Assembly (NCBI GenBank): GCA_045600485.1
Contig: JAZRXX010000033.1
Location: 2,474 to 66,473 of the forward strand
Reading direction: 5' to 3'
Source: Bacteroidales bacterium
Lineage (GTDB): Bacteria > Bacteroidota > Bacteroidia > Bacteroidales > UBA3663
DNA length: 64,000 nucleotides
In this document: piece by piece, positions 1-64,000 of the stretch
Layout: each line of letters opens with the position of its first letter
Position numbering within the stretch: position 1 is the stretch's first letter
The notes under the pieces: model-generated
The model's database searches: none
Seen by the model: only the letters and a program-made list of their open reading frames with translations
Told to the model about the DNA's origin: nothing
Program-made: the position numbers and the translations under genes

Positions 1-178
1 TTCGTTTAAGTGCTTGGCCAATCGCTTGTGGACTTCGGCATCCAATCCTTTGGGCCAGTTCGCCATAAGTTATCGTTGCTCCTTTGGGGACCTCAAGCAA
101 AGCCAAATAAACCTTGCGCTGAAACTCAGTGATGGTTTGACAATTCATCACAAGCTGTGCTGTTTCCTCAGGATTCAT
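1..178 (-). CDS. MGMT-family protein, 5' part only (methylated-DNA-protein-cysteine methyltransferase or alkyltransferase-like); runs off the window start
   Basis: My own translation of the minus strand from the ATG at 178-176 gives MNPEETAQLVMNCQTITEFQRKVYLALLEVPKGATITYGELAQRIGCRSPQAIGQALKR. This matches the helix-turn-helix part of the MGMT DNA-binding domain. The PCHR active-site region would lie outside the window. The start overlaps the upstream stop (ATGA at 175-178). The ORF is truncated, so it is absent from the ORF track. Confidence 0.6.
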   Translation of the reverse strand, partial: MNPEETAQLVMNCQTITEFQRKVYLALLEVPKGATITYGELAQRIGCRSPQAIGQALKR

Positions 179-990
179 TTCTTACGTTTCTCTATTGGAA
201 TAGACATCCAGTACTGCTTCTCGGATGGACTCATACGCTCAATTGCATAACGCAAAGTGGTTCGAGGCATCTGCTGAATATGTTGCTCCAGAAAATCCCG
301 TAGCAAATCCATACCATTTTTTCCATCAACCACCCCCTTACTCTTTCCTGCTTCACGCAACATCCAACCAACAGCTTTGTGCATCAGATCATGCGGATGT
401 TCAAGCAACATCTCTGCATATCGCCACACATAGATCAAATCGCCCTCCCTCGATGTCCACCAAGTGCTCACCATAGCAATACGCTGACGCCACAAATGAT
501 CACTTAAAATCAAAGCCTCAATTGTCTTTTGTTTCTCCTCAATCGAAACACCAGTATCCATCATCAGCCATCGACCAATAATACGAGGAGTAGAGAGATC
601 CACCAGATCCCAATTATTGGCATTGTCAGCATGATCAAGATAGAAACGAACAATTTCGTCAAACTCAGGGGAAATCATGTCGGACGATAATTTCTTCTTG
701 CCGGGTTTATTTTGCTTCATGCATACGTCAACCCACTTCACGAGCAAAAGGAAGCCACAAAGACGCACCTCATGCCACTTGGAAACCAATAGCAAATGCA
801 ACTCTTCAAACGACAGTTCTGATACCGCTATCTCTTTGACCAATGCTCTTGTCTGTGGAACCTTGATACCCAAAAACTCATCCCCTTCGCCATATTCACC
901 TTTCCCGGTTCTGAAAAAGCGCATAAGCACCTTGCGCTGCACATCATCACGCATCGCCTCCATGGTCTGAATAATATCCTCGGCTCTCAT
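175..990 (-). CDS. DNA alkylation repair protein (AlkD/AlkC-like HEAT-repeat glycosylase family)
   Basis: 271 aa ORF with an ATG start at 990. The helical-repeat sequence has the WHEVR, NNWDLVD and HKAVGWMLRE segments typical of the DNA alkylation repair enzyme family. Confidence 0.75.
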   Translation of the reverse strand: MRAEDIIQTMEAMRDDVQRKVLMRFFRTGKGEYGEGDEFLGIKVPQTRALVKEIAVSELSFEELHLLLVSKWHEVRLCGFLLLVKWVDVCMKQNKPGKKKLSSDMISPEFDEIVRFYLDHADNANNWDLVDLSTPRIIGRWLMMDTGVSIEEKQKTIEALILSDHLWRQRIAMVSTWWTSREGDLIYVWRYAEMLLEHPHDLMHKAVGWMLREAGKSKGVVDGKNGMDLLRDFLEQHIQQMPRTTLRYAIERMSPSEKQYWMSIPIEKRKK

Positions 991-1002
991 ACAGTAAGTT
1001 CT

Positions 1003-1587
1003 TTATTGTTCTGTCCAAAGTCGGCTATAATACTCTGCTTTCTTTTCTAATTTCATTGGATAGGCACGTGACGAACTTGGCATTCGCCACCATACTATCT
1101 CCTTTTCACTATTATCCAAACAGACGAGGCATTTCTCGCCCACCTTTGGAATCTTTACGACAATTTCTTTCCGTACAAAATAGTCCTGTAATTCCTCGCT
1201 TGCATTCCCTCCGGTCGTTACAATAGTCCGACACAGCGTCATACAATCTAGAAGGCCAAGGACATCAGTCCCTTCAACAATTTCAAGGAAATTATCGTCA
1301 GCATTGTCTTTCAACCTACAGACTTTCCTTGCAGTATCGAACAATGCAATCCCCTTCTGATTACAAAAATCGACAATTTGATCCTTATTGAATTTCTTGT
1401 CAGCAGATTCGAAATAATGTGTATCGCCAAAATGTATCAAGCCTTGTATTCGCCAAAAGTCATTGATCCAGTTTGGATAAAAGAAATCCATGCTCCATCG
1501 AGTTTTTGGGGGTGGAAAACTGCCCAAAAACAAAATCGTTGCATTGTTGGGCAAAAAGGGATCTAATGGATGCTCTTCTATTGTCAT
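1003..1587 (-). CDS. Uracil-DNA glycosylase superfamily protein, DNA-deoxyinosine (hypoxanthine) glycosylase-like
   Basis: The ORF track starts at a TTG at 1614. I prefer the in-frame ATG at 1587 (MTIEEHPLDPF...). The N-terminal LFLGSFPPPKTRWSMDFFYPNWINDFW resembles the GSFPS...FYY..NRFW motif of family-6 UDG-like enzymes. Confidence 0.6.
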   Translation of the reverse strand: MTIEEHPLDPFLPNNATILFLGSFPPPKTRWSMDFFYPNWINDFWRIQGLIHFGDTHYFESADKKFNKDQIVDFCNQKGIALFDTARKVCRLKDNADDNFLEIVEGTDVLGLLDCMTLCRTIVTTGGNASEELQDYFVRKEIVVKIPKVGEKCLVCLDNSEKEIVWWRMPSSSRAYPMKLEKKAEYYSRLWTEQ

Positions 1588-1614
1588 TTCAATGGACTCT
1601 AAAAATAACGACAA

Positions 1615-2646
1615 TCAATGCATCAATTTGTAAAGCAACTCCTGAAGAGCTTCGTCGTCGGGCACAGTCACACCTCGTGCACCTTTTTGTCGTGCGTCAT
1701 AGTCTCGTAAAAGGGAGATGTTACGCATGGCAGCCCAAGCATTATAGCGTTTGAGTGCATCGACCATAATTTTGGCCTGAGGAAAATTCATACCAACTTC
1801 ACGCATCAAGCCATTAACGCTTTTATCTTGTGCGTAATGAGCCAGCATAACATTCGTAAAGAAGGTAAAAAGAACCGAGATTGTAATCTGGATTGGATTA
1901 GCTTTCGGATTCTGGGCAAAATACCGACGAATCAATTCACATTTACGAGCATCTTTTACAGCCACAGCATTGACCAGCTCAAATGGATTAAATTCTTTCG
2001 ATATTCCAATATGTGTAGCGATAAGGTTGGCTGTAACACGTTTGTCGGTCATATTGAGCTTGAGTTTATCAATCTCAGACGTCAAACGGGACAGATCTGA
2101 ACCAATATAATCCGCAAGCATCTGAACAGCAGAATCTTCGAACAATAAACCTGTCGATTTTAGAAACCCTGGAAGAAATTTACCTAATTCATAATCCGGA
2201 ATCCGCTTGCTCTCAAAGACAACACCACCACAGTCCAGAATCTGCTTGACCCAACGCGAACGAGCATCAACTTTCTTACCTTTGTAGGTAATGACAAAGA
2301 TTGTGGTATCAAGTGGATGCGATAGATAGGCTTCCAGCTGCTCTAATTTGGTCAGTTCTACGTTTTGTTTCAAGACCTGTGCTTCACGAAGCAATACCAG
2401 TTGTCGCTCTGCCATCATTGGATATCGGCGACATGTACTGACTACATCACCGAGGTTCTGGACATCAGCACCATAGACCTGCGTGAGGTTAAAATCCTTC
2501 TCCTCGTCGGTCAGGACATGTTGCAGAAGAAGTTCTGTTATCCTATCGATGAAGTAGCCCTCTTCGCCATGAAGAAGATAAACAGGCGCAAACTTACCCG
2601 CCTGAATGTTGGAACATATAGTAGAAAAATCTTCGCTTTTAGCCAT
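1615..2646 (-). CDS. holA: DNA polymerase III subunit delta
   Basis: PVYLLHGEEGYFIDRI...DFNLTQVYG is a delta-subunit N-terminus. I trimmed the start to the ATG at 2646 (MAKSEDF), because the 62 aa extension in the ORF track runs across the divergent promoter. Confidence 0.85.
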   Translation of the reverse strand: MAKSEDFSTICSNIQAGKFAPVYLLHGEEGYFIDRITELLLQHVLTDEEKDFNLTQVYGADVQNLGDVVSTCRRYPMMAERQLVLLREAQVLKQNVELTKLEQLEAYLSHPLDTTIFVITYKGKKVDARSRWVKQILDCGGVVFESKRIPDYELGKFLPGFLKSTGLLFEDSAVQMLADYIGSDLSRLTSEIDKLKLNMTDKRVTANLIATHIGISKEFNPFELVNAVAVKDARKCELIRRYFAQNPKANPIQITISVLFTFFTNVMLAHYAQDKSVNGLMREVGMNFPQAKIMVDALKRYNAWAAMRNISLLRDYDARQKGARGVTVPDDEALQELLYKLMH

Positions 2647-2684
2647 TTTTGAGAGGATTGCTTGTTGTTTTAAGTTTTTCTTAG

Positions 2685-2692
2685 TATCTTTG
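2685..2692 (+). promoter_or_regulatory. Bacteroidetes -7 promoter box TATCTTTG
   Basis: Exact match to TAnnTTTG, 49 nt upstream of the ATG at 2741. Confidence 0.5.
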
Positions 2693-2740
2693 CAGCATAA
2701 ACTCAGTTCTATAACGAAACAAATCGCTACCAATAAGTAT

Positions 2741-3211
2741 ATGCAGCCAACTTTGAATTTGCCAACTTGCGAACTGAAAATCCGAAAAAATCCGGACAGC
2801 CAGTTGGAAGAGGTATTCGACACACAACGCAAGAAATATGTACGACTGACGCCCGAAGAATGGGTACGTCAGCATTTCGTGCATTATCTAATTGAGCACT
2901 TAGGATTTCCTCAAGGTCGATTACAGAATGAGCTTCCTATTCATGTCGGAAATTTAGAAAAGCGTTGCGATACAGTCGTTTTCGACAAGAAAGGCAAGCC
3001 TGCCGTCATCGTCGAGTACAAAGCACCTACAGTCCGGCTGACACAGAAGGTATTTGATCAGATTGTTCGCTACGATTTTGCTCTTCAGGTTGATTTTCTG
3101 ATTGTAAGCAATGGCCTTCAACACTATTTTCTGCATCTGAATCGGGAGCAGAATCGTTTTGAATTTCTGCGGGAGCCTCCTCATTGGTCTCAAATTGAAT
3201 CTGAGGTGTAA
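2741..3211 (+). CDS. Type I restriction enzyme HsdR N-terminal domain-containing protein (stand-alone small protein)
   Basis: MQPTLNLP...RLTPEEWVRQHFVHYL...[18 protein letters not shown]...QIVRYDFAL matches the HsdR_N-like small family. That family is commonly found divergent from holA in Bacteroidetes. The start is set to the ATG at 2741, downstream of the promoter box. Confidence 0.7.
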   Translation: MQPTLNLPTCELKIRKNPDSQLEEVFDTQRKKYVRLTPEEWVRQHFVHYLIEHLGFPQGRLQNELPIHVGNLEKRCDTVVFDKKGKPAVIVEYKAPTVRLTQKVFDQIVRYDFALQVDFLIVSNGLQHYFLHLNREQNRFEFLREPPHWSQIESEV

Positions 3212-4043
3212 TTTGAACTTCTACTGGCTCTGCTTCCATCTCTTCTTCAATTATTACAGATAGAGGTTGTACCTCTTCTTCAGAAACCTGATCAGATGGT
3301 TCTTCTTGTGGATTAAGATCATCTTGCTCTTCGGACATTTCTGCAACAACCGGAGCTTCAAAAACCTGATCAGATTCGGTTGCTGAATCTGAATTGATTT
3401 TGCCATCTTCCACTCTTAAAACTCGGCCTGGGAATTGCTCAAGAAGTTGCAGATTATGAGTGGACATCAACACGGCGGTATTTCGCTGATGACAAATATC
3501 GTAGAGTAGTTGAACTATATTCGATCCCGTTTCGGGATCAAGATTACCTGTCGGCTCATCGGCAAGGATAACAGATGGGTTATTCAATAATGCTCGGGCA
3601 ATAACTACACGCTGCTGTTCTCCTCCCGACAGTGTATTAGGCATACGGTAGCCTTTATTCTCCATACCGACCAACGTCAAGACCTCATTGATTCGATCCT
3701 CCATCTCTCGTTTGTCCTTCCAACCTGTTGCTTTCAGCACAAACTCAAGATTCTGTTGAACCGTACGATCCACCAACAATTGAAAATCCTGAAAAATAAT
3801 GCCGAGACTACGGCGAAGATACGGAATCTGTCCGCGACGAATGTTTCGCAAATCATATTCACCGACCTGTGCACTTCCACCAACGATCGGAACCTCGGCA
3901 TAAAGAGACTTGAGCAAGCTGCTTTTTCCACTACCCACTTTACCGATAAGATATACAAACTCACCCTCCGCAATATGAAGATTCACATCATGAAGCAGTA
4001 ATTGTTGTTCTCGTTCAATGCAAACGTCTTTGTAGTTGATCAT
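3027..4043 (-). CDS. ftsE: Cell division ATP-binding protein FtsE (ABC ATPase) with a roughly 110 aa acidic C-terminal extension
   Basis: Walker [10 protein letters not shown], signature LSGGEQQR and Walker [12 protein letters not shown] are present. The tail is rich in E/D/Q/S/P. Confidence 0.85.
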
Positions 4044-4113
4044 AGTATTTAACTAAAATGTATGTATAACAGGGATACAAATGTACCTTCTCAAAGTGTT
4101 TTTTATATTCTAT

Positions 4114-4175
4114 CTCAAGAAGATTTGAAGAAAAGAAGCTATCAGTCAGCCGATAATCTTCTCCTCTTCTTTGAG
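4114..4175. repeat. Hairpin-forming intergenic repeat, family A (CTCAAGAAGATTTGAAGAA ... AATCTTCTCCTCTTCTTTGAG), copy 1
   Basis: The same conserved termini occur at 19242-19320 and three times within 37491-37923. The arms are mutually complementary (GAAGATT/AATCTTC and CTCAAGAAGA/TCTTCTTTGAG). Confidence 0.7.
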
Positions 4176-4202
4176 ATAAAAAAACTACGATGAAACAACA
4201 CG

Positions 4203-4850
4203 TTAGTGCTTCTTCCAGCCTACATTGCTGGAACCACCATGACGAGCTCGGAGTTCAGCTGCCATATCCTCAATGCGCAAGCCCTTGCTTGTCAAAAGAA
4301 CGATGAGGTGATAGAGCATATCAGAACCTTCAAAGATCATCTTTTCGTTGGTACCATTAGTGGCTTCGATAACCAACTCGAGAGCCTCCTCTCCAACCTT
4401 CTGAGCCATTCGATTCAAGCCCTCCTTGAAGAGTTTGGTAGTATAGCTACCCTCTGGCAATTCTTCGTGACGTTTCTCGATAAAATCCTGCAGTTCACTG
4501 AGGAACAACAGAGAATTATCCATATCATGTGCTGCATCACGCTTATTTGTTTCACCCCAACAGGTATCAGCACCCGTGTGGCAAACAGGACCAGCAGGAA
4601 TAGCTTTGATAAGAAGGGTATCCTTGTCGCAATCGTTCAGAATCTCCTTAACTGTGAGTGTATTTCCCGAGGTTTCACCTTTTGTCCAAAGGCACTGACG
4701 TGTACGACTCCAGAATGTGACAAGATTCGTTTGAACAGTCTTCTCATAGGCCTCCTTGTTCATGAAGCCAAGCATTAACACTTTGTTGGTGACAGCATCC
4801 TGTACAATAGCAGGAACAAGTCCACCGAGTTTTTCAAAATCGATTTCCAT
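4203..4850 (-). CDS. hisIE: Bifunctional phosphoribosyl-AMP cyclohydrolase / phosphoribosyl-ATP diphosphatase
   Basis: VPAIVQD...FWSRTRQCLWTKGETSGN (HisI part) followed by an HisE-like helical part. The start is trimmed to the ATG at 4850 (MEIDFEKLGG). Confidence 0.9.
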   Translation of the reverse strand: MEIDFEKLGGLVPAIVQDAVTNKVLMLGFMNKEAYEKTVQTNLVTFWSRTRQCLWTKGETSGNTLTVKEILNDCDKDTLLIKAIPAGPVCHTGADTCWGETNKRDAAHDMDNSLLFLSELQDFIEKRHEELPEGSYTTKLFKEGLNRMAQKVGEEALELVIEATNGTNEKMIFEGSDMLYHLIVLLTSKGLRIEDMAAELRARHGGSSNVGWKKH

Positions 4851-4896
4851 AATATATAGTGTTAAGCAGCAAAGCTGCGTTATTATCGTTGTTTCG

Positions 4897-5661
4897 TTAT
4901 TTACATGTTCGTACAATAATACCGTTGTCCTGAAGATACTGCTTCAATTCAGACATCGGAATCTCGTTGAAGTGGAAGACAGAAGCGGCAAGAGCGGCAT
5001 CTACATGAGCCTCAGTAAAGGCCTCCAGGAAATGCTCCTTGGTACCAGCACCTCCCGATGCAATAATCGGAATCGAAAGCTCTTCGTGCAGACGACGAAG
5101 TGCATCGATGGCAAATCCCTGCTTCGATCCATCATGATTCATTGAGGTAAAGAGAATTTCTCCGGCTCCACGTTCCTGAGCCTCATGAGCCCATTCAAAA
5201 AGATTACACTCAGTCGGTACACGTCCACCATTCAAGTAGCAACGCCAATTGCCATCTTCTTCCAATCGAGCATCGATAGCACAGACACACTCTTGAACAC
5301 CAAAGCGTGACGCGATTTCCGTAATCAGTTCCGGACGACGAATCGCTGAACTATTGATCGAAACCTTGTCGGCACCAGCAGCCAAAAGACGTTCTACATC
5401 CGACAGTTCATGAATACCGCCACCGACTGTGAATGGAATAGATACTTCAGCGGCTATACGCTGCACCAACTCGGTGAAGGTCTTTCGTCCCTCGTGCGAT
5501 GCTGTAATGTCAAGATAGACCAATTCGTCAGCTCCCAGTTCGCTGTACTGTTTTCCCAACTCAACAGGATCTCCTGCATCACGAAAGTTTACGAACTGAA
5601 CACCTTTTACCGTCTTTCCATCCTTGACATCCAGACAGGGAATAATTCTCTTTGCCAGCAT
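4897..5661 (-). CDS. hisF: Imidazole glycerol phosphate synthase cyclase subunit
   Basis: [15 protein letters not shown]...VYLDITAS...GGGI...SGGAG. This is canonical HisF. Confidence 0.95.
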
Positions 5662-5680
5662 AATTCTTCGTTTTTACCCT

Positions 5681-6412
5681 TTACCCATTAACCTTCATAT
5701 AATCCTCCATCTCCTTGAAGGTTATTCTACCCTCATAGATGGCCTTACCGATGATGACATCTGGCACTCCCGCCTCATCGAGTCGCAGAACATCGGCCAT
5801 GCACGAAACACCTCCAGATGCGGTGACTTTCAGCTCAGGGAACTCTGCCATCATATCTTTGTAGAGTTCGATGGCTGGGCCTGTCATCATTCCATCGCGA
5901 GAGATATCGGTCGAGATTACCTTACGCACGCCTCGGGCGACATAGCTCGAAAGGAAAGTCTGCCACTTGGCGTCACTCTCCTCCAACCAGCCAGTAATCG
6001 CAATGCGTCCTTCCTTGATATCTGCACCCAAAATGATACGTTCCGAGCCATAGCGCTCCAACCAAGACAAAAACATCTGAGGACGCTGCACAGCAATCGA
6101 ACCACCGGTAATCATTTGTGCACCACATTCAAAAGCAATACGTGCATCATCATCCGACTTAACGCCACCACCAAAATCAATCACAAGATTAGTATTTGTT
6201 GCCAAATGCTCAAGTGTCTTGTGGTTGACAATATGGCCACCTTTAGCACCATCAAGATCAACAACGTGCAAACGTCGGATTCCTATATCCTGAAGCTGTT
6301 TGGCAACCTCCAATGGATCGTGGCTATACTCTGTCTTAGCACTGTAATCACCCTGTTGCAGACGGACAAGACAACCGTCAATAATGTCAATTGCAGGAAT
6401 TAGTTCAATCAT
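5681..6412 (-). CDS. hisA: ProFAR isomerase (1-(5-phosphoribosyl)-5-[(5-phosphoribosylamino)methylideneamino]imidazole-4-carboxamide isomerase)
   Basis: IPAIDIIDGCLVRLQQGDY...LHVVDLDGA...ASGGVS. The position between hisH and hisF also fits. Confidence 0.9.
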   Translation of the reverse strand: MIELIPAIDIIDGCLVRLQQGDYSAKTEYSHDPLEVAKQLQDIGIRRLHVVDLDGAKGGHIVNHKTLEHLATNTNLVIDFGGGVKSDDDARIAFECGAQMITGGSIAVQRPQMFLSWLERYGSERIILGADIKEGRIAITGWLEESDAKWQTFLSSYVARGVRKVISTDISRDGMMTGPAIELYKDMMAEFPELKVTASGGVSCMADVLRLDEAGVPDVIIGKAIYEGRITFKEMEDYMKVNG

Positions 6413-6428
6413 ATATCAAAATGTTTTT

Positions 6429-7016
6429 TCAGATTTCAAGAAAGTTTTTAAGAATCTGCTCTCCAACAGAGCCACTTTTCTCTGGATGGAATTGGGTAGC
6501 ATAGAAATTGTCCTTGTGGAGCGAAGCACTGTATGTACCGCAATAATCGGTCTGCGCAATAGTAAAATCGCACATCGGTACGCGATAACTATGGACATAA
6601 TAGACATAGGCACCCTCTACTACATTATTAAACAATGTAGTAGATAACGTAGTAATCGTGTTCCAACCCATTTGTGGCACTTTGTCTTCTGCGCTTGATG
6701 GAACAAACCGTTCAACTGGAGCATCAAAAATACCCAAACAATCCACATTTCCCTCTTCACTATGCTTACAAAGCAACTGCATACCAATACAAATGCCTAA
6801 TACAGGCTGCTTAAGTCCACGGATGATATCACTCAATCCTGTTGCATTGAGATAATCCATGGCAGCACGAGCTTCGCCCACACCAGGAAAGATTACCTTC
6901 TCGGCCGTACGGAGCAGTTCCGGATCATCTGTAATGACGGGTTCGTAACCCAATCGCTTGCACGCGCAATAAACGCTGTAGATATTGCCTGCGTTGTATT
7001 TTACAATTGCTATCAT
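6429..7016 (-). CDS. hisH: Imidazole glycerol phosphate synthase glutamine amidotransferase subunit
   Basis: Class I GATase with GICIGMQ (nucleophile Cys) and the HSY...FHPEKS motifs. Confidence 0.9.
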   Translation of the reverse strand: MIAIVKYNAGNIYSVYCACKRLGYEPVITDDPELLRTAEKVIFPGVGEARAAMDYLNATGLSDIIRGLKQPVLGICIGMQLLCKHSEEGNVDCLGIFDAPVERFVPSSAEDKVPQMGWNTITTLSTTLFNNVVEGAYVYYVHSYRVPMCDFTIAQTDYCGTYSASLHKDNFYATQFHPEKSGSVGEQILKNFLEI

Positions 7017-7072
7017 CTTATTCTATCAACAATTTACAATTACTATCAACTATTTATTTGTACCAACGTTCA

Positions 7073-9892
7073 TCAATCATCGTACCAATCAATCTTATTG
7101 CTACGAGAAACAGATGACTTCTCATACTTCAAATCAGAAAGCATCGAACTCTTGACGGCTATGCAAACATGGAAGCTGGCATAACGACCAATAGGATTCA
7201 TCGAAGCAGTCAAGTTCCAGCAATGCATATCACGAGAACAACTCATATTCATATACGAAACCTTCTTTTCATTTAGGTCGTACGTCAAATTGTAGGAGAA
7301 ATTCCAGCCTTTCGTTGGCTGAATGCTTCCTGACACAGTTGCACTATGAGTGAGCTTGTAGTTATATTCCATCTTCCTCTTATTGAAGGTACCATAGCCA
7401 TAGCGCATCGTATAGGAGATATTCATTGACCAAGGAATTGTCCAGATCAAATAACCGTCGCCATCATAAGTTGATGAAGATTCTCCCGATTTCTTCTTTC
7501 TGTGTCCCTCTTTCTCCTTTTTGTATGATGGATCAAGATTTTCATCAACAGTATCTCCCATCTCGTCATCATCGTCATCCAATTCACTCTCTGTATCATT
7601 GGAATCACCGAAACCAAACAAAGCGGCGAGTTTCTTGTTGTTCAGCTGATAGCTATAACTGTAACCGGTATTCATCAGTCGAGGAAATTCACCGACCTTC
7701 CAACGAGGTACATTGATATGTGCTGGAGAACCGCTGCTTGTCAAGCCATACTTATAGGTATCGAAAGATCCCGAAAGGTTCATCGATCCAGACTTACCCA
7801 TTTTGATTACCACCGACAATGGTATCGTAGAACTCCAGTTCATGGAATCTGCGGCAAGATTATAACTGATGCTCGAAGTCAGGTTATCGATGATGGAGAT
7901 CTTCTTATAGCCGGTAGAATCCTTGTCACTACGGATTTTCGCCTCGATATTATTAGCCATCGAGAAACTGATGGCTCCGGTACGACCACGAGATGTTGTA
8001 CCATATAAATATCCGGTAAAAGGAGAATACTGAACAGTCTTGAAACCTCCCGGCACATGGGCATCAGGCATGACGTACGATGACCAGCTACCATACTTCT
8101 TCTGTCCGAAATCTGGAGTATAGCTATAAGAAATAGATGGAGTGAAAAGATGACGTACAGCAACCAGTTTCGCATTCTTGAAACAAGGCAATGGCGTATA
8201 GAATCCGTACAGCTTCGTATTGGCAGAGATGCTTGTCGAATAATTATAGACATTGTAGATACCATAAACAGTATCATTAGCAACACCGCCATAAGTTCCA
8301 TCTGGATTCATAATAGAAGGATCATAGAACTGCCGGGTCTTATGCGTATACATTCGGTCCGTAATGTTGAACGACGGTGTGACATTGATATACTTCAACA
8401 ACGTGAACGAAGCAGAGATCGGTACCGTATGTTGCATACCATTTCTCCAGTCCTTGATGAAACTCTTATGTATGAACTGATCCTGCTTGGTGGTTATACT
8501 GTTGGAGAAACGACCAGAATAGGACATAGAAATCTTTTCATACCAACGATCTGCACCTGATTTCACCTTGCGTTTGAAAGGATACAAACGGCTCATGGAA
8601 ACAGACAGATCTGGAAGAGAGACCACCAATGTGGAGTCTTGAGTACGCTGTGTAACAGATGTGCTTGCCGAAATGTTCCAATTACTGTTAGGTATCTTGA
8701 AGGTGGCATTGATCGTGCTCGATTTGGTACTCTGTGTCATCTCCGAACTGTAATAACTGGTAAGATTGTTACGTTCGTAGCCAGAGGTCGAAAAGTTAAC
8801 CGAAGCAGACAACGTCATGTTCGGATTGAAGCGGCTGTCTTGCGAGTGGCTCCAGATAGCACGGAAGTTTGTCATCTCGCTATAATCCGGCATACCTTTA
8901 TCGCCAGTAATGGTCTTTAGGTAGCTGAACGAATAATTGCCACGGAATTTATAACGCCAGGCATATTTAGAACTGGCAGTTACACCCCATGAACCCTTGG
9001 TGTAAATCTCACCTTTCAGCGAAAGATCGATAAAGTCATTGATTGCAAAATAGTAACCACCATCACGCAAATAAAGACCTTTGGTCTGATCGGCACCATA
9101 AGAAGGCATGATCACACCGCTGCTATAACTTTTGGTAAATGGGAAAAATCCGAATGGAATAGCCAATGGCAACGGAACATCGGCCACTACAAGATATGCA
9201 GGACCAGTCACTATGTTTTTCTTGGGACGGACTCGAGCCTTGGTCAAGTTGATGTAGAAATGAGGACAATCGTGCAAATCACAAGTGGTGTAACGGCCAT
9301 TCTCAAGGAAGATATCATTATCCGGCATCTTCTTGGTTGTTCCTCCAGTCACATAACCATCTCCCTGCTGCGTTACTACATCGGTAATATAGCCTTTGCC
9401 GGATTTGAAGTTGTAAGAAATAGTTCTTGTTTCGTATTCGCCCGATTTGTCCTTGAAGACAGGAGCGCCCTTCAACATCTTACTGCCTTCAGGAGCTTCT
9501 GGATCGGGCACACCGTTAGCATGAACAAGACTTGAATCCAGAGACATTTGGATTTGCTCAGCAGTTAGGTTGATATCATCGTAGGTGACTTCACTATTGC
9601 CATACAACCAAGCCATATTTCCCATTGAGAAGACCAACGAATCGGAACTTTTGTAGTTTACAACAGCCGTCAATCCACCTCCCTCTTTTCGAGACTTCGG
9701 AGCAATAGAATCAGCTGACAACGAATCGGTCAACAGCAACGAATCGTTCAACAGCAACGAATCAACAACCACAGTGTCGGTTACGGCCAAACTATCATTC
9801 GCCAGTTGCTGTGCATACACAAATGATGGCTGCAGGCCTAAGGCTACAGTCATCATCAATAGCAATAAAGCAATATATCGTAGTGTACGCAC
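7073..9892 (-). CDS. Large outer-membrane beta-barrel protein, LptD/OstA-like (putative LPS assembly protein)
   Basis: 939 aa with a GTG start and a signal peptide (MRTLRYIALLLLMMTVALG...VYAQQ). The sequence is long and rich in beta-strands and aromatic residues. This size and organisation are typical of Bacteroidetes LptD-like proteins. Confidence 0.55.
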   Translation of the reverse strand: MRTLRYIALLLLMMTVALGLQPSFVYAQQLANDSLAVTDTVVVDSLLLNDSLLLTDSLSADSIAPKSRKEGGGLTAVVNYKSSDSLVFSMGNMAWLYGNSEVTYDDINLTAEQIQMSLDSSLVHANGVPDPEAPEGSKMLKGAPVFKDKSGEYETRTISYNFKSGKGYITDVVTQQGDGYVTGGTTKKMPDNDIFLENGRYTTCDLHDCPHFYINLTKARVRPKKNIVTGPAYLVVADVPLPLAIPFGFFPFTKSYSSGVIMPSYGADQTKGLYLRDGGYYFAINDFIDLSLKGEIYTKGSWGVTASSKYAWRYKFRGNYSFSYLKTITGDKGMPDYSEMTNFRAIWSHSQDSRFNPNMTLSASVNFSTSGYERNNLTSYYSSEMTQSTKSSTINATFKIPNSNWNISASTSVTQRTQDSTLVVSLPDLSVSMSRLYPFKRKVKSGADRWYEKISMSYSGRFSNSITTKQDQFIHKSFIKDWRNGMQHTVPISASFTLLKYINVTPSFNITDRMYTHKTRQFYDPSIMNPDGTYGGVANDTVYGIYNVYNYSTSISANTKLYGFYTPLPCFKNAKLVAVRHLFTPSISYSYTPDFGQKKYGSWSSYVMPDAHVPGGFKTVQYSPFTGYLYGTTSRGRTGAISFSMANNIEAKIRSDKDSTGYKKISIIDNLTSSISYNLAADSMNWSSTIPLSVVIKMGKSGSMNLSGSFDTYKYGLTSSGSPAHINVPRWKVGEFPRLMNTGYSYSYQLNNKKLAALFGFGDSNDTESELDDDDDEMGDTVDENLDPSYKKEKEGHRKKKSGESSSTYDGDGYLIWTIPWSMNISYTMRYGYGTFNKRKMEYNYKLTHSATVSGSIQPTKGWNFSYNLTYDLNEKKVSYMNMSCSRDMHCWNLTASMNPIGRYASFHVCIAVKSSMLSDLKYEKSSVSRSNKIDWYDD

Positions 9893-9990
9893 GGATTTCT
9901 ATTTAAAAATTCTGCGCGAAGATAAGAATAATTTTTAATTTTTCCAACTCTTGCGCGCGAATCTTAAATAAAAATGTATTTTTTTAAACT

Positions 9991-12177
9991 TTATTCGGGT
10001 TTTACCTCTTCAAATGGAATGCGGAACGCGCAACCATTGGCGAAGTTCGAACATCCAAAGGCAGTCCTTCCTCGCAAAATCTGCCCAACGCCACACACCG
10101 GACAAACCTTTGGTAAAGTAGCCATCGTGTATTTATATTGTCCATCTGCCTCTGCCTGTTGTTTCGGTTTGGCTGGAGTTTTAGGCTTGCGTGTCTTAGG
10201 TTTTGCCTCACCCTCTGTTTTAGGCTTTGCTGTGGCTTTTGCTTTCTTGCCAGACACCTCCTCTTCTGCTGTAAATGCAACTCGAGTCTGCACATTATCA
10301 CGCACCACTTCATCCACAATCTGACGAACCATTTGCTTCAGTTCTTCAATAAAGACACGAGCCTCATATTCACCACGTTCGATCTGGCGAAGTTTCTTTT
10401 CCCATTGTCCAGTCAATTCGGCACTTTTAAGGATCTCCTGACGAATCAGGCCAATCAAATCGACACCTGTCTGAGTAGCAATCAGTGCCTTCTTCTCCTT
10501 ACGGATATAACGGCGACGGAAGAGCGTTTCAATAATCGCTGCTCGGGTTGAAGGACGACCCAAGCCATTCTCCTTCATTGCATCACGCAATTCTTCGTCA
10601 TCGCACAGTTTACCAGCCGTTTCCATGGCTCTGAGCAACGATGCTTCTGTATATAAAGCCGGAGCTTTGGTCCATTTTTCGAGCAACGATGGTGTATGTG
10701 GACCAGATTCCCCTTTTTCGAAATCTGGAAGAATTCCCTGTGAAGTTTCTTCATCCCCCTCCTGGCCCTCTTTTTTGCTCTCGGGCTTCGTTGTCGTAAT
10801 ATCTTCTCCATCACCTTGCAAATCGGCATAAACAGCTCGCCAACCAGGATCCACAATCACCTTACCACTAACCCTGAAAGGCACACCAGACTCCTCATTT
10901 TCACCGGCAAAGCCATTAACGGTTGTAGTATTGAAGATACATTCCGGATAGAAAACCGAGATAAAGCGACGGGCCACAAGATCATATACTTTACGTTCCT
11001 CCAATGTGATATTATTCGCAGGTAATCCAGTTGGAATGATAGCATGGTGATCTGTCACTTTCGAGTTATCAAACACCTTTTTGGTCTTCGGAAGCTTAAA
11101 GCCTGGAGCCAAAAGTGGAGCTGTTATCTTCTCGTACCCACGAAGTCCAGCCAACGTCTGAGGACATTTCGGGTAGATATCGTCGCTCAAGAAGGTTGTA
11201 TCCACACGTGGATAGGTCGTAAGTTTCTTTTCATAAAGACTTTGAATCAGTTTCAAGGTCTCATCGGCAGAGAAACCAAATTTACGGTTACAATCCACCT
11301 GCAGTGATGTCAAATCATACAATCGTGGTTGCTGTTCCTTGCCCTGCTTCTTCTGAACATCAGTCACAGTAAAGGGTTTCCCCTCAATCAGTTGCAACGC
11401 AGCTTCGGCATCCTCTCGTTTCTCGTATCGTCCATTGGTTGCATTAAAGGTCACTTCACGATAGAGTGTCTTAATTTCCCAATACTGCTGTGGCTCGAAA
11501 TTGGCGATTTCCCAATGACGTTTCACGACCAATGCAAGCGTAGGAGTCTGTACTCGACCAATACTGATCACCTGACGTTGCTCACGATGTCCATAATGCA
11601 CAGTATAAAGACGAGATGCGTTCATACCCAACAACCAATCTCCAATAGCACGGCTCAATCCAGCGGCATACAGTTTATCATATTGCTGCTGAGGCACAAG
11701 ATGCTGGAACCCATCTCGAATGGCATCATCGGTCAACGAAGAAATCCATAGACGCTGCACGGGACACTCTTTTCCATCTGGACGGAAATAAGTATCTCGC
11801 TCCTTATTATATATAATACCGGCTTTCTGCATCACCCATCGCTGTATGAGTTCACCCTCCTGTCCGGCATCACCGCAGTTGATGATCTCATCGGCATGGC
11901 TATACAAATCCGCAATGGCAGCAAACTGACGTTTTACGCCATCATCATTTTTCAAAGTGATTCCAAAGGTTTGCGGAATCATTGGCAAACGGCTTTCTGC
12001 CCACGGTTTCCAGTGTTCGGTATATTCTTCAGGATTCTTCAGCTCGCATAGGTGTCCAAAGGTCCAAGTCACCTGATACCCATTCCCTTCAAAATAGCCA
12101 TTCATCCTTCGGGTTGCCCCCAGTACATTGGCAATACTTTGTGCTACGCTCGGTTTCTCTGCAATACAAACTTTCAT
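9991..12177 (-). CDS. topB: DNA topoisomerase III
   Basis: Toprim N-terminus MKVCIAEKPS, and the TFGHL and QSLYEKKLTTYPRVD (active-site Tyr region) motifs. There is a Lys/Pro/Ala-rich tail and a C-terminal Cys-rich zinc-ribbon. The start is trimmed to the ATG at 12177. Confidence 0.9.
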   Translation of the reverse strand: MKVCIAEKPSVAQSIANVLGATRRMNGYFEGNGYQVTWTFGHLCELKNPEEYTEHWKPWAESRLPMIPQTFGITLKNDDGVKRQFAAIADLYSHADEIINCGDAGQEGELIQRWVMQKAGIIYNKERDTYFRPDGKECPVQRLWISSLTDDAIRDGFQHLVPQQQYDKLYAAGLSRAIGDWLLGMNASRLYTVHYGHREQRQVISIGRVQTPTLALVVKRHWEIANFEPQQYWEIKTLYREVTFNATNGRYEKREDAEAALQLIEGKPFTVTDVQKKQGKEQQPRLYDLTSLQVDCNRKFGFSADETLKLIQSLYEKKLTTYPRVDTTFLSDDIYPKCPQTLAGLRGYEKITAPLLAPGFKLPKTKKVFDNSKVTDHHAIIPTGLPANNITLEERKVYDLVARRFISVFYPECIFNTTTVNGFAGENEESGVPFRVSGKVIVDPGWRAVYADLQGDGEDITTTKPESKKEGQEGDEETSQGILPDFEKGESGPHTPSLLEKWTKAPALYTEASLLRAMETAGKLCDDEELRDAMKENGLGRPSTRAAIIETLFRRRYIRKEKKALIATQTGVDLIGLIRQEILKSAELTGQWEKKLRQIERGEYEARVFIEELKQMVRQIVDEVVRDNVQTRVAFTAEEEVSGKKAKATAKPKTEGEAKPKTRKPKTPAKPKQQAEADGQYKYTMATLPKVCPVCGVGQILRGRTAFGCSNFANGCAFRIPFEEVKPE

Positions 12178-12207
12178 AAAATCTCTCAAAATAGGGAAAA
12201 ACGGGTG

Positions 12208-12215
12208 CAAAGATA
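12208..12215 (-). promoter_or_regulatory. -7 promoter box (reverse complement TATCTTTG) for topB
   Basis: Exact TAnnTTTG on the minus strand, 31 nt upstream of the ATG at 12177. Confidence 0.45.
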
Positions 12216-12258
12216 AAGATTTTTTTGGAAACAAAAGCATAATCTCATTATTTTTTAT

Positions 12259-12266
12259 TATATTTG
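12259..12266 (+). promoter_or_regulatory. -7 promoter box TATATTTG
   Basis: Exact TAnnTTTG, 34 nt upstream of the ATG at 12300. Confidence 0.45.
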
Positions 12267-12299
12267 CGCCCAAGATAAAATAAAATCATTTACAAAGAT

Positions 12300-12905
12300 A
12301 TGAAATTTACTGAACTTTGTGCCCCAATTTTCGACAAGTCTATCGCTGACTATCATGTAACAGACAATGTGGACACTCCTATCAAGAATCCTTATCCAGA
12401 GCGCAGTATCGAGTTTTTTCTATACTTGAAAAACTGGATTGACACCGTACAATGGCATTTTGAGGATATCATTCGTGATCCACAGATTGATCCAGCGGCT
12501 GCTCTTGTCCTGAAACGTCGCATCGACAAGAGCAATCAGGACCGTACTGATCTCGTAGAGATGATTGACAGTTATTTCCTTGACAAATACAAAGATGTTA
12601 AGGTCTCAACCGAGGCAACAATCAATACCGAAAGTCCAGCTTGGGCTGTAGATCGTCTTTCGATCCTCTATTTGAAAATCTATCACATGCAAGCAGAAGT
12701 CAATCGCACCGATGTCGATGACGCTCATCGCCAGAAGTGTCAGGAGAAACTCAACGTACTCCTCACCCAGCGTGAAGATCTCTCGTCAGCCATCGATCAA
12801 CTATTGGAGGATATCGAAACCGGTCGCAAGTATATGAAAGTCTATAAACAGATGAAGATGTACAACGACCCAAATCTGAATCCAGTTCTGTACGGGAACA
12901 AGTGA
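12300..12905 (+). CDS. DUF4254 domain-containing protein
   Basis: 201 aa protein directly upstream of a GT9 gene. I recall this arrangement and the sequence style (WHFEDIIRDP...DRLSIL) from the Bacteroidetes DUF4254 family. The call is made from memory. Confidence 0.55.
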   Translation: MKFTELCAPIFDKSIADYHVTDNVDTPIKNPYPERSIEFFLYLKNWIDTVQWHFEDIIRDPQIDPAAALVLKRRIDKSNQDRTDLVEMIDSYFLDKYKDVKVSTEATINTESPAWAVDRLSILYLKIYHMQAEVNRTDVDDAHRQKCQEKLNVLLTQREDLSSAIDQLLEDIETGRKYMKVYKQMKMYNDPNLNPVLYGNK

Positions 12906-12928
12906 TTTGGGGTTAAAGGGAAAGGTAA

Positions 12929-13945
12929 ATGAAGAAACTTCTTGTCATTCGTTTCTCTGCTTTGGGAGATATTGCCATGACGGTGCCAGTAGTGGCATCG
13001 TTATGTAGGCAATATCCAGAACTACAGGTCACGATGCTAACCAGCAAGGTGGGCGCAAAAATCTATCAAGCCGTTTTAGCATCTACTGCCAATCTGACTG
13101 TGAAAGGTGTTGATGTCAAGAAGGATTACAAAGGCATCAGCGGGCTTAATCGTCTTTACCACGAATTGAAAGCAGAGGGTTTTGATGCGGTTGCAGATTT
13201 GCATGATGTCCTTCGCACTAAGTGGCTGAACCTACGATTCTCACTGCATCGCACACCCAAAGCGATAATCGAAAAGGGACGTTCCGACAAAAAAGCCCTC
13301 GTTGCTCACAAGCATAGCGAACAGCTCAAAACCAGCATAGAACGTTACCGTGAAGTTTTCGAAGCGTTAGGCCTACCTGTCAAACTGGACTTTACCCCCA
13401 CTCCTCTTGCCTCCAATCTTACTTTGGTCGGAAAAATCAATATCGGCATCGCACCTTTTGCTCAACATCGTGGCAAGATTTATCCCAAAGAGCAGATGCT
13501 TGACGTAATTGATGGACTTCTTGAAGTACACAAGGACCTGCATATCTATTTGTTTGGAGGACCAGAAGAACAGCAAGAACTCGAACAGTGGGTATGCCGT
13601 TGCCCTGAAAGAATTACCAATACAGCTGGCAAACAGTTCTTGGGCGATGATCTCCGCATGATGTCGAAATTGGATTGCATCATCTCGATGGATTCTGCCA
13701 ATATGCACTTGGCCTCATTAGTAGGATGTCGTGCTATCAGCATTTGGGGCGCTACCGATATCAAGGCGGGCTTCTATGGCTATCGTCAACTTCCAGACGA
13801 TATGGTTTCACTTCCACTGGAGTGCAGACCATGTTCCATCTATGGCAACAAACCTTGCAAATTCGGTGATTGGCATTGCATGACGGACATCCACCCCCAA
13901 ATGGTTATCGACAAAGTGCTGAATATCATCAAACCTCAAACCTGA
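12929..13945 (+). CDS. Glycosyltransferase family 9 protein (heptosyltransferase-like)
   Basis: MKKLLVIRFSALGDIAMTVP N-terminus and ISMDSANMHLAS near the C-terminus are GT9 hallmarks. Confidence 0.8.
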   Translation: MKKLLVIRFSALGDIAMTVPVVASLCRQYPELQVTMLTSKVGAKIYQAVLASTANLTVKGVDVKKDYKGISGLNRLYHELKAEGFDAVADLHDVLRTKWLNLRFSLHRTPKAIIEKGRSDKKALVAHKHSEQLKTSIERYREVFEALGLPVKLDFTPTPLASNLTLVGKINIGIAPFAQHRGKIYPKEQMLDVIDGLLEVHKDLHIYLFGGPEEQQELEQWVCRCPERITNTAGKQFLGDDLRMMSKLDCIISMDSANMHLASLVGCRAISIWGATDIKAGFYGYRQLPDDMVSLPLECRPCSIYGNKPCKFGDWHCMTDIHPQMVIDKVLNIIKPQT

Positions 13946-13949
13946 ACAA

Positions 13950-14630
13950 ATGAAAATCTACATTGCAGAAGACGAACCACTCGCCTCAGCCAAGTTGAAG
14001 TTATTTCTTGAGAAACTGGGCGAAGGTTCCGACATAACGATATACGACAATGGAATATCGGCATTGGCTGGCATATCGAAACAGCGACCGGATTTACTTT
14101 TTCTTGATATCCAGATGCCAGGAATGACTGGAATGGAAGTATTGCAGAAGATACAAGGCTTACCGGTCGTCATTACTAGCGCCTACGATCAGTATGCTAT
14201 CGACTCGTTCAGCTTGAACGTTACCGATTACCTGCTCAAACCCTATACACTCGAACGGCTGAAGTTAGCTATCGAAAAAGGTAAGAAAGCTATCCTTTTC
14301 CGAAAGCTCGAAGAGAAAGAGAACAGCCAGCAGATCTCCATCCGTGTCGAAGGATCGACAGAAATCATCAACACCTCCGAGATCATATATATCGAGGCGC
14401 TCAAGGATTATGTCAAAGTGGTACTGACCGATAGTCGTTTCCGCCTCACTCTTGGCAGTATGAACGGATTTGAAGAGCAATTGTCCGAAGCTTCATTTGT
14501 TCGTGTTCACCGCTCCTATCTCGTCAATTCACAAAAGATAATCTCACAATCTGCGGCAACATTAACCATGTCCGATGGCAAGGAAATTCCCATTGGACGC
14601 AAATATAAATCACTTATCGCTAATTCCTAA
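13950..14630 (+). CDS. LytR/AlgR-family response regulator (receiver + LytTR DNA-binding domain)
   Basis: The receiver domain has AEDEP and LLFLDIQMPGMTG. The C-terminal LytTR region has YIEALKDYVKV...FVRVHRSYLVN. Confidence 0.85.
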   Translation: MKIYIAEDEPLASAKLKLFLEKLGEGSDITIYDNGISALAGISKQRPDLLFLDIQMPGMTGMEVLQKIQGLPVVITSAYDQYAIDSFSLNVTDYLLKPYTLERLKLAIEKGKKAILFRKLEEKENSQQISIRVEGSTEIINTSEIIYIEALKDYVKVVLTDSRFRLTLGSMNGFEEQLSEASFVRVHRSYLVNSQKIISQSAATLTMSDGKEIPIGRKYKSLIANS

Positions 14631-14646
14631 TAGAACATCATATAAT

Positions 14647-15225
14647 ATGTATATTGAAAACAACCAAAAAGACTTGAATCGTCCAGGAAGCATAGAAGTA
14701 ATATGTGGCTCCATGTTCTCGGGCAAGACCGAGGAATTGATACGCCGAGTCAAACGCGCAGAAATCGCTCGTCAGAAGATCTGTATCTTCAAACCGACAA
14801 TCGACATCCGATACAGTCGCGAAGATGTTGTGTCTCACAATCAGACCTCTATCCCAGCGTTTCCTGTCGAGCATTCCCGACTCATTCTTCGCATGGGTAC
14901 CGAATATAATGTAGTAGCCATCGACGAAGCCCAGTTCTTTGATGCTGGTATTGTTGATGTATGCCGACAAATGGCCAATCAAGGAAAACGTGTTATTGTG
15001 GCAGGTCTTGATATGGACTATCTTGGGAATCCATTTGGTCCAATGCCTAATCTGTTAGCCATTGCCGATGAAGTTTATAAGACACGAGCCATTTGCATGA
15101 ACTGTGGCCGTCTCGCCAACTTCTCCTATCGAATTGCAGAAGGCGATCAACAAGTAATGTTAGGCGAGAAACTTGAATACATGCCTTTGTGTCGCAGTTG
15201 TTATCAGGAGATGCAGAAGAAATGA
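14647..15225 (+). CDS. tdk: Thymidine kinase
   Basis: P-loop GSMFSGKTEELIRR, IDEAQFF and a C-terminal Cys4 zinc site (CMNCG...CRSC). The start is trimmed to the ATG at 14647. Confidence 0.9.
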   Translation: MYIENNQKDLNRPGSIEVICGSMFSGKTEELIRRVKRAEIARQKICIFKPTIDIRYSREDVVSHNQTSIPAFPVEHSRLILRMGTEYNVVAIDEAQFFDAGIVDVCRQMANQGKRVIVAGLDMDYLGNPFGPMPNLLAIADEVYKTRAICMNCGRLANFSYRIAEGDQQVMLGEKLEYMPLCRSCYQEMQKK

Positions 15226-17216
15226 AACATCTCATCATCTTCCTGAACTATTGTCGTTCCCGACTCGACAACCCAGTTTACCGTCAATTCTCAAAGGAAT
15301 CCATTGACCGTCGTGACACCACGTTGCTCTTCTTGCCTCGTCCGCTGGAAGAGCGAGAACTCTTGCACGAAGTGGCTGACCTGCGTCGCAAGGAGAAGAT
15401 CAATCTGAGTGATGTAACTTTCCATATCTGTGCCAATTTCTGTCGAGCCGACGAAGGCGAATGTATGGCCCAAACAGCTCGACTCATCCGAAAGATATTC
15501 TCCGCTGATGCAGAGCATCATTATCGTTGCCTTGCCTATGCGTTCATTCCCGGTCTGCAGCAGTGTAACGAGAAGGAGATCAAGACCGTCTGGAACAACC
15601 TTGCAACAGCCAACAATGCTTCGTGCGAGTACTCCGAGTTCCAACTCATCAATCGCATTTATCTCTACCACGATGCTTCTCAGCAGTCTCTAGCAGAGTT
15701 TCTGTACGAGTCGATCCATTCCAAGATCGATATACTCGCACTAACCGAACCAGCAGAAAACACCGAAACATCGCAGAAAGAATCCGAAAAGGGCACAGAA
15801 CAATTCGCCCCTATATTTGCGACCTTCAACACTGCAGGCATCACTTATCCTGAGTCGAGTGTCCGTGACTATCTCCGCAAACAATATGTCTGTGCTTTGC
15901 TGAGATGCAGCAAACCGGAAGCGAACCCAACTACCATCGAGACCTGCAACGAAGAGGCAAAGCATATCCTGTCGTTTGTTCCAATCCAGAACTCCCGCAT
16001 TTGCTTGCAGGAGGAGATGTTCCTGAACAACGAAACAGACCACCAGAGTACTTGGAAGCCAGTCGAAAAGTTCTGGAAAGATACTGCCAACGGACAGTCA
16101 CAAGGTATGAATGATATTCCTCATTCTGACTGGCTGGACAAAATCCGTCAGCGCATCGAAGTCTTCTATCAAAGTCGTTTCCGTGATGTTGGTGTCGAAT
16201 ATTTCTTCCAACTTCAGGCCAAAAAGACAGATATCTACGTTCAGATTCTGCTTTCAATCATCAATCAGGAATATACGCGCACGGTTCAAAGCCATCCATA
16301 TTCGCCCGAAACGCAGAAAACAATTCTTCGTTCGATTGTCAACATCCTCCAGCAGAAGGTTCTCGAACTCCAAAACCTCGAAGAAGAGATCAATCGATCT
16401 ATTCAAATGACCGAAAAGAAGATTTCGGAGAGTGTTTCCCAATGGAATGGCATGAATTTCCTCTCACGTATGATGAAGAAAGACGATGCAATCCTCGACG
16501 AATACACTGCGTTGATGGCGACTCTTTATATACAAAAAACACAAGTGCCCGGCTGTCGCTTTGCAGTCAAATTGCTCAATGAACTCATTCCGGCCATTCA
16601 GGAATTGCAGGACAAAATCAGCGGGTCTCGTAAGGTTCTTGATGAAGCTATCTCTCTTGCAGAGAATGCAGCACACGATGCCGATCCATCAAAAGTATTG
16701 GGGCATTTCAGCCAAAAACAGGTAGAAATGGCGGCTCAAGAATTGCCAAAAGATACGGATCATTTCCTCAGTCGATATCAGCAGCTGATCCAGTTCTTCT
16801 TCAGTAACACCCCGGTTATTGATTGCGAAGATCTGATAGCACGCATTTACACACACTTCGGCGAAGAGATAGACAGCTATCTCAAGGAACGTATCACCAT
16901 TGGCACGCTCCCACCCGTCATGAATCAGGTCATCACCGAAAGAATGCGTGCACTCTATGCTGACCGTGGAGGACTTCAAGGATTCATTAACATCCTAAAA
17001 GAGCACACCCAGCTTAAGTTAGCCTTGAAGGAAAACAATATCGCCGATCATTATGTGCTTGTTTCTCCTGCCCAGACAGAGGACAGCGAACTTCGTCACA
17101 TAATCACCGACGATCTATCTCACATCCAGATGTTGCATTTGCAACAGGACGTTCGTCTTACCGACTTGGATGGATTCTCAGGCCAAAGAATGTTTATTGA
17201 ACCTACCATCTTTTAA
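15222..17216 (+). CDS. Hypothetical protein, 664 aa, no recognisable domain
   Basis: Long uninterrupted ORF. The ATG at 15222 overlaps the tdk stop (ATGA). The protein looks predominantly helical, with no P-loop, no TM segment and no signal peptide that I can see. Confidence 0.6.
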   Translation: MKHLIIFLNYCRSRLDNPVYRQFSKESIDRRDTTLLFLPRPLEERELLHEVADLRRKEKINLSDVTFHICANFCRADEGECMAQTARLIRKIFSADAEHHYRCLAYAFIPGLQQCNEKEIKTVWNNLATANNASCEYSEFQLINRIYLYHDASQQSLAEFLYESIHSKIDILALTEPAENTETSQKESEKGTEQFAPIFATFNTAGITYPESSVRDYLRKQYVCALLRCSKPEANPTTIETCNEEAKHILSFVPIQNSRICLQEEMFLNNETDHQSTWKPVEKFWKDTANGQSQGMNDIPHSDWLDKIRQRIEVFYQSRFRDVGVEYFFQLQAKKTDIYVQILLSIINQEYTRTVQSHPYSPETQKTILRSIVNILQQKVLELQNLEEEINRSIQMTEKKISESVSQWNGMNFLSRMMKKDDAILDEYTALMATLYIQKTQVPGCRFAVKLLNELIPAIQELQDKISGSRKVLDEAISLAENAAHDADPSKVLGHFSQKQVEMAAQELPKDTDHFLSRYQQLIQFFFSNTPVIDCEDLIARIYTHFGEEIDSYLKERITIGTLPPVMNQVITERMRALYADRGGLQGFINILKEHTQLKLALKENNIADHYVLVSPAQTEDSELRHIITDDLSHIQMLHLQQDVRLTDLDGFSGQRMFIEPTIF

Positions 17217-17406
17217 TGGTTCCGGCTTGTAAGTTCTGGCCAACATCTGCAACATACAGATTGTCTTGAAACTTGGTCCTAAAGTTGGCATGTTTGCATC
17301 TGCTGATGCGCATAAAGGAGTAGAGCGATGTTGCATAGGCAATGTTGGTATTTAATAAAAACTTCATTGATCTCCCTTTCAGAAGGGATTCATATATAAA
17401 ACGAAG

Positions 17407-17445
17407 AATCCGCGACTTTATTGTAAAAGCCGCGGATGTTTTTTT
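17407..17445. terminator. Possible bidirectional hairpin terminator between convergent genes
   Basis: AATCCGCG (17407-17414) pairs with CGCGGAT (17431-17437), followed by a T-run at 17439-17445. The loop is long (16 nt), so confidence is modest. Confidence 0.35.
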
Positions 17446-18038
17446 CAAATTGCTAATGTGATATGATGTTCATCAGCAATCTTGCGCATATTGATTACTG
17501 CGTATCGCACTCGACCTAAAGCCGTATTGATGCCGACACCCAACTTCTCGGCTATATCCTTATACGACATATCTTTATAATAACGCATAATGACAATCTC
17601 ACGTTGATTCTCTGGCAAATAGTCAATCATACGTCGTATATCCGATAGAACCTGGCGATAAGAGATCTCATCCTCACAGCATGAATCAAACTCATCTCCT
17701 GCCAAATCCTTACGTCCGAAGATATCATAATCCACATCACATTCATTAATCATCTGCTCGTTCTGCTGCTGGCGGAATGCGTCGATAATCAAATTGTGTG
17801 CAATACGGAACAGGAACCCGACAAACCTGCCTGACTCTTGATATCGGCCAGACTTGAGTGTAACGATTACTTTTGTGAAGGTGTCTTGGAACAAATCCTC
17901 CGTCAATTCTCTATTCTGAACAACTGAGTAAATGTATGAATAGAGGTTATTTTTATGACGGCTCAACAGCTCGTCAAACGCTTCGTTTTTACCCTGCGCG
18001 TAAAGAGCAACGAGGCTCTCATCAGATAGATTTTTCAT
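17445..18038 (-). CDS. RNA polymerase sigma-70 family factor (ECF-type)
   Basis: Region 2 (LYSYIYSVV...EDLFQDTF) and region 4 (LPENQREIVIMRYYKDMSYKDIAEKLGVGINTALGRV). Confidence 0.85.
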   Translation of the reverse strand: MKNLSDESLVALYAQGKNEAFDELLSRHKNNLYSYIYSVVQNRELTEDLFQDTFTKVIVTLKSGRYQESGRFVGFLFRIAHNLIIDAFRQQQNEQMINECDVDYDIFGRKDLAGDEFDSCCEDEISYRQVLSDIRRMIDYLPENQREIVIMRYYKDMSYKDIAEKLGVGINTALGRVRYAVINMRKIADEHHITLAI

Positions 18039-18117
18039 CTAAACCTTAGTTTTAAATTAAAGCGTAGAGATTTACTATAGGCGTTTATATTTAAGTTGTT
18101 TGTTTGATTTGGTGACG

Positions 18118-18125
18118 CAAAGATA
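18118..18125 (-). promoter_or_regulatory. -7 promoter box (reverse complement TATCTTTG) for the sigma factor gene
   Basis: Exact TAnnTTTG on the minus strand, 80 nt upstream of the ATG at 18038. Confidence 0.4.
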
Positions 18126-18286
18126 GATTATTTTTTTAATATGTAGAACAATTTTTATCGAAAAATTGCGTTTTTTGTCTCTTTTTTTGTAAAATTCACC
18201 CGTATTTGTTGTATTTTCCATGTTTTTTTCGTACTTTCGCACACATAAATACAACAAATAACAACAAAAAATAAACAAACTCAATT

Positions 18287-19207
18287 ATGAAACCAACTCT
18301 TTTTCTTCTTGCTGCCGGTATGGGCAGTCGTTACGGTGGTTTGAAACAGCTTGATGGTCTGGGACCAAACGGCGAAACCATTATGGACTATTCTATCTAC
18401 GATGCCATTCAGGCTGGTTTTGGCAAGATTGTATGGGTAATCCGCAAAGATTTCGAAGAGCAGTTCCGCACTCAGATTCTTGCCAAATACGAAGGTCACG
18501 TTCCATGCGAGCTCTGTTTTCAGAGCATCGATGCTCTTCCTGAGGGATTTGCTGTTCCTGAAGGTCGCGTCAAGCCATGGGGCACCAACCATGCTGTCCT
18601 GATGGGCAAAGATGTTATCAAAGAGCCTTTCTGCGTCATCAACTGCGACGACTTCTACAATCGCGATGCCTTCATGGTAATTGGCAAGTTCCTTTCTGAA
18701 CTTCCAGAGGGAGCCAAGAACCAGTATGCAATGGTCGGTTTCCGTGTTGCCAACACCTTGAGCGAAAACGGTACTGTAAGCCGTGGCATCTGCTCGAAGG
18801 ACGAGAACGGTTGTCTTACCACTTGTGTCGAGTGCACCAAGATTGCTCGTGTCGATGGCAAGGTTGCTTATCGCAAAGACAACAAGGAGGATGGCGAATG
18901 GGTAAACGTAGCCGATGAGACTCCAGTTTCCATGAACATGTGGGGCTTCACTCCTGACTACTTTGAGTATAGCGAAGCATACTTCAAGGAATTCCTCTCT
19001 GATCCAGCCAACATGCAAAACCTCAAGGCCGAATTCTTCATTCCACTGATGGTCAACAAGCTCATCACCGAAGGTACAGCCACCTGCAAGGTTCTCGACA
19101 CAACCTCTAAGTGGTTCGGTGTTACTTATGCAGAGGATCGTCCTGAGACCGTTGAGCGTATCGCTTCTCTCGTAGCCGATGGCACCTATCCAAACAAACT
19201 GTTTTAA
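18287..19207 (+). CDS. Sugar-phosphate nucleotidyltransferase family protein
   Basis: N-terminal LLAAGMGSRYGGLKQL is a nucleotidyltransferase G-rich loop. The 352 aa ORF on the opposite strand is a codon-aligned shadow ORF. Confidence 0.7.
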   Translation: MKPTLFLLAAGMGSRYGGLKQLDGLGPNGETIMDYSIYDAIQAGFGKIVWVIRKDFEEQFRTQILAKYEGHVPCELCFQSIDALPEGFAVPEGRVKPWGTNHAVLMGKDVIKEPFCVINCDDFYNRDAFMVIGKFLSELPEGAKNQYAMVGFRVANTLSENGTVSRGICSKDENGCLTTCVECTKIARVDGKVAYRKDNKEDGEWVNVADETPVSMNMWGFTPDYFEYSEAYFKEFLSDPANMQNLKAEFFIPLMVNKLITEGTATCKVLDTTSKWFGVTYAEDRPETVERIASLVADGTYPNKLF

Positions 19208-19241
19208 GCGCACAACACTGCACATTTGACAGTTTTTATTT

Positions 19242-19320
19242 CTCAAGAAGATTTGAAGAACGGAAGATTGTTCGATACTGTCACTACGACAAAAATCTTC
19301 TCTCTTCACCTCTTCTTGAG
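19242..19320. repeat. Family A hairpin repeat, copy 2
   Basis: CTCAAGAAGATTTGAAGAA ... AAATCTTCTCTCTTCACCTCTTCTTGAG. The termini match 4114-4175, and the loop is different and longer. Confidence 0.65.
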
Positions 19321-19377
19321 ACTTTTTTTCACTCGACACTTAATTCTTATTACTTCACTTTTAACCCATCTCAAACA

Positions 19378-20571
19378 ATGAGACACATTCTCTCGACTTT
19401 GCTTCTTGGATCAGCCTTGACTATTTCAGGTTTTGCACAAGAGCAATTACCTTCACGCGCCGACATTCTTCAGCAAATGGAGAAAGTCAATACGTGGTTC
19501 ATGAAACGTCATCCTGATCCGACCGTCAAGTCTTTTGGCAAAGGAAAGTATAGAACATCCAATCTATGGACTCGTGCTGTCTATTACGAAGGACTGATGG
19601 CTCTTTATGGAGTCAATCCTCGTCAGGAATACTATGATTACACCTACCAATGGTGCGATTTTCACAAGTGGGCACCACGAAATGGCATCAATACCAACGA
19701 TGCCGACAACTATTGCTGTTCTCAGATATATATCGATATGTATCGCTTGGCTCCTTCGCCCGAAAAGCTCCAGTATGTGATCAGCAACTGCAATATGTAT
19801 CTGAATACTCCCGACAACTCCGATTGGTGGTGGATCGATGCAATCCAGATGGGTATGCCAGTATTCGCCAAGTTAGGCAAGACTACAGGCAATACAGCCT
19901 ATTGGGACAAGGCACATAAAATGTATATGTACACGCGCGACACATTCGATGGTGGTCTTTGGAATGCCAAGGATGGCTTGTGGTGGCGTGACATGGACTT
20001 CAATCCTCCTTACAAGACACCACAGGGCAAACAATGCTATTGGAGCCGTGGCAATGGCTGGGTAGTAGCTGCTCTCTGCCGTGTCATGGACGAAATGCCG
20101 GAGAACCATCCATATTATAAGCAGTATAAGGCAGACTTGCTCGCCATGCTAAAGAGCCTCAAGGGCCGTGTACGCGAAGATGGCACCTGGAACTGCTCGC
20201 TCGATGATCCTGAAGATTTCGGTGGCATGGAAGTAACTGGTACTTCGATGTTCATTTATGGCATGGCTTGGGCTGTTCGTCACAACTATGTCAAGGCCGA
20301 GGAATATATGCCACTCATCGCAAAGGCTTGGAATTCGATGGTCAAGAATGCGATACACCAGGATGACGGAATGCTTGGATTCCAACAGGGAACCGGCAAG
20401 GAGCCTAAAGAGAGCCAGCCAACCCTCTACGACAAGATTCCGGATTTCGACGATTTCGGTATCGGTTGCTTCCTCCTATGTGGTGCCGAAGTCTATCAAC
20501 TCAGCCCAGGCGAACAGGGCGCAGGCGCTCGCAAGCTCTTGGGCGACAAAGTAAAGAACCAAAAGCGTTAA
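19378..20571 (+). CDS. Glycoside hydrolase family 88/105 protein (unsaturated glucuronyl/rhamnogalacturonyl hydrolase-like)
   Basis: Signal peptide, WWWIDAIQMGMP and YWSRGNGWVVAAL motifs of the six-hairpin GH88/GH105 fold. Confidence 0.7.
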   Translation: MRHILSTLLLGSALTISGFAQEQLPSRADILQQMEKVNTWFMKRHPDPTVKSFGKGKYRTSNLWTRAVYYEGLMALYGVNPRQEYYDYTYQWCDFHKWAPRNGINTNDADNYCCSQIYIDMYRLAPSPEKLQYVISNCNMYLNTPDNSDWWWIDAIQMGMPVFAKLGKTTGNTAYWDKAHKMYMYTRDTFDGGLWNAKDGLWWRDMDFNPPYKTPQGKQCYWSRGNGWVVAALCRVMDEMPENHPYYKQYKADLLAMLKSLKGRVREDGTWNCSLDDPEDFGGMEVTGTSMFIYGMAWAVRHNYVKAEEYMPLIAKAWNSMVKNAIHQDDGMLGFQQGTGKEPKESQPTLYDKIPDFDDFGIGCFLLCGAEVYQLSPGEQGAGARKLLGDKVKNQKR

Positions 20572-20588
20572 ACATTAAGCGTTAAATC

Positions 20589-23291
20589 ATGAAACGGATA
20601 CTATACACAATCAGTCTTGCTGCCATATCAGCTTCGGCCATGGCGCAATCTGTTGATTGGCCAGAAGCAGCACAAGTTGCTAAACCTGGCACACGTTGGT
20701 GGTGGATGGGGTCATCGGTCGATAGTGCCAACCTCACCTACAATCTTGAAACCTATGCTAAAGCTGGTATCGGCGCTGTCGAGATCACACCTATCTATGG
20801 AGTCAAGGGCAACGAATCGAAAGAAATTGACTTCTTGTCCGATCGTTGGATGAATATGTTGAAGCACACCGAAGCAGAAGGCAAGCGCGTCGGTATTCTT
20901 GTGGATATGAATACCGGTACGGGTTGGCCATTCGGTGGACCAGAGGTTACAATCGACGAAGCTGCAGGCAAACTCTCCTACCACATTTGGAAGGTGGGCG
21001 AAGAGGAGCCAAAGTTCGATGCCAAGGAGTTGAAGAACGAACCCAAACTGATGGGCACCTGGACCTATGGTGACACCTTGAACATTGCCTTATACAGCAG
21101 CCACACCCGACAGGCTGTCAAACGTGCAGCACCTGGTGGTGTCGGCTATGTAATGGATCACCTGAACCCGAAGGCAGTCAACCATTACTTCGAACGCTTT
21201 ACCGAAGCCTTCAAGCGAACTGGCACACCAGCACCAAATTCCTTCTTCAACGATTCATACGAAGTCTATGGTGCAGACTGGACGCCAGCCATGCTCACCG
21301 AATTTGAAGCACGTCGTGGCTATAAGCTCGAAGACTATCTTCCAGCCTTCCTCGACAGCAAGGATCCTATGCACAGCCTGCTCGTTCAGGATTATCGCGA
21401 AACAATGTCCGACCTCCTGCTTGAAGTCTTTACCCACAGTTGGGCCAAATGGGCGCACAGTTTGGGCAGTACCGTCCGAAATCAGGCACATGGATCACCA
21501 GCCGACTTGCTCGATGTCTATGCAGCTGTCGATATTCCAGAGATTGAGGGATATGGCTTGAGTGACTTCAAGATCAACGGCCTCCGTACCGACTCGATGT
21601 GGCGTCACAACGATTCCGACCTCTCGATGCTCAAATATGCTTCATCAGCAGCCCATGTAACGGGCAAGCCTATCGTTTCGAGCGAAACCTTCACCTGGTT
21701 GTCTGAGCATTTCCGCACTTCATTGAGCCAATGCAAGCCGGACTTCGACTTGATGCAGATTGGAGGTGTGAATCACTGTTATTTCCACGGAACAACCTAT
21801 TCGCCTAAAGAATACCCTTGGCCCGGACATCTATTCTATGCTTCGATGGAAATGTCTCCAATCAATACCATTTGGCGCGATGCACCGGCATTCTTCCAGT
21901 ATATTACCCGCGTACAGAGTTTCATGCAGTACGGTGCGCCCGACAATGATCTGTTGCTTTATATGCCGGTCTATGATGCCTGGTACGAGAATCCAGACCG
22001 TCTGCTGATGTTTGCCATCCATGGCATGGAAAAGAAAGCTCCTCGCTTTGTCAAAGCAGTCAATACCATCTACAACGCCGGCTACGATATGGACTATATG
22101 TCCGACCGTATGCTCCAGGCATGCAAAGTGGGTTCCGACGGACGTATCATCACTTCGGGTGGTGCCCGCTACAAGGCATTGATTCTTCCAGGTGTGCGTT
22201 TCATGAAACCAGAAACCATGCAACACATCGTCGATCTCGCCAAGGCAGGTGCTACCATACTCTTTGTCGATGGTATCCCAGCACAGGTTCCAGGAATGTA
22301 TAACCGCGATGAACGCATGAAGCAGCTGGCCGAAGTGACCGCCCAATTGCCTAAGAATGTACTCCAGGCCAACGACTACCAGACAGCCCTGCCTCTGCTT
22401 ACCCAGGTATTACCCGAAGGCATGAAGAGCCAGTTTGGAGCCAAGTGCATCCGTCGCAGCAACGAGACAGGTTATCACTACTTCATCTCTTCGCTCCAAG
22501 CCAACGATATTGACGGAGACGTTGAGTTAGGTATTCAGGCCAAGTCTGCCATTATCTTCGATGCTTTGACTGGCAAGCGCGGCATTGCAGCTGTTTCGCA
22601 CAAGAACGGCAAAACCTGCGTCCACCTCCAGTTAGCCAGTGGACAGAGCTGCATACTGCAGACCTATACCGACCTCAGTGCCGAGCAGCTCAAAGCCAAA
22701 GATCCAACACTTACTGATTGGACCTACCTCTATCCTATTGCCAACAAAGAGATGGATCTCTCTGCCAATGCTTGGATCATGAACGTATCTGCGCTCGACA
22801 ATGCCAAGCCACTTACCCAGCAGGAGTACAAGCTCGCTGCGATAGCACCTTGGACATCGATCGAAGAACTTCGCAACACCAAGGGTACGGCAACCTATAC
22901 CACAACCGTCAAGCTCAACAAGAAGCAATTGGCTGAGGCCAAGGATTGGATGCTCGATATGGGCGATGTACGAGAATCTGCTCACGTTTACGTCAATGGC
23001 AAGGATGCAGGTATTGCCTTCTCGGTTCCATTCCGACTCAACATTGGCCAGTATCTTAAAGCCGGCAAAAACGAGATTCGCATTGAGGTCACTGGACTTT
23101 GTGCCAACTATGTTGCTCAGATGGATCGCGACGGTGTTCAATGGCGCAACTTCAAGGATGCCAATATCGCAGTCCTTCCGGGTTATCACAAGGATCCTAA
23201 GTACAACACCTACTCATGGTGGGGCACAGTTCCTTGCGGATTGAACTCCAGCGTCAAGTTGGTGCCATTAACATCAAACATCAGCCGTTAA
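20589..23291 (+). CDS. Large secreted glycoside hydrolase, GH106-like (alpha-L-rhamnosidase family) with a C-terminal sugar-binding-like domain
   Basis: Signal peptide, then PGTRWWWMGS...GIGAVEITPIYG...GTGWPFGGP. I recall this as typical of Bacteroides GH106-type enzymes. The family assignment is from memory only. Confidence 0.5.
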   Translation: MKRILYTISLAAISASAMAQSVDWPEAAQVAKPGTRWWWMGSSVDSANLTYNLETYAKAGIGAVEITPIYGVKGNESKEIDFLSDRWMNMLKHTEAEGKRVGILVDMNTGTGWPFGGPEVTIDEAAGKLSYHIWKVGEEEPKFDAKELKNEPKLMGTWTYGDTLNIALYSSHTRQAVKRAAPGGVGYVMDHLNPKAVNHYFERFTEAFKRTGTPAPNSFFNDSYEVYGADWTPAMLTEFEARRGYKLEDYLPAFLDSKDPMHSLLVQDYRETMSDLLLEVFTHSWAKWAHSLGSTVRNQAHGSPADLLDVYAAVDIPEIEGYGLSDFKINGLRTDSMWRHNDSDLSMLKYASSAAHVTGKPIVSSETFTWLSEHFRTSLSQCKPDFDLMQIGGVNHCYFHGTTYSPKEYPWPGHLFYASMEMSPINTIWRDAPAFFQYITRVQSFMQYGAPDNDLLLYMPVYDAWYENPDRLLMFAIHGMEKKAPRFVKAVNTIYNAGYDMDYMSDRMLQACKVGSDGRIITSGGARYKALILPGVRFMKPETMQHIVDLAKAGATILFVDGIPAQVPGMYNRDERMKQLAEVTAQLPKNVLQANDYQTALPLLTQVLPEGMKSQFGAKCIRRSNETGYHYFISSLQANDIDGDVELGIQAKSAIIFDALTGKRGIAAVSHKNGKTCVHLQLASGQSCILQTYTDLSAEQLKAKDPTLTDWTYLYPIANKEMDLSANAWIMNVSALDNAKPLTQQEYKLAAIAPWTSIEELRNTKGTATYTTTVKLNKKQLAEAKDWMLDMGDVRESAHVYVNGKDAGIAFSVPFRLNIGQYLKAGKNEIRIEVTGLCANYVAQMDRDGVQWRNFKDANIAVLPGYHKDPKYNTYSWWGTVPCGLNSSVKLVPLTSNISR

Positions 23292-23315
23292 TTCATAAAC
23301 ATAAATCTTCACTAA

Positions 23316-24611
23316 ATGGACTACAAATCCACTTTAGATTTTCTTTATGCTCAGCTCCCTGTGTTCGAAACGCAGGGAGCACATGCTTATAAGCCAGGAC
23401 TCGAGCGATGTGAAGCCATGGACGCAGTCCTGAATCATCCACACCGCAAGTTCAAGACCATTCATGTAGCAGGCACCAATGGCAAGGGGTCCTGCAGTCA
23501 CACATTGGCCAGCATTCTTCAAAGTGCAGGCTACAAGGTCGGTTTGTTCACCTCTCCCCACCTGCTTGATTTCGACGAACGAATCCGCGTGAATGGAGAA
23601 CCCATCGACCACCAGTACGTAACAAACTGGGTAGAACAGGAATATCCCAAACTGAAGGACGAGCAGCCCAGCTTCTTCGAGCTCGCTACCATGATGGCCT
23701 TTTGCTATTTTGCCCAACAGCAGGTAGATGTAGCTGTAATCGAAGTCGGTTTAGGTGGACGACTGGACAGTACCAACATCATCACCCCCGAAGTTTGTGT
23801 CATTACAAACATTTCGTTCGACCACATGCAGTTCCTCGGAGATACCTTACCACAGATAGCAGCCGAAAAGGCGGGCATCATGAAACCGGGGATTCCCTGC
23901 ATCATTGGAGAATGCAAGGACGACCGTGTACATTTCACCTTCCAGCAGAATGCACAATTGCATCAAGTGGAAGATCTTGTCTTTGCCGACACTCGTCCGC
24001 AGGTACTCTGGATTCGCAATTGCATTGACCACATAGAGTACGAGACACTCGCCGATGGCACTTTGCACTCCCCCCTCATGGGAGAATGTCAACCGCACAA
24101 TGCCAACACGATACTTTGGGCTGTGCGCAAGCTTCGTGAACGTGGTTTTAAGATTTCCGAGCAACAACTGCACGATGGCTTCCGTCTCGTCTTGAAGCAA
24201 ACTCATCTGCGTGGGCGTTGGGAGATTTTACAGGAGACCTCCCCTACCATAATCTGCGATACAGGCCACAACGAAGGTTGTTTCCAATATCTTGGCCCAC
24301 AGTTACATACTCTTGCAAGTAAGTCAGATAGCAAACTGCGCATAGTTTTCGGTATGGTACGAGACAAAGACATCAGCGCTGTTCTTAAATATCTGCCCAC
24401 ACAGGCACTTTATTACTTCTGTAATGCCGATACTCCACGCGCCCTGCCGGCAAAGGAACTCCAGCAATTGGCAGAACCTTTTGGAATCACAGGCAAGGCC
24501 TATTCTTCCATCACCGAAGCCTATCGTTCAGCACTTGCTGACTCATCTTCTTCGGACACGATCTTCATTGGTGGATCAAACTTTATTGTCTGCGAGGTCA
24601 TGAAGTTATAG
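23316..24611 (+). CDS. folC: Bifunctional folylpolyglutamate synthase / dihydrofolate synthase
   Basis: HVAGTNGKGS P-loop, SPHL and EVGLGGRLDSTN motifs of the Mur-ligase-like FolC. Confidence 0.9.
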   Translation: MDYKSTLDFLYAQLPVFETQGAHAYKPGLERCEAMDAVLNHPHRKFKTIHVAGTNGKGSCSHTLASILQSAGYKVGLFTSPHLLDFDERIRVNGEPIDHQYVTNWVEQEYPKLKDEQPSFFELATMMAFCYFAQQQVDVAVIEVGLGGRLDSTNIITPEVCVITNISFDHMQFLGDTLPQIAAEKAGIMKPGIPCIIGECKDDRVHFTFQQNAQLHQVEDLVFADTRPQVLWIRNCIDHIEYETLADGTLHSPLMGECQPHNANTILWAVRKLRERGFKISEQQLHDGFRLVLKQTHLRGRWEILQETSPTIICDTGHNEGCFQYLGPQLHTLASKSDSKLRIVFGMVRDKDISAVLKYLPTQALYYFCNADTPRALPAKELQQLAEPFGITGKAYSSITEAYRSALADSSSSDTIFIGGSNFIVCEVMKL

Positions 24612-24764
24612 GCAATTATACAATTTTGTACCTGAATAAAAAATTTCCAAAAACAACAATTTTACGATTAAACAAGATACAAAATGACACAAACTAACAA
24701 AAAAAGATATACATTTTCCGCAAAACAACAAATTTTTGACTGAATGTTTATTGTTTTCATTTTT

Positions 24765-25076
24765 GGACGAATTGATTATTCTATCTCAAAAAAAAGCCGT
24801 ACCTTTGCACCGTCAAACAATGAGACAAGCAGTCAACTTGGAGACGTTGTTTGATATAATTTCTTTATGCCCAAATGTATATCTAATTAGATTGTGTTAT
24901 TTTTGTTATCAATTAAGCCAAGTGTGTATTAAATGTTTAATCAATTGTGTATCCAAGTGTGTATTAAATGTTTATTGTAAGAATTTGATTTGGAAGTTTA
25001 TTATTAAGGTTTAGGTATTTATTCATGTACTAAAGTGTTTGGTCCGGTGCTCCCCCACAGAGCGCCGGCTTTTTTT
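24765..25076 (+). ncRNA. Candidate small transcription unit 1 (sRNA or small-peptide gene): promoter box, roughly 260 nt body, intrinsic terminator
   Basis: TACCTTTG -7 box at 24800-24807. Terminator: stem CCGGTGCTC (25044-25052) / GAGCGCCGG (25060-25068) plus T7 (25070-25076). The unit contains a 64-codon Cys-rich ORF (24820-25014) and a 22 bp direct repeat CCAAGTGTGTATTAAATGTTTA at 24918-24939 and 24953-24974. It is homologous to unit 2 on the opposite strand. Confidence 0.35.
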
Positions 25077-25140
25077 CTATAAGGCACTCACGCAGGGGAG
25101 ATATTCATTTGTCCACCTGGGGATCCAACCGTATTGGGCG

Positions 25141-25350
25141 AAAAAAAATCCGGCACTCTTCACAGAGCGCCGGACCAACCACTAATACTACTAACTAAAA
25201 TTGACGACCTTTTTTAATTAACTTCCAAATCACTATATACATGAAAAAATATTGGGCATTTTAAGAAAGCGCAAACAAATCTAACAACTTTCATTTGTTT
25301 GACGATGCAAAGATACATCCATTTTTCGAGTTACCTTTACCAATTCGTCC
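25141..25350 (-). ncRNA. Candidate small transcription unit 2, an inverted paralogue of unit 1
   Basis: Minus-strand TATCTTTG box at 25308-25315. Terminator: stem 25149-25158 / 25165-25174 followed by T8 on the minus strand (25141-25148). It shares GGACGAATTG, CTTTGCAYCGTCAAACAA, ATGCCCAA, GATTTGGAAGTT and GGTCCGGYGCTC blocks with unit 1. It contains a 26-codon ORF (25214-25294). Confidence 0.35.
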
Positions 25351-25438
25351 AAAACTTCTTCATTTACACTTTCTGGCAAAAAAGTAAGATTTTCCACCCT
25401 ATTTTTCCACCGAAAATGATTTGAATACAGCTGGAAAG

Positions 25439-25702
25439 TTATCGTCCCATGCCGCAACCTCCGCCAGATCTGAACATATCACGTTCCGAAACCACAAAGG
25501 ATGTGACCTGAGATTCATTGATTTCTCGAAGTTCTCGGCGACCTTCGATGTAATCCTTATACATATCTTCGACGTCGTTGCTATAGAAATTCTCGCAACC
25601 TTCGTCGCAATCTTCGAGAGAGCGTCGAACAATCTCTATTCTCTCCTCGCGCGTTGTATCCTTGATAAGTATAGACATTTTCAAACCTGTACTTTTAGTC
25701 AC
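25439..25702 (-). CDS. Small acidic hypothetical protein (79-87 aa) ending in SGGGCGMGR
   Basis: ORF immediately downstream of the XRE gene (5 nt gap). An alternative start lies at 25678 (MSILIKD). The protein is acidic, with a CDEGC motif and a Gly/Cys C-terminus. I recognise no family. Confidence 0.5.
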   Translation of the reverse strand: MTKSTGLKMSILIKDTTREERIEIVRRSLEDCDEGCENFYSNDVEDMYKDYIEGRRELREINESQVTSFVVSERDMFRSGGGCGMGR

Positions 25703-25707
25703 CGGTA

Positions 25708-26055
25708 TTACTTTTTTCTCTCCGAAGGACGAACCTTGCGAAGCGAGTCATCTGCACTGGAAGCAGATTGCTTAGCCTTGACATTACGACGGCGCACAGC
25801 CTTTGGCTTACGGCCATCGCCAGTGAAATCACCCTCGTGATCCTTAAGGAAGGCATCAAGCAAGTCCATTCGATCGAGCGCATTAAGCATCAGGATAATA
25901 GTTTCGAGCGAAGTATTGTGACCTGTTTCAGTCTGACTGATTGTAAAGAGAGAGAGGCCTGTTCTTTCGACCATGACGGTCTGCTTCATGTTCTGTGCTA
26001 GTCGAAGTTCTTTCATACGGGCACCAATGGCCTTCAAAACATCTTTTAATTCCAT
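25708..26055 (-). CDS. XRE-family helix-turn-helix transcriptional regulator with a basic C-terminal tail
   Basis: IGARMKELRLAQNMKQTVMVERTGLSLFTISQTETG is a Cro/C1-type HTH. The C-terminus is RKPKAVRRRNVKAKQ...RKK. Confidence 0.75.
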   Translation of the reverse strand: MELKDVLKAIGARMKELRLAQNMKQTVMVERTGLSLFTISQTETGHNTSLETIILMLNALDRMDLLDAFLKDHEGDFTGDGRKPKAVRRRNVKAKQSASSADDSLRKVRPSERKK

Positions 26056-26115
26056 AATGATAATTAGATTATTTGTTATTGTAAAGACTAAAATTGCAAT
26101 ATATCAGGAACAGGA

Positions 26116-26718
26116 TCAACGATTGATAATCTGATGTCCCATTCTGGTAAGTTCTGTATAGATTTCAACACATGCGACCGCATCGAAAGCGGCATAGGCG
26201 AGTTGCTTATCGGTCAAACTGGGCGCCTCCCAATTCGTGAGACGTTGACGTTTGGAAATGCGTTTTCCGAACAGGAGCGCATAGATCTTGGCGAGACTCA
26301 TCTCTTCGATGCCATATCCTTTGACCAGATGCTGCAGTTCGATGACAGCTCGTGGGGCTAATGTTTCATCCCACTTCCGAAGATTCTGGAAATCATCGTG
26401 CGTCGAAAGCCCCACCTTGATGACCGTATTGTCTTCAAGCAACTGCTTGAGGCATGCAGGCAGGCCATTCATCAGATTCAACCGGAACAAATAGGCAGTC
26501 TTCCCAACCGAAAGCTGAACAAGACAAACCTTGTAGGACACGCCCTTGACAAAAGCTGGACGTGTTTCGGTGTCGAAGCCAACCACACTACGAGAATCGC
26601 GTATGGCTGCAATTGCAGCTTCAGCCTGCTCTTCATTATTGGCCACAACGATATTCCCTGTGTGTCCGATGACAGGCAGCTGGTTGAATGCTTCTTTATC
26701 TATTTTATTCGGTATCAT
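26116..26718 (-). CDS. 3'-5' exonuclease (DnaQ/RNase D-like) domain protein
   Basis: VGFDTETRP (ExoI), LSTHDDFQNL and YAAFDAVA (ExoIII) motifs. Confidence 0.8.
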   Translation of the reverse strand: MIPNKIDKEAFNQLPVIGHTGNIVVANNEEQAEAAIAAIRDSRSVVGFDTETRPAFVKGVSYKVCLVQLSVGKTAYLFRLNLMNGLPACLKQLLEDNTVIKVGLSTHDDFQNLRKWDETLAPRAVIELQHLVKGYGIEEMSLAKIYALLFGKRISKRQRLTNWEAPSLTDKQLAYAAFDAVACVEIYTELTRMGHQIINR

Positions 26719-27283
26719 GACGGAGATATTGCTCTACTTTAGGATCTACCCAGCCGGACAGGCTCATACCCTGAGCCAGACGTTGGCGGATCTCGGTTGA
26801 TGACAAATCATATTGTGGTGCTTCGACGACCTTAACGGTTGGATACAATGCCGTCGAGACCTCAGGCAACGGATATCCAGGACGAGGATAGACGATGAGG
26901 TGGAAATCGCGAAGAATAATCTCCCAATCCTTCCATCGCTGAAAGATCAACCAATTGTCGGCACCAACAATCAGGTGGAATTCATGCTCGGGATATTGCG
27001 ACTTCAGGGCCTGCAACGTATTGATTGTATAGTTGGGAATCGGCAGACTGTCTTCGATATTACAGACCTGCAACCCAGCATGTCCGTCGATGGCCAACTC
27101 AAGCATCTTCTGCCGAGCCTCGTTACTCATGAGGCCTTCGACCGACTTGAGCGGATTAAGAGGGGAACGGATCAACCACAACCGATCAACATACCCTTCA
27201 CGGACCAGATAATCAGCCAAAGCGATATGTCCCAGATGAACGGGGTTGAAACTTCCAGAGTAAATACCTATCCTCACACGCAC
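26705..27283 (-). CDS. nadD: Nicotinate-nucleotide adenylyltransferase
   Basis: GIYSGSFNPVHLGHIALA (HxGH motif) and the SSTEIR motif. GTG start. The 3' end overlaps the exonuclease start by 14 nt. Confidence 0.9.
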   Translation of the reverse strand: MRVRIGIYSGSFNPVHLGHIALADYLVREGYVDRLWLIRSPLNPLKSVEGLMSNEARQKMLELAIDGHAGLQVCNIEDSLPIPNYTINTLQALKSQYPEHEFHLIVGADNWLIFQRWKDWEIILRDFHLIVYPRPGYPLPEVSTALYPTVKVVEAPQYDLSSTEIRQRLAQGMSLSGWVDPKVEQYLRHDTE

Positions 27284-27314
27284 AAAAACATTATTAGTTC
27301 AGTAGAAAATGTTG

Positions 27315-27881
27315 TCACTTCAAGAAATCGTTCATCAGGGCAAGAACTTCGGCCTTGGCCTGATCGAGATTATCGTTGACAACAACCTTATCGAACTGCG
27401 ATGAAAAGGTAAGTTCGTAGGCGGCCTTATCCAATCGGGTCTGGATCACCTCTTCGGTATCAGTACCACGACCATGCAGACGGCGAGACAACTCTTCAAT
27501 CGAGGGCGGTTGGACAAAGATACTCAAAGCCCGATCGCCATAAAATTTCTTGATATTGACACCACCCTTCACATCAACATCAAACAAGACGACCTTACCT
27601 TCGTTGCTGAGACGTTCTACCTCGCTCTTGAGGGTTCCATAAAATTTGTCGGTGTAAACTTCTTCATATTCGAGAAATTCGTCGGCAGCAATACGCTTGC
27701 GGAACTCTTCGGGCGAAAGGAAGTAGTATTCCACACCATGCTTTTCGGTACCTCGTGGAGCTCGACTGGTACAAGAGATACTGAACGCAAGATCAGGATT
27801 CTGCGACATCAGATATTGTACCAAAGTTGATTTTCCACTGCCACTTGGAGCCGAAAAAATCATCAATTTACCATTGTTCAT
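27315..27881 (-). CDS. gmk: Guanylate kinase
   Basis: SAPSGSGKST P-loop and TSRAPRGTEKHGVEYYF. Confidence 0.95.
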   Translation of the reverse strand: MNNGKLMIFSAPSGSGKSTLVQYLMSQNPDLAFSISCTSRAPRGTEKHGVEYYFLSPEEFRKRIAADEFLEYEEVYTDKFYGTLKSEVERLSNEGKVVLFDVDVKGGVNIKKFYGDRALSIFVQPPSIEELSRRLHGRGTDTEEVIQTRLDKAAYELTFSSQFDKVVVNDNLDQAKAEVLALMNDFLK

Positions 27882-27948
27882 ACGACGTTATAATATCACA
27901 ATTAGCAAACAACTCAAAACTGAAAACTGAAAACTCAAAACTCAAAAC

Positions 27949-28848
27949 TCAAAGCACATTCAAAACCTGCTCCTTGATCTGTTCCAGTTCATCTTTCATT
28001 TTCACAACAATACGTTGCATTTCAGCCTGATTGGATTTACTTCCAAGAGTATTGATCTCGCGGCCCATCTCCTGAGCGATGAAGCCCAACTTCTTACCCG
28101 TACCACCGGCATCCATCTCGGCATCCATAGTTTCCATGAAGTAATTGAGATGATTCTCCAGGCGATGTTTCTCCTCGTTGATGTCCAGTTTTTCGATGTA
28201 ATAGATCATCTCCTGCTCCAGACGGTTCTTGTCAAAATCAACAGGCAGTTGCTGTAGTTTGTCGAGGATATTCTGTCGAATCTTCTCAGTTCGCTCCTTT
28301 TCGTATGGCTCAACACTGGCAAGAAGGGCACGGATATTGGCAATCTTCTCCGAAAAGACACGATAGAGAGAGGCGCCCTCTTGCGTTCTGAAAGCAACAA
28401 AATTATCGATAGCTTCAGCCACAACCTTTGTCACGGCGTCGAGTTCCTCCTCTCCGATTTCTGCGCTTGCCACACTAACGGCATCGGGCATACGGACAAC
28501 AGTTTGAAGGAGAATGGCTGCGCTTTGAGCCTGAGTATCCAGCTGGACGATGCCTAAATCCTTGCGGATAGCATCCAACTGTTCGTAATAGGACTTAACA
28601 ACCGAAGCATTGATACGTGGAGCTTCATTGACAGTTTCACTCTCGACGGTCAACGTAAAATCGACCTTTCCACGTTGAAGAGCTTTTTGTATCATGGAGC
28701 GGAATTCCATTTCTCGCTCTCTGTATTGTTGTGCCGTCTTCATTCCCAAATCCAATTGTTTAGAGTTTAAGGAACGGATTTCGGCAGTAACTTTTTTGTT
28801 CAAGACTACGGCGCTTGCTTTGCCGTATCCTGTCATTGACTGTATCAT
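27949..28848 (-). CDS. yicC: YicC/YloC family stress-induced protein
   Basis: MIQSMTGYGKA...IRSLNSK N-terminus and C-terminal GKKLGFIAQEMGREINTLGSKS. Confidence 0.9.
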   Translation of the reverse strand: MIQSMTGYGKASAVVLNKKVTAEIRSLNSKQLDLGMKTAQQYREREMEFRSMIQKALQRGKVDFTLTVESETVNEAPRINASVVKSYYEQLDAIRKDLGIVQLDTQAQSAAILLQTVVRMPDAVSVASAEIGEEELDAVTKVVAEAIDNFVAFRTQEGASLYRVFSEKIANIRALLASVEPYEKERTEKIRQNILDKLQQLPVDFDKNRLEQEMIYYIEKLDINEEKHRLENHLNYFMETMDAEMDAGGTGKKLGFIAQEMGREINTLGSKSNQAEMQRIVVKMKDELEQIKEQVLNVL

Positions 28849-28879
28849 TTATGTGGGTTATATTTGATATTTAGTGGCG

Positions 28880-28887
28880 CAAAGATA
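28880..28887 (-). promoter_or_regulatory. -7 promoter box (reverse complement TATCTTTG) for yicC
   Basis: Exact TAnnTTTG on the minus strand, 32 nt upstream of the ATG at 28848. Confidence 0.45.
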
Positions 28888-28992
28888 ATGTATTATTTTC
28901 AAAGTTGTATCATAAAGTTGTTTTTTTTTCAAAGTTTTTATTTTTTTTTATAAAATTGCAACCATATTCTTGGTAATTCGACGAAAAACCCC

Positions 28993-29000
28993 TATCTTTG
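28993..29000 (+). promoter_or_regulatory. -7 promoter box TATCTTTG for tsaB
   Basis: Exact TAnnTTTG, 35 nt upstream of the ATG at 29035. Confidence 0.45.
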
Positions 29001-29034
29001 CACGCATTATTTAAATTACGCGCACACATATATT

Positions 29035-29736
29035 ATGAATATATTACTCATAGAGACTTCCGCCAAAGCTTGCAGCGTTGCGTTGAGTCACGACTTCAAT
29101 ATCGAGTTCAAGCGAGAGACCACCGATGGGCCCAACCATGCTTCGGCCTTGGGTCAATTTGTCGAAGATGCCCTCCAGTTCGCACGCGAAAATGGCATGA
29201 TGCCCGATGCCGTTGCTGTCAGTTCCGGACCGGGCAGCTACACAGGTTTACGCATTGGAGTGAGCGAAGCCAAGGGGGTTGCCTTTGGTTTGAACATTCC
29301 ACTCATGGGTATTCCGACACTCGAGGCATTGTGTTGCCATGTCATGTTCTGTCCGATTTTGGAGGAGGGCATGCCCGAAGGCGGTTATTATTGTCCAATG
29401 ATCGATGCCCGTCGCATGGAGGTATATACGGCACTATACGATGCAGCGCTCAACGAAGTCCGTCCGGTCAAGGCAGAGATTATCGACGAGAACTTCTTGC
29501 ACGACGAACTGGAGCAGCACCCGATCTACTTCTTCGGCGATGGTGCCGACAAGTGCCAGGAAGTAATCAAACATCCCAACGCACACTTCATCCCTAATGT
29601 CCGTGTCATGGCCAAAGACATGATGGCATTAGCGATCAAACGCTTCAATCAGGGCAAATTCGACGATACGGCCTATTTTGTTCCATTCTACCTCAAGGAT
29701 TTCGTCGCCTCGTTACCCAAGAATCCGTTTAATTAA
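29035..29736 (+). CDS. tsaB: tRNA threonylcarbamoyladenosine biosynthesis protein TsaB
   Basis: ILLIETSAKACSVAL...VAVSSGPGSYTGLRIG is the TsaB/YeaZ signature. Confidence 0.85.
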   Translation: MNILLIETSAKACSVALSHDFNIEFKRETTDGPNHASALGQFVEDALQFARENGMMPDAVAVSSGPGSYTGLRIGVSEAKGVAFGLNIPLMGIPTLEALCCHVMFCPILEEGMPEGGYYCPMIDARRMEVYTALYDAALNEVRPVKAEIIDENFLHDELEQHPIYFFGDGADKCQEVIKHPNAHFIPNVRVMAKDMMALAIKRFNQGKFDDTAYFVPFYLKDFVASLPKNPFN

Positions 29737-29762
29737 CGAAAAGTAATTCAAATCAACAATAT

Positions 29763-30386
29763 ATGCAACAATACAACACCCAACTCGCTGCAATCAAACT
29801 TCCGGAATACGGTCGTAATGTACAGATGCTGGTCAATTATTGCAAGACGATCCCCAACCGCGAGCGTCGCAATGCCTGTGCCCAGACAATCGTCAATATC
29901 ATGGCCGACATCTATCCGGAGCTGTCGGAAGTTTCGGGTCGCAAAAACATTCTTTGGGATCACTTGGCTGTAATCAGCAATTTTGAGCTCGACATAGACT
30001 ATCCGTGCGAAGTCATGAAACCAGATGAACTGGGTTCGAAGCCAGAGCCGCTTCGCTACACTCAGACAAGAATCGACAACCGAATCTATGGCAAGCGCAT
30101 GGAGGAACTTGTTTCCATTGCCCGTACGATCGAGGATCGCCAGGAGCGGATCCGACTGTTTGAATTGGTGGCAAATCAGATGAAACGAAACTTTCACGAC
30201 ACCTATCGCAGCGCATCGGAAGACGACAACAAGATCGTACAGGATCTGATTTATTATGCCGGCGAACAGTTCCGCGATGAGATCATGCAGGTCTATATGC
30301 TCGACGTTAAGACCTTGTCCAAGAACGAGCAATACGATCCGGCGAAACTGGTAGAGACCAAAAAGAAGAAGAAAAAGAAAAAGTAA
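29763..30386 (+). CDS. DUF4290 domain-containing protein, with a C-terminal octa-lysine tail
   Basis: LPEYGRNVQMLVNYC...RNACAQTIVNIMA matches my memory of the Bacteroidetes DUF4290 family. The ORF ends in KKKKKKKK. Confidence 0.6.
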   Translation: MQQYNTQLAAIKLPEYGRNVQMLVNYCKTIPNRERRNACAQTIVNIMADIYPELSEVSGRKNILWDHLAVISNFELDIDYPCEVMKPDELGSKPEPLRYTQTRIDNRIYGKRMEELVSIARTIEDRQERIRLFELVANQMKRNFHDTYRSASEDDNKIVQDLIYYAGEQFRDEIMQVYMLDVKTLSKNEQYDPAKLVETKKKKKKKK

Positions 30387-30407
30387 TGATATAACAAATA
30401 CAAGATT

Positions 30408-32093
30408 ATGGAAACTTCAGAAACTGCAATCGTAGAGAAGAAGGCCTCGAACTTTGTCGAGGAGTTTATCGAAGAGGACATTGCTGCCGGCAAGGTAGCC
30501 GCCTCACCCACAAAGATGGTACATACCCGTTTCCCTCCTGAACCAAACGGATATCTTCATATCGGCCATGCCAAGGCCATCTGTATGGACTTCGGCGCTG
30601 CCGCCAAATATGGTGGTGTATGCAACCTGCGCCTCGACGATACCAATCCATCGCGCGAAGACACAGAATACGTAGATGCCATCATGGACGACATCCACTG
30701 GCTCGGTTTCGACTGGGGCAACAACCTCTTCTACGCATCCGATTATTTCGAGGAGCTCTGGAACCTCGCAGAATACATGATCAAGAAAGGTCTTGCCTAT
30801 GTCGAGGAACAGACCAGCGAGCAGATTGCACAGCAGAAAGGCACTCCAACCCAACCGGGCATCGAGAGTCCATTCCGTAACCGTCCAGCCGAAGAATCGT
30901 TGGATCTCTTCCGTCGCATGAACAAGGGTGAGTTCGACGAAGGAACCCTCACCTTGCGTGCCAAGATTGATATGGCCAACCCGAACATGCACTTCCGCGA
31001 TCCTATCATGTATCGCATCATCAAGTATCCACATCACCGCACAGGCACCAAGTGGCAGGCTTATCCAATGTACGATTTTGCCCACGGCCAGTCGGACTTC
31101 CTCGAGGGTATCACCCACTCCATCTGCACACTTGAGTTCGAGGTGCATCGTCCTTTGTATGAGTATTTTGCCAAGATTATGGCCGAATACAAGGGCACGA
31201 CCTACACCCCACGCCAGATTGAGTTCAACCGCCTCAACCTTACTCATACCGTCATGTCCAAGCGATACTTGCGCGACATGGTAGAGAACGGCATCGTGCG
31301 TGGTTGGGATGATCCTCGTATGCCTACCATTTGTGGTTTGCGCCGTCGTGGCTATACAGCCGCTGCCATCCGTGACTTTATCACAACCATCGGCTACACC
31401 AAGTTCATGGCTTTGAACAACATCGTGTTGCTCGAAAATGCGGTACGCAATGACCTGAACAAGAATGCAACCCGTATCATGGGTGTCATCAACCCAGTGA
31501 AGCTTACCATTACCAACTGGCCAGAGGGCAAGGTGGAGATGTGCGAGATGGACAACAACCCGGAGCAGGAGGGTTCTGGTCGTCACCAGATGCCATTCTC
31601 GGGCGAACTCTACATCGAGCGTGAAGACTTCCAGGAGGTTGCCGAAAAGAAGTTCTTCCGCCTGACTATCGACAAAGAGGTCCGCTTGAAGTCTGCCTAT
31701 ATCATCAAGTGCACAGGTATCGAGAAGGACGCAGAGGGCAACATTACCAACATTCTCTGTACTTACGATCCAGAGTCTAAGTCTGGTATGCCGGGTGCTG
31801 ACCGTAAGGTGAAGGGCACTCTGCACTGGGTATCTGCACCACATGCAGTCAAGGCAGAGGTTCGTCTGTATAATGCTCTCTTCCTCGACGAAGAGGCTAC
31901 CACCGAGAGCGAACGCAATCCTGAGAGCGAAGTTGTGGTCGAGAACGCCTTCATTGAGCCATTTGTCAAAGAGATGTCCGAAGTGGGCACCAAGTTCCAG
32001 TTCCAGCGTCTGGGCTACTTCTGCATCGACAAGGATACCACGGCCGACAAGCTGGTATTCAACCGTACCGTATCGCTCAAAGAAAGTAAATAA
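30408..32093 (+). CDS. glnS: Glutamine--tRNA ligase
   Basis: RFPPEPNGYLHIGHAKA (HIGH) and VMSKR (KMSKS-type) motifs, with GlnRS length and C-terminal beta-barrel region. Confidence 0.95.
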   Translation: METSETAIVEKKASNFVEEFIEEDIAAGKVAASPTKMVHTRFPPEPNGYLHIGHAKAICMDFGAAAKYGGVCNLRLDDTNPSREDTEYVDAIMDDIHWLGFDWGNNLFYASDYFEELWNLAEYMIKKGLAYVEEQTSEQIAQQKGTPTQPGIESPFRNRPAEESLDLFRRMNKGEFDEGTLTLRAKIDMANPNMHFRDPIMYRIIKYPHHRTGTKWQAYPMYDFAHGQSDFLEGITHSICTLEFEVHRPLYEYFAKIMAEYKGTTYTPRQIEFNRLNLTHTVMSKRYLRDMVENGIVRGWDDPRMPTICGLRRRGYTAAAIRDFITTIGYTKFMALNNIVLLENAVRNDLNKNATRIMGVINPVKLTITNWPEGKVEMCEMDNNPEQEGSGRHQMPFSGELYIEREDFQEVAEKKFFRLTIDKEVRLKSAYIIKCTGIEKDAEGNITNILCTYDPESKSGMPGADRKVKGTLHWVSAPHAVKAEVRLYNALFLDEEATTESERNPESEVVVENAFIEPFVKEMSEVGTKFQFQRLGYFCIDKDTTADKLVFNRTVSLKESK

Positions 32094-32106
32094 TTCATAG
32101 TAAAAA

Positions 32107-32290
32107 AGGGGAGTAAAAGGGTAGTAAAAAAGGAGTAAAAAGGGAGTAAAAAGGACGATACAAAAAGCGTTCATATCTTGTCTGGGATAAAAAAGGATTT
32201 TTGACATCTGGTTCAAACGTCTCTTTTACTACCCTTTTACTACCCTTTTACTACCCTTTTACTACTCTTAAAAAGCCCCTTTACTTCCCT
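32107..32290. repeat. Inverted pair of 11 bp tandem-repeat arrays (GGTAGTAAAAG-like, phased A-tracts)
   Basis: The left arm at 32107-32154 reads GGGGAGTAAAAG GGTAGTAAAAAA GGAGTAAAAAG GGAGTAAAAAG. The right arm at 32223-32267 is CTTTTACTACC repeated about 4 times, the reverse complement of the same unit. A degenerate copy lies at 32276-32290. The spacer is roughly 68 bp. Confidence 0.8.
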
Positions 32291-32296
32291 TCCTTA

Positions 32297-32328
32297 ATGA
32301 CAAGATGACAACATGACAAGATGACAAT
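32297..32328. repeat. Four tandem 8-mers ATGACAAG ATGACAAC ATGACAAG ATGACAAT
   Basis: Read directly from the sequence. The last copy ends 46 nt upstream of the ATG at 32375. Confidence 0.8.
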
Positions 32329-32374
32329 GGTCAATTGTCCCGCTCATCAATAAACAATAAACTTCAAGCACTGA

Positions 32375-33694
32375 ATGAAGAAAAAAACACCAGCTTTCTA
32401 TCGTTATTGTCAAGACATGGCAAGCGATCATCTTTCGTATTATGAACCCGAAGAAATCGAGGCAGCCGTCTTGGATTTGCTTGACATGAACATGTTTGAG
32501 GATGCAGAATATCTTGCAGAACAAGGCATGAGGCAACACCCGAACGACGATACGATGGAAAAGATGGTGATTTGGATTTACCTGCACAACCACAAGGCAG
32601 AACAGGCCGAAGCCATGTTCCAGAAGTATCGCAACGAAAATTCCGACTGGAGCATCCGCATGAGTTTCTGCTTTGCTGCTATGCATGGTCATCCACAAAG
32701 GGCACTCGACAGTTTCGTCAATGCGCTCCGCGATGGGCAGATTGCACCATTGGATTGGATCAACACCATCGACGAAATGTTCGAAGTCTTGCCCATGGAT
32801 GTCTTGTCGCCCTATCTGGTGCAGGTCATCGAGATAATAGATAAAGATGCCGAAACATTGGCCCGAGTCGGCACTATGCTGATCGATGCACTTCGGTTCG
32901 AAGAGGCCGCCAAAGCCATCGAGAAGTCGCTTGATCTGGATGCCTACGACATCTACTCATGGCAGGATCTGTCACGATGCTATCTGCTCATGCAGAACAT
33001 TTCGAAATGCCAGGAGGCTTGTGAATATGGATTGACCATCGACGAGACGAATCCGTTGTTGAGTTTCATCATGGGTTATATCCATTACGAAAGACATGAG
33101 TTCCGAGAGTGCATCCCCTACTTGTGCAATGCACGCAAGTTTGCCGAAGGGCAGATTGATGCACGCAATCTGAACATGAAGGAAGACGAAATCCGGCACC
33201 AGATCGATGTAACCTACGAGATGTTGGGGCTTTCCTATATAGAAACCGAACAATACGACTTGGCCAAGGAGTGTTTCGAAATCATGTGCGAACGTTCACC
33301 CAAAAACCCTATGTCCTGGTTGCATTTGTCCAGTATATACCTGTACGAAGGTGATTTGAACAAGGCCAACGAATTGATCGAACATGCCATTCAGCTCGAT
33401 CCGAAAAACGAGAGTGCAAGATCGTTGCAGGTATCAATACTGACCACAATGCACAAGTTTCCGGAGGCTCTCTCGGCACTCAAAGAGATTCTGCGCCTCA
33501 AGCCCAAGAGTCAGAGCTATCTGGTCGCTTATGCTACTTTGGCGAGCCACTCCGGACTCGACAAAGAGGCCGATGCCGCCTATCGCAAACTGCTCAAGAT
33601 GGGCGCCAAGAGCAAGGCCTACCACCCAATGCTGCTCGACTATTTCCGTAGCATTGGCGACGATGATGCCGTTCGTCAATTGTCCGAATCTTAA
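32375..33694 (+). CDS. Tetratricopeptide repeat protein (cytoplasmic, no signal peptide)
   Basis: 439 aa with repeated about 34 aa helical units carrying A/Y/L spacing (for example YEMLGLSYIETEQYDLAKECFEIM, LSSIYLYEGDLNKANELIEHAIQLDP). Confidence 0.7.
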   Translation: MKKKTPAFYRYCQDMASDHLSYYEPEEIEAAVLDLLDMNMFEDAEYLAEQGMRQHPNDDTMEKMVIWIYLHNHKAEQAEAMFQKYRNENSDWSIRMSFCFAAMHGHPQRALDSFVNALRDGQIAPLDWINTIDEMFEVLPMDVLSPYLVQVIEIIDKDAETLARVGTMLIDALRFEEAAKAIEKSLDLDAYDIYSWQDLSRCYLLMQNISKCQEACEYGLTIDETNPLLSFIMGYIHYERHEFRECIPYLCNARKFAEGQIDARNLNMKEDEIRHQIDVTYEMLGLSYIETEQYDLAKECFEIMCERSPKNPMSWLHLSSIYLYEGDLNKANELIEHAIQLDPKNESARSLQVSILTTMHKFPEALSALKEILRLKPKSQSYLVAYATLASHSGLDKEADAAYRKLLKMGAKSKAYHPMLLDYFRSIGDDDAVRQLSES

Positions 33695-33737
33695 CTTGCA
33701 TTCATGCAAAGTTATCAGTTATTAGTTATCAGTTATT

Positions 33738-34385
33738 ATGGAAGAATTATACTTGTGGATCGAAGCCAACATGAGCTATAGTGTCATAACCTTCTTTATG
33801 GCAGTCGAGAGCTCGTTCATTCCTTTCCCCTCCGAAATCATCATCATTCCGGCCGCTTATATCGCTGCCACCAACGGGAGCCTGAGCCTTCCACTCATCA
33901 TCCTCTATGGTACCATCGGTGCCATTCTGGGTGCATTGGTGAACTATGGCCTTGCCTATTGGTTGGGCCGTCCGATCATCCATAAATTTGCCGATACGAA
34001 ATTGAGCCACATGCTGCTCATAGACCGTCCCGGTGTCGAGAAGGCCGAAAACTACTTTGCTGATCATGGTGCTGTTGGCACATTCGTCGGACGTCTCATT
34101 CCTGCCATTCGCCAGCTCATTTCCATTCCTGCTGGTTTGGCCAAAATGAATATCCTGAAGTTCCTTTTCTTCACCTTCTTGGGTGCAGGCATCTGGAACT
34201 CCATTCTGGCGGTATTGGGCTATACCCTCGGACAGACCTTGGGCAAAGAGACACTCATCGCCAAAGTGCAGGAATATAGTGACTATGTGAAGTATGGCAT
34301 CGCTGCTGTTGTTGCCATCGGATTCATCTATTATATATATTTAGTGGTTAAAGCAAATCGCGAAACTGCCAATCGAAACAAATGA
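33738..34385 (+). CDS. DedA family membrane protein
   Basis: ESSFIPFPSEIIIIPAAY and GRLIPAIRQLISIPAG are DedA/SNARE-associated motifs. The protein has multiple TM helices. Confidence 0.85.
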   Translation: MEELYLWIEANMSYSVITFFMAVESSFIPFPSEIIIIPAAYIAATNGSLSLPLIILYGTIGAILGALVNYGLAYWLGRPIIHKFADTKLSHMLLIDRPGVEKAENYFADHGAVGTFVGRLIPAIRQLISIPAGLAKMNILKFLFFTFLGAGIWNSILAVLGYTLGQTLGKETLIAKVQEYSDYVKYGIAAVVAIGFIYYIYLVVKANRETANRNK

Positions 34386-35527
34386 CATTCAAACTACAAG
34401 CAACCGATACAAACTCGTGGGCGCGTGCTGGCGAAATCCACACGGACCACGGAACCATCCAGACTCCAATCTTCATGCCTGTCGGCACAGTCGGATCAGT
34501 CAAATGCCTCCACTTCAGCGAACTGCGCGAAGAGGTGAAGGCTCAGATCATTCTTGGCAATACCTATCACCTCTATCTGCGTCCGGGATTGGATGTGCTG
34601 CAAGAGGCTGGTGGCCTGCACAAGTTCAACAGCTGGGATCGGCCTATCTTGACCGACTCCGGTGGATTCCAGGTCTTCTCGTTGGCCGATAACCGCAAGA
34701 TTACCGAAGAGGGATGTACTTTCCGCAGCCATATCGATGGCTCCAAGCATCTCTTCACACCCGAACGTGTCATGGAGATTGAGCGAATCATTGGCGCAGA
34801 CATCATGATGGCGTTCGACGAATGTCCTCCGGGCGACAGCGACTACAACTACGCCCGAAAGAGTCTCGACCTGACCGAACGCTGGCTGGATCGTTGCTTC
34901 AAACGCTACAAGGAGACCGAGGACGAAAATGGCAACAACCAGTATGGCTACCATCAGGCCCTCTTCCCTATCGTCCAGGGTTGTACCTATCCGGACCTGC
35001 GTCGTCGAGCTGCCGAAAAGATTGCAGCCATGGATGTCGAGGGCAATGCCATCGGCGGACTTGCAGTGGGCGAACCGACCGAGAAGATGTACGAGATGAT
35101 CGAAGTGGTCAACGAAATTCTGCCCAAGGACCGTCCCCGCTATCTGATGGGGGTCGGAACTCCCGCCAATCTGCTTGAGGGCATCGAACGTGGTGTCGAT
35201 ATGTTCGACTGCGTCATGCCTACCCGCAATGCCCGCAACGGTATGCTCTTTACCCGCCATGGCATCATGAACATGAAGAATGCCAAATGGGCACACGACC
35301 ACTCTCCGATCCAGGAAGATGGACCTTGCGCTGTCGATCGTATCCATTCGAAAGCATATCTGCGTCATCTCTTCCATGCCGAAGAGTATCTGGCGCTGCA
35401 GATTGCCTCTATCCACAACCTCTCGTTCTATCTGTGGCTTGTCGGCGAAGCTCGTCAGCACATTCTGGCTGGTGACTTCAAACCGTGGAAGGACTATATG
35501 ATTGGCGAAGTTACAAGACGATTGTAA
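34382..35527 (+). CDS. tgt: tRNA-guanine transglycosylase (queuine tRNA-ribosyltransferase)
   Basis: ARAGEIHTDHGTIQTPIFMPVGT, LTDSGGFQVFSL and a zinc-site region. The start overlaps the dedA stop (ATGA). Confidence 0.95.
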   Translation: MTFKLQATDTNSWARAGEIHTDHGTIQTPIFMPVGTVGSVKCLHFSELREEVKAQIILGNTYHLYLRPGLDVLQEAGGLHKFNSWDRPILTDSGGFQVFSLADNRKITEEGCTFRSHIDGSKHLFTPERVMEIERIIGADIMMAFDECPPGDSDYNYARKSLDLTERWLDRCFKRYKETEDENGNNQYGYHQALFPIVQGCTYPDLRRRAAEKIAAMDVEGNAIGGLAVGEPTEKMYEMIEVVNEILPKDRPRYLMGVGTPANLLEGIERGVDMFDCVMPTRNARNGMLFTRHGIMNMKNAKWAHDHSPIQEDGPCAVDRIHSKAYLRHLFHAEEYLALQIASIHNLSFYLWLVGEARQHILAGDFKPWKDYMIGEVTRRL

Positions 35528-35550
35528 TCTGGATTAGTTAATGCAGCGTT

Positions 35551-35723
35551 TCAATGACTTGTATATAAATTCACACGAAGGCACGAAGATAAAAAGTCTT
35601 TCCCCCTTAGTCATCTTTGTGTGGTCTCAATTTATTACAAAGGGTATTAAGTTCACAAAGGCAATATGCCGCAGGCCTTCATCTTCTTTGTGTCTTCGTG
35701 TGAGTTATTATTAAATCTCGTCA
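35551..35723. repeat. Family C intergenic repeat (about 173 bp), copy 1
   Basis: By eye, about 9 of every 10 positions match 54697-54869. The element contains four CACAAAG/CTTTGTG motifs and closing arms TCACACGAAG / CTTCGTGTGA. It is bracketed by a perfect 12 bp inverted repeat CTGGATTAGTTA (35529-35540) / TAACTAATCCAG (35735-35746). Confidence 0.8.
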
Positions 35724-35855
35724 AGACGCAACAATAACTAATCCAGGAGTTAATAGTTATTAGTTTATAGTTAATAGTTATTAGTTAGGCTGTTTTGGTC
35801 GAAACTATAGTCAAATTTCAGTTCGAGGTTATTATAACTAATAACTAATAAATTA

Positions 35856-35863
35856 TAACTTTG
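35856..35863 (+). promoter_or_regulatory. -7 promoter box TAACTTTG
   Basis: Exact TAnnTTTG, 62 nt upstream of the start at 35925. Confidence 0.4.
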
Positions 35864-35924
35864 CATGAATAATGCAAGGTAACAGGGAACAGAAACAGAA
35901 GTTTAAGCTTAAGACATTTATTCA

Positions 35925-37223
35925 TTGGACAATTCCTACAAAAGTATCCTGAAGGCAACGAGTCTGTTCGGCAGTGTGCAGGGACTGAACATTCTGCTCA
36001 ACCTTGTACGCACCAAGATAGTTGCAGTTCTGCTTGGACCAGAAGGCATCGGTCTCAACTCCATCTACAATGAGACCCGCGAGCTGGTTCACGCCTCAAC
36101 CAATCTCGGCATGGACACTGCAGGCGTACGTGGCATCGCTCAAACCTACGAACGCTTGAGCAAGGCCCAATCGGACGAAGAAAGAGAATCCATCTTGCAG
36201 TTGATGGAGAATCAGATCGTCCTGCTGCGCTCGGTGATCCTGCTGCTTGCTGCTCTGGGAACTTTCGCTTGTGTACTGTTGGCTCAACCGTTGTCGTGGC
36301 TCACGTTCGAAGATTTCGAACACACATGGGGCTACGTATTGCTGGCACCTGCTGTTGGACTCACAACTCTGACCTGTGGCGAGATCACCTTGCTCAAGGC
36401 ACTCCGCAAACTGAAGGCAGTTGCTATCGTTTCTGCCATCGACGTTGCCTTGGCCATCCTCGTATCGCTCCCGCTCTATTATTTTTATCGCATAGAGGGT
36501 GTTCTGCCTGCGTTGTTGGCATTTGCTCTCATTCAGTTCATTGTTGTAATCAACTTCTCCTATCGGGCTCATGGTGTCCACTATAACTTTTCGAAGGCAC
36601 TCCTCTCCCAGAGTGTCCCGATGATTGTGCTGGGTATCTCGTTTGCTTTGAGTGGAGTCATCGGACATTGCTCACAGTTGGGCATCCGCTCTTTCATCAA
36701 TCATGTGGATGGTTTGCGGGCTGTGGGCCTCTACAATGCGGGCTATACCATTGCCATGACCTATGGTGCAGTCGGGTTTGCCAGTTTGGATTCCGATTTT
36801 TTCCCCCGTCTGTCGGCTATTTTCAATAATGTCGAGGAACGTCGCATGGCTGTTTGGCGACAAGTCAAGGTTACTGTCGGACTGATTATTCCTTTGGTCG
36901 TTGTCCTGATCATATTGCTCCCATGGCTGTTGCCATTGCTGTTCAGCGACCGATTCAACGATGTTATTCTCATGGCGCAGATTTCGAGCGTCGGACTGAT
37001 CTTCCGTGCTGCCTACTTGCCTGTGGCTTATATACCATTGGCTGCCGGCGATTCCCGCACCTTCCTCGCTCTCGAAACGGTCAGCTACGTCATTCTCTCG
37101 ATTGGCGTTATTCTGGGCTATCACTTGGCTGGTCTGAATGGTGCCGGCATTGGCCTTGTGATCTCGAATGCTGCCGACTTCTTTGTCTCTTTCATCGTGG
37201 CCAAGTCCAAATACAAAGTCTGA
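35925..37223 (+). CDS. Oligosaccharide/polysaccharide flippase (Wzx-like, MOP superfamily)
   Basis: 432 aa with about 12 predicted TM helices. The N-terminus (SILKATSLFGSVQGLNILLNLVRTKIVAVLLGPEGIG) is typical of O-antigen/ECA translocases. The start codon is TTG and there is no nearby in-frame ATG. Confidence 0.7.
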   Translation: MDNSYKSILKATSLFGSVQGLNILLNLVRTKIVAVLLGPEGIGLNSIYNETRELVHASTNLGMDTAGVRGIAQTYERLSKAQSDEERESILQLMENQIVLLRSVILLLAALGTFACVLLAQPLSWLTFEDFEHTWGYVLLAPAVGLTTLTCGEITLLKALRKLKAVAIVSAIDVALAILVSLPLYYFYRIEGVLPALLAFALIQFIVVINFSYRAHGVHYNFSKALLSQSVPMIVLGISFALSGVIGHCSQLGIRSFINHVDGLRAVGLYNAGYTIAMTYGAVGFASLDSDFFPRLSAIFNNVEERRMAVWRQVKVTVGLIIPLVVVLIILLPWLLPLLFSDRFNDVILMAQISSVGLIFRAAYLPVAYIPLAAGDSRTFLALETVSYVILSIGVILGYHLAGLNGAGIGLVISNAADFFVSFIVAKSKYKV

Positions 37224-37438
37224 AACGATAAAAATTAAAAGTTAAAAATTAAAAATTAAAAAATATAAGTTATAAATTAAAACTTAAGTAACTATATACC
37301 CTTTGACCTCATTGTAAATAGTTAGGCACTCACGCAAAGTCCGCTATGGACGCAAAGGTGGCCTCGCAAAGGGAATATTATATATCAATGTCAAATCAAC
37401 TCGCAAGGTTGAAATTCTTTTGATAACGCACATACAAC

Positions 37439-37484
37439 GAAACGCTGTACTACGAATCGGTCGTAGTGCAGCGTTTCTTATTTT
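37439..37484 (+). terminator. Intrinsic terminator (17 bp stem)
   Basis: GAAACGCTGTACTACGA (37439-37455), loop ATCGG, TCGTAGTGCAGCGTTTC (37461-37477), then TTATTTT. It lies about 215 nt downstream of the flippase stop. Confidence 0.6.
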
Positions 37485-37490
37485 GCTCGG

Positions 37491-37923
37491 TCACAAGAAG
37501 ATTTGAAGAATTGAAGACTTATGCTAACCAAAATCTTCTTATCTTCTCCTCTTCTTTGAGGTTATTTATTTATCAAGAATTAGAGAATTTCTGAATTAGG
37601 ATGATTCCTGTAATTCTCATTCATTCCCCAAAAGGAATTAAGAAGAGAAAGAAATTCACGAATTCACTAATTCTTGATTTTTTATTCTCAAGGAAGATTT
37701 GAAGAATTGAAGACTTATGCTAACCAAAAATCTTCTTGTCTTCTCCTCTTCTTTGAGGTTTTTATTTATCAAGAATTAGAGAATTTCTGAATTAGGATGA
37801 TTCCTGTAATTCTCATTCATTCCCAAAAAGGAATTAAGAAGAGAAAGAAATTCACTAATTCTTGATTTTTTTATTCTCAAGGAAGATTTGAAGAATTGAA
37901 GACTTATGCTAACCAAAATCTTC
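37491..37923. repeat. Tandem repeat, unit about 190-196 bp, about 2.2 copies. Each unit is a family A hairpin plus a second hairpin module
   Basis: Units start at 37491, 37687 and 37876, and the last is truncated. The second module has arms ATCAAGAATTAGAGAATTTC / GAAATTC..CTAATTCTTGAT at 37572-37678 and 37768-37866. Confidence 0.85.
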
Positions 37924-38223
37924 AACCTGTAAGGTTACCCTTTCGCCCTGAAAGGGCAATCGCAAAGCGCTATCAGCCCATGGTAAAGCAAAGCGACACC
38001 CTGGGTTTCATAGTAATATGAACATCAAACGCCCTGAAGGGGCAAAAGCCTTACTGAAGGACAATGCTCTATTCTTGTGCGTACAAACGATATTCATGCT
38101 TTTGCCCTTTCAGGGCGTCGGTTTGGCATTCTTAATACCCAGGGTGTCGCTTCGCTTGCCCTGGGCTATGTGCTGGTTGCCCTTTCAGGGCGTTTTCGCT
38201 CAAAACTTCTAACCGTACAGGTT
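37924..38223. repeat. About 300 bp imperfect palindrome with nested arms (four GCCCTGAAAGGGC-type boxes)
   Basis: Pairing arms: 37924-37937/38210-38223, 37944-37959/38177-38192 (perfect), 37992-38006/38138-38152 (perfect), and 38030-38049/38098-38117 (one mismatch). The centre is near 38073. The palindrome ends 10 nt from the TIR gene stop. Confidence 0.85.
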
Positions 38224-38233
38224 GAAATTTCCC

Positions 38234-39328
38234 TTATAATTTATGAAGAATGTAACGAAGTTCGAAATCGGGAGATTCATCTTCGCGGAACAGTTCATAA
38301 TAGCCATCCTTGGTGATGTAGATGGGCTGAGATACCTGCTGGGCCTTGGCTGGAAGATTCAAATGAAAAGTGCCATCGGCTGCAGTCTCGCACTGGTATC
38401 CGGCAATATCGACCGTTGCACCACGCACGGGGTTGCCCAGATCATCGACAACAATGCCCTTGAAATGGGCAAACGTCTCATCGCGCATCAGATCCAGTTC
38501 CAATTGCGTGGACAGTCCAATACCTAACTGCAACGTGGTCTTGATCGTGTCATAAAACGGTGCGGCAAATGAGACTTCGACTGTACCACCACGACGGAAT
38601 CCCGGCACCTCCTGCAACTGAATCTCGACATTGTAGTTGGAATCAGGTAGCGTATATAGCTGACCATCGACCATCAGAGCGCCTTCAAGATGCGGCAAAT
38701 GAGAAACCTGATCATACAATCGGATCGTGGTGGACATTGGCATAATCAGATAGGCTGCTGCAGCCAGGAGGAATGATGTAACCAGAGTTGCAATGGTAAT
38801 GATCGTGTTGCGACGACGACGATGACGGGCATACATCACATCGAAAGGCACACCCATCAATCTGGATACAACCTGGATAAGGGTACGTTCGTCGCCATCA
38901 GCCACTCTGTCGATGCAATGCAGCTCCTGTTCGGGATGCTCTGCCACATAGTCGAGCATATACTTCGGCATACACTCGCGAGGACCATTGCTGTATGGAA
39001 TGCCGTCGATTACAATCGGTATGATCTGATTCAATCGACCATGCTCAATAAAGAACTGCACCTCCTTGCTCACCCACTCGGATTTGGCGGCACGGCGAGA
39101 ACAGATCAAGATGAGATACTTGGAATTCTCGAGGTTGCGATCGATAATCTCCGAAAGCACACCGGTGGTCAAATCGGTGCGATCACGGAATATCGGACGC
39201 AAATAGCGACTCGAAGGGTTGACTGGATTGGGCATGTTGTAGGGCAAATGATAATGCTCCAAACTGTTCTGCAACCAGTTGGCTATCTTCGAATCATGAT
39301 GACTATAGCTAATGAATGCAAGATTCAT
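38234..39328 (-). CDS. TIR domain protein with one transmembrane helix and a C-terminal carboxypeptidase-regulatory-like (beta-sandwich) domain
   Basis: The N-terminus MNLAFISYSHHD...YLILICSRRAAKSEWVSKEVQFF is TIR_2-like, including a Glu in the SxWxxxE position. RHRRRRN is followed by a TM helix TIITIATLVTSFLLAAAAYLIMPM. The C-terminal FKGIVVDDLGNPVRGATVDIAG...AADGTFHLNL...ITKDGYY is CarboxypepD_reg-like. I prefer the ATG at 39328 over the TTG at 39370 in the ORF track. Confidence 0.75.
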   Translation of the reverse strand: MNLAFISYSHHDSKIANWLQNSLEHYHLPYNMPNPVNPSSRYLRPIFRDRTDLTTGVLSEIIDRNLENSKYLILICSRRAAKSEWVSKEVQFFIEHGRLNQIIPIVIDGIPYSNGPRECMPKYMLDYVAEHPEQELHCIDRVADGDERTLIQVVSRLMGVPFDVMYARHRRRRNTIITIATLVTSFLLAAAAYLIMPMSTTIRLYDQVSHLPHLEGALMVDGQLYTLPDSNYNVEIQLQEVPGFRRGGTVEVSFAAPFYDTIKTTLQLGIGLSTQLELDLMRDETFAHFKGIVVDDLGNPVRGATVDIAGYQCETAADGTFHLNLPAKAQQVSQPIYITKDGYYELFREDESPDFELRYILHKL

Positions 39329-39366
39329 GACTTTTCTTGTTTTAAGGTAATACCAAAATACACAAA

Positions 39367-41367
39367 TCAAGGCAGTTCAGGAACGCCCTGTTCACCGAAC
39401 AACGACATCATTCTCTTGACTTCGCCAGCATTACGACGGATATCAGCGTCGTTGGGATCAACCTCCAATGCCCGCTGGATGTAAATGTTGGCTGTTTCAT
39501 ATTCCTTGAGACGGACATAAACATTGCACAAGTGGAGCAGGCGACGGCCCATTTCCTTGTAGAAGATTTTAGGCTCTTTCGCATAGAGTGGCTCCATCTC
39601 CTCCAACGCCAACAAATCGCACTTGAGTGCTGTTTCGTAATCGCGCAGGAAGTAGGCACATTTGCCGATGTTGTAATTGATGTCCGAAAGATTGTCGGCA
39701 AATCGTGCAGCGCCATTCTTCTCGTTCAGGAAGATGGTTCGCGCATTGTCCAGACATTGCAATGAACGATTATAGTCCTTACGTATAATATATAATGAAC
39801 CTAACGAGACAAGGCAATGTGCCAGAAAACGGTTATAGGCCACCGGATTTCGCCGAACAGCCTTGCGATAAAGATGTTCGGCGTTGAGCATAGCCTCTTC
39901 GGCCTCATCGTATTTCAGCTGGATCTTGTAGATTTCGCCCAAAGACTTGTAGGAATAGGCAAGGCGACCTTCATAGACGTAGGGCTTCTGCTTATACAGT
40001 TCTTCGAGTATAGAGATTGACTCCTTGCACATTTCTGCACTCTCGTCGCCCCACTGGTTACGCATAATTGCGGCTGCCTGCGACAGAAGCACGGCATATT
40101 GTGAATCAAGATCCTTGAGCGTAGTCTCAGCACGAAGGCTTCGGAGATCGTTGACACACCTGCGGAAGAAGGCATTGGCCTTAGCTGTGTCGCCCAAGCG
40201 ATTATAATAGAAACCAAGTGTGTTAAAGAACTCGGATTCGTCGCGCAACAACGATAAGGTATCGGAACGAGACCTGCGTATAGAATCCAGACGGGGCAGC
40301 ATGGCTTCGAGCAATGGAAGACCCTCGACACGATTACCGCCACGAGTGAGAGCCACGGCATGATAACATTGAGCGCGATAATAGTTCATGGAATCGCCCT
40401 GCTGTTCGGATGACCAGATCAAGCTCCGGTAAACCCTATCGGCCTCCATGTGTTCGGCATGGCTAAGCAACAATCGGGCATAAACAAGCATATTATAGAC
40501 ATTGGTCGTATCGACCATCGCCAAGTCGTGAATCAGTTTTCCGATCTTCTCATCGACATCATCGCCACCCTGCATGCGCAGCAAATCGGCCTGTCGCAAT
40601 ACGGCATTACGCAGATTCTTGCGTTGGTTATGCAGGGTTCGCTCCGATTCGACCATGGCCGAAGAGGCAGACTTCAGACGATCGATGTTCTTGCTCTGCT
40701 CCGTGAGACGTCCGGCCAGATCCAATTTGTCGTAGGCAGCAATGGCTTTTTCGAAATTGCCATCGCGCACATACGACATGATCTTCTGCTCCTCGGCCGT
40801 GAGGGCAGTCAAATCAAGTTTGACAAAGCGATCAATGTAGTTGTCGATGTTGTCGAGCTTGTTCTCATATTCTTGCTTGAGTGCCTCCAGCTTGGCATCA
40901 TACTCAGCTTTGGTAATCTGCTGTTGCTGGTAATTAAACTCCAAATGTATCTGGTCCTCCTCATATCGGGCTGTGGTCTTTTCGGTAGCATGTCGAACCA
41001 TGTTACGACGAACCTCCATCAACTTCTCGGTCTTGCACAAAAGAATGGAGATTTGCGATTCGCTACCTGTGATGTAAAGGTGGTCCAACGAGTTTTCGTC
41101 GGCAATGGAATACCCGGATTTGATGCATCGACGAATGATGATGCGGTCTCCCGGCTTCAGCTGACGGAATCGGAGCGTAAATTCTCCGTTGGCATCAGAG
41201 ACGGTCGAAGCGGCGTTGGTCACGACAATCTCGACATTCGCAAGAGGAACCTTCTCCATCTTATCATTGTACTCATACACAAAACCCTTCTGAATGGATT
41301 GTCCGAACAGGGTTGTTGCAGACAATGCCATCAGAGTGAGCAATACGATTAGATTTAAGTGTTTCAT
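39367..41367 (-). CDS. Secreted protein: signal peptide + CarboxypepD_reg-like domain + coiled coil + TPR array
   Basis: MKHLNLIVLLTLMALSATTLFG/Q signal peptide. VPLANVEIVV...SDANGEFTLRF is the beta-sandwich motif. A heptad-rich region follows (KAEYDAKLEALKQEYENKLDNIDNYI), then multiple TPR-like units towards the C-terminus. It is a paralogue of 58190-59899. The start is trimmed to the ATG at 41367. Confidence 0.7.
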   Translation of the reverse strand: MKHLNLIVLLTLMALSATTLFGQSIQKGFVYEYNDKMEKVPLANVEIVVTNAASTVSDANGEFTLRFRQLKPGDRIIIRRCIKSGYSIADENSLDHLYITGSESQISILLCKTEKLMEVRRNMVRHATEKTTARYEEDQIHLEFNYQQQQITKAEYDAKLEALKQEYENKLDNIDNYIDRFVKLDLTALTAEEQKIMSYVRDGNFEKAIAAYDKLDLAGRLTEQSKNIDRLKSASSAMVESERTLHNQRKNLRNAVLRQADLLRMQGGDDVDEKIGKLIHDLAMVDTTNVYNMLVYARLLLSHAEHMEADRVYRSLIWSSEQQGDSMNYYRAQCYHAVALTRGGNRVEGLPLLEAMLPRLDSIRRSRSDTLSLLRDESEFFNTLGFYYNRLGDTAKANAFFRRCVNDLRSLRAETTLKDLDSQYAVLLSQAAAIMRNQWGDESAEMCKESISILEELYKQKPYVYEGRLAYSYKSLGEIYKIQLKYDEAEEAMLNAEHLYRKAVRRNPVAYNRFLAHCLVSLGSLYIIRKDYNRSLQCLDNARTIFLNEKNGAARFADNLSDINYNIGKCAYFLRDYETALKCDLLALEEMEPLYAKEPKIFYKEMGRRLLHLCNVYVRLKEYETANIYIQRALEVDPNDADIRRNAGEVKRMMSLFGEQGVPELP

Positions 41368-41434
41368 AGTGTTTATCGGAAAATGCGTCACGACGAATCG
41401 GACGTTGTGTTTATTTTAGAACGAAAATAGAGTT

Positions 41435-42196
41435 CTACAGGATATCGTAAACCTGAAGCAGGTTACTGATCCGAGGCTGATAATCGTTGGCCTTGTCGGA
41501 TTCGCTGTTCCAACCGTCGCCACAATACCAGATGGCCTGACAACCCAAAGACAGGGCTGGCTGAATATCCTTATCGAAGCTGTCGCCGATGACCGTAATA
41601 TCCTTGGCCGGTATGCCTAGCTGTTCGATCGCAATCTGGAAGATCTGCGGATCTGGTTTGCGTACTCCAGCAACGGTACTGTCAACCACCACCTTGAAGC
41701 AACGCAAAAGTCCAAAATCCTGCAATACGGCAGAAAGATTGCCATAGAAGTTGCTGACCAAAGCCAGATCGTACTTCTCGGAGAGGTACTCAACGACCTG
41801 GAAAGCATCGAGGGTACAACGACGTGCATAATCGTAGCAGATACCCGCCATGAAATCTACAAAGTGCTGTATGATCTCAGCCTTTTCCATAATAGGTACT
41901 TCTCCATCGCTGGTCATTCGGAGGGTTCTCTCCAATATATCTTGCGACAGCATCTCCTGCTGGAGCATATAGTCCATCTGGATGCCGATGCGCACCTGCA
42001 TCAACTCAAAGAAATTCTGATCCGGAGTGATGACATTCATCATCGACAGATAGCGCTCTCCGTATATATAAGCCTCGCGGAACTGCTCTTTGGTGATAGG
42101 CAACGATGCTTGGGTGTAGCTATCCCACAGGACTTCGGCCCAATGCTTTCCATTGCTATCAATGGTGGCACCATAATCTAATATCAATCCTTTCAT
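41435..42196 (-). CDS. HAD-superfamily hydrolase with atypical motif I (DYGAT instead of DxDxT)
   Basis: LILDYGATID (motif I), GVRKPDPQIF (motif III Lys) and VIGDSFDKDI (motif IV). Confidence 0.7.
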   Translation of the reverse strand: MKGLILDYGATIDSNGKHWAEVLWDSYTQASLPITKEQFREAYIYGERYLSMMNVITPDQNFFELMQVRIGIQMDYMLQQEMLSQDILERTLRMTSDGEVPIMEKAEIIQHFVDFMAGICYDYARRCTLDAFQVVEYLSEKYDLALVSNFYGNLSAVLQDFGLLRCFKVVVDSTVAGVRKPDPQIFQIAIEQLGIPAKDITVIGDSFDKDIQPALSLGCQAIWYCGDGWNSESDKANDYQPRISNLLQVYDIL

Positions 42197-42199
42197 TTG

Positions 42200-43120
42200 T
42201 TATATAATAGTTCTTTTTTTTACAATTATTATTCCGACAAGAATCCAGACAAATTCACGGATTCGGGTGGCAAAACTGATGCTCACTGCCATAGGCAGCA
42301 GTTCGGGCATCGCTGGCTCAAGTGCTTGCAGAGCCAGAAAAATTCCTCCTTCACGAGTTCCCATCTGAAGTGGGCTGAAGAACAGTATATTGGCAAACAG
42401 ACTGCTGAATGCCACAACAAGATAGGCAGAAAGATAGCTATCCAATATACTGCCGGCAAAGACTGCCTGCATCAGTACCCAGTATTCAGCCACGTTGATC
42501 ACACGTGATGCCAACTCGAGGAGCAAAGCGATACAGAACTGTCGGGGATGTGCCTGCAACAAACCCTGCAAACTGGCAATCCACCCCTTCTTGATGGCAA
42601 AGCGATAAGCAAATACCACTACGAACCCAAGAATAACAAGAACGAGTATCAGAACGAGTGTTTCTGTCTGTCCATCGGCCCAGAGGGCAGAATTCATATC
42701 GGCAAAGAAGAGTGCAAGCACTACTCCGATCAGCCAGAAAACAATGTGACTGAGCACATGCATCATTGCATAGTAGGTGACTGCACTATTGGCTGCTTGC
42801 GGCTGAACGTCGTTGCGCAACTCATAGATTCGCCAAGGCTCTCCACCCAACAACCCAAACGGAGTGATGTAATTGAGCGCATAACCTCCGATGGTGAGCC
42901 GCAGCATTCGGCTGAACGGTATCGTTGACCCGGGGGCGCAACTCCTGACTACATATCCGAAACTGATTGCATTGAACAGATATCCTATGCCCCATACAGC
43001 CACGCAAGCAACCAATACCCAATTCCATTGCAAGATGTTATGCCACAACAGGTACGGATCTGCCTCATAGATCATGACGCCCAATATCAGCAGGCAAACA
43101 ACGAACAGAATCTTTTTCAT
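42200..43120 (-). CDS. Flippase-like / lysylphosphatidylglycerol-synthase TM-domain family membrane protein (UPF0104)
   Basis: Polytopic membrane protein with an ITPFGLLGGEPWR motif. The start is trimmed to the ATG at 43120, which overlaps the upstream stop (ATGA at 43117-43120). Confidence 0.6.
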   Translation of the reverse strand: MKKILFVVCLLILGVMIYEADPYLLWHNILQWNWVLVACVAVWGIGYLFNAISFGYVVRSCAPGSTIPFSRMLRLTIGGYALNYITPFGLLGGEPWRIYELRNDVQPQAANSAVTYYAMMHVLSHIVFWLIGVVLALFFADMNSALWADGQTETLVLILVLVILGFVVVFAYRFAIKKGWIASLQGLLQAHPRQFCIALLLELASRVINVAEYWVLMQAVFAGSILDSYLSAYLVVAFSSLFANILFFSPLQMGTREGGIFLALQALEPAMPELLPMAVSISFATRIREFVWILVGIIIVKKRTII

Positions 43121-44019
43121 CGACCAACCGTTTTTACGATCAGCTGTTCCTGACTCCGCCACAAATAGATCAGCAGTGCGTTGCCTACAAGAATCTCGAC
43201 TGCAAAGTAAATCCATGGCTGCCCCACAATGAGTGCCACACACAACGTGATGGCCCGACAATTGAAGGTGAGGATATTACAATACTTCATGAGTGGACGA
43301 GAACCCGTGACAAGCGAATCGAACGCCGCCGTTCCGAGTATTGCAGAAGCAGATTCTTCATGCCCCATCAAATAACGGCGCAATGTCTGCAAGTGCGGTG
43401 TATATGACTCCTGTGCCAATGTGTAGCCCTTATAGAACCATAAGAACAGCTTATAGAGAGGAGCCTCAGCAAAGCGAAGCTGGCTGTATTCGTTTATGAT
43501 CTGGCTGGAATCATCCAGTTCACTGCCACTCTTGCCATTGACCAGAAAGAGATGGAACTGACGATAATAATCAGCCAAACAAGCCTGATAACGATGGCTG
43601 AGACCAGCCGCTGCTGCAAGAATCCAGATGTAAATTCCCCATTCAGGCATCAGGCGCAAACAGATACTGACATAGATGCAGATAAACCAAATGTCGCCAC
43701 AGGCTCCATCCAGAATACGTCCCAAACGACTATACTGTTTCGTCATGCGCGCCAACTGACCATCGGCACTATCGCAGATATCAGCCATCACCAGCAAGGC
43801 CATGCCAAGCAGATTCAAACGCCAATCAGCAGGATAGAAAAGCAATCCTGCTCCAATGCCCAAGAAGATACTTAGGATCGAGATGAAATTCGGGGTCCAA
43901 CCCAACTTCTCTCCCATCAAAGCCATACGAAACCCCATTGGCCTGTAGAACCACAGGTCGATGGTCTCTTCCACATCGGGATGCTTGAGTGATGCTGCGT
44001 AACGAGGATCCAATTTCAA
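43117..44019 (-). CDS. CDP-alcohol phosphatidyltransferase family protein
   Basis: DSADGQLAR...LD...D is the D-x2-D-G-x2-A-R signature, set in a multi-TM protein. The ORF track start at 44019 is TTG, so the start is uncertain. Confidence 0.8.
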   Translation of the reverse strand: MKLDPRYAASLKHPDVEETIDLWFYRPMGFRMALMGEKLGWTPNFISILSIFLGIGAGLLFYPADWRLNLLGMALLVMADICDSADGQLARMTKQYSRLGRILDGACGDIWFICIYVSICLRLMPEWGIYIWILAAAAGLSHRYQACLADYYRQFHLFLVNGKSGSELDDSSQIINEYSQLRFAEAPLYKLFLWFYKGYTLAQESYTPHLQTLRRYLMGHEESASAILGTAAFDSLVTGSRPLMKYCNILTFNCRAITLCVALIVGQPWIYFAVEILVGNALLIYLWRSQEQLIVKTVGR

Positions 44020-44070
44020 TTTCTTATTGACTTAACTAATAACTATTAGCAAATAACTATTAACTGAAAA

Positions 44071-44844
44071 CTAAAAACTAAAAAACATTTCCCCCATTGC
44101 TTCGGCTGCTTCTGTTCGGCAAATGGAGAAGCTGGGGAAGTCGTTGACATCGATGATAAAGGGTTGTCCATTATCAAGAATCAGATCGACACCGAAAATT
44201 TCCAATCCCAACACCGACCTAACACGTTGCATTAAGTCCGCATATCGGGTATCTGGCCAGCAATGGTCGCCTACGGCATAAACCTTGACCAACGGGCCTT
44301 CGAGATGACGTGTGACGATAATGTCCGTATAACCATCGGCTGCAAGTTCTATGACCCGGCTGTCGGCTTGCAATGGAGTATCGACGCGAAGCACATCGCC
44401 GGGAGTGACACCCCTTGGATGCATGGCCTTGACCCATCCGGGCAACAACTGCTGCAAATCCGGTTCACACTGGAACATCCGGTCTTCTGCCGGTTCGTAG
44501 CTCCAGAATGGAACAACAGGCAATCCCGAAACCTGAAGCATCTCCAAGGTCGTAGATCGGCTTTGAACCGTAACTTGCACAGACGAAGGCCGATTCAGGA
44601 CCACTCCCCCTTGCTGTTCAAGTTTCTGCAAAAGAAGAAGACTCTTCCACCGACGAGCCATACTGATGATGCAACGGCAGGAAGCAAGTTCCGCTGTATG
44701 CGCAGGCAGCTCCTCTTCGCGAATGGTGCAAACCTCTTGACCAGCATCACGCAAGCAATGGGCAACCGCCTCCAGAATGGCTGCATCTTTTGGAACATTT
44801 CCATTGGGCGAATATTCCGTTGCACGATAAATCAAGCCAACCAT
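44071..44844 (-). CDS. ATP-grasp-like protein, possibly inositol-phosphate-kinase (ITPK1)-like
   Basis: 257 aa. The C-terminal GVDLILDNGQPFIIDVNDFPSF resembles the Mg-ATP-binding strand of ATP-grasp enzymes. By memory it also resembles the xIDxNxFPG motif of inositol 1,3,4-trisphosphate 5/6-kinases. Confidence 0.45.
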   Translation of the reverse strand: MVGLIYRATEYSPNGNVPKDAAILEAVAHCLRDAGQEVCTIREEELPAHTAELASCRCIISMARRWKSLLLLQKLEQQGGVVLNRPSSVQVTVQSRSTTLEMLQVSGLPVVPFWSYEPAEDRMFQCEPDLQQLLPGWVKAMHPRGVTPGDVLRVDTPLQADSRVIELAADGYTDIIVTRHLEGPLVKVYAVGDHCWPDTRYADLMQRVRSVLGLEIFGVDLILDNGQPFIIDVNDFPSFSICRTEAAEAMGEMFFSF

Positions 44845-45527
44845 TGCTCTGCTTTTTGTATATCGGACTTATGATCGATGTCCATGACCTGGTCAAATAC
44901 GCTTGCCCGAATGGTGATACCGGCATCGAGCAAAGCGCGCTGGAAGTTTCTCATGCGCGACACTCCTGAGGTCAGGCATTTCTCCAATATCGGAAGGATA
45001 CGCGCTCTATCCATGCCATAAATTCCACCGCTAACCCAAGCCGCTGGGCCCTGATCTGCAAATGCCGTAATGCGCATATCATCGGCCGTACAAACCCACA
45101 GAGGTTTCTCATCGTCCACATAAGGGGTCACGACAAAACGGAAATCGCTGCTTTGCTCAAAATCCTGAACATAATGGGCAAAATCCGCCTCTCGGAAAAT
45201 CGTATCGACGGTTGTGCAGATGAATGGTCCATCGGGCATAATCTGACAAAGAGCAGCGAGACTGTGCATCGAACTGGGCGTGCTCTCGATCAAGACCTGC
45301 AGCACAACGGCAGGATGTTCCTTCTGCCATTCGTTCAGGTAATCCTGCACCTCTTTCATCTGTCGGTTGACGATAACCGAAATATGATCACCGCACTGGT
45401 GCACAAAGATGTCAAGCAGGCGGCCTATCATGGGCTTCCCTGCCAATGGAACCAAAGGCTTGGGCTGGGATATACCCTCCTGGGCCAAACGAGATCCTTC
45501 TCCGGCTGCAATAATGGCAAAATTCAT
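44832..45527 (-). CDS. Nucleotidyltransferase (NTP_transferase family; candidate alcohol-phosphate cytidylyltransferase)
   Basis: MNFAIIAAGEGSRL...KPLVPLAGKPMI is the N-terminal signature. The 3' end overlaps the next gene by 13 nt. Confidence 0.75.
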   Translation of the reverse strand: MNFAIIAAGEGSRLAQEGISQPKPLVPLAGKPMIGRLLDIFVHQCGDHISVIVNRQMKEVQDYLNEWQKEHPAVVLQVLIESTPSSMHSLAALCQIMPDGPFICTTVDTIFREADFAHYVQDFEQSSDFRFVVTPYVDDEKPLWVCTADDMRITAFADQGPAAWVSGGIYGMDRARILPILEKCLTSGVSRMRNFQRALLDAGITIRASVFDQVMDIDHKSDIQKAEQWLA

Positions 45528-45582
45528 CAGTCTTCAAATATAGCGAGATATACACATATTTTTATATATCTTGAATCGCGTG

Positions 45583-45590
45583 CAAAGATA
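45583..45590 (-). promoter_or_regulatory. -7 promoter box (reverse complement TATCTTTG) for the 45527 operon
   Basis: Exact TAnnTTTG on the minus strand, 56 nt upstream of the ATG at 45527. Confidence 0.45.
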
Positions 45591-45749
45591 CAACATTTTT
45601 TGCTTCAATGCACAATGCAATCTGTAAAAATATGAAAAAATAGATAAAAACGGGCTTAAAAAGATGGTTTTGGGAACGTAAAACAACAAAAATATGCCTC
45701 AAAATGCATTTTTTCGCATTTTTTTATTGTACAAATTAAAAAAACTATC

Positions 45750-45757
45750 TATATTTG
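45750..45757 (+). promoter_or_regulatory. -7 promoter box TATATTTG
   Basis: Exact TAnnTTTG, 55 nt upstream of the ATG at 45812. Confidence 0.45.
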
Positions 45758-45811
45758 CATCGTACAAAATAATGTACTAGTACAAACAAATCTAATCAAA
45801 TTCTTACAACT

Positions 45812-45988
45812 ATGGAAGAGTTAGTAAACAAAATCAATGAGCTCGCAGCTGCATTTGCAAAGGACGCTGAAGCTCAGGTCGTAAAGGGCAACAAGGCTGC
45901 AGGTCTTCGTGCTCGCAAGGAGGCTCTTGAAATCAGCAAGCTGATGAAGGAGTTCCGCGTAAAGTCTAACGAGGCTGCTAAGGCATAA
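45812..45988 (+). CDS. Histone H1-like small nucleoid protein (58 aa)
   Basis: My own translation gives MEELVNKINELAAAFAKDAEAQVVKGNKAAGLRARKEALEISKLMKEFRVKSNEAAKA. The ORF is below the track's size cut-off. It has its own promoter box and a strong terminator. The sequence style matches the Bacteroidetes histone H1-like protein family. Confidence 0.7.
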   Translation: MEELVNKINELAAAFAKDAEAQVVKGNKAAGLRARKEALEISKLMKEFRVKSNEAAKA

Positions 45989-46012
45989 TCCACCACGACT
46001 TTTACCTAAAGG

Positions 46013-46049
46013 GAAGCATCCATGAAAAACACAGGATGCTTCTTTTTTT
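46013..46049 (+). terminator. Intrinsic terminator
   Basis: GAAGCATCC (46013-46021) / GGATGCTTC (46034-46042) followed by T7 (46043-46049). Confidence 0.75.
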
Positions 46050-46085
46050 GTATTTCCACACCCATTGCGTTCCTGTTCTATTCCA

Positions 46086-47258
46086 ATGAAAAGAATACTT
46101 TTTGTTCTTATTGTACTATTTTCGGTCATTCGAACCTACGGACAACTCCAATTCTCCGATTCACTCCGCATCTCTCTTCTTACCGTAGCCGACGGGCAAG
46201 ATGCCTACGAGTGCTTCGGACATACCGGTTTGCGGGTCAACGACCTAAAGAAGGATCTTGACATCGTCTTTCACTACGGAGTTTACAATTATACCGAACC
46301 GAACTTCATCTGGCACTTCGTCGAAGGCAAATGCAACTACAGCATGGGAGCCTGTTACGCTGACGATTTCTTCTACCAGCACAAGCGTCGCCAGCTGGAC
46401 ATCACAGAACAGACATTAAGTCTGGATTCTGCCCAATGTTCCAACCTCGTACGAGCCCTCATCGAGAACTATGCTCCACGAAACCGAAACTACCGATACA
46501 ACTTCTTCTTTGACAATTGTGCCACCCGTCCATTTGAGATGATCAACCGATGGGCCGAAGTACAGTACGATACCACTTGGATCGAATCCAAAACACTTCG
46601 TGACATGATTCAGGAAAAGACCGGCAAAGGAAACTGGCTGGATTTCGGCATCTCGCTGACAGTAGCCGGCCGTGCCGATCAGCAAACGCTCTTCAAGGAG
46701 CAGATGTTTCTCCCCTCCTACCTCAGCAATGCAATAGCCCATGCTGTGGTTAACGAGCATCCTTTGGTCACGGAGGTCATCGGTCATGAAAACGGAAGCA
46801 GCAAGGTCAAATCTACGGACGAAAAGACCGATGCGCTGTCTCTTTTTTCGCCCACAATCTTAGGGTGGTTCCTGCTCGTGCTCGCCATCCTGATTTCAAT
46901 ACAAGAACTTCGTGGAGGAAAGCCGACAGCAGGCCGATCATTCGACTCAGTTTGGTTGTTTGCCACTGGATTGGCAGGGTGTATTGTCTGGTTCCTGAAT
47001 TTCTTTTCAGAGCATCCTGCAGTCGATAATAATCTCAACTGCATGTGGCTTTTGCCTACAAATCTGCTTTTTCTTTCAATAATTTGGATAAAAAAGGCGA
47101 AAAAAGTTCGTCGTATTTATTTTTTCATTATATTTGCGGCCGAAATTACTTATATAATAAGTGTTAGCACCTGCGCGCAATACTTTCACCCAGCCTTCCT
47201 TCCGATGTTGCTGACGATAGGTACAAGAAGCGCTTGTGGCATAAAAACAAATCGTTAA
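46086..47258 (+). CDS. DUF4105 domain-containing protein (N-terminal lipoprotein-like domain plus C-terminal TM helices)
   Basis: Signal peptide MKRILFVLIVLFSVIRTYG and AYECFGHTGLRV, the conserved GHT motif of DUF4105. The start is trimmed to the ATG at 46086. Confidence 0.6.
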   Translation: MKRILFVLIVLFSVIRTYGQLQFSDSLRISLLTVADGQDAYECFGHTGLRVNDLKKDLDIVFHYGVYNYTEPNFIWHFVEGKCNYSMGACYADDFFYQHKRRQLDITEQTLSLDSAQCSNLVRALIENYAPRNRNYRYNFFFDNCATRPFEMINRWAEVQYDTTWIESKTLRDMIQEKTGKGNWLDFGISLTVAGRADQQTLFKEQMFLPSYLSNAIAHAVVNEHPLVTEVIGHENGSSKVKSTDEKTDALSLFSPTILGWFLLVLAILISIQELRGGKPTAGRSFDSVWLFATGLAGCIVWFLNFFSEHPAVDNNLNCMWLLPTNLLFLSIIWIKKAKKVRRIYFFIIFAAEITYIISVSTCAQYFHPAFLPMLLTIGTRSACGIKTNR

Positions 47259-47273
47259 ACACAACAGCAACTT

Positions 47274-48869
47274 GTGAAGAACAGTAGCAATAGCATACTC
47301 ACCACCACCCTGTTGATGCTGGTCGCTGTCCATGTGATGGCAGGTGACCAGAAAGGCAGAGGACTGGCTCCGAAACTGATTATCGGCATTACCGTCGATC
47401 AGCTTCGGACGGATTATCTGTATGCGCTCGAAGACCAGCTATGCGATGGCGGTCTTAAGATGCTACTCGACAAGGGCGTGGTCTATGAACAGGTTTTGTT
47501 CGATGTAGATCATCCGGATGCTACCGAAGCCATGGCTGCTCTGGCAACAGGCTCTTATGCGTTTAACAACGGCATTCCGTCGAAAGAGGCTTTCAACACA
47601 CAAAGCCTGCGCCGTCAGTCCATCTTTGCCGACAAGGACTACCTCGGCAACTTTACAGAAGCCAACTATTCCGCCAAAGCGCTGATCAGCACCACGCTGT
47701 CCGATGAATTGATGACTGCATCCGACAATACCAGTCGAATCTTTTCGATTGCACCAGATGCGGAAGCCGCCATCATCGGCGCTGGACACACAGCCAATTG
47801 CGCTTTCTGGATTGACGACAAACAGGGGAAATGGGCATCGACCACCTACTATCGCAATTTCCCGAACTACGTCGAACGCAAAAACAAGGACAAGCCATTG
47901 GCTTATCACCTGAGCGAAGCTGTATGGCAACCGCTGCAGAAGAACAAGCAGTTGGCAATCATGCCATATCACTACGAGGTCAACGGGTTCAATCATGTGT
48001 TCTACGACCATGGCCAGCCAGTTTATTCTTGGTTCAAGAGCAGTCCTCTGGTCAATGATGCCATTGTCGAACTCTCGAAAGTCCTGATGACGACCGGTTC
48101 GTTGGGCAACGGCAAGAATACCGACATGCTCCAACTTACCCTCTATTGTGGCACATGGCTGCACGATAGTCCGGACAAATATGCCGAGGAGCTGCAGGAC
48201 ATGTATCTGCGCGTTGATCAAAGCATCAAGAATCTGCTCGAAATAGTCGATAAACAGGTTGGACTTGACAACACGTTCATCTACCTGCAGAGCACAGGTG
48301 AAACGACTGCATTGCGTCAGCAACACGACGACACCAAAGCCGGAGTCTTTACGGCCACACGTTGCACATCTCTGCTCAACAGCTATCTGGTTTCGCTGTA
48401 TGGCAAAGGAAATTATGTTACAGATTTTGTCGATTTCCAGATCTTCCTTGACCACCGGGGCATCGAACAGAAAAACCTGAAGTTGCGCGACGTTCAGCAA
48501 GCTGCTGCAGAGTTCGTCATGATGTTCAGCGGAGTCGAAGATGTTGTAACACAATACCAGATTCTGCACGATGATGCCAACGACCGCATCAAGCGCATGC
48601 GCCGTGCATACGACCGAAAGAGCGGAGGTGATCTGATGGTCAGCCTCCAACAAGGATGGACATTCAAGTACAAGGACAGTTCGCAGGAACAACCTCAGGT
48701 CAGACATGACATTGCACCCGGACCTGCCATTCTGTTCGCTCCCAATTTACTGGAACCGCAAGTCATTACAACGCCGGTGGACGCCACCGTCATCGCTCCT
48801 ACGGTAGCCAATGCTATCAGAATACGTGCACCCAGTGCCTGCAAGACAACGAGAATGAGCGTACTATAG
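47274..48869 (+). CDS. Alkaline phosphatase superfamily protein (nucleotide pyrophosphatase/phosphodiesterase-like)
   Basis: Signal peptide followed by LIIGITVDQLRTDYL, a metal-site-like N-terminal strand. It often partners DUF4105 genes in Bacteroidetes. GTG start, with an alternative ATG at 47316. Confidence 0.5.
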   Translation: MKNSSNSILTTTLLMLVAVHVMAGDQKGRGLAPKLIIGITVDQLRTDYLYALEDQLCDGGLKMLLDKGVVYEQVLFDVDHPDATEAMAALATGSYAFNNGIPSKEAFNTQSLRRQSIFADKDYLGNFTEANYSAKALISTTLSDELMTASDNTSRIFSIAPDAEAAIIGAGHTANCAFWIDDKQGKWASTTYYRNFPNYVERKNKDKPLAYHLSEAVWQPLQKNKQLAIMPYHYEVNGFNHVFYDHGQPVYSWFKSSPLVNDAIVELSKVLMTTGSLGNGKNTDMLQLTLYCGTWLHDSPDKYAEELQDMYLRVDQSIKNLLEIVDKQVGLDNTFIYLQSTGETTALRQQHDDTKAGVFTATRCTSLLNSYLVSLYGKGNYVTDFVDFQIFLDHRGIEQKNLKLRDVQQAAAEFVMMFSGVEDVVTQYQILHDDANDRIKRMRRAYDRKSGGDLMVSLQQGWTFKYKDSSQEQPQVRHDIAPGPAILFAPNLLEPQVITTPVDATVIAPTVANAIRIRAPSACKTTRMSVL

Positions 48870-48931
48870 AATCTATATCTCAGAATGAATCGAGATACTC
48901 CAAACAATCTTGAATAAACAACTATACGATT

Positions 48932-51900
48932 ATGAATTTTAATGATATATTGACCAAACTGTTCGGCAACAAATCACAGCGTGATGTCAAGGCCATCCAG
49001 CCATGGGTGGACAAGATCAAAGCTGCTTATCCTGCAGTAGAAGGATTGTCGAACGATGAATTGCGAGCTCGCAGCCAAGCCCTTATGCAGCAGATGCAGG
49101 ACATGGTAGCCGACGACCGCAAGAAGATTGCAGAACTGAAGGCAACCGTTGAGACCCTCGAAGTAGAAAAACGCGAAAAGGTCTGGGCTGAGATCGATGA
49201 GCTGAAGAAGAAGGTATTGGCTACCTTCGACGACCAGCTGACCGAAATTCTCCCAGAAGTATTTGCTATCGTCAAGCAAACCGCTTATCGTTTTGCCCAG
49301 AGCGAAACTGTTGAGGTTACGGCAACGCAGATGGACCGCGATTTGGCTGCTACCAAAGACTTTGTCACCATCGAAGGCGATAAAGCCATCTACAAGACCA
49401 CTTGGCTGGCTGGTGGTAATCCTGTCCGTTGGGACATGGTTCACTACGACGTCCAGTTGTTCGGTGGTGTCGTTCTGCACCAAGGCAAAATTGCCGAAAT
49501 GGCTACCGGTGAAGGTAAGACTCTTGTTGCTACCCTGCCTGTATTCTTGAATGGTATGACGCATAATGGCGTTCATGTCGTTACCGTGAACGACTACCTT
49601 GCCAAGCGTGACTGCGAGTGGATGGGTCCACTCTATCAGTTCCACGGATTGAGCGTTGACTGCATCGACCGCTATGAGCCAAACAGCGAGCCTCGTCGTC
49701 AGGCCTACAATTGTGATATCACTTTTGGTACCAACAATGAGTTCGGTTTCGACTACTTGCGCGACAACATGGCTACACGCCCCGAAGACCTGGTACAGCG
49801 TGAGCATAATTTCGCTATCGTCGATGAGGTTGACTCTGTCTTGATCGATGATGCCCGTACTCCACTCATCATTTCTGGTCCTACTCCTCGCACTTCGGAA
49901 TACAGCGACGAGGAACTCTATCAGGAGTACCGTCCTCGTGTCGAGAAGCTGGTAAATGCACAAAAGGTATTGGCAACACAGCTTTTGACCGAAGCCAAAA
50001 AGAAAGTATTGAATGAAAACAAGGAGACACGCGACGAAGGCGCCGTACAGCTTTATCGTGCTTACCGTGCATGGCCTAAGAGCAATGCCTTGATCAAGTT
50101 CCTTTCGGAGACTGGCGTCAAGCAGGAGATGCTTCGTGCAGAGGCTACCTTCCTTGAGAATAACCAGCAACGCATGCCAGAGGCACTTGAACCACTCTAC
50201 TTTGCCATCGAAGAAAAGAACAAGTCTGTAGATTTGACCGACAAGGGTATCGAAATGCTGACTGGCGAAGGAGAAGATCCAAAGTTCTTTGTTTTGCCGG
50301 ATGTTGGTAGCGAGATCGCCGAAGTTGAGCATTCGTTTCTGACCGACGACGAAAAGGTTGCCAAAAAGGAGGAGATCATGGACCAGTTTACCACTAAGGG
50401 TGAACGTGTGCATGCCGTCAACCAGTTGCTGAAGGCCTACACCATGTTCGAGAAGGATGTTGATTACATCGTTTCGGAAGATGGCAAGGTAAAGATCGTA
50501 GATGAGCAAACTGGCCGTATCATGGAGGGCCGTCGCTGGAGCGATGGTCTGCATCAGGCCGTTGAAGCCAAAGAGCACGTCAAGGTTGAGCAGACGACTC
50601 AGACATTCGCAACTATCACCCTGCAGAACTACTTCCGTATGTACCACAAGCTTTCGGGCATGACCGGTACTGCAGAAACCGAGGCTGGTGAGTTCTGGGA
50701 CATCTACAAACTCGATGTAGTCAGCATTCCAACCAACCGTCCTATCGCCCGTAAGGATATGGACGACCGCATCTATCGTTCGAAGCGAGCCAAGTACAAG
50801 GCCGTCATCGCACAGGCCAAGGAATATGTTGCCCAGGGACGTCCAGTATTGATTGGTACTACATCTGTCGAAATCTCTGAGTTGCTCGAAAAGGCATTCA
50901 AACAAAATGGCATCCAACCTAATGTGCTCAACGCCAAGTTGCATCAGCGCGAGGCAGAAATCGTTGCCAAAGCTGGTATGGCAAGCACGGTAACGATTGC
51001 CACCAACATGGCTGGTCGTGGTACCGATATCAAGCTTTCGCCAGAAATCAAGGCAGCAGGTGGTTTGGCTATCATCGGTACGGAGCGTCATGAGAGCCGA
51101 CGTGTTGACCGTCAGTTACGTGGTCGTGCCGGTCGTCAGGGTGATCCAGGTTCTTCGGTATTCTTTGTATCGCTCGAGGATAACCTGATGCGTATCTTCG
51201 GTTCGGACCGTATTGCCAAATTGATGGACAGCAAAATGTTCGGAATGACCGACGATGATGTACTCGAAAGCAGCATGTTATCATCGAGCATCGAAAAGGC
51301 ACAGAAGAAAGTCGAAGAGAACAACTATGGTATCCGTAAGCGATTGCTCGAATACGATGATGTTTTGAACAAGCAGCGTGAGGTTGTTTATACCCGCCGT
51401 CGCCATGCTCTGATGGGCGAACGTATCGGAGTCGATTTCATGAATATGGCCTATGACGTTGCCGCAGAACTCGTCAAAGAGTATAGCAACAACAACAACG
51501 ATATCGATACACTCAAACTTGATATCTTCCGCAACTTCGGTATCAACCTCGAACTCAATGAGAGTGATTTGAAGGGGGTATCAGACGAGGCTTTGACCGA
51601 AAAGATCTTCTCTGCAGCCATGCAGAACTTCAACAAGCGTGGCGATGAGCTTGAAGAGAAGATTGGACCACAGCTTATACAGTTTTACGAGCGATTCAAG
51701 GAGGGTGGCCAGGTCCGAAACGTCATCGTTCCATTTACCGATGGCAAGAAGATTTATCAGATTCCAGTCAACCTCGAAGAGGCAGCCAATACCAATGGCC
51801 ACAATGTGATCAAAACTTTCATCAAGGTCATTCTGCTCCACATCATCGATGAGGCTTGGAAAGAGAATCTCCGTGATCTTGATGACCTCAAGCAATCTGT

Positions 51901-52312
51901 CCAGAATGCCCACTATGAGCAGAAGGATCCACTCCTTATTTATAAGGTAGAAAGCTACGGTATCTTCGAACGAATGGTTACACATATGAATAGCAAGGCT
52001 GTTCGAATCCTGATGCGCAGTCAGTTGTATATTCCAACACCACCTCCTGCCGAAGAAAGCAATACTGAGGTAAATGAGGCTCCTGCTCTGGATCAATTCA
52101 AAGCTGCTTCTCCTGAACGTCGTCAGGACTTTAGCCGTATGCAAGCCAGTCATGCACAAATGGGTTCTTCATTGGCTGACCGTCCTGCTGCTGAGTCTGC
52201 GCCACAGCCTGTACGTCGTCCAATCGTTGCTCAGCCTCACGTCGGCCGCAATGAACCATGTCCATGTGGTAGTGGATTAAAGTACAAGAACTGCCACGGC
52301 AAGAATTTGTAA
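48932..52312 (+). CDS. secA: Preprotein translocase ATPase SecA
   Basis: [14 protein letters not shown] (Walker A), the [23 protein letters not shown]-like motif, and a C-terminal zinc-binding [14 protein letters not shown]. Confidence 0.97.
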
Positions 52313-52391
52313 ACACAATCATCATTTGTCATTCTGGGCTAAGTCGATTATATCGAACAAGCTCAGAATGACCTTTTTTCTCTCTATACGT

Positions 52392-54668
52392 ATGAAAAAT
52401 ATATTCTCTTGTTTGTTGTTATTCGGCTCTATGCTCAATGCATCAGCCAGTGTCACCATCCAATCGGTTGGCGGTTGGTTTGAGAGTGGTTATGTCACTT
52501 GGAGTCCTGTCGAGGGCGCTATTTCCTATAATGTCTATTACAAATCCAGCGATGCCGTCGAGTATATTCAACTCGATGCACCATTGGTACGAGAATATAA
52601 AGAATATGGTCGCGCCGATGTATTGGGCATCACTGCCGGCACCTATCAGTTCAAGGTTGTTCCTGTCAATTCCGACGGAGAAATGACATCAGAAGCGACT
52701 GAAACCACGACTTTCGAAGCCAAAGCCCACGATCGTGGAGGCTTTGCGCATTACAAAACAGCCAGTTCCACATTCAATCCAGCCAATGGCATCGGAGCAT
52801 ACAAAAACGATGGAACGCTCAAGGCTGGCGCCAAAGTTTTCTATGTCTGCGCCAACAACGCCAAGAACATTTCGACCGATGTCATTACCGACAGCAAAGG
52901 TGGCAAGACCACAGCTACAGGTCTGCAGAGTATCATCGATCTCTACCAGAAAGGCTACGACAAGACACCTATCGACTTCCGCATTATCGGAACCATCAAG
53001 GCCGCAGATATGGACAAGTTCTCCTCTTCGGCCGAAGGTCTTCAGATCAAAGGCAACAAAGCCTATAGCGAGATGAACATCACAATCGAAGGTGTAGGCA
53101 ACGACGCAACAATCCATGGTTTCGGTTTCTTGTTGCGCAATGCCTGCTCTGTCGAACTCCGTAACTTTGGCATCATGTGGTGCATGGACGATGCCGTCTC
53201 GATGGACACCGACAATTCGAACCTATGGATCCATAATCTTGATCTCTTCTATGGTCGCCCGGGTGGTGCTGCTGACCAGAAGAAAGGTGATGGTACACTC
53301 GACATCAAAGGAGACTCAAAATACACAACCCTCTCCTACAACCACATGTGGGACAATGGCAAATCCAGCCTTTGCGGCATGACATCTGAATCTGGACCAA
53401 ACTATTTGACCTATCACCACAATTGGTTTGACCACAGCGACTCGCGCCATCCCCGCATCCGTACCATGTCGGTACACATCTATAATAATTACTACGATGG
53501 CAACTCTAAATATGGAGTTGGTGCCACTTCCGGTTCCGATGTTTTCGTCGAAAACAACTACTTCCGCAACTGCAAGTACCCAATGTTAAGTTCAAAACAG
53601 GGTTCAGATGTGAACAATGGAGTTGGAACCTCCGACCAGACCAAAGGTACATTCTCGGGCGAAGCAGGAGGCAGCATCAAGGCTTTCGGCAATTTCATGA
53701 CTGGACAGAAGAGCTTTGAACCATACAAGGATGGAGATGCCACCTATAGCCATCATTTCGATGCCTACGTTGCCACCAGTCGAGATGAAAAGGTTCCTGC
53801 AACCGTCGTAGCTCTATTGGGACAAGACACCTATAGTAACTTCGATACCGACGCTGCACTCATGTATGCAGATTATCATTGTGACGAAGCCACCCAAGTA
53901 CCATCCATCCTGATGGGAACTTATGGCGCAGGACGTTGTCAGCATGGAGACTTCAGTTGGACCTTTGGTGCCAACGAAGATACCAACGATCAAGTCATTG
54001 CAGCTCTATCATCCGCCATACAGAACTACCAATCCACTCTTGTCGGCTTCTACGGTGAAACCATCAGCAACGGTGGAGGTTCGTCAGACAATAATAATGG
54101 CAGCAGCGACGAAAGTGGTTCTGATGATGATACTCCAGGCAACGATGACGGCAGTGACAATACCCCTATCGAGGGAACTGAGATCTGCCATTTCACAGGC
54201 AATACACCTTCGCTATCGATGGTCAAGCTTGTAACCGGCAATTATTCGAACAGCAAAGGTACTGTCACATACAATGGGGAATCCTATAATATCTGCATTA
54301 AGATGGAAACGGCCACCGATATTGTGATTACACCGACATCCAACTGTACGGTTACGCTCATCTTCGGTGGATCGACCTCTGCTGCAGGTGCGAAAATCAA
54401 ACTCGATGGTATTACCAAAAACCTTGACAGCAATGGACAATACTCCTTCGAAGCCAATGCCAAGCAATCCTATAGTCTGAAGAAAGGTGACAGTATAAAT
54501 CTTTTCCTAATCGTCTTCAACAGCACAACAGAGACTGGTTTATACAATATAGGAACAATTGCTTCCTCAGCCCCTCTGTATGACTTGAATGGCCGTTCAG
54601 AAGAGAGTGAACCACAATCAGGCAAATTGTATGTTTCGAATAGCAAGATATTTGTAATCAAAAAATAG
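52392..54668 (+). CDS. Secreted pectate lyase (PL1-like) with Fn3-like N-terminal domain, Gly/Ser/Asp linker and T9SS-type C-terminal sorting domain
   Basis: Signal peptide MKNIFSCLLLFGSMLNASA. The parallel beta-helix core has DAVSMD...NLWIHNLDL and SRHPRIR (PL1 R-x-P-x-R). The linker is GGGSSDNNNGSSDESGSDDD. The C-terminus ...LYDLNGRSE...KIFVIKK resembles a Por/T9SS CTD. Confidence 0.7.
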   Translation: MKNIFSCLLLFGSMLNASASVTIQSVGGWFESGYVTWSPVEGAISYNVYYKSSDAVEYIQLDAPLVREYKEYGRADVLGITAGTYQFKVVPVNSDGEMTSEATETTTFEAKAHDRGGFAHYKTASSTFNPANGIGAYKNDGTLKAGAKVFYVCANNAKNISTDVITDSKGGKTTATGLQSIIDLYQKGYDKTPIDFRIIGTIKAADMDKFSSSAEGLQIKGNKAYSEMNITIEGVGNDATIHGFGFLLRNACSVELRNFGIMWCMDDAVSMDTDNSNLWIHNLDLFYGRPGGAADQKKGDGTLDIKGDSKYTTLSYNHMWDNGKSSLCGMTSESGPNYLTYHHNWFDHSDSRHPRIRTMSVHIYNNYYDGNSKYGVGATSGSDVFVENNYFRNCKYPMLSSKQGSDVNNGVGTSDQTKGTFSGEAGGSIKAFGNFMTGQKSFEPYKDGDATYSHHFDAYVATSRDEKVPATVVALLGQDTYSNFDTDAALMYADYHCDEATQVPSILMGTYGAGRCQHGDFSWTFGANEDTNDQVIAALSSAIQNYQSTLVGFYGETISNGGGSSDNNNGSSDESGSDDDTPGNDDGSDNTPIEGTEICHFTGNTPSLSMVKLVTGNYSNSKGTVTYNGESYNICIKMETATDIVITPTSNCTVTLIFGGSTSAAGAKIKLDGITKNLDSNGQYSFEANAKQSYSLKKGDSINLFLIVFNSTTETGLYNIGTIASSAPLYDLNGRSEESEPQSGKLYVSNSKIFVIKK

Positions 54669-54696
54669 TTATAACGGAGATAACTACTGTATTGTC

Positions 54697-54869
54697 TCAA
54701 TGACTTGTATATAAACTCACACGAAGGCACGAAGAAAAAAAGTCTTTCCCCCTTAGTTATCTTTGTGTGGTCTCAATTTATCACAAAGGGGATCAAGTTC
54801 ACAAAGGCAATATGCCACAGGCCTTCGTCTTCTTTGTGGCTTTGTGTGAGTTATTATATAATCTCGACG
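54697..54869. repeat. Family C intergenic repeat, copy 2
   Basis: See 35551-35723. Like copy 1, it lies just downstream of a plus-strand gene stop. Confidence 0.8.
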
Positions 54870-54920
54870 AGGTGATACACTACTTTCAAGTTTTTGCTTG
54901 AGAAACTTGAGATATTGAGA

Positions 54921-54964
54921 AAAAAAAGAGATGGGGCTATGCCGAAGCATAACCCCATCTTTTT
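54921..54964 (-). terminator. Bidirectional intrinsic terminator (A7-hairpin-T4); strong on the minus strand
   Basis: GAGATGGGG (54928-54936) / CCCCATCT (54953-54960). On the minus strand the hairpin is followed by a T-run (complement of 54921-54927). Confidence 0.6.
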
Positions 54965-54997
54965 ATTGGTGAAAGAAGTAACTGAAAGATTATTTGA

Positions 54998-55162
54998 TTC
55001 AACTTTCGCAAGTTATTAACTTGCTCTCATTGAGGTATAAGGTAAAGGTTATAGGCTTTACGGAAGCGTATGATATCAGAAGACTGCATTCCGAACAGTT
55101 GTGGCGGCCTTTACCTTTTAGCTTTTAGCCTTTAGCCTCAAGTTGAGCTTGCGAAACTTGAA
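54998..55162. repeat. About 165 bp imperfect inverted repeat abutting the tig stop codon
   Basis: TTCAACTTTCGCAAG (54998-55012) pairs with CTTGCGAAACTTGAA (55148-55162) with one mismatch. Inner AAGGTAAAGG / CCTTTACCTT also pair. The right arm contains tandem TTTTAGC-like units. Confidence 0.6.
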
Positions 55163-56512
55163 TTATTTGAACATCTCCTGGAACTTCTCGAGAGTAACCT
55201 CCTTCTTGGTCAAAGAAACAGCCTCCTTGATCTCAGCCATGATCTTGCGGGTCATAGCGCTGTCGCGAAGCTGAGCACGCTGCTTCTCATCCTTAACGAT
55301 GCTCTCAACATACGAAGCCATATACTCCTCTGGGAGGCTGGTCATACCGTACTGAGCCATTTGTGCAGAAACCATCTCGCGAGCCTCGTTCTTGATATCG
55401 TCGTCGCTGAGCTTGATCTCCTTCATAGAAACGATCTTCTCCTCGATGAGCTGCCAGGTGAGATCCTCCATCATCTTTGGGAAATCCTCCTCGAGCTTAG
55501 CAGCGTCACGGTTCTCGTCCTTAGCAAGCAACCACTTCTTGAGAGCGTCAGCTGGGAACTTGAGTTCGCCAACCTGCTTCATCAAAGCCTCCTTGGCATC
55601 GAGGTTGAACTTGTACTCGCTGTTCATAGCGAGCTGAGCTGCGATACCCTCCGAAACCTTAGCCTTGAAAGCCTCCTCGGTGGTGCATTCCTCGCCGTAT
55701 GCAGACTTGAAGAACTCTTCGTTCATCTCAGCAGCCTGACGGTGCATGATGTCGGTGATAGTGAAACGGAAGTTTGCGGTGCAACCAGCAACCTCCTCCT
55801 GCTTCTTCTGGAGCAGGCTTGCGATCTCGGCCTGATTATTGTTGTAGGCAGCAGCTGGGTTGAAGTCAACTGAAGCGAGCTTCTTGGCACCTTCGAACTT
55901 CTTCTTCTCATCCTCGCCCTGCATGTAACGTGGGTAAACAGTAGCGTCGGTAGCCTCGATACCACCCTCCTTGATGTTACCGTTCTCGTCGAGCTCAGCG
56001 ATGTTGCCCTTGATTACGTCGTCGGCAGTTGCCTCATCAGCAGAAACCGAAGTACCGAACTGGTTGCGGAGACCATTGATCTGATCCTCCATCATCTTGT
56101 CCTCTACCTTGATGGTGTAGTAAGGAACCTTGACGCTCTTGTCGAGGGTAAGCTCGAACTCAGGAGCGAGAGCGATGTCGAACTTAACGGTGAACTTCTC
56201 AGCAGTAGCGAAGTCAACAGGCTCCTGCTCGCCGTTTACCATTGGCTCACCGAGAACGTTGAGCTTGTTCTCTGCAATATAGTTATACATGGCGTTATTG
56301 ATTACCTTGTTGACCTCGTCAACGGTAACCTGCTGGCCATACATCTTCTTAACCAGACCTGCTGGAACCATACCCTTACGGAAACCAGGCATCTGAATGT
56401 TCTTACGAGCGTTCTTAAGCTCTTTCTCTACGGCCTCTGCATAATCGGCCTTCTCAATCTCCAGGCTGAGTACGATGTTCACATCGTCAACAACTTGCTT
56501 TGAAATGTTCAT
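55163..56512 (-). CDS. tig: Trigger factor
   Basis: 449 aa acidic protein whose N-terminal ribosome-binding region contains GFRKGMVP (GFRxGxxP motif). Confidence 0.9.
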   Translation of the reverse strand: MNISKQVVDDVNIVLSLEIEKADYAEAVEKELKNARKNIQMPGFRKGMVPAGLVKKMYGQQVTVDEVNKVINNAMYNYIAENKLNVLGEPMVNGEQEPVDFATAEKFTVKFDIALAPEFELTLDKSVKVPYYTIKVEDKMMEDQINGLRNQFGTSVSADEATADDVIKGNIAELDENGNIKEGGIEATDATVYPRYMQGEDEKKKFEGAKKLASVDFNPAAAYNNNQAEIASLLQKKQEEVAGCTANFRFTITDIMHRQAAEMNEEFFKSAYGEECTTEEAFKAKVSEGIAAQLAMNSEYKFNLDAKEALMKQVGELKFPADALKKWLLAKDENRDAAKLEEDFPKMMEDLTWQLIEEKIVSMKEIKLSDDDIKNEAREMVSAQMAQYGMTSLPEEYMASYVESIVKDEKQRAQLRDSAMTRKIMAEIKEAVSLTKKEVTLEKFQEMFK

Positions 56513-56553
56513 TTTTTAATCTATATATAATTAATAATATATTTTCGTGGGCG

Positions 56554-56561
56554 CAAAGGTA
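56554..56561 (-). promoter_or_regulatory. -7 promoter box (reverse complement TACCTTTG) for tig
   Basis: Exact TAnnTTTG on the minus strand, 42 nt upstream of the ATG at 56512. Confidence 0.45.
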
Positions 56562-56562
56562 C

Positions 56563-56602
56563 AAAAAATCCACGAATACACCAAATATTCGCGGATTTTT
56601 TT
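56563..56602 (-). terminator. Intrinsic terminator downstream of the alkaline phosphatase gene (bidirectional A6-hairpin-T7)
   Basis: AATCCACGAATA (56567-56578) / TATTCGCGGATT (56586-56597), flanked by A-run and T-run. Confidence 0.65.
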
Positions 56603-56671
56603 ATCACAAATTGCATCAAATCGGTCATAATCGCCCAATTTAGCAATATAGAATGTGCTTTGTACGTCTGT

Positions 56672-58132
56672 TTATTTGCCCAATCCCATGATCTTGGCGA
56701 TCTTCAGTGGAATTTCGGCATTGTCGTTGTGGCCCATAAACTCCTCCTTGCCTACACCAACGGCATAGACTGGTACAAGACCGGCAGTGTGTCCACCCGA
56801 AGTCCAACCCACATGAGCCTTGTCCTGCAGGATGAACAATGCTTCGGTCATGAAGGCTTTGCTCGAAGCGTAGAGCGTACGGGTATCACTGGCCTCGCCC
56901 GAAATGGTTTTATCAAACAATGCCTTCAGACGAGCCTCTTCTGAACCACGGAGCGAGATGTGCGACCACAAACCGAAATCTTTCGAGAGCTGTTCCTTGA
57001 CCTGTTCCCAAGTCAGATTCTTCATACCACCCACCTGATTGGCCAATGCCATCATGTTGCGGTTCGCCTCATCGAGCGAAGCCGTCTGGTATTGCAGCAC
57101 CTTGAAGTTGGTCTTGTAGCCACCGTACTGACAACCCAACGAGATGCCACCCGTCTCATGGTCGGAGGTGAAGACAATGAGTGTTTCATCTGGATGTTCC
57201 TGATAGAAATCGAGCGCGAGTCTCATGCAGCTGTCGGCAGCAAGGACCTCCTGGAAAGCAGATGCTCCATCGTGAGCATGACAGGCGAAATCAACCTTAC
57301 CACCAGTTTCATTGAAGAGATAGAAGCCGGTATTCTTCTCCTGCGCTTTGCGATACAGGATCTCTAATTCTGCCTTGAACTGATCGACAATAGTGACCTG
57401 ACCTGGCTTGCGGTCAATCCAATATGGCAACGAGTAGTTGTCTGGTACCTTACCTTGCAACATGACCAACTTGTCGGCCTTGCGACCTTCGCGCTCATAG
57501 TCCTCGTTGGTAAAGCAGATTGTATAGCCTGCTTTTCGTAGTGCATTGTAGATGCTGTCGCGAATCTCTGGTTTATTGTACTTGCCTTCGAGGTTGATAC
57601 TGCCACCTCCAAAGAACTCAAAACCTGTGGCCTCCATTTGGCAAGCCAAATCATAATACTGGTTACGGTCGCGCACATGGCCAAAGTGTGCGGCTGGTGT
57701 GGCGTGATTTACCGGACACGAAGATCCAACTCCGACCACATAACCGGCATCGTGGGCACGCTGAGCTACGCTTACGATTGGAGTCACACTATCGGGCAAC
57801 ATACCAATGGCTCCATTGTAAGTCTTCTGGCCACAAGCCAAAGCAGTTCCAGAAGCCGCACTATCGGTCACATCGCTCGATGTGCTGTAAGTCGAAGCAA
57901 CACCCACTACAGGCGATTTGCTCACCCACAACGGCGTACGTCCCAATTCTCCTTTCAATTCAGAGAGCATGATCTCTGTACCCAACACAGCATTGATACC
58001 TGTTCCATCGCTGATGAAATAGAACACATACTTGGGCTGCTTCGGGGCATCATTTTTGGTCTTTGGCTTGGCCATGACACTGGTGCATGCAAGGCAAGAC
58101 AAAAACAAGAATACAAACTTTATCAATTTCAT
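56672..58132 (-). CDS. Alkaline phosphatase (PhoA family)
   Basis: Signal peptide. VTDSAASGTALACGQKT contains the D-S-A active-site Ser motif. TSDHETGG is also present. Confidence 0.85.
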   Translation of the reverse strand: MKLIKFVFLFLSCLACTSVMAKPKTKNDAPKQPKYVFYFISDGTGINAVLGTEIMLSELKGELGRTPLWVSKSPVVGVASTYSTSSDVTDSAASGTALACGQKTYNGAIGMLPDSVTPIVSVAQRAHDAGYVVGVGSSCPVNHATPAAHFGHVRDRNQYYDLACQMEATGFEFFGGGSINLEGKYNKPEIRDSIYNALRKAGYTICFTNEDYEREGRKADKLVMLQGKVPDNYSLPYWIDRKPGQVTIVDQFKAELEILYRKAQEKNTGFYLFNETGGKVDFACHAHDGASAFQEVLAADSCMRLALDFYQEHPDETLIVFTSDHETGGISLGCQYGGYKTNFKVLQYQTASLDEANRNMMALANQVGGMKNLTWEQVKEQLSKDFGLWSHISLRGSEEARLKALFDKTISGEASDTRTLYASSKAFMTEALFILQDKAHVGWTSGGHTAGLVPVYAVGVGKEEFMGHNDNAEIPLKIAKIMGLGK

Positions 58133-58189
58133 AATATGTTAATTTTAGTCTTTGGAATTAATTAGGCGTTATATCATTCATGAAGACAA

Positions 58190-59899
58190 TCATCGTTCTT
58201 TGACAACTATTCGCCATTTTTCCATCTCCTGGGAGAAATAATCGATAATAGCCTGATTTTCGCCATAAACGGATTTGCACTTGGCGAAGAAGTCGTCCAT
58301 TTCTGCCTCTATCGCCAGAGCATCTTCCCACATCTTGAATTCAGCATAGATGGCATAAAGATTGACCAAATTCATTGTTTTGTACAATAGTTCACCATCA
58401 GGATTGCTTTTGTAGGCCTCTGTACACCATTTAAAAATCTGACGGTGCAACGAAAGGCACAATGCTGTATCATTTTGTTCTTTAGCAAAATCTGCAATTT
58501 GTGAGGTACACTCGTAACGGAGTCTAAGGCGAAACAAGTCTCCATTTGCATTCTGTTCAATCAAATTATTCAATTCGTCCATCTGGCGAAAAGCTTCGTC
58601 GGATGATATGCGTTGTAGAGCATAAGCACAACAGTTAGCATAGCCACGAATAAAATATAGTTCTTCGATGTAAACTTCTGGCGCATCATCGTAGAGAGAT
58701 TGAACCGATGGAATGACAGAGGTGGCATAGTCGTAGCACTCCTGATACTGTCCCATGGAATGATAGTAACGGCACATGGCAACACCCAGTTTGGACATAA
58801 CTCGTTTTGCCTTCATACTGGTGCCCTGCGTCTGTAGGAGCTTTTGGGCCATATCGTTGGCAAGCAATATATACTTATTGCCATTTTCAGAATCGTAAAC
58901 TGTCTGACAATATAGACCGAAAAAACGACACATATTGGCCTTATCCCACCCTTCGGCATGACGTATGGCAATAGGAGTATATGCAAGAATTTCAGCCGTA
59001 TTCATCTGCTGGGAGCAGTCATCGACATAAAGTGATACAGCTGGCAGATAGGTTGTATCGGCATCAGCGACAGACTTGAGCAATCGAGCCGCCTTCTGGA
59101 AATTGGTCGAACCACCTGCAAGTCGATAGGTTATTACCTGACGCTCGATGGACTTGATCAAAGCACTACGCTGTTTTTCTTGCTGCGAACGTGCATTGTC
59201 CAAGGCAGCCTGGTCGAGATCAATCTTGCGGATGTCGGACGACTGATGATTGAATCTTCCCAAATAGTCTGCCTCTTCGTAGGCACGAATAGCTTCATCG
59301 AAGCGTCCTTGGTTGACCAGTTCAACAAGATGCGATTGCTGAGATGTCAATTCAGTCAAATCAATACGCACAAAATGATCCACATACGATTCGAGCATCG
59401 AAAGCTGATGCTGGAACTCACTGTCCAGACGTTTCAAACTGGCTTGAAAAGCCTCTTCCTGCAACCTGGATTGTTTCCAGTCTTCGGCCAGACGGAGACT
59501 GTCTTGCCGATACTGGCGCCGATAGTTGTCGGATGCCAACTGCATGTAGCGCTCCTTCATGCTGCGAATGCGGCTGGAAGGGCAAAGTACCAAACGGAAC
59601 GGCTGAGCTGGACTGATTGTCCATTGTTCGATGGCTTGTGTATTGAATATTTCGTAGCCATTACGTTCTATTCGACGAACCTGAACCGGATCGCCGGCAT
59701 GCATAGTACGAAACTCAAGATTCAGACTACCATTGGCATCGCTGATGACTGAAGGGGCATTACCGACCGATACACTCACACCACTCAACGGCGTGGCAGG
59801 TTGGGCTCCCTGATACTCGACCACTTGTACTTTCTGACTGACCTGCGCCATGCCACAGACGCAGAACAACGACAATGCAACGCTTACAAAATACTTCAT
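58190..59899 (-). CDS. Secreted CarboxypepD_reg-like + coiled coil + TPR-like protein, paralogue of 39367-41367
   Basis: Signal peptide MKYFVSVALSLFCVCGMA/Q. SDANGSLNLEFRTMHAGDPVQVRRIERNGYEI aligns with SDANGEFTLRFRQLKPGDRIIIRRCIKSGYSI of the paralogue. DHFVRIDLTELTSQQSHLVELVNQGRFDEAIRAYEE aligns with DRFVKLDLTALTAEEQKIMSYVRDGNFEKAIAAYDK. Confidence 0.7.
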   Translation of the reverse strand: MKYFVSVALSLFCVCGMAQVSQKVQVVEYQGAQPATPLSGVSVSVGNAPSVISDANGSLNLEFRTMHAGDPVQVRRIERNGYEIFNTQAIEQWTISPAQPFRLVLCPSSRIRSMKERYMQLASDNYRRQYRQDSLRLAEDWKQSRLQEEAFQASLKRLDSEFQHQLSMLESYVDHFVRIDLTELTSQQSHLVELVNQGRFDEAIRAYEEADYLGRFNHQSSDIRKIDLDQAALDNARSQQEKQRSALIKSIERQVITYRLAGGSTNFQKAARLLKSVADADTTYLPAVSLYVDDCSQQMNTAEILAYTPIAIRHAEGWDKANMCRFFGLYCQTVYDSENGNKYILLANDMAQKLLQTQGTSMKAKRVMSKLGVAMCRYYHSMGQYQECYDYATSVIPSVQSLYDDAPEVYIEELYFIRGYANCCAYALQRISSDEAFRQMDELNNLIEQNANGDLFRLRLRYECTSQIADFAKEQNDTALCLSLHRQIFKWCTEAYKSNPDGELLYKTMNLVNLYAIYAEFKMWEDALAIEAEMDDFFAKCKSVYGENQAIIDYFSQEMEKWRIVVKER

Positions 59900-59929
59900 C
59901 GGGAACTTTGTGTTGGATTACAGATTCTC

Positions 59930-61378
59930 TTACACAGGCATATTACCGTGTTTCTTGGGTGGATTGCTCTGGTTCTTGTTGCGACAGCACTCCAGACCTT
60001 TGATGATGGCAGAACGTGTATCAGCAGGATTGATAATATCGTCGATATAACCCAATTCGGCAGCACAATACGGATTGCTGAACTTGGCTTCATATTCCTT
60101 GATACGCTCCTCCTGTTGCTCTGGAGTCTCCTTGCGATACAGGATTGAAACAGCGCCCTTGGCTCCCATCACAGCGATCTCGGCACTCTCGTAGGCCAAA
60201 TTGACATCAGCTCCAAGCTGCTTGCAGTTCATGACAATATAGGCACCACCATAAGCCTTACGGGTAATGAGGGTAATCTTAGGCACAGTAGCCTCGGCAT
60301 AAGCATAGAGCAACTTGGCTCCGTGACGGATAATGCCACCATGCTCCTGGTTCAGACCCGGCAAGAAGCCCGGCACATCTTCGATGGTAACAATCGGGAT
60401 GTTGAAGCAATCACAGAAACGGACAAAGCGTGCTGCCTTCTCCGAGGCATCGATATCGAGTGAACCTGCCAATACCTGTGGTTGGTTAGCAACGAAGCCT
60501 ACGGTACGACCAGCCATTCGACCGAACCCAATCACAATGTTTTTGGCAAAGTTTGGTGCAATCTCGAAGAAGTACTGATGATCACAGATAGGCTCGATGA
60601 TATCCTTGATGTTGTAAGGGATATTCGGATTGGCAGGCACTACACCCTCCAGTTCATGGACCTTACGGTTCAATTCGTCGGTAGCCGGGTGAATCGGCGC
60701 ATCCTCCATGTTATTGCTTGGCAGGAATCCGATCAACTCACGAATAGTCATCAAACACTCCTCATCGTTGTCGCAAGCGAACTGGCAGACGCCCGACTTT
60801 GTGCTATGAACATCTGCGCCACCAAGTGTCTCCTTATCGCACTCTTCGTTGGTGACCTGCTTGACTACATTCGGACCCGTAATGAACATCTGAGACTCCT
60901 CTTTGACCATCAGGATGAAGTCGGTCAGTGCCGGACTATAACAGCTACCGCCTGCACATGGACCCATGATGGCAGAAATCTGAGGAATAACGCCCGAAGC
61001 CTGAACATTGCGATAGAAGATATCGCCGAAACCCGAAAGACTCTCGATACCCTCCTGAATACGTGCGCCTCCCGAATCGTTGAGTCCGATGATCGGTGCT
61101 CCATTCTTCAGGGCAGCATCCTGTACCTTGGCGATCTTGGCTGCGTTGGCAGCCGACAGGGAACCGCCCAACACGGCAAAGTCGAAGGCATAGACGAAGA
61201 CCAGACGGCCATCAATCTTGCCATAGCCACACACAACGCCATCGCCAGCGATGCGCTTCTGCTCCATTCCGAAGTTGGAGCAATGATGCTTTACATACTT
61301 GTCCACCTCTACAAAGGTGTCCTTATCCAATAATATATCAATTCTTTCTCGAACAGAAAGTTTCTTTGGTTCTGCCAT
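59930..61378 (-). CDS. Acyl-CoA carboxylase carboxyltransferase subunit (propionyl-CoA carboxylase beta / methylmalonyl-CoA decarboxylase alpha family)
   Basis: SVRERIDILLDKDTFVE...GGSLS...GLNDSGGARIQEG...GPCAGG are carboxyltransferase signatures. Confidence 0.85.
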   Translation of the reverse strand: MAEPKKLSVRERIDILLDKDTFVEVDKYVKHHCSNFGMEQKRIAGDGVVCGYGKIDGRLVFVYAFDFAVLGGSLSAANAAKIAKVQDAALKNGAPIIGLNDSGGARIQEGIESLSGFGDIFYRNVQASGVIPQISAIMGPCAGGSCYSPALTDFILMVKEESQMFITGPNVVKQVTNEECDKETLGGADVHSTKSGVCQFACDNDEECLMTIRELIGFLPSNNMEDAPIHPATDELNRKVHELEGVVPANPNIPYNIKDIIEPICDHQYFFEIAPNFAKNIVIGFGRMAGRTVGFVANQPQVLAGSLDIDASEKAARFVRFCDCFNIPIVTIEDVPGFLPGLNQEHGGIIRHGAKLLYAYAEATVPKITLITRKAYGGAYIVMNCKQLGADVNLAYESAEIAVMGAKGAVSILYRKETPEQQEERIKEYEAKFSNPYCAAELGYIDDIINPADTRSAIIKGLECCRNKNQSNPPKKHGNMPV

Positions 61379-61405
61379 AACTTTTAACTTTTCTTTTTTC
61401 TCTTT

Positions 61406-61924
61406 TCATTTTTCACTTTTCATCGTGAGCGCCACCAGCACCTGATCGACCATGACGCTGTCGCCCTCAGCACACTTGACCTCTGCCACGCTACAGGCTT
61501 CGGTCACCGAGATGTTGGACTGCATCTTCATGGCCTCGATAGTGAGCACAATGTCGCCCGGCTGGAGCTCCTGCCCTGGCTGCACATAGACCTTGACGAT
61601 CTTGCATGGCATCGGTGCCTTGATCTTGTCGGCCTGTTTCTCGCTATCATTTTTCTTGCGCATTCGCATGTATTTGGCCTGGCTGTCGAGCATATCGACC
61701 TCGTAGTTCGAATAGTTCAAACCGACACGATAGTGCTTGCCTGTATCGCCCTTGATGAGCGTTGCATTATATGAATTGCCATTGTTCAGTATCGAGACCT
61801 GACCATTAGCGAACATGCAGATGTCCACATTATACACTTTTCCATCTACTTCGATGGACACTTTATTACCTTCTTTCGACAACAGAGTCACCTCTGCCAA
61901 TCTATTTCCAATCTGTATTTCCAT
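61406..61924 (-). CDS. Biotin carboxyl carrier protein (biotin/lipoyl attachment domain)
   Basis: C-terminal IEAMKMQ biotinylation motif. Confidence 0.85.
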   Translation of the reverse strand: MEIQIGNRLAEVTLLSKEGNKVSIEVDGKVYNVDICMFANGQVSILNNGNSYNATLIKGDTGKHYRVGLNYSNYEVDMLDSQAKYMRMRKKNDSEKQADKIKAPMPCKIVKVYVQPGQELQPGDIVLTIEAMKMQSNISVTEACSVAEVKCAEGDSVMVDQVLVALTMKSEK

Positions 61925-61978
61925 ACTATGTGATGCTGCAGAAGATGTTGCAGCAATAATTATTAAACGAATGGGGCT

Positions 61979-63493
61979 TTACACTCTCAACACGCCCTTC
62001 TGTAAGCCGAAGGCGCGCCAGCGATTGAGGGCAGAACTATGTTCTGTGACGCCATCGCCAGTGTTCTCCTCGTAATTCATCAGATAGTCGATGTAGGCAG
62101 CAATGATAGCCATATCCTCCGAGTCATTCTTGAAACCAGGACGAGGACGCAAGCGTTCCTGATTGACCTCGATGAACGAAGTATCGTAGTTACCCTCCTT
62201 GAATTGAGGCACATCGATAATGCGACGCAAATAGCGTATGTTGGTCACCAGACCAGCTACCTTGTATTCATAGAGAGCACGGCGCATACGCTCGATGGCA
62301 TACTGGCGACGTGTACTCCAGACGATAAGCTTGCCAATCATCGGATCATAATACATCGGAATCTCGTAGCCCTCATAAACGGCCGAATCGATACGGATAC
62401 CAGGACCATGTGGTTCGACCAAACGGGAGATAACGCCCGGAGCCGGACGGAAGTTGTTATCGGTATCTTCGGCACAGATACGGCACTCAATGGCATGACC
62501 TCGCTGATGGATATCCTCCTGCTTGATGGTCAGTTCATGTCCATCGGCAATCAAAATCTGCTGCTTGACCAGATCCAGTCCAATCACCTCTTCGGTAATA
62601 GGATGCTCCACCTGCAAACGGGTATTCATCTCGAGGAAATAGAAATTCCTGTACTTATCGACCAGGAACTCAATGGTACCGGCACCGACATAACCGACGG
62701 CCTTGGCAGCGGCAACGGCAGCAGCACCCATCTTCTCGCGTGTTTCGTTGTCAAGGAAGGGAGATGGAGACTCCTCGACCACCTTCTGATGGCGTCGCTG
62801 AACAGAACACTCTCGGTCATACAGGTGGACAACATTGCCATGCTTGTCGCCCATAATCTGGAACTCGATGTGGTGAGGACCTTCGACGAACTTCTCGATA
62901 TAGACAGTATCATCGCCGAAACCCGACAAAGCCTCGCTCTTGCAGGCATTGTAGGCTTCGACCACATCTTCGGCACGATGCACCAGACGCATACCCTTGC
63001 CACCACCTCCCATCGAGGCTTTGATCATGACTGGGAATCCGATGGCTTTGCAGACACCTACAGCCTCCTCGGCCGAGTTGAGCTGGTCCTGAGTACCAGG
63101 GACAACCGGAACTCCCGCAGCAATCATGTGACGACGGGCTTGGATCTTATCACCCATGTCAATCATCGTCTGTGGATTCGGCCCGATGAAGATAATCCCT
63201 TCAGCCTCACAACGACGGGCAAATTCGGCATTTTCGCTCAAGAAGCCATAGCCTGGATGGATAGCATCCACTTTATGCTTCTTAGCCACTTCAATAATCT
63301 TTTCGATGCATAGGTAACTCTCGTTGCTGGGAGCAGGACCAATGCACTCTGCTTCGTTAGCATAAAGGACATGACGGGAGGTTCGGTCTGCTTCGCTGAA
63401 TACAGCCACACTTCGTATGCCCATTTCATAACAAGCGCGCATGACGCGTATAGCAATTTCGCCACGATTGGCAATAAGGATTTTTCTGATCAT
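61979..63493 (-). CDS. accC: Biotin carboxylase (acetyl/propionyl-CoA carboxylase ATP-grasp subunit)
   Basis: MIRKILIANRGEIAIRVMRAC, GGGGKGMR, EMNTRLQVEHPITE. Confidence 0.92.
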   Translation of the reverse strand: MIRKILIANRGEIAIRVMRACYEMGIRSVAVFSEADRTSRHVLYANEAECIGPAPSNESYLCIEKIIEVAKKHKVDAIHPGYGFLSENAEFARRCEAEGIIFIGPNPQTMIDMGDKIQARRHMIAAGVPVVPGTQDQLNSAEEAVGVCKAIGFPVMIKASMGGGGKGMRLVHRAEDVVEAYNACKSEALSGFGDDTVYIEKFVEGPHHIEFQIMGDKHGNVVHLYDRECSVQRRHQKVVEESPSPFLDNETREKMGAAAVAAAKAVGYVGAGTIEFLVDKYRNFYFLEMNTRLQVEHPITEEVIGLDLVKQQILIADGHELTIKQEDIHQRGHAIECRICAEDTDNNFRPAPGVISRLVEPHGPGIRIDSAVYEGYEIPMYYDPMIGKLIVWSTRRQYAIERMRRALYEYKVAGLVTNIRYLRRIIDVPQFKEGNYDTSFIEVNQERLRPRPGFKNDSEDMAIIAAYIDYLMNYEENTGDGVTEHSSALNRWRAFGLQKGVLRV

Positions 63494-63544
63494 TGGAAAT
63501 AAAATATGATGATTTCAGATTAATACATTTGGATTTTAACATGG

Positions 63545-63552
63545 CAAAAGTA
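63545..63552 (-). promoter_or_regulatory. -7 promoter box (reverse complement TACTTTTG) for the carboxylase operon
   Basis: Exact TAnnTTTG on the minus strand, 52 nt upstream of the ATG at 63493. Confidence 0.4.
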
Positions 63553-63834
63553 GAGATTTTTTCGGAAACGACCAAATAAAACGTCAAATATGGAAAAGGT
63601 TTAAGTTTTTTTAACACGGGGCAGATATTGTACATTTTACTATAAGCAGAAGATTTTTAAGCAGGAATAATGTACAATAAGGATGTTTTCGATTGCGCAA
63701 CAGTTGGCTTGCAGAGCTTAACGAGAAGGGTTATTGTACAAAATACTATAACTTATTGTCATTGGTACAACATAAAACTATTATTTTCGTCACATTTTTC
63801 GGTCAAAAAGTTTGGAAGGAATGTGTTTATTATT

Positions 63835-63842
63835 TAACTTTG
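63835..63842 (+). promoter_or_regulatory. -7 promoter box TAACTTTG
   Basis: Exact TAnnTTTG, 27 nt upstream of the ATG at 63869. Confidence 0.4.
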
Positions 63843-63868
63843 CGCCGTCAAATAAAACAAATAACCTT

Positions 63869-64000
63869 ATGCAGACTGAAAACTCCAATATCAATTTCGA
63901 TCCGCATGTCTCGGTTGACTGCGTAATTCTCGGTTTCGATGGCGAATCTCTGAAGGTTCTCCTCTCACGTCAAGGTGACGAGGCTCCTAACAACCTCTAC
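63869..64000 (+). CDS. NUDIX-domain protein (possibly NrtR-like regulator), 5' part only; runs off the window end
   Basis: My own translation gives MQTENSNINFDPHVSVDCVILGFDGESLKVLLSRQGDEAPNNLY. The VDCVILGFDG...LKVLL pattern is the first beta-strand region of Nudix/NrtR-family proteins. Confidence 0.45.
   Translation, partial: MQTENSNINFDPHVSVDCVILGFDGESLKVLLSRQGDEAPNNLY

Follow-up and report, generated by a model that had tools for sequence, protein, structure and literature searches.

Two convergent units in an uncultured Bacteroidales genome are probable members of a lineage-restricted, multi-copy small RNA family

To our knowledge, post-transcriptional control in the Bacteroidales has been described almost solely in Bacteroides thetaiotaomicron. 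In this organism, FopS and GibS are paralogous small RNAs (sRNAs) that are transcribed from canonical promoters (PMC11697453). Their single-stranded 5' seed, which is GUGUUUUUCAUAGUAUUAG in the published oligonucleotides, pairs beside the start codon of susC-type mRNAs and blocks translation; this repression is counteracted by the RRM protein RbpB (PMC11697453). Both sRNAs are included in Rfam 15, FopS as RF04319 (gathering threshold 56 bits) and GibS as RF04182 (115 bits).

Outside this phylum, the CiaR-dependent csRNAs of Streptococcus comprise several paralogous sRNAs per genome, each with its own promoter and terminator. They contain stretches complementary to translation start regions, and they are co-regulated via a direct-repeat site of one response regulator which lies upstream of each gene.

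The locus analysed here lies in assembly G000 (3.48 Mb, 46% G+C, 108 contigs), within a stretch of 64,000 nucleotides referred to as the window (G000:C33:2474-66473). Two short units converge between a Mur-ligase/FolC-type gene and the gene of a small acidic protein (Table 1). A preliminary description had presented them as homologous and self-contained, each running from promoter to terminator, and this holds; the boxes, blocks, terminators, duplication and ORFs that it listed were all found in place. The units are probably independent non-coding sRNA genes of a lineage-restricted, multi-copy family, whose RNAs would act in trans and many of whose members would share upstream control. The family is most likely previously uncatalogued and confined to a small number of uncultured Bacteroidales species from rumen and gut.

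Table 1. Features of the two units and of related loci. Plain positions refer to the window; positions with a contig prefix refer to contigs of the source genome.
Feature	Position	Strand	Remarks
Mur-ligase/FolC-type gene	23316-24611	+	One flank of the two-unit locus
Unit 1 upstream box TTTTGGACGAATTG	24761..24774	+	Resembles the TTTGGA -33-type element
GGACGAATTG of unit 1	24765-24774	+	
Unit 1 -7 box TACCTTTG	24800-24807	+	Bacteroidota TAnnTTTG consensus; 25 nt after GGACGAATTG
Unit 1 predicted RNA	24812..25076	+	About 265 nt; 5' end inferred from FopS promoters
Motif A in unit 1 GCCCAAATGT	24869..24878	+	
Exact 22-nt direct duplication	24918-24939 and 24953-24974	+	Source genome only; absent in G013 ortholog
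Degenerate motif B counterpart AAGGTTTAGGTATTTATTCATGTACTAAAGTGTTTGG	25006..25043	+	About 22/37 positions match motif B of unit 2 (manual count)
Unit 1 intrinsic terminator	25044..25076	+	9-bp stem, 7-nt loop, seven-T run
Unit 2 intrinsic terminator	25141..25176	-	13-pair stem, GUGA tetraloop, eight-T run
Unit 2 predicted RNA	25141..25303	-	About 163 nt; ends inferred, start at 25303
Motif B of unit 2 GGTCGTCAATTTTAGTTAGTAGTATTAGTGGTTGG	25175..25209	-	Near-invariant family core; unpaired (RNAalifold)
Motif A region of unit 2 GCCCAATATTTTTTCATGTATATAG	25233..25257	-	100% identical in G013 ortholog
Unit 2 -7 box TATCTTTG	25308-25315	-	TAnnTTTG; 25 nt after GGACGAATTG
GGACGAATTG of unit 2	25350-25341	-	
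Unit 2 upstream box TTTTGGACGAATTG	25341..25354	-	
Two GGTGGAAAA direct repeats	25390..25411 (25403-25411 + 25390-25398)	-	13 bp apart; candidate regulator site
Small acidic protein gene	25439-25681	-	Other flank of the locus
HTH_3 regulator gene	25708-26055	-	Paired with the acidic-protein gene
Family member	C74:4560-4685		
Family member	C54:31155-31269		
Family member	C79:12428-12538		
Family member	C43:34082-34191		Directly after a coding gene, without own promoter; 3'-UTR-type
Family member, diverged	C79:317-412		
True FopS gene	C18:63442-63510		70.2 bits
True FopS gene	C43:121770-121839		57.9 bits
True FopS gene	C58:4186-4260		57.2 bits
CCCAAATGT mini-units	C64:6952, C103:19609, C68:10702, C74:18616, C89:36916		
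CCCAAATGT mini-units	C89:38483, C52:27933, C84:173/204, C20:26088, C61:45321		

Both units carry the upstream box TTTTGGACGAATTG, which is shared with their two orthologs in G013, the closest species with both units, and with the locus L031 (GGACGATTTG). In unit 1, this box stands about 14 nt farther from the -7 box than does the TTTGGA element of other family members. Downstream of the TAnnTTTG box both units read GCAyCGTCAAACAA(A)TGA, and ATGCCCAA and GATTTGGAAGTT are also common to the two (an 18-nt arm, 94% complementary). In the window there are exactly two instances of the combined pattern of box and promoter, compared with none in 100 shuffles. Across the genome, the string TAnnTTTGCAyCGTCAAACAA has 26 matches at up to two mismatches, and many of these can be seen to lie directly upstream of ORF starts; it is the general extended promoter consensus of this genome and not a mark of the family. 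Because of these matches, the shared 5' block is not family-specific. Much of the 5' similarity between the two units is therefore promoter consensus.

Transcription probably begins about 47 nt after GGACGAATTG rather than at GGACGAATTG itself. The start rule is borrowed from FopS, whose 5' ends are mapped: a G five nt after TTTG, a spacing found in the oligonucleotide table of PMC11697453, in FopS loci from viral contigs and in the FopS genes of the source genome. At the other end, both units carry TTGGTCCGGyGCTC followed by a loop, the stem and a T-run, with 64 nt between the two terminators.

Further copies, which the preliminary description had proposed to look for, exist both in the source genome and in related genomes. 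Searches with BLAST, with nhmmer and with a four-copy covariance model place the copy number in the source genome at 6-7 (Table 1). Unit 2 scores 115.6 bits (R1) and 113.3 bits (R2) with the covariance models and 8e-26 with nhmmer, and by these sequence comparisons it is a clear, canonical member. Strong matches are found in 6 of 39 species of the genus, which as sampled is also the whole GTDB family, at 2-7 copies per species; three further species of the 39 give weak matches. These genomes are metagenome-assembled (MAGs) and 63-96% complete, so that copy numbers are lower bounds. Among 16 genomes of other families of the order there was a single weak match. When GTDB representative genomes were scanned with a pattern, only uncultured Bacteroidales MAGs came up, some of them labelled as rumen, apart from three chance matches which were rejected by the model; a metagenome scan returned five contigs, of which four are true members.

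The paralogs do not behave as mobile DNA. The preliminary description had named a larger degraded mobile element as the finding that would undo its reading; instead, the paralogs stand at separate loci which are syntenic between species. Neighbouring genes are conserved between species locus by locus, which indicates that the copies are old and fixed, and no gene family common to all paralog neighbourhoods was found. A MITE- or REP-type repeat was likewise rejected, as the sole long inverted repeat is the unit pair itself and the paralog loci are syntenic.

A model-based alignment of 22 sequences gives a constant order of parts in canonical members: promoter, 5' part, motif A, small hairpin, motif B and terminator. 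The promoters are of the standard Bacteroidota housekeeping type, and most contain a TTTGGA -33-type element. The 5' part is 15-95 nt long, fast-evolving and often folded into a hairpin. Motif A is GCCCAAAUGU(U)UUUUCAU, with UUUUUCAUUAUAUA often next after GCCCAAAUGU. The small hairpin is closed by GAYU/GGUC and is weakly supported (4 pairs, 89% paired). Motif B is a near-invariant 35-nt stretch, GGUCGUCAGUUUUAGUUAGUAGUAUUAGUGGUUGG, and the terminator has a GUGA loop within a conserved UGUGAA loop region. Covariation, which had been suggested as a check, strongly supports the terminator helix: all 11 of its 11 modelled pairs change on both sides and 95.8% of cells are paired, values reached by 0 of 500 shuffles, with slid controls at 30-45% pairing. 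Motifs A and B are unpaired in the consensus (RNAalifold); their computed unpaired probabilities, for four RNAs, are only 0.4-0.6.

Changes between species are unevenly distributed along the RNA. Five ortholog pairs were aligned between the source genome and G013, and in four of them (unit 2, C74, C79 and C54) the 3' 110 nt, from motif A to the terminator, are identical or nearly so. The few changes there fall mostly in the terminator stem; in C54 there are others in and around motif A. Substitutions and indels abound in the 5' parts, above all in those of unit 2 and C79, and identity in the DNA flanking unit 2 is 79-84%. Between the motifs, the AU-rich linker shows 100% conservation across the species. 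As the 3' two-thirds of the RNA, including this linker, are near-identical while 5' parts and flanks diverge, this portion is under strong constraint.

The same comparison bears on whether the copies are non-functional leftovers, either duplicated cassettes of promoter plus terminator or decayed repeats. This genome is rich in tandem and dispersed intergenic repeats (444 period-7 arrays found by TRF), motif B reads like four degenerate heptads, and unit 1, with its recent 22-nt duplication, changes at a near-neutral rate, all of which would suit such an origin. However, the near-identity of the 3' 110 nt in four members, where flanks differ by about 20%, the terminator kept intact by compensatory changes and the promoters retained at syntenic loci in six species make it very improbable. 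The family has the features generally expected of intergenic sRNA genes, namely a promoter, a compensated terminator, conservation across species and the lack of a conserved ORF.

The family is not FopS or GibS. At the gathering threshold, an Rfam scan of the whole window gave no match, and a permissive scan of the locus gave chance-level matches only. The FopS model found nothing at E<=10 over positions 24500-25600 and nothing at E<=1 on L032, L036 and L038; the GibS model matched neither the window region nor the family loci. The positive controls, known FopS loci taken from viral contigs, gave 77.8 and 75.4 bits. A whole-genome search with the FopS model recovered only the three loci of Table 1, and an nhmmer profile of 34 FopS sequences matched these three and no family member. 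With a seed-only FopS HMM, local matches in the family scored no better than shuffles. Since both Rfam models and the FopS HMM fail on members while the controls pass, the identity was rejected. The family has therefore been filed as a separate one which shares short functional words with FopS; these words could have been inherited from a remote common ancestor or have arisen by convergence on targets of one kind.

The family nevertheless resembles FopS and GibS in layout. The family also consists of multi-copy intergenic Bacteroidales sRNAs, one of them 3'-UTR-type (C43:34082). As in FopS, the genes have a TAnnTTTG promoter and an intrinsic terminator, and the RNAs contain a conserved stretch without predicted consensus pairing. 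The seed words UGUUUUUCAU (in motif A) and UAGUAUUAG (in motif B) occur in the same order: UGUUUUUCAU is present in motif A of several members, with AUUUUUUCAU in its place in unit 2, and UAGUAUUAG in motif B of nearly all. The differences lie in architecture and distribution. The predicted family RNAs are 125-265 nt long, in contrast to 65-75 nt for FopS, and the seed-like words are internal and about 50-60 nt apart, whereas the FopS seed is the very 5' end. Features peculiar to the family are motif B, a CCCAAA prefix and the GUGA-loop terminator. Finally, the family is present in 6-9 of 39 species while FopS is present in all 39.

FopS itself is found in 2-6 copies per species throughout the 39 species of the genus. 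RRM_1 proteins were absent from all 39 genomes, with B. thetaiotaomicron as a positive control; this sets the family further apart from FopS in B. thetaiotaomicron, as RbpB, the partner of the latter, is an RRM_1 protein and is missing from the whole genus.

The preliminary description had favoured a small-RNA family over a conserved peptide, and comparison of the ORFs supports this preference, as they are not kept between orthologs. The ORF of unit 1 has 64 amino acids in the source genome and 26 in G013, and its first changes between the species fall at second codon positions. The 26-aa ORF of unit 2 has no counterpart in the G013 ortholog, where its start is lost. Across orthologs and paralogs, ORFs vary in presence, length and frame. 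A conserved peptide is thus very unlikely by sequence. It could still be supposed that very small proteins are made from the AUG of motif A or from a 5' AUG, and in many members an AUG within CCCAAAUGU does open a short hydrophobic ORF (MFFIIYLTEYLF, MFFQYIRLIKLRVVSFS, MSQYRILTF). Translated by hand, however, the ORFs from the motif A AUG run to 3-17 codons and share nothing beyond MFF; unit 2 has no such AUG, and C54 has no ORF of at least 8 aa. Moreover motif B, the most conserved stretch, lies outside these ORFs or in varying frames of them. Little weight can be given to this reading, and the RNAs are better regarded as probably non-coding.

Unit 1 departs from the canonical pattern. It was detected neither by nhmmer nor by either covariance model, its terminator loop differs from GUGA, and its counterpart of motif B is degenerate (Table 1). 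Its ortholog in G013 (G013:C38:126254-126475) is 75-79% identical and retains the upstream box, the promoter, the GATTTGGAAGT block and the terminator; the 5' hairpin is also kept, with one U·G to U-A change. On these comparisons unit 1 is best described as a diverged sister paralog. It lacks motif B proper and its divergence from the ortholog is at about the neutral rate (75-79%), and it may be losing its function and decaying.

The facing arrangement of the units had suggested a type I toxin-antitoxin system or a pair of convergent sRNAs. The resemblance consists in two short convergent transcription units, 64 nt apart, with small ORFs (64 and 26 aa) that are Cys-rich or hydrophobic, so that one unit might encode a small toxic peptide or the two RNAs might be mutually antisense. 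In G013, however, the ortholog of unit 2 (G013:C34:60941-61063) has a protein gene downstream, where unit 1 stands in the source genome, and the ortholog of unit 1 lies on a different contig, at C38:126254, with different neighbours. Because the orthologs occupy different loci, the convergent arrangement is specific to the species; by this comparison, the tail-to-tail position appears to be a species-specific rearrangement without functional meaning, which argues against a toxin-antitoxin or antisense pair. Nor do the units have the properties of such a pair: the RNAs are similar rather than complementary, each ends at its own strong terminator and the terminators do not overlap, no toxin ORF is conserved (the unit 1 ORF shrinks and the unit 2 start is lost in G013), the pairing is not kept in G013, and other members of the family stand alone. 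A toxin-antitoxin or antisense function is extremely unlikely, and this part of the preliminary description is not upheld.

If the family RNAs are independent regulators, they would act in trans, their exposed conserved stretches pairing with A/U-rich start-codon regions of mRNAs. Such pairing at start codons would block the initiation of translation, as it does for FopS and GibS in B. thetaiotaomicron. By analogy with these sRNAs, repression of translation initiation by base pairing is the best-supported model. In unit 2, the motif A region includes UUUUUUCAU, to which AUGAAAAAA is complementary. The commonest gene start of the source genome is AUGAAAAA, which UUUUUCAU complements exactly; this antisense relation fits the mechanism of FopS, which prevents translation from being initiated on the first gene of polysaccharide utilisation operons. 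Of 3087 start-region windows, 184 contain ATGAAAAA, compared with 3 in gene bodies. Start regions are likewise enriched in complements of motif B words, but these regions are A/U-rich anyway, and base composition accounts for part of the complementarity. Across the genome, neither the motif A region nor motif B has a long or extended complementary site. When 7951 candidate start regions, from crude ORF calls, were examined with RNAduplex, 241 sites at or below -14 kcal/mol were obtained, compared with 52-185 for five shuffled seeds, an enrichment of only 1.3- to 4.6-fold; no convincing target emerged from these searches.

Upstream of the promoters, GGTGGAAAA is found in one or two forward copies, at a conserved position, in 12 of 19 members (24 sites in total, compared with 0.68 in shuffles). 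Most copies are paired at a spacing of 13 bp (-96/-83, -98/-85 or, in shifted form, -66/-53), and a few pairs have a spacing of 19-21 bp, at -85/-66. Those of unit 2 stand at -96 and -83 from the -7 box, just past the stop of the acidic-protein gene, and are the sole tandem GGTGGAAAA site in the source genome. GGTGGAAAA as the mark of a genome-wide regulon was rejected, its 34 occurrences in the genome being mostly in coding DNA. The conserved position and single orientation of GGTGGAAAA point to a DNA-binding regulator, which, acting at the repeats about 90-105 bp upstream of the start, would switch on many members together. Many members are thus probably co-regulated via GGTGGAAAA, to judge by its placement, and the shared repeats provide a candidate common control site.

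In this respect the family recalls the csRNAs, which are likewise paralogous, have their own promoters and terminators, are complementary to start regions and carry upstream direct repeats. It differs in that phylum and sequences are unrelated, the repeats lie much farther upstream (at about -90 to -105 relative to the start site) and not every member has them.

Part of motif A extends beyond the family. CCCAAATGT has 22 occurrences in the part of the genome that lies outside long ORFs (roughly 12%) and 13 within long ORFs, while control 9-mers have 0-6 intergenic occurrences. It marks at least 10 further mini-units with promoter and terminator that lack motif B (Table 1), and in several of these there are 2-5 copies or near-copies per RNA, for example at C61:45321, C20:26088 and C84:173/204. 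Some other species of the genus likewise show high counts of CCCAAATGT; elsewhere in the order, in 400 genomes from other families, CCCAAATGTTTTTYMWT is at background level. A complementary partner of CCCAAATGT or CCCAAAUGU was not found in the source genome, and because of this motif A may be a site of protein binding or processing.

These observations could mean that the RNAs are protein sponges, or otherwise protein-bound, with CCCAAAUGU and perhaps the heptad-like motif B binding an RNA-binding protein that is titrated in the manner of CsrB/RsmZ. The intergenic excess of the motif, its recurrence, sometimes in several copies, in mini-units outside the family and its want of a complementary target all accord with titration, as does the full conservation of the AU-rich linker, which exceeds what a short seed would need. 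On the other hand, no candidate protein is known, and RbpB-type RRM proteins are absent from all 39 genomes of the genus; family members have a single copy of CCCAAAUGU, and unit 2 has the variant CCCAAUAUU. Titration is accordingly considered unlikely, and base pairing at start regions remains the preferred model. A broader proposal is speculative and rather unlikely: at least a dozen sRNA genes per genome that share CCCAAAUGU might form a second, lineage-specific network, bound by an RNA-binding protein which replaces RbpB, with the subfamily described here switched on as a regulon by an activator at GGTGGAAAA-N4-GGTGGAAAA, a fixed distance upstream. If this were true, the RNA network of this genus without RRM proteins would be larger, and FopS would account for just one of its arms.

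The practical value of the family is modest, and consists in better annotation of non-coding genes in rumen MAGs and in a set of sequences for a future Rfam family. The presence of FopS throughout a genus that lacks the RRM_1 domain of its partner bears on the reach of the FopS-RbpB model. The family itself would add to the known sRNAs of the Bacteroidales an uncatalogued set of paralogs from an uncultured rumen and gut lineage, with an architecture unlike that of FopS and GibS.

The word (G/A)CCCAAAUGU, found in motif A of the small-RNA family to which unit 2 and its paralogues belong, is common to at least ten further mini-units of the source genome, each with a promoter and a terminator and all lacking motif B, the near-invariant 35-nt block of the family. 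In these mini-units the word is often followed by UUUUUCAUUAUAU, and some carry 2–5 copies or near-copies of it. Intergenic DNA is approximately 12-fold richer per base in the 9-mer of these mini-units. Motif B itself resembles four degenerate heptads. Period-7 tandem arrays are abundant across the source genome, with AACTCAA, TAACTAA, AGTTATT and AAAACTG among their units; TRF at a low threshold made 444 period-7 calls genome-wide, and some of the arrays form inverted pairs.

The extended promoter consensus of the source organism, TAyCTTTGCAyCGTCAAA(C)AA, is longer than the Bacteroidota box TAnnTTTG and occurs at 26 sites genome-wide when up to 2 mismatches are allowed; it can produce a false signal of homology between unrelated 5′ regions. 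Judged by eye, words such as CACAATTTTTTAGCA or CGTACAATTTT are frequent 60–120 nt upstream of the promoter in members without GGTGGAAAA repeats, and may represent a second common upstream element.

Locations of the features discussed (C, contigs, of the source genome unless G013 is named; L, loci or contigs)
Feature	Location	Strand	Remark
Diverged family member	C43:34082-34191	-	source genome
Diverged family member	G013:C12:152510-152617	-	in G013, a related species of the genus
Mini-units with (G/A)CCCAAAUGU, without motif B	C64:6952; C103:19609; C68:10702; C74:18616; C89:36916; C89:38483; C52:27933; C84:173-204; C20:26088; C61:45321		
Period-7 arrays in window	27911-27953; 33710-33738; 35748-35787; 37229-37287; 44033-44084		
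FopS gene	C18:63442-63510	-	RF04319, 70.2 bits
FopS gene	C43:121770-121839	+	RF04319, 57.9 bits
FopS gene	C58:4186-4260	-	RF04319, 57.2 bits
HTH_3 (XRE-type) regulator and 80-aa acidic-protein genes	window 25439-26055	-	directly upstream of unit 2, same strand
Extended promoter consensus, example sites	C61:45415; C74:14898; C79:12583; C95:20547		
Upstream regions of members without GGTGGAAAA repeats, often with CACAATTTTTTAGCA/CGTACAATTTT-type words	L031, L032, L040, L039, L049, L052, L053; unit 1 (window ~24620-24680)		

Three bona fide genes for FopS, an sRNA family known from Bacteroides, lie in the source genome, all outside the window. The genus is not Bacteroides, and each of its 39 species has FopS at a score that passes the Rfam threshold; RRM_1 (RbpB-type) proteins were found in none of the 39; the control, B. 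thetaiotaomicron, was positive in both searches. In IMG/VR (contigs L089–L168), over 109 contigs of viral or prophage origin carry the FopS/GibS 5′ seed GTGTTTTTCATAGTATTAG, mostly within whole FopS-like genes complete with promoter and terminator.

Each of the two diverged family members lies immediately 3′ of a protein gene's stop codon, with no promoter of its own; each is a 3′-UTR-type copy, as is FopS-14 of B. thetaiotaomicron. Upstream of unit 2, the acidic protein has no Pfam match, and at least the HTH gene is kept at the equivalent position in G013. Because no terminator separates these genes from unit 2, their transcript may end at the unit 2 terminator.

Follow-up and report, generated by a model that had tools for sequence, protein, structure and literature searches.

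Two adjacent genes on the reverse strand of a gut or rumen Bacteroidales genome, here called geneA and geneB, were analyzed in the context of a 64,000-nucleotide stretch of DNA (the window). The pair, its parts, and a second member of the geneA family are located as follows.

39367 to 41367, minus strand: geneA, ORF from the ATG at 41367 to the stop at 39367, encoding a predicted exported partner protein of 666 aa
40468 to 41367, minus strand: conserved N-module of geneA (approximately aa 1 to 300; signal peptide, sandwich, and helical region), from the HMM survey
39329 to 39366, minus strand: intergenic spacer between geneA and geneB, 38 nt, from the sequence and a terminator scan
38234 to 39328, minus strand: geneB, ATG at 39328 and stop at 38234, encoding a predicted type II single-pass inner-membrane TIR protein of 364 aa
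38849 to 39328, minus strand: predicted cytoplasmic TIR domain of geneB (aa 1 to 160; core, aa 1 to 115), from Pfam, Foldseek, and invariant columns
39062 to 39064, minus strand: codon of Glu89, the putative catalytic glutamate, from its invariance and the alignment with 3jrn
38744 to 38845, minus strand: Arg cluster (RHRRRRN, aa 166 to 172) and transmembrane (TM) helix (aa ~174 to 195) of geneB, from hydropathy and AF2
38237 to 38743, minus strand: predicted periplasmic ectodomain of geneB (aa 196 to 364) with two beta-sandwiches, from AF2 and Foldseek
58190 to 59899, minus strand: geneA2, 569 aa, an orphan second geneA-family paralogue 19 kb from the pair

The start codons of geneA and geneB match the N termini of close homologues. 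The original prediction, made from the sequence alone, described two co-directional genes separated by 38 nt with no terminator between them. The ORFs and the spacer agree with this, and a simple scan of the 38 nt found no terminator-like hairpin. The two genes are probably co-transcribed.

The TIR domain expected at the N terminus of geneB is recognized by both Pfam and Foldseek. The Pfam scores over aa 5 to 111 are 49.4 bits for TIR_2 (cut-off, 28) and 41.3 bits for ThsB_TIR (cut-off, 21.2). The structural matches include AbTir (7uxu; TM score, 0.71), SARM1, TIR-1, and the TIR domains of TLRs. By sequence, the best match in the PDB is to the 9m0n chain, in its TIR region (E value, 4.9e-5). 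The core carries an FISYSHxD motif, a conserved BB-loop region (R44, P45, F47, D49, D52, and G56), and W85-x3-E89, and a conserved helical extension spans aa 120 to 160. In total, 111 full-length homologue clusters were recovered. Among 42 aligned homologues, which are 36 to 76% identical to the window protein, there is no variation at S83, W85, V86, E89, or the BB-loop residues. In the alignment with the plant TIR 3jrn, Glu89 falls on the Glu at the catalytic position (SSWCLDE motif), where the original prediction had placed it. From these sequence features, we infer a putative enzymatic TIR of the WxxxE NADase type. A conserved Glu is also present in some TIR domains that are scaffolds or use other substrates.

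Beyond the TIR domain, geneB contains a single strongly hydrophobic segment (aa 176 to 194; mean Kyte-Doolittle value, 2.13), and AF2 (model pLDDT, 91) joins the Arg cluster and the TM segment into one continuous helix (aa 162 to 195). Family members have 4 to 7 K/R in the 15 residues upstream of the TM segment versus 0 to 2 downstream, and this positive-inside helix is kept in 26 of the 27 that were scanned. The predicted topology, with the TIR domain in the cytoplasm and both sandwiches in the periplasm, fits the positive-inside rule. The Arg cluster followed by one TM helix had been read correctly from the sequence, and the roughly 160 extracytoplasmic residues that were expected amount to 169 after the helix. 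These residues are modeled as one beta-sandwich at aa 198 to 280 and another at aa 288 to 360. The CarboxypepD_reg-like module proposed for the end of the protein stays under the Pfam cut-off (24.4 bits at aa 290 to 332; cut-off, 32.3). In Foldseek, the second sandwich matches the SusC NTE domain (9hfj; TM score, 0.79; 29% identity) and the transthyretin-like domain of carboxypeptidase D (5aq0; TM score, 0.74), so that a SusC-NTE/CarboxypepD_reg-like fold is confirmed for the predicted structure. The ectodomain also matches the tandem Ig-like stalk of 6fwv. In a search of 1.84 billion representatives, the whole two-sandwich ectodomain was found only in the ~365-aa TIR family.

GeneA begins with a hydrophobic segment (aa 4 to 22) in a signal peptide (aa 1 to 22) with predicted cleavage between LFG and QS, which leaves Gln at +1. 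Nearly all geneA-family partners have such a cleavable signal peptide with Gln at +1, and geneA and its relatives are therefore predicted to be exported. This agrees with the compartments proposed originally, in which the TIR domain lies inside the cell and geneA shares the periplasm with the sensor-like part of geneB. In the AF2 model of geneA (pLDDT, 88), a beta-sandwich (aa 24 to 112) is followed by long helices and helical hairpins (aa 113 to 266) and a TPR solenoid (aa 271 to 657). The architecture first suggested, with a signal peptide, a beta-sandwich, long helices, and TPRs, is thus recovered by hydropathy, AF2, and Pfam TPR models that exceed their cut-offs; Foldseek returned generic TPR solenoids as sole matches. 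The N-terminal sandwich gives a weak CarboxypepD_reg match in Pfam (16.8 bits, below the cut-off) and is homologous to the last sandwich of geneB (hhalign probability, 94.8%; E value, 5.6e-8). By fold in geneB (aa 288 to 360) and by homology in geneA (aa 24 to 112), the pair therefore resembles the NTE of SusC/RagA and the carboxypeptidase D domain, with CarboxypepD_reg scores below the cut-off in both proteins; unlike SusC/RagA, neither protein has a TonB box, plug, or barrel. The NTE in SusC is a mobile periplasmic docking domain.

Across the geneA family, identity is highest in the sandwich (40 to 91%) and lowest in the TPR part (15 to 56%). The N-module of about 300 residues carries the motifs QxxQxGxVxEYN and NIDNYIDRF..DLS, and the C-terminal tails beyond it range from none to ~830 residues. 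Some paralogues lack the TPR tail, and one tail contains LRR_5 (BspA-type LRR). The orphan paralogue geneA2 matches the N-module HMM (E = 1e-93) and consists of a signal peptide, the N-module, and a helical C terminus; it matched no Pfam family and no TIR gene adjoins it. Its closest relatives are partners of 612 to 613 aa situated directly after TIR genes at three loci (L006, L007, and L012). GeneA2 is a possible additional sensor subunit.

Synteny of the pair in relatives had been proposed beforehand as a check. Of 27 independent loci, which come from MAGs of Prevotellaceae, Muribaculaceae, Rikenellaceae/Alistipes, and Bacteroidaceae, 26 have an N-module gene beside the TIR gene, and the N-module HMM had 0 matches in control loci totaling 1.55 Mb. 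Either gene can come first, the arrangement is divergent at one locus, and each linked locus has one to three partner paralogues. Spacing between partner and TIR gene varies from a 4-nt overlap to ~190 nt, being 100 nt in the sole divergent locus. Judged from these sequence comparisons, the partner element conserved by linkage is the N-module, with the TPR solenoid excluded, and we propose it as a docking module for the geneB ectodomain. Strict one-to-one coupling is not obligatory, as a TIR gene without a partner (L005/L010) and the orphan geneA2 indicate. A crude mirror-tree comparison of the geneB ectodomain with the geneA N-module gave no coevolution signal (partial correlation, ~0).

A scan of species genomes found at least about 25 full-length TIR-family loci, and none of the matches listed is from a well-known cultured genome of Bacteroides or Prevotella; one MAG carries two pairs. 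In the window and in L001, the genes that flank the pair have housekeeping functions in lipid and envelope biology, and the pair is missing from two relatives that retain the same lipid-gene cluster (L089 and L090). It is also absent from phages and plasmids. The pair is an accessory element with a presence/absence distribution. Compared with the nearest relative, its two proteins show 64% and 76% identity and the flanking genes 64 to 97%; being within the flank range, the pair gives no evidence of accelerated evolution overall. The neighborhoods are heterogeneous (152 Pfam families in 126 neighbors) and PADLOC matches around family loci are sporadic, so there is no clear defense-island signature. 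Against the PADLOC system models, the two proteins gave no more than weak TIR matches. In accordance with the original prediction, the ~7 kb around the pair contain no gene for SIR2/SLOG, a cyclase, STING, or Argonaute, and no ThsA or other Thoeris-type effector is linked to it.

The same TIR subfamily also occurs in an unsplit clade from many phyla (L028 to L084), in which the TIR domain and one TM helix are followed by extracytoplasmic WD40, Sel1/TPR, or RHS repeats. These proteins are 33 to 45% identical to geneB over aa 1 to ~190 and share its helical extension, an Arg/Lys-rich juxtamembrane segment, and a single TM helix at aa ~180 to 200. They differ in their long fused repeat region, in place of which the Bacteroidales family has two short sandwiches and a separate secreted partner, and the N-module HMM found no geneA-type gene near their loci. 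The idea of a Toll-like receptor divided over two polypeptides gains support from these unsplit relatives. However, the part of the partner that is conserved is the N-module, and the TPR tail that was to serve as the receptor's solenoid is the most variable region.

The resemblance to Toll-like receptors also needs adjustment, as geneB alone is closer to the IL-1R layout of Ig-like ectodomains, TM helix, and TIR, and it is the pair that parallels a receptor with its solenoid sensor on a separate chain. In addition, TLR/IL-1R proteins are type I whereas geneB is type II (N terminus inside), its TIR domain has WxxxE and matches bacterial TIR_2/ThsB rather than metazoan receptor groups, and the window geneA has TPR instead of LRR repeats. 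The likeness is one of architecture only, with no sequence sign of common descent beyond the TIR fold. [quoted passage not shown]

With moderate confidence, we favor a two-chain signaling unit spanning the inner membrane, in which sensing by geneA is relayed to a geneB TIR NADase. GeneA would leave the cytoplasm through Sec and lose its signal peptide to signal peptidase I, and geneB would expose its N-terminal TIR to the cytoplasm and its two tandem Ig-like beta-sandwiches to the periplasm. The sandwich and helices of the geneA N-module may dock onto the geneB ectodomain; as the geneA sandwich is homologous to the terminal sandwich of geneB, homotypic pairing is plausible. The fast-diverging TPR solenoid could provide the ligand-binding surface. 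A periplasmic cue, such as a phage or toxin component or a product of envelope damage, might alter the oligomeric state of geneA, which would cluster geneB and bring the cytoplasmic TIR domains into head-to-tail arrays. TIR NADases need such arrays for activity. Once arrayed, the geneB TIR domains would cleave NAD+. A Thoeris-like second-messenger relay would be less likely than growth arrest through NAD+ depletion, because the pair has no conserved gene for a signal receptor beside it.

Another explanation, which we judge rather unlikely yet the most serious rival, is that the pair belongs to housekeeping or stress signaling or assembly at the envelope and not to immunity. The TPR protein would monitor or scaffold outer-membrane or peptidoglycan biogenesis, and the TIR domain would report envelope state through local NAD+/ADPR chemistry or as an oligomerizing scaffold. 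This would suit the lipid and envelope flanks in the window and L001, the genes seen near the pair elsewhere (Patatin and Omp85_2 directly upstream in L006, L007, and L012, TamB upstream in L009, and OmpA and PD40 among family neighbors), the missing systematic defense-island signal, and the SusC-NTE-like fold, a periplasmic protein-docking domain in Bacteroidetes transporters. However, the family looks rare and patchily distributed, with at least about 25 full-length loci recovered, syntenic relatives lack the pair, and the adjoining envelope genes change between loci. Its variable copy number, multiple partner paralogues, and highly variable TPR tail are more typical of accessory or conflict genes than of a core part of the envelope machinery.

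It is improbable that the geneB TIR is instead a non-enzymatic domain for homotypic interaction or scaffolding that anchors a periplasmic TPR complex, comparable to the adaptor-type TIRs of animal TLRs. Foldseek does match the non-enzymatic TIRs TRAM, TLR1, TLR10, and TLR15, and no conserved receptor for a TIR-made signal lies nearby. Nevertheless, W85-x3-E89 and the BB-loop remain invariant at 36 to 76% identity, which is the pattern of NAD-cleaving TIRs, the sequence of the domain fits the bacterial TIR_2 and ThsB_TIR families best, and the NADases AbTir and SARM1 rank among the best structural matches. With the TIRs of Thoeris ThsB, AbTir, and CBASS/Pycsar/SPARTA, geneB shares these two profiles as well as the conserved Glu at the catalytic position and a conserved Trp, which precedes that Glu by four residues. 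GeneB differs from them in its inner-membrane tether, periplasmic ectodomain, and exported partner, and the pair has no ThsA/signal-receptor effector, SAVED, STING, or Argonaute.

Very little speaks for a cytoplasmic defense pair of the Thoeris, TIR-II, or BcTir/BcTpr kind, in which the TPR protein would sense a TIR-made nucleotide or act in the cytoplasm. Besides the ThsB_TIR match of geneB, such a pair would have precedents: Escherichia coli TIR-II has TIR and TPR on separate proteins (PMC11350192), a TIR plus TPR operon, BcTir/BcTpr, provides defense in Bacillus cereus (bioRxiv 10.1101/2023.05.26.542521), and TPR-S is noted as a nucleotide-sensor TPR for the ThsI effector (bioRxiv 10.64898/2025.12.03.692087). 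Together with the 9m0n TIR-TPR chain, whose likeness to geneB rests on the match to its N-terminal TIR, these systems link TIR functionally to TPR, sometimes on separate polypeptides. The TPR-S match of geneA is faint, however (15 bits; E value, 0.03), and far under the 27.6-bit cut-off, and no ThsA-type effector was found. Essentially all geneA relatives have the cleavable signal peptide with Gln at +1, geneB is membrane anchored with its non-TIR part outside, and what the linkage conserves is the sandwich/helix module rather than the TPR region; the cited descriptions of TIR-II and BcTir/BcTpr report no signal peptide or periplasmic location for the TPR protein, which sets them apart. It is hardly credible that the TIR protein is delivered to host cells to interfere with TLR signaling, as a virulence or immune-evasion factor like TcpC/BtpA would be, despite the gut or rumen commensal sources and the resemblance to host TIRs. 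The TIR domain lacks a secretion signal, a TM anchor is predicted to keep it in the cytoplasm of the bacterium, and the same clade occurs in environmental Planctomycetes, Alphaproteobacteria, and Gammaproteobacteria.

The favored two-chain signaling unit is comparable in concept to Zorya (PMC11890865), in which an inner-membrane complex detects envelope events and triggers a cytoplasmic response. Zorya differs in having a MotAB-like 5:2 motor and nucleases without TIR, and it is unrelated to the pair in sequence and structure. The literature searched contained no description of the geneA/geneB pair. A biological role in defense is plausible and is the leading candidate. The pair appears to be a bacterial equivalent of receptors of the Toll/IL-1 type that has so far gone undescribed.

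The two genes that make up the pair lie in the same direction on the minus strand of the window:

geneA, ATG at 41367 to stop at 39367, minus strand: 666-aa ORF, predicted exported partner protein with a beta-sandwich, a helical region and a TPR part
geneB, ATG at 39328 to stop at 38234, minus strand: 364-aa ORF, predicted membrane TIR protein

Their 38-nt spacer holds no terminator-like hairpins in a simple scan, in line with the original prediction of a co-directional pair, 38 nt apart, without an intervening terminator. Alternative, longer starts are available for both genes (GTG at 41391 for geneA and TTG at 39370 for geneB), and the ATG starts agree with the N-termini of close homologues. 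No match to the Bacteroides-type promoter motif TTTG-N17-23-TAnnTTTG was found near the pair, and an Rfam scan of 37000-41600 returned just two sub-threshold, chance-level matches, both in downstream repeats. Directly 3' of the geneB stop lies a palindromic element of ~306 bp (37921-38226), edged by the 17-nt inverted repeats TTCAACCTGTAAGGTTA and TAACCGTACAGGTTGAA and enclosing nested 16-21-nt inverted repeats made of GCCCTGAAAGGGC hairpins. It resembles a MITE or REP-type element and may double as the terminator of the pair. Further repeat regions are located at 37482-37918 and 37215-37284; they include a 196-bp unit in ~2.5 tandem copies (93-100% identical), with one 21-26-nt hairpin per copy, and four AT-rich repeats with 14-nt spacing that adjoin the end of the Polysacc_synt_3 gene.

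The N-terminal TIR domain predicted for geneB was recovered by both profile and structure searches. Residues 5-111 match Pfam TIR_2 (PF13676; 49.4 bits versus a cut-off of 28) and ThsB_TIR (PF08937; 41.3 bits versus 21.2), TIR_2 is present in 111 of 111 full-length homologue clusters, and the PADLOC ThsB models give weak matches (E value of 1.5e-4 or worse). In an AF2 model built from 42 homologues (pLDDT 91), residues 1-160 adopt the flavodoxin-like TIR fold, with BB-loop-region residues 52-55 as the sole low-confidence stretch, followed by a continuous helix (162-195) and two beta-sandwiches (198-280 and 288-360). Foldseek matches of the TIR domain in the PDB comprise AbTir (7uxu; TM 0.71), SARM1, TIR-1 and the TIR domains of TLRs, including TLR15 and TLR1. 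In NAD+-cleaving TIR domains, the catalytic glutamate lies on helix alpha-C, usually in a WxxxE motif. In geneB, W85 and E89 form such a motif, and E89 aligns with the glutamate of the SSWCLDE motif of the plant TIR domain 3jrn, a position established as the catalytic one in SARM1, plant TIR domains and AbTir. The placement of the glutamate of SEWVSKEV at the NADase catalytic position therefore holds. Across the 42 homologues (36-76% identical to the window protein), S83, W85, V86 and E89 are invariant, as are F5, S7, Y8, H10 and D12 and the BB-loop residues R44, P45, F47, D49, D52 and G56. Judged by these residues, the domain carries the signature of a putative enzyme.

A Kyte-Doolittle scan of geneB detected one hydrophobic segment (176-194, mean 2.13), preceded by the RHRRRRN cluster, which agrees with the single TM helix proposed earlier. 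For the CarboxypepD_reg-like module proposed beyond this helix, the fold stands and the Pfam assignment does not: residues 288-360 form a transthyretin-like, seven-stranded sandwich that matches the SusC NTE (9hfj; TM 0.79, rmsd 1.8, 29% identity) and the transthyretin-like domain of carboxypeptidase D (5aq0; TM 0.74), but CarboxypepD_reg (PF13620) scores 24.4 bits at residues 290-332, below its cut-off of 32.3. The two sandwiches in tandem resemble Ig-like stalks of surface proteins (6fwv).

The geneA product begins with MKHLNLIVLLTLMALSATTLFG/QS, a stretch that shows the n-, h- and c-regions typical of Sec signal peptides and carries Gln at position +1 of the cleavage site. This residue, Gln23, is invariant in an alignment of 23 homologues (alignment A2), and the succession of K/R, hydrophobic residues and A/G before Q recurs in nearly all partner proteins of related loci. 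Bochtler and colleagues are said to have described, in 2018, a Q-rule for Bacteroidetes, by which signal-peptidase-I substrates carry Gln at +1; the geneA pattern is consistent with export under this rule. The AF2 model (pLDDT 88) consists of a helix (2-20), a beta-sandwich (24-112), long helices (113-266) and an alpha-solenoid of paired helices (271-657). The C-terminal half scores above the Pfam cut-offs for TPR_2, TPR_1 and TPR_12 (46.3, 43.4 and 40.8 bits), and Foldseek returns generic TPR solenoids only (the TPR domains of LGN, OGT and SPY), identifying geneA as a TPR repeat protein. The signal peptide and TPR solenoid of the original prediction were thus both recovered; its CarboxypepD_reg-like sandwich fails by Pfam score (16.8 bits versus the cut-off of 32.3) but is recovered by hhalign, which finds it homologous to the last geneB sandwich (probability 94.8%, E value of 5.6e-8). 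The predicted topology places the TIR domain in the cytoplasm; the geneB ectodomain, together with the whole of mature geneA, would lie in the periplasm. To our knowledge, the characterized bacterial TIR systems all act in the cytoplasm.

The geneB family comprises 111 full-length homologue clusters of ~365 aa (37-99% identical), and its named members are TIR domain-containing proteins of Bacteroidales or Alistipes MAGs. Scanning one genome per species yielded at least 22 full-length loci from Prevotellaceae, Muribaculaceae, Rikenellaceae/Alistipes and Bacteroidaceae MAGs, most of them of rumen or gut origin; one MAG holds two pairs. Partners were sought with an HMM of geneA residues 1 to ~310, covering the conserved N-module (signal peptide, beta-sandwich and helical region). 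In 26 of 27 independent loci, a partner gene immediately adjoins the TIR gene, the sole exception being L005/L010, so the synteny expected among Bacteroidales is borne out. By comparison, no N-module ORF occurs in 1.55 Mb of control sequence, of which 0.75 Mb surrounds other TIR-TM proteins and 0.80 Mb surrounds HAD homologues. The same link appears from the geneA side, where a 29%-identical homologue is immediately followed by the gene of a 368-aa TIR protein. Both gene orders are found. The two genes overlap by as much as 4 nt or lie up to ~190 nt apart (100 nt in the single divergent locus), and TIR genes have one to three paralogous partners. When the geneB ectodomain was compared with 1.84 billion representative proteins, its complete two-sandwich form was found only at the C-terminus of ~360-390-aa proteins, i.e., the geneB family, or as fragments; the remaining matches are to the generic sandwich alone. 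The geneB ectodomain and the geneA N-module are specifically coupled genetically, and we consider the architecture and linkage of the pair very probably correct.

Identity among geneA homologues falls along the protein, from 40-91% in the sandwich to 25-77% in the helical region and 15-56% in the TPR part. The linked, conserved element of geneA is its N-terminal sandwich-plus-helix module; the solenoid tail is variable and the distribution of the pair accessory. Some partners are the N-module alone (262-351 aa); in others, a tail extends the protein to as much as 1132 aa, and one such tail includes a BspA-type LRR. This is in keeping with a docking module that stays constant and an attached recognition region that varies. 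A weak mirror-tree test on 16 loci, in which geneB ectodomains were compared with geneA N-modules under control for the TIR domain, gave a partial correlation of ~0 and hence no support for co-evolution.

The window holds a second gene of the family, geneA2 (58190-59899, minus strand), which encodes 569 aa with the signal-peptide junction CGMA/QVSQ, matches the N-module HMM at an E value of 1e-93 and has a helical C-terminus without a Pfam match. Its neighbours are genes for a carboxyl transferase and an alkaline phosphatase rather than a TIR protein, and its closest relatives are 612-613-aa partners encoded after the TIR genes of L006, L007 and L012. Another TPR protein of 439 aa (32375-33694, plus strand) is encoded on the strand opposite to the pair, ~4.5 kb away from it. 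It does not match the N-module HMM and is therefore placed outside the geneA family.

The next-best relatives of geneB, 405-1526 aa in length, align to it over residues 1 to ~190 only, at 33-45% identity, and come from Muribaculaceae, Clostridia, Synergistetes, Planctomycetes, Verrucomicrobia, and Alpha- and Gammaproteobacteria. A single, positive-inside hydrophobic TM segment directly follows the TIR domain in 45 of the 46 clade members scanned, mostly at residues ~175-225, and 44 of 45 have 5-9 K/R in the 15 residues before it. Beyond the TM segment lie long regions with WD40 propellers, Sel1/TPR or RHS repeats. The clade is therefore consistently membrane anchored with an extracytoplasmic repeat domain, and the Bacteroidales family is its version with the long recognition domain as a separate exported chain. 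Two loci (L033 and L041) each carry two TIR-TM-repeat genes in tandem.

The pair is embedded in housekeeping genes in the window (VTT/DedA, TGT, Polysacc_synt_3, HAD, LPG_synthase_TM, CDP-OH_P_transf, NTP_transf_3 and Lnb). Its nearest relative, L001, retains the upstream gene cluster, which is also kept in two more distant metagenome relatives (L089 and L090) that lack both geneA and geneB. Across 22 loci the neighbours are heterogeneous (152 Pfam families among 126 proteins), and the exported geneA family is the sole conserved neighbour of geneB. Some other neighbour families recur: proteins with RyR domains in 7 of 27 loci, patatin (by itself or together with Omp85_2) in 5, and extra TIR genes in 4. 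PADLOC and Pfam scans of the 126 neighbours gave sporadic matches, namely two DpdF-like helicases, phospholipase models corresponding to the patatin genes, and extra TIR domains, and one restriction-modification pair is found in L002; this is insufficient for a defence-island association, and the pair does not demonstrably sit in defence islands. Carriage by phages or plasmids was likewise rejected, with no relatives in IMG/VR and INPHARED and TIR-only, partial matches without a full-length relative in PLSDB. The pair belongs to the accessory genes and, on evolutionary timescales, is mobile.

The RyR-domain proteins adjoin the pair in L002, L011, L013, L021, L025, L085 and L170. They include short ~95-aa proteins, a C39_2-like peptidase-RyR fusion and proteins of ~760-810 aa, in places together with M48, PrsW, SDH-type or trypsin-like proteases or patatin, and these loci may represent an extended version of the system. 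Separately, the TIR genes of L006, L007 and L012 are immediately preceded by a patatin plus Omp85_2 gene (~5.7-7.9 kb), and a TamB gene is found upstream of the TIR gene in one locus (L009:3418-7953); both have outer-membrane biogenesis or lipid-related functions.

The HAD gene adjoining geneA (41435-42196, minus strand) encodes a protein 97% identical to its L001 homologue (L001:5123-5884), compared with 64% for geneA and 76% for geneB. Accelerated evolution of the pair was rejected because the other flanking genes are 64-84% identical; within the pair, only the TPR part (56%) lies at the low end. The HAD gene is the outlier, and its identity could reflect recent recombination or transfer of this single gene. 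It belongs to a five-gene cluster (41435-45527, minus strand; NTP_transf_3, a 257-aa protein without a Pfam match, CDP-OH_P_transf, LPG_synthase_TM and HAD) that looks like a polar-lipid head-group pathway. The cluster recurs in many metagenome loci (L089-L164), some with apparent CDP-OH_P_transf-HAD and NTP_transf-257aa fusions.

On balance, we favor a model in which the pair senses the periplasm and activates a TIR NADase. In this model, geneA would dock on geneB in the periplasm, possibly via the homologous sandwiches, and a periplasmic ligand on the TPR region, or a perturbation of the envelope, would alter oligomerization, so that clustered TIR domains turn into active NADases. Because no signal receptor is conserved nearby, the output would likely be NAD+ depletion and growth arrest, as for the self-contained TIR effectors of other defence systems. 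That this response serves defence is put forward tentatively.

A role in envelope-homeostasis signaling or as a scaffold would suit the housekeeping and envelope genes around the pair but sits poorly with its patchy distribution and variable paralogues, and appears unlikely. It is improbable that the TIR domain is purely scaffolding, given that its WxxxE motif and BB-loop are invariant. The known cytoplasmic systems share part of this architecture. Thoeris has a ThsB-type TIR protein, as which geneB qualifies by its ThsB_TIR score, but also an adjacent ThsA-type effector, which is absent beside geneB. As the original prediction had noted for SIR2/SLOG ThsA, no such effector (SIR2/SLOG, Macro-TM and others) lies within ~7 kb in the window, and none recurs among the 126 neighbours of the 22 loci. 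TPR-S (PF20308) scores 15.3 bits on geneA, below its cut-off of 27.6, and geneA is predicted to be exported. With the signal peptide, the sub-threshold TPR-S match and the missing ThsA-type gene, the Thoeris, TPR-S and cytoplasmic TIR-plus-TPR readings were rejected; a cytoplasmic Thoeris, TIR-II or BcTir-Tpr-like pair, being at odds with both the signal peptide and the TM topology, is very improbable. A host-directed effector can practically be dismissed, as the TIR domain is predicted to be tethered in the cytoplasm.

TIR domains, TIR NADases and TIR-plus-repeat proteins are known in bacteria (PMC9153377, PMC7075850, PMC7159879), as are defence pairs of a TIR and a TPR protein (PMC11350192; bioRxiv 10.1101/2023.05.26.542521). 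A survey of TIR defence in E. coli remarks that bacterial TIR systems seem to lack the TM and LRR features of TLRs (PMC11350192). In the literature outside subscription journals, we found no description of a bacterial TIR-TM-ectodomain family, of this Bacteroidales pair, or of a bacterial TIR domain split from its repeat domain by a membrane. [quoted passage not shown] In contrast, geneB is of type II, its ectodomain consists of two beta-sandwiches, and the TPR solenoid resides on a separate exported protein. The split TLR-like layout suggested previously is retained as a TIR-TM protein with a separate exported solenoid; the resemblance is one of architecture only.

A broader and more doubtful reading of the periplasm-sensing model is that bacteria have true transmembrane TIR receptors: a multi-phylum clade with a TIR NADase inside, one TM helix, an extracytoplasmic recognition domain and NAD+ cleavage activated by clustering, of which the Bacteroidales form is modular. 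The cues could be phage adsorption or ejection, contact-dependent or secreted toxins, or envelope damage. In the modular form, one invariant geneB chain would accept interchangeable secreted TPR or LRR sensors, the geneA paralogues including geneA2, through docking of homotypic transthyretin-like domains. If true, this would be the functional equivalent, in prokaryotes, of TLR/IL-1R plus co-receptor signaling and the first TIR immune sensor facing outward instead of into the cytoplasm. Should the pair instead be an envelope-homeostasis module, it would provide the first link of TIR/NAD+ chemistry with the periplasm. If functional, the pair, taken with its fused TIR-TM-repeat relatives in many phyla, would mean that receptor-type TIR signaling across a membrane exists in prokaryotes, and it would offer a tractable system for the activation of a TIR NADase by extracytoplasmic ligand binding. 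It would also represent a new class of envelope surveillance in abundant gut and rumen Bacteroidales, which may bear on phage therapy, interbacterial antagonism and the evolutionary origin of TLR/IL-1R-like receptors.
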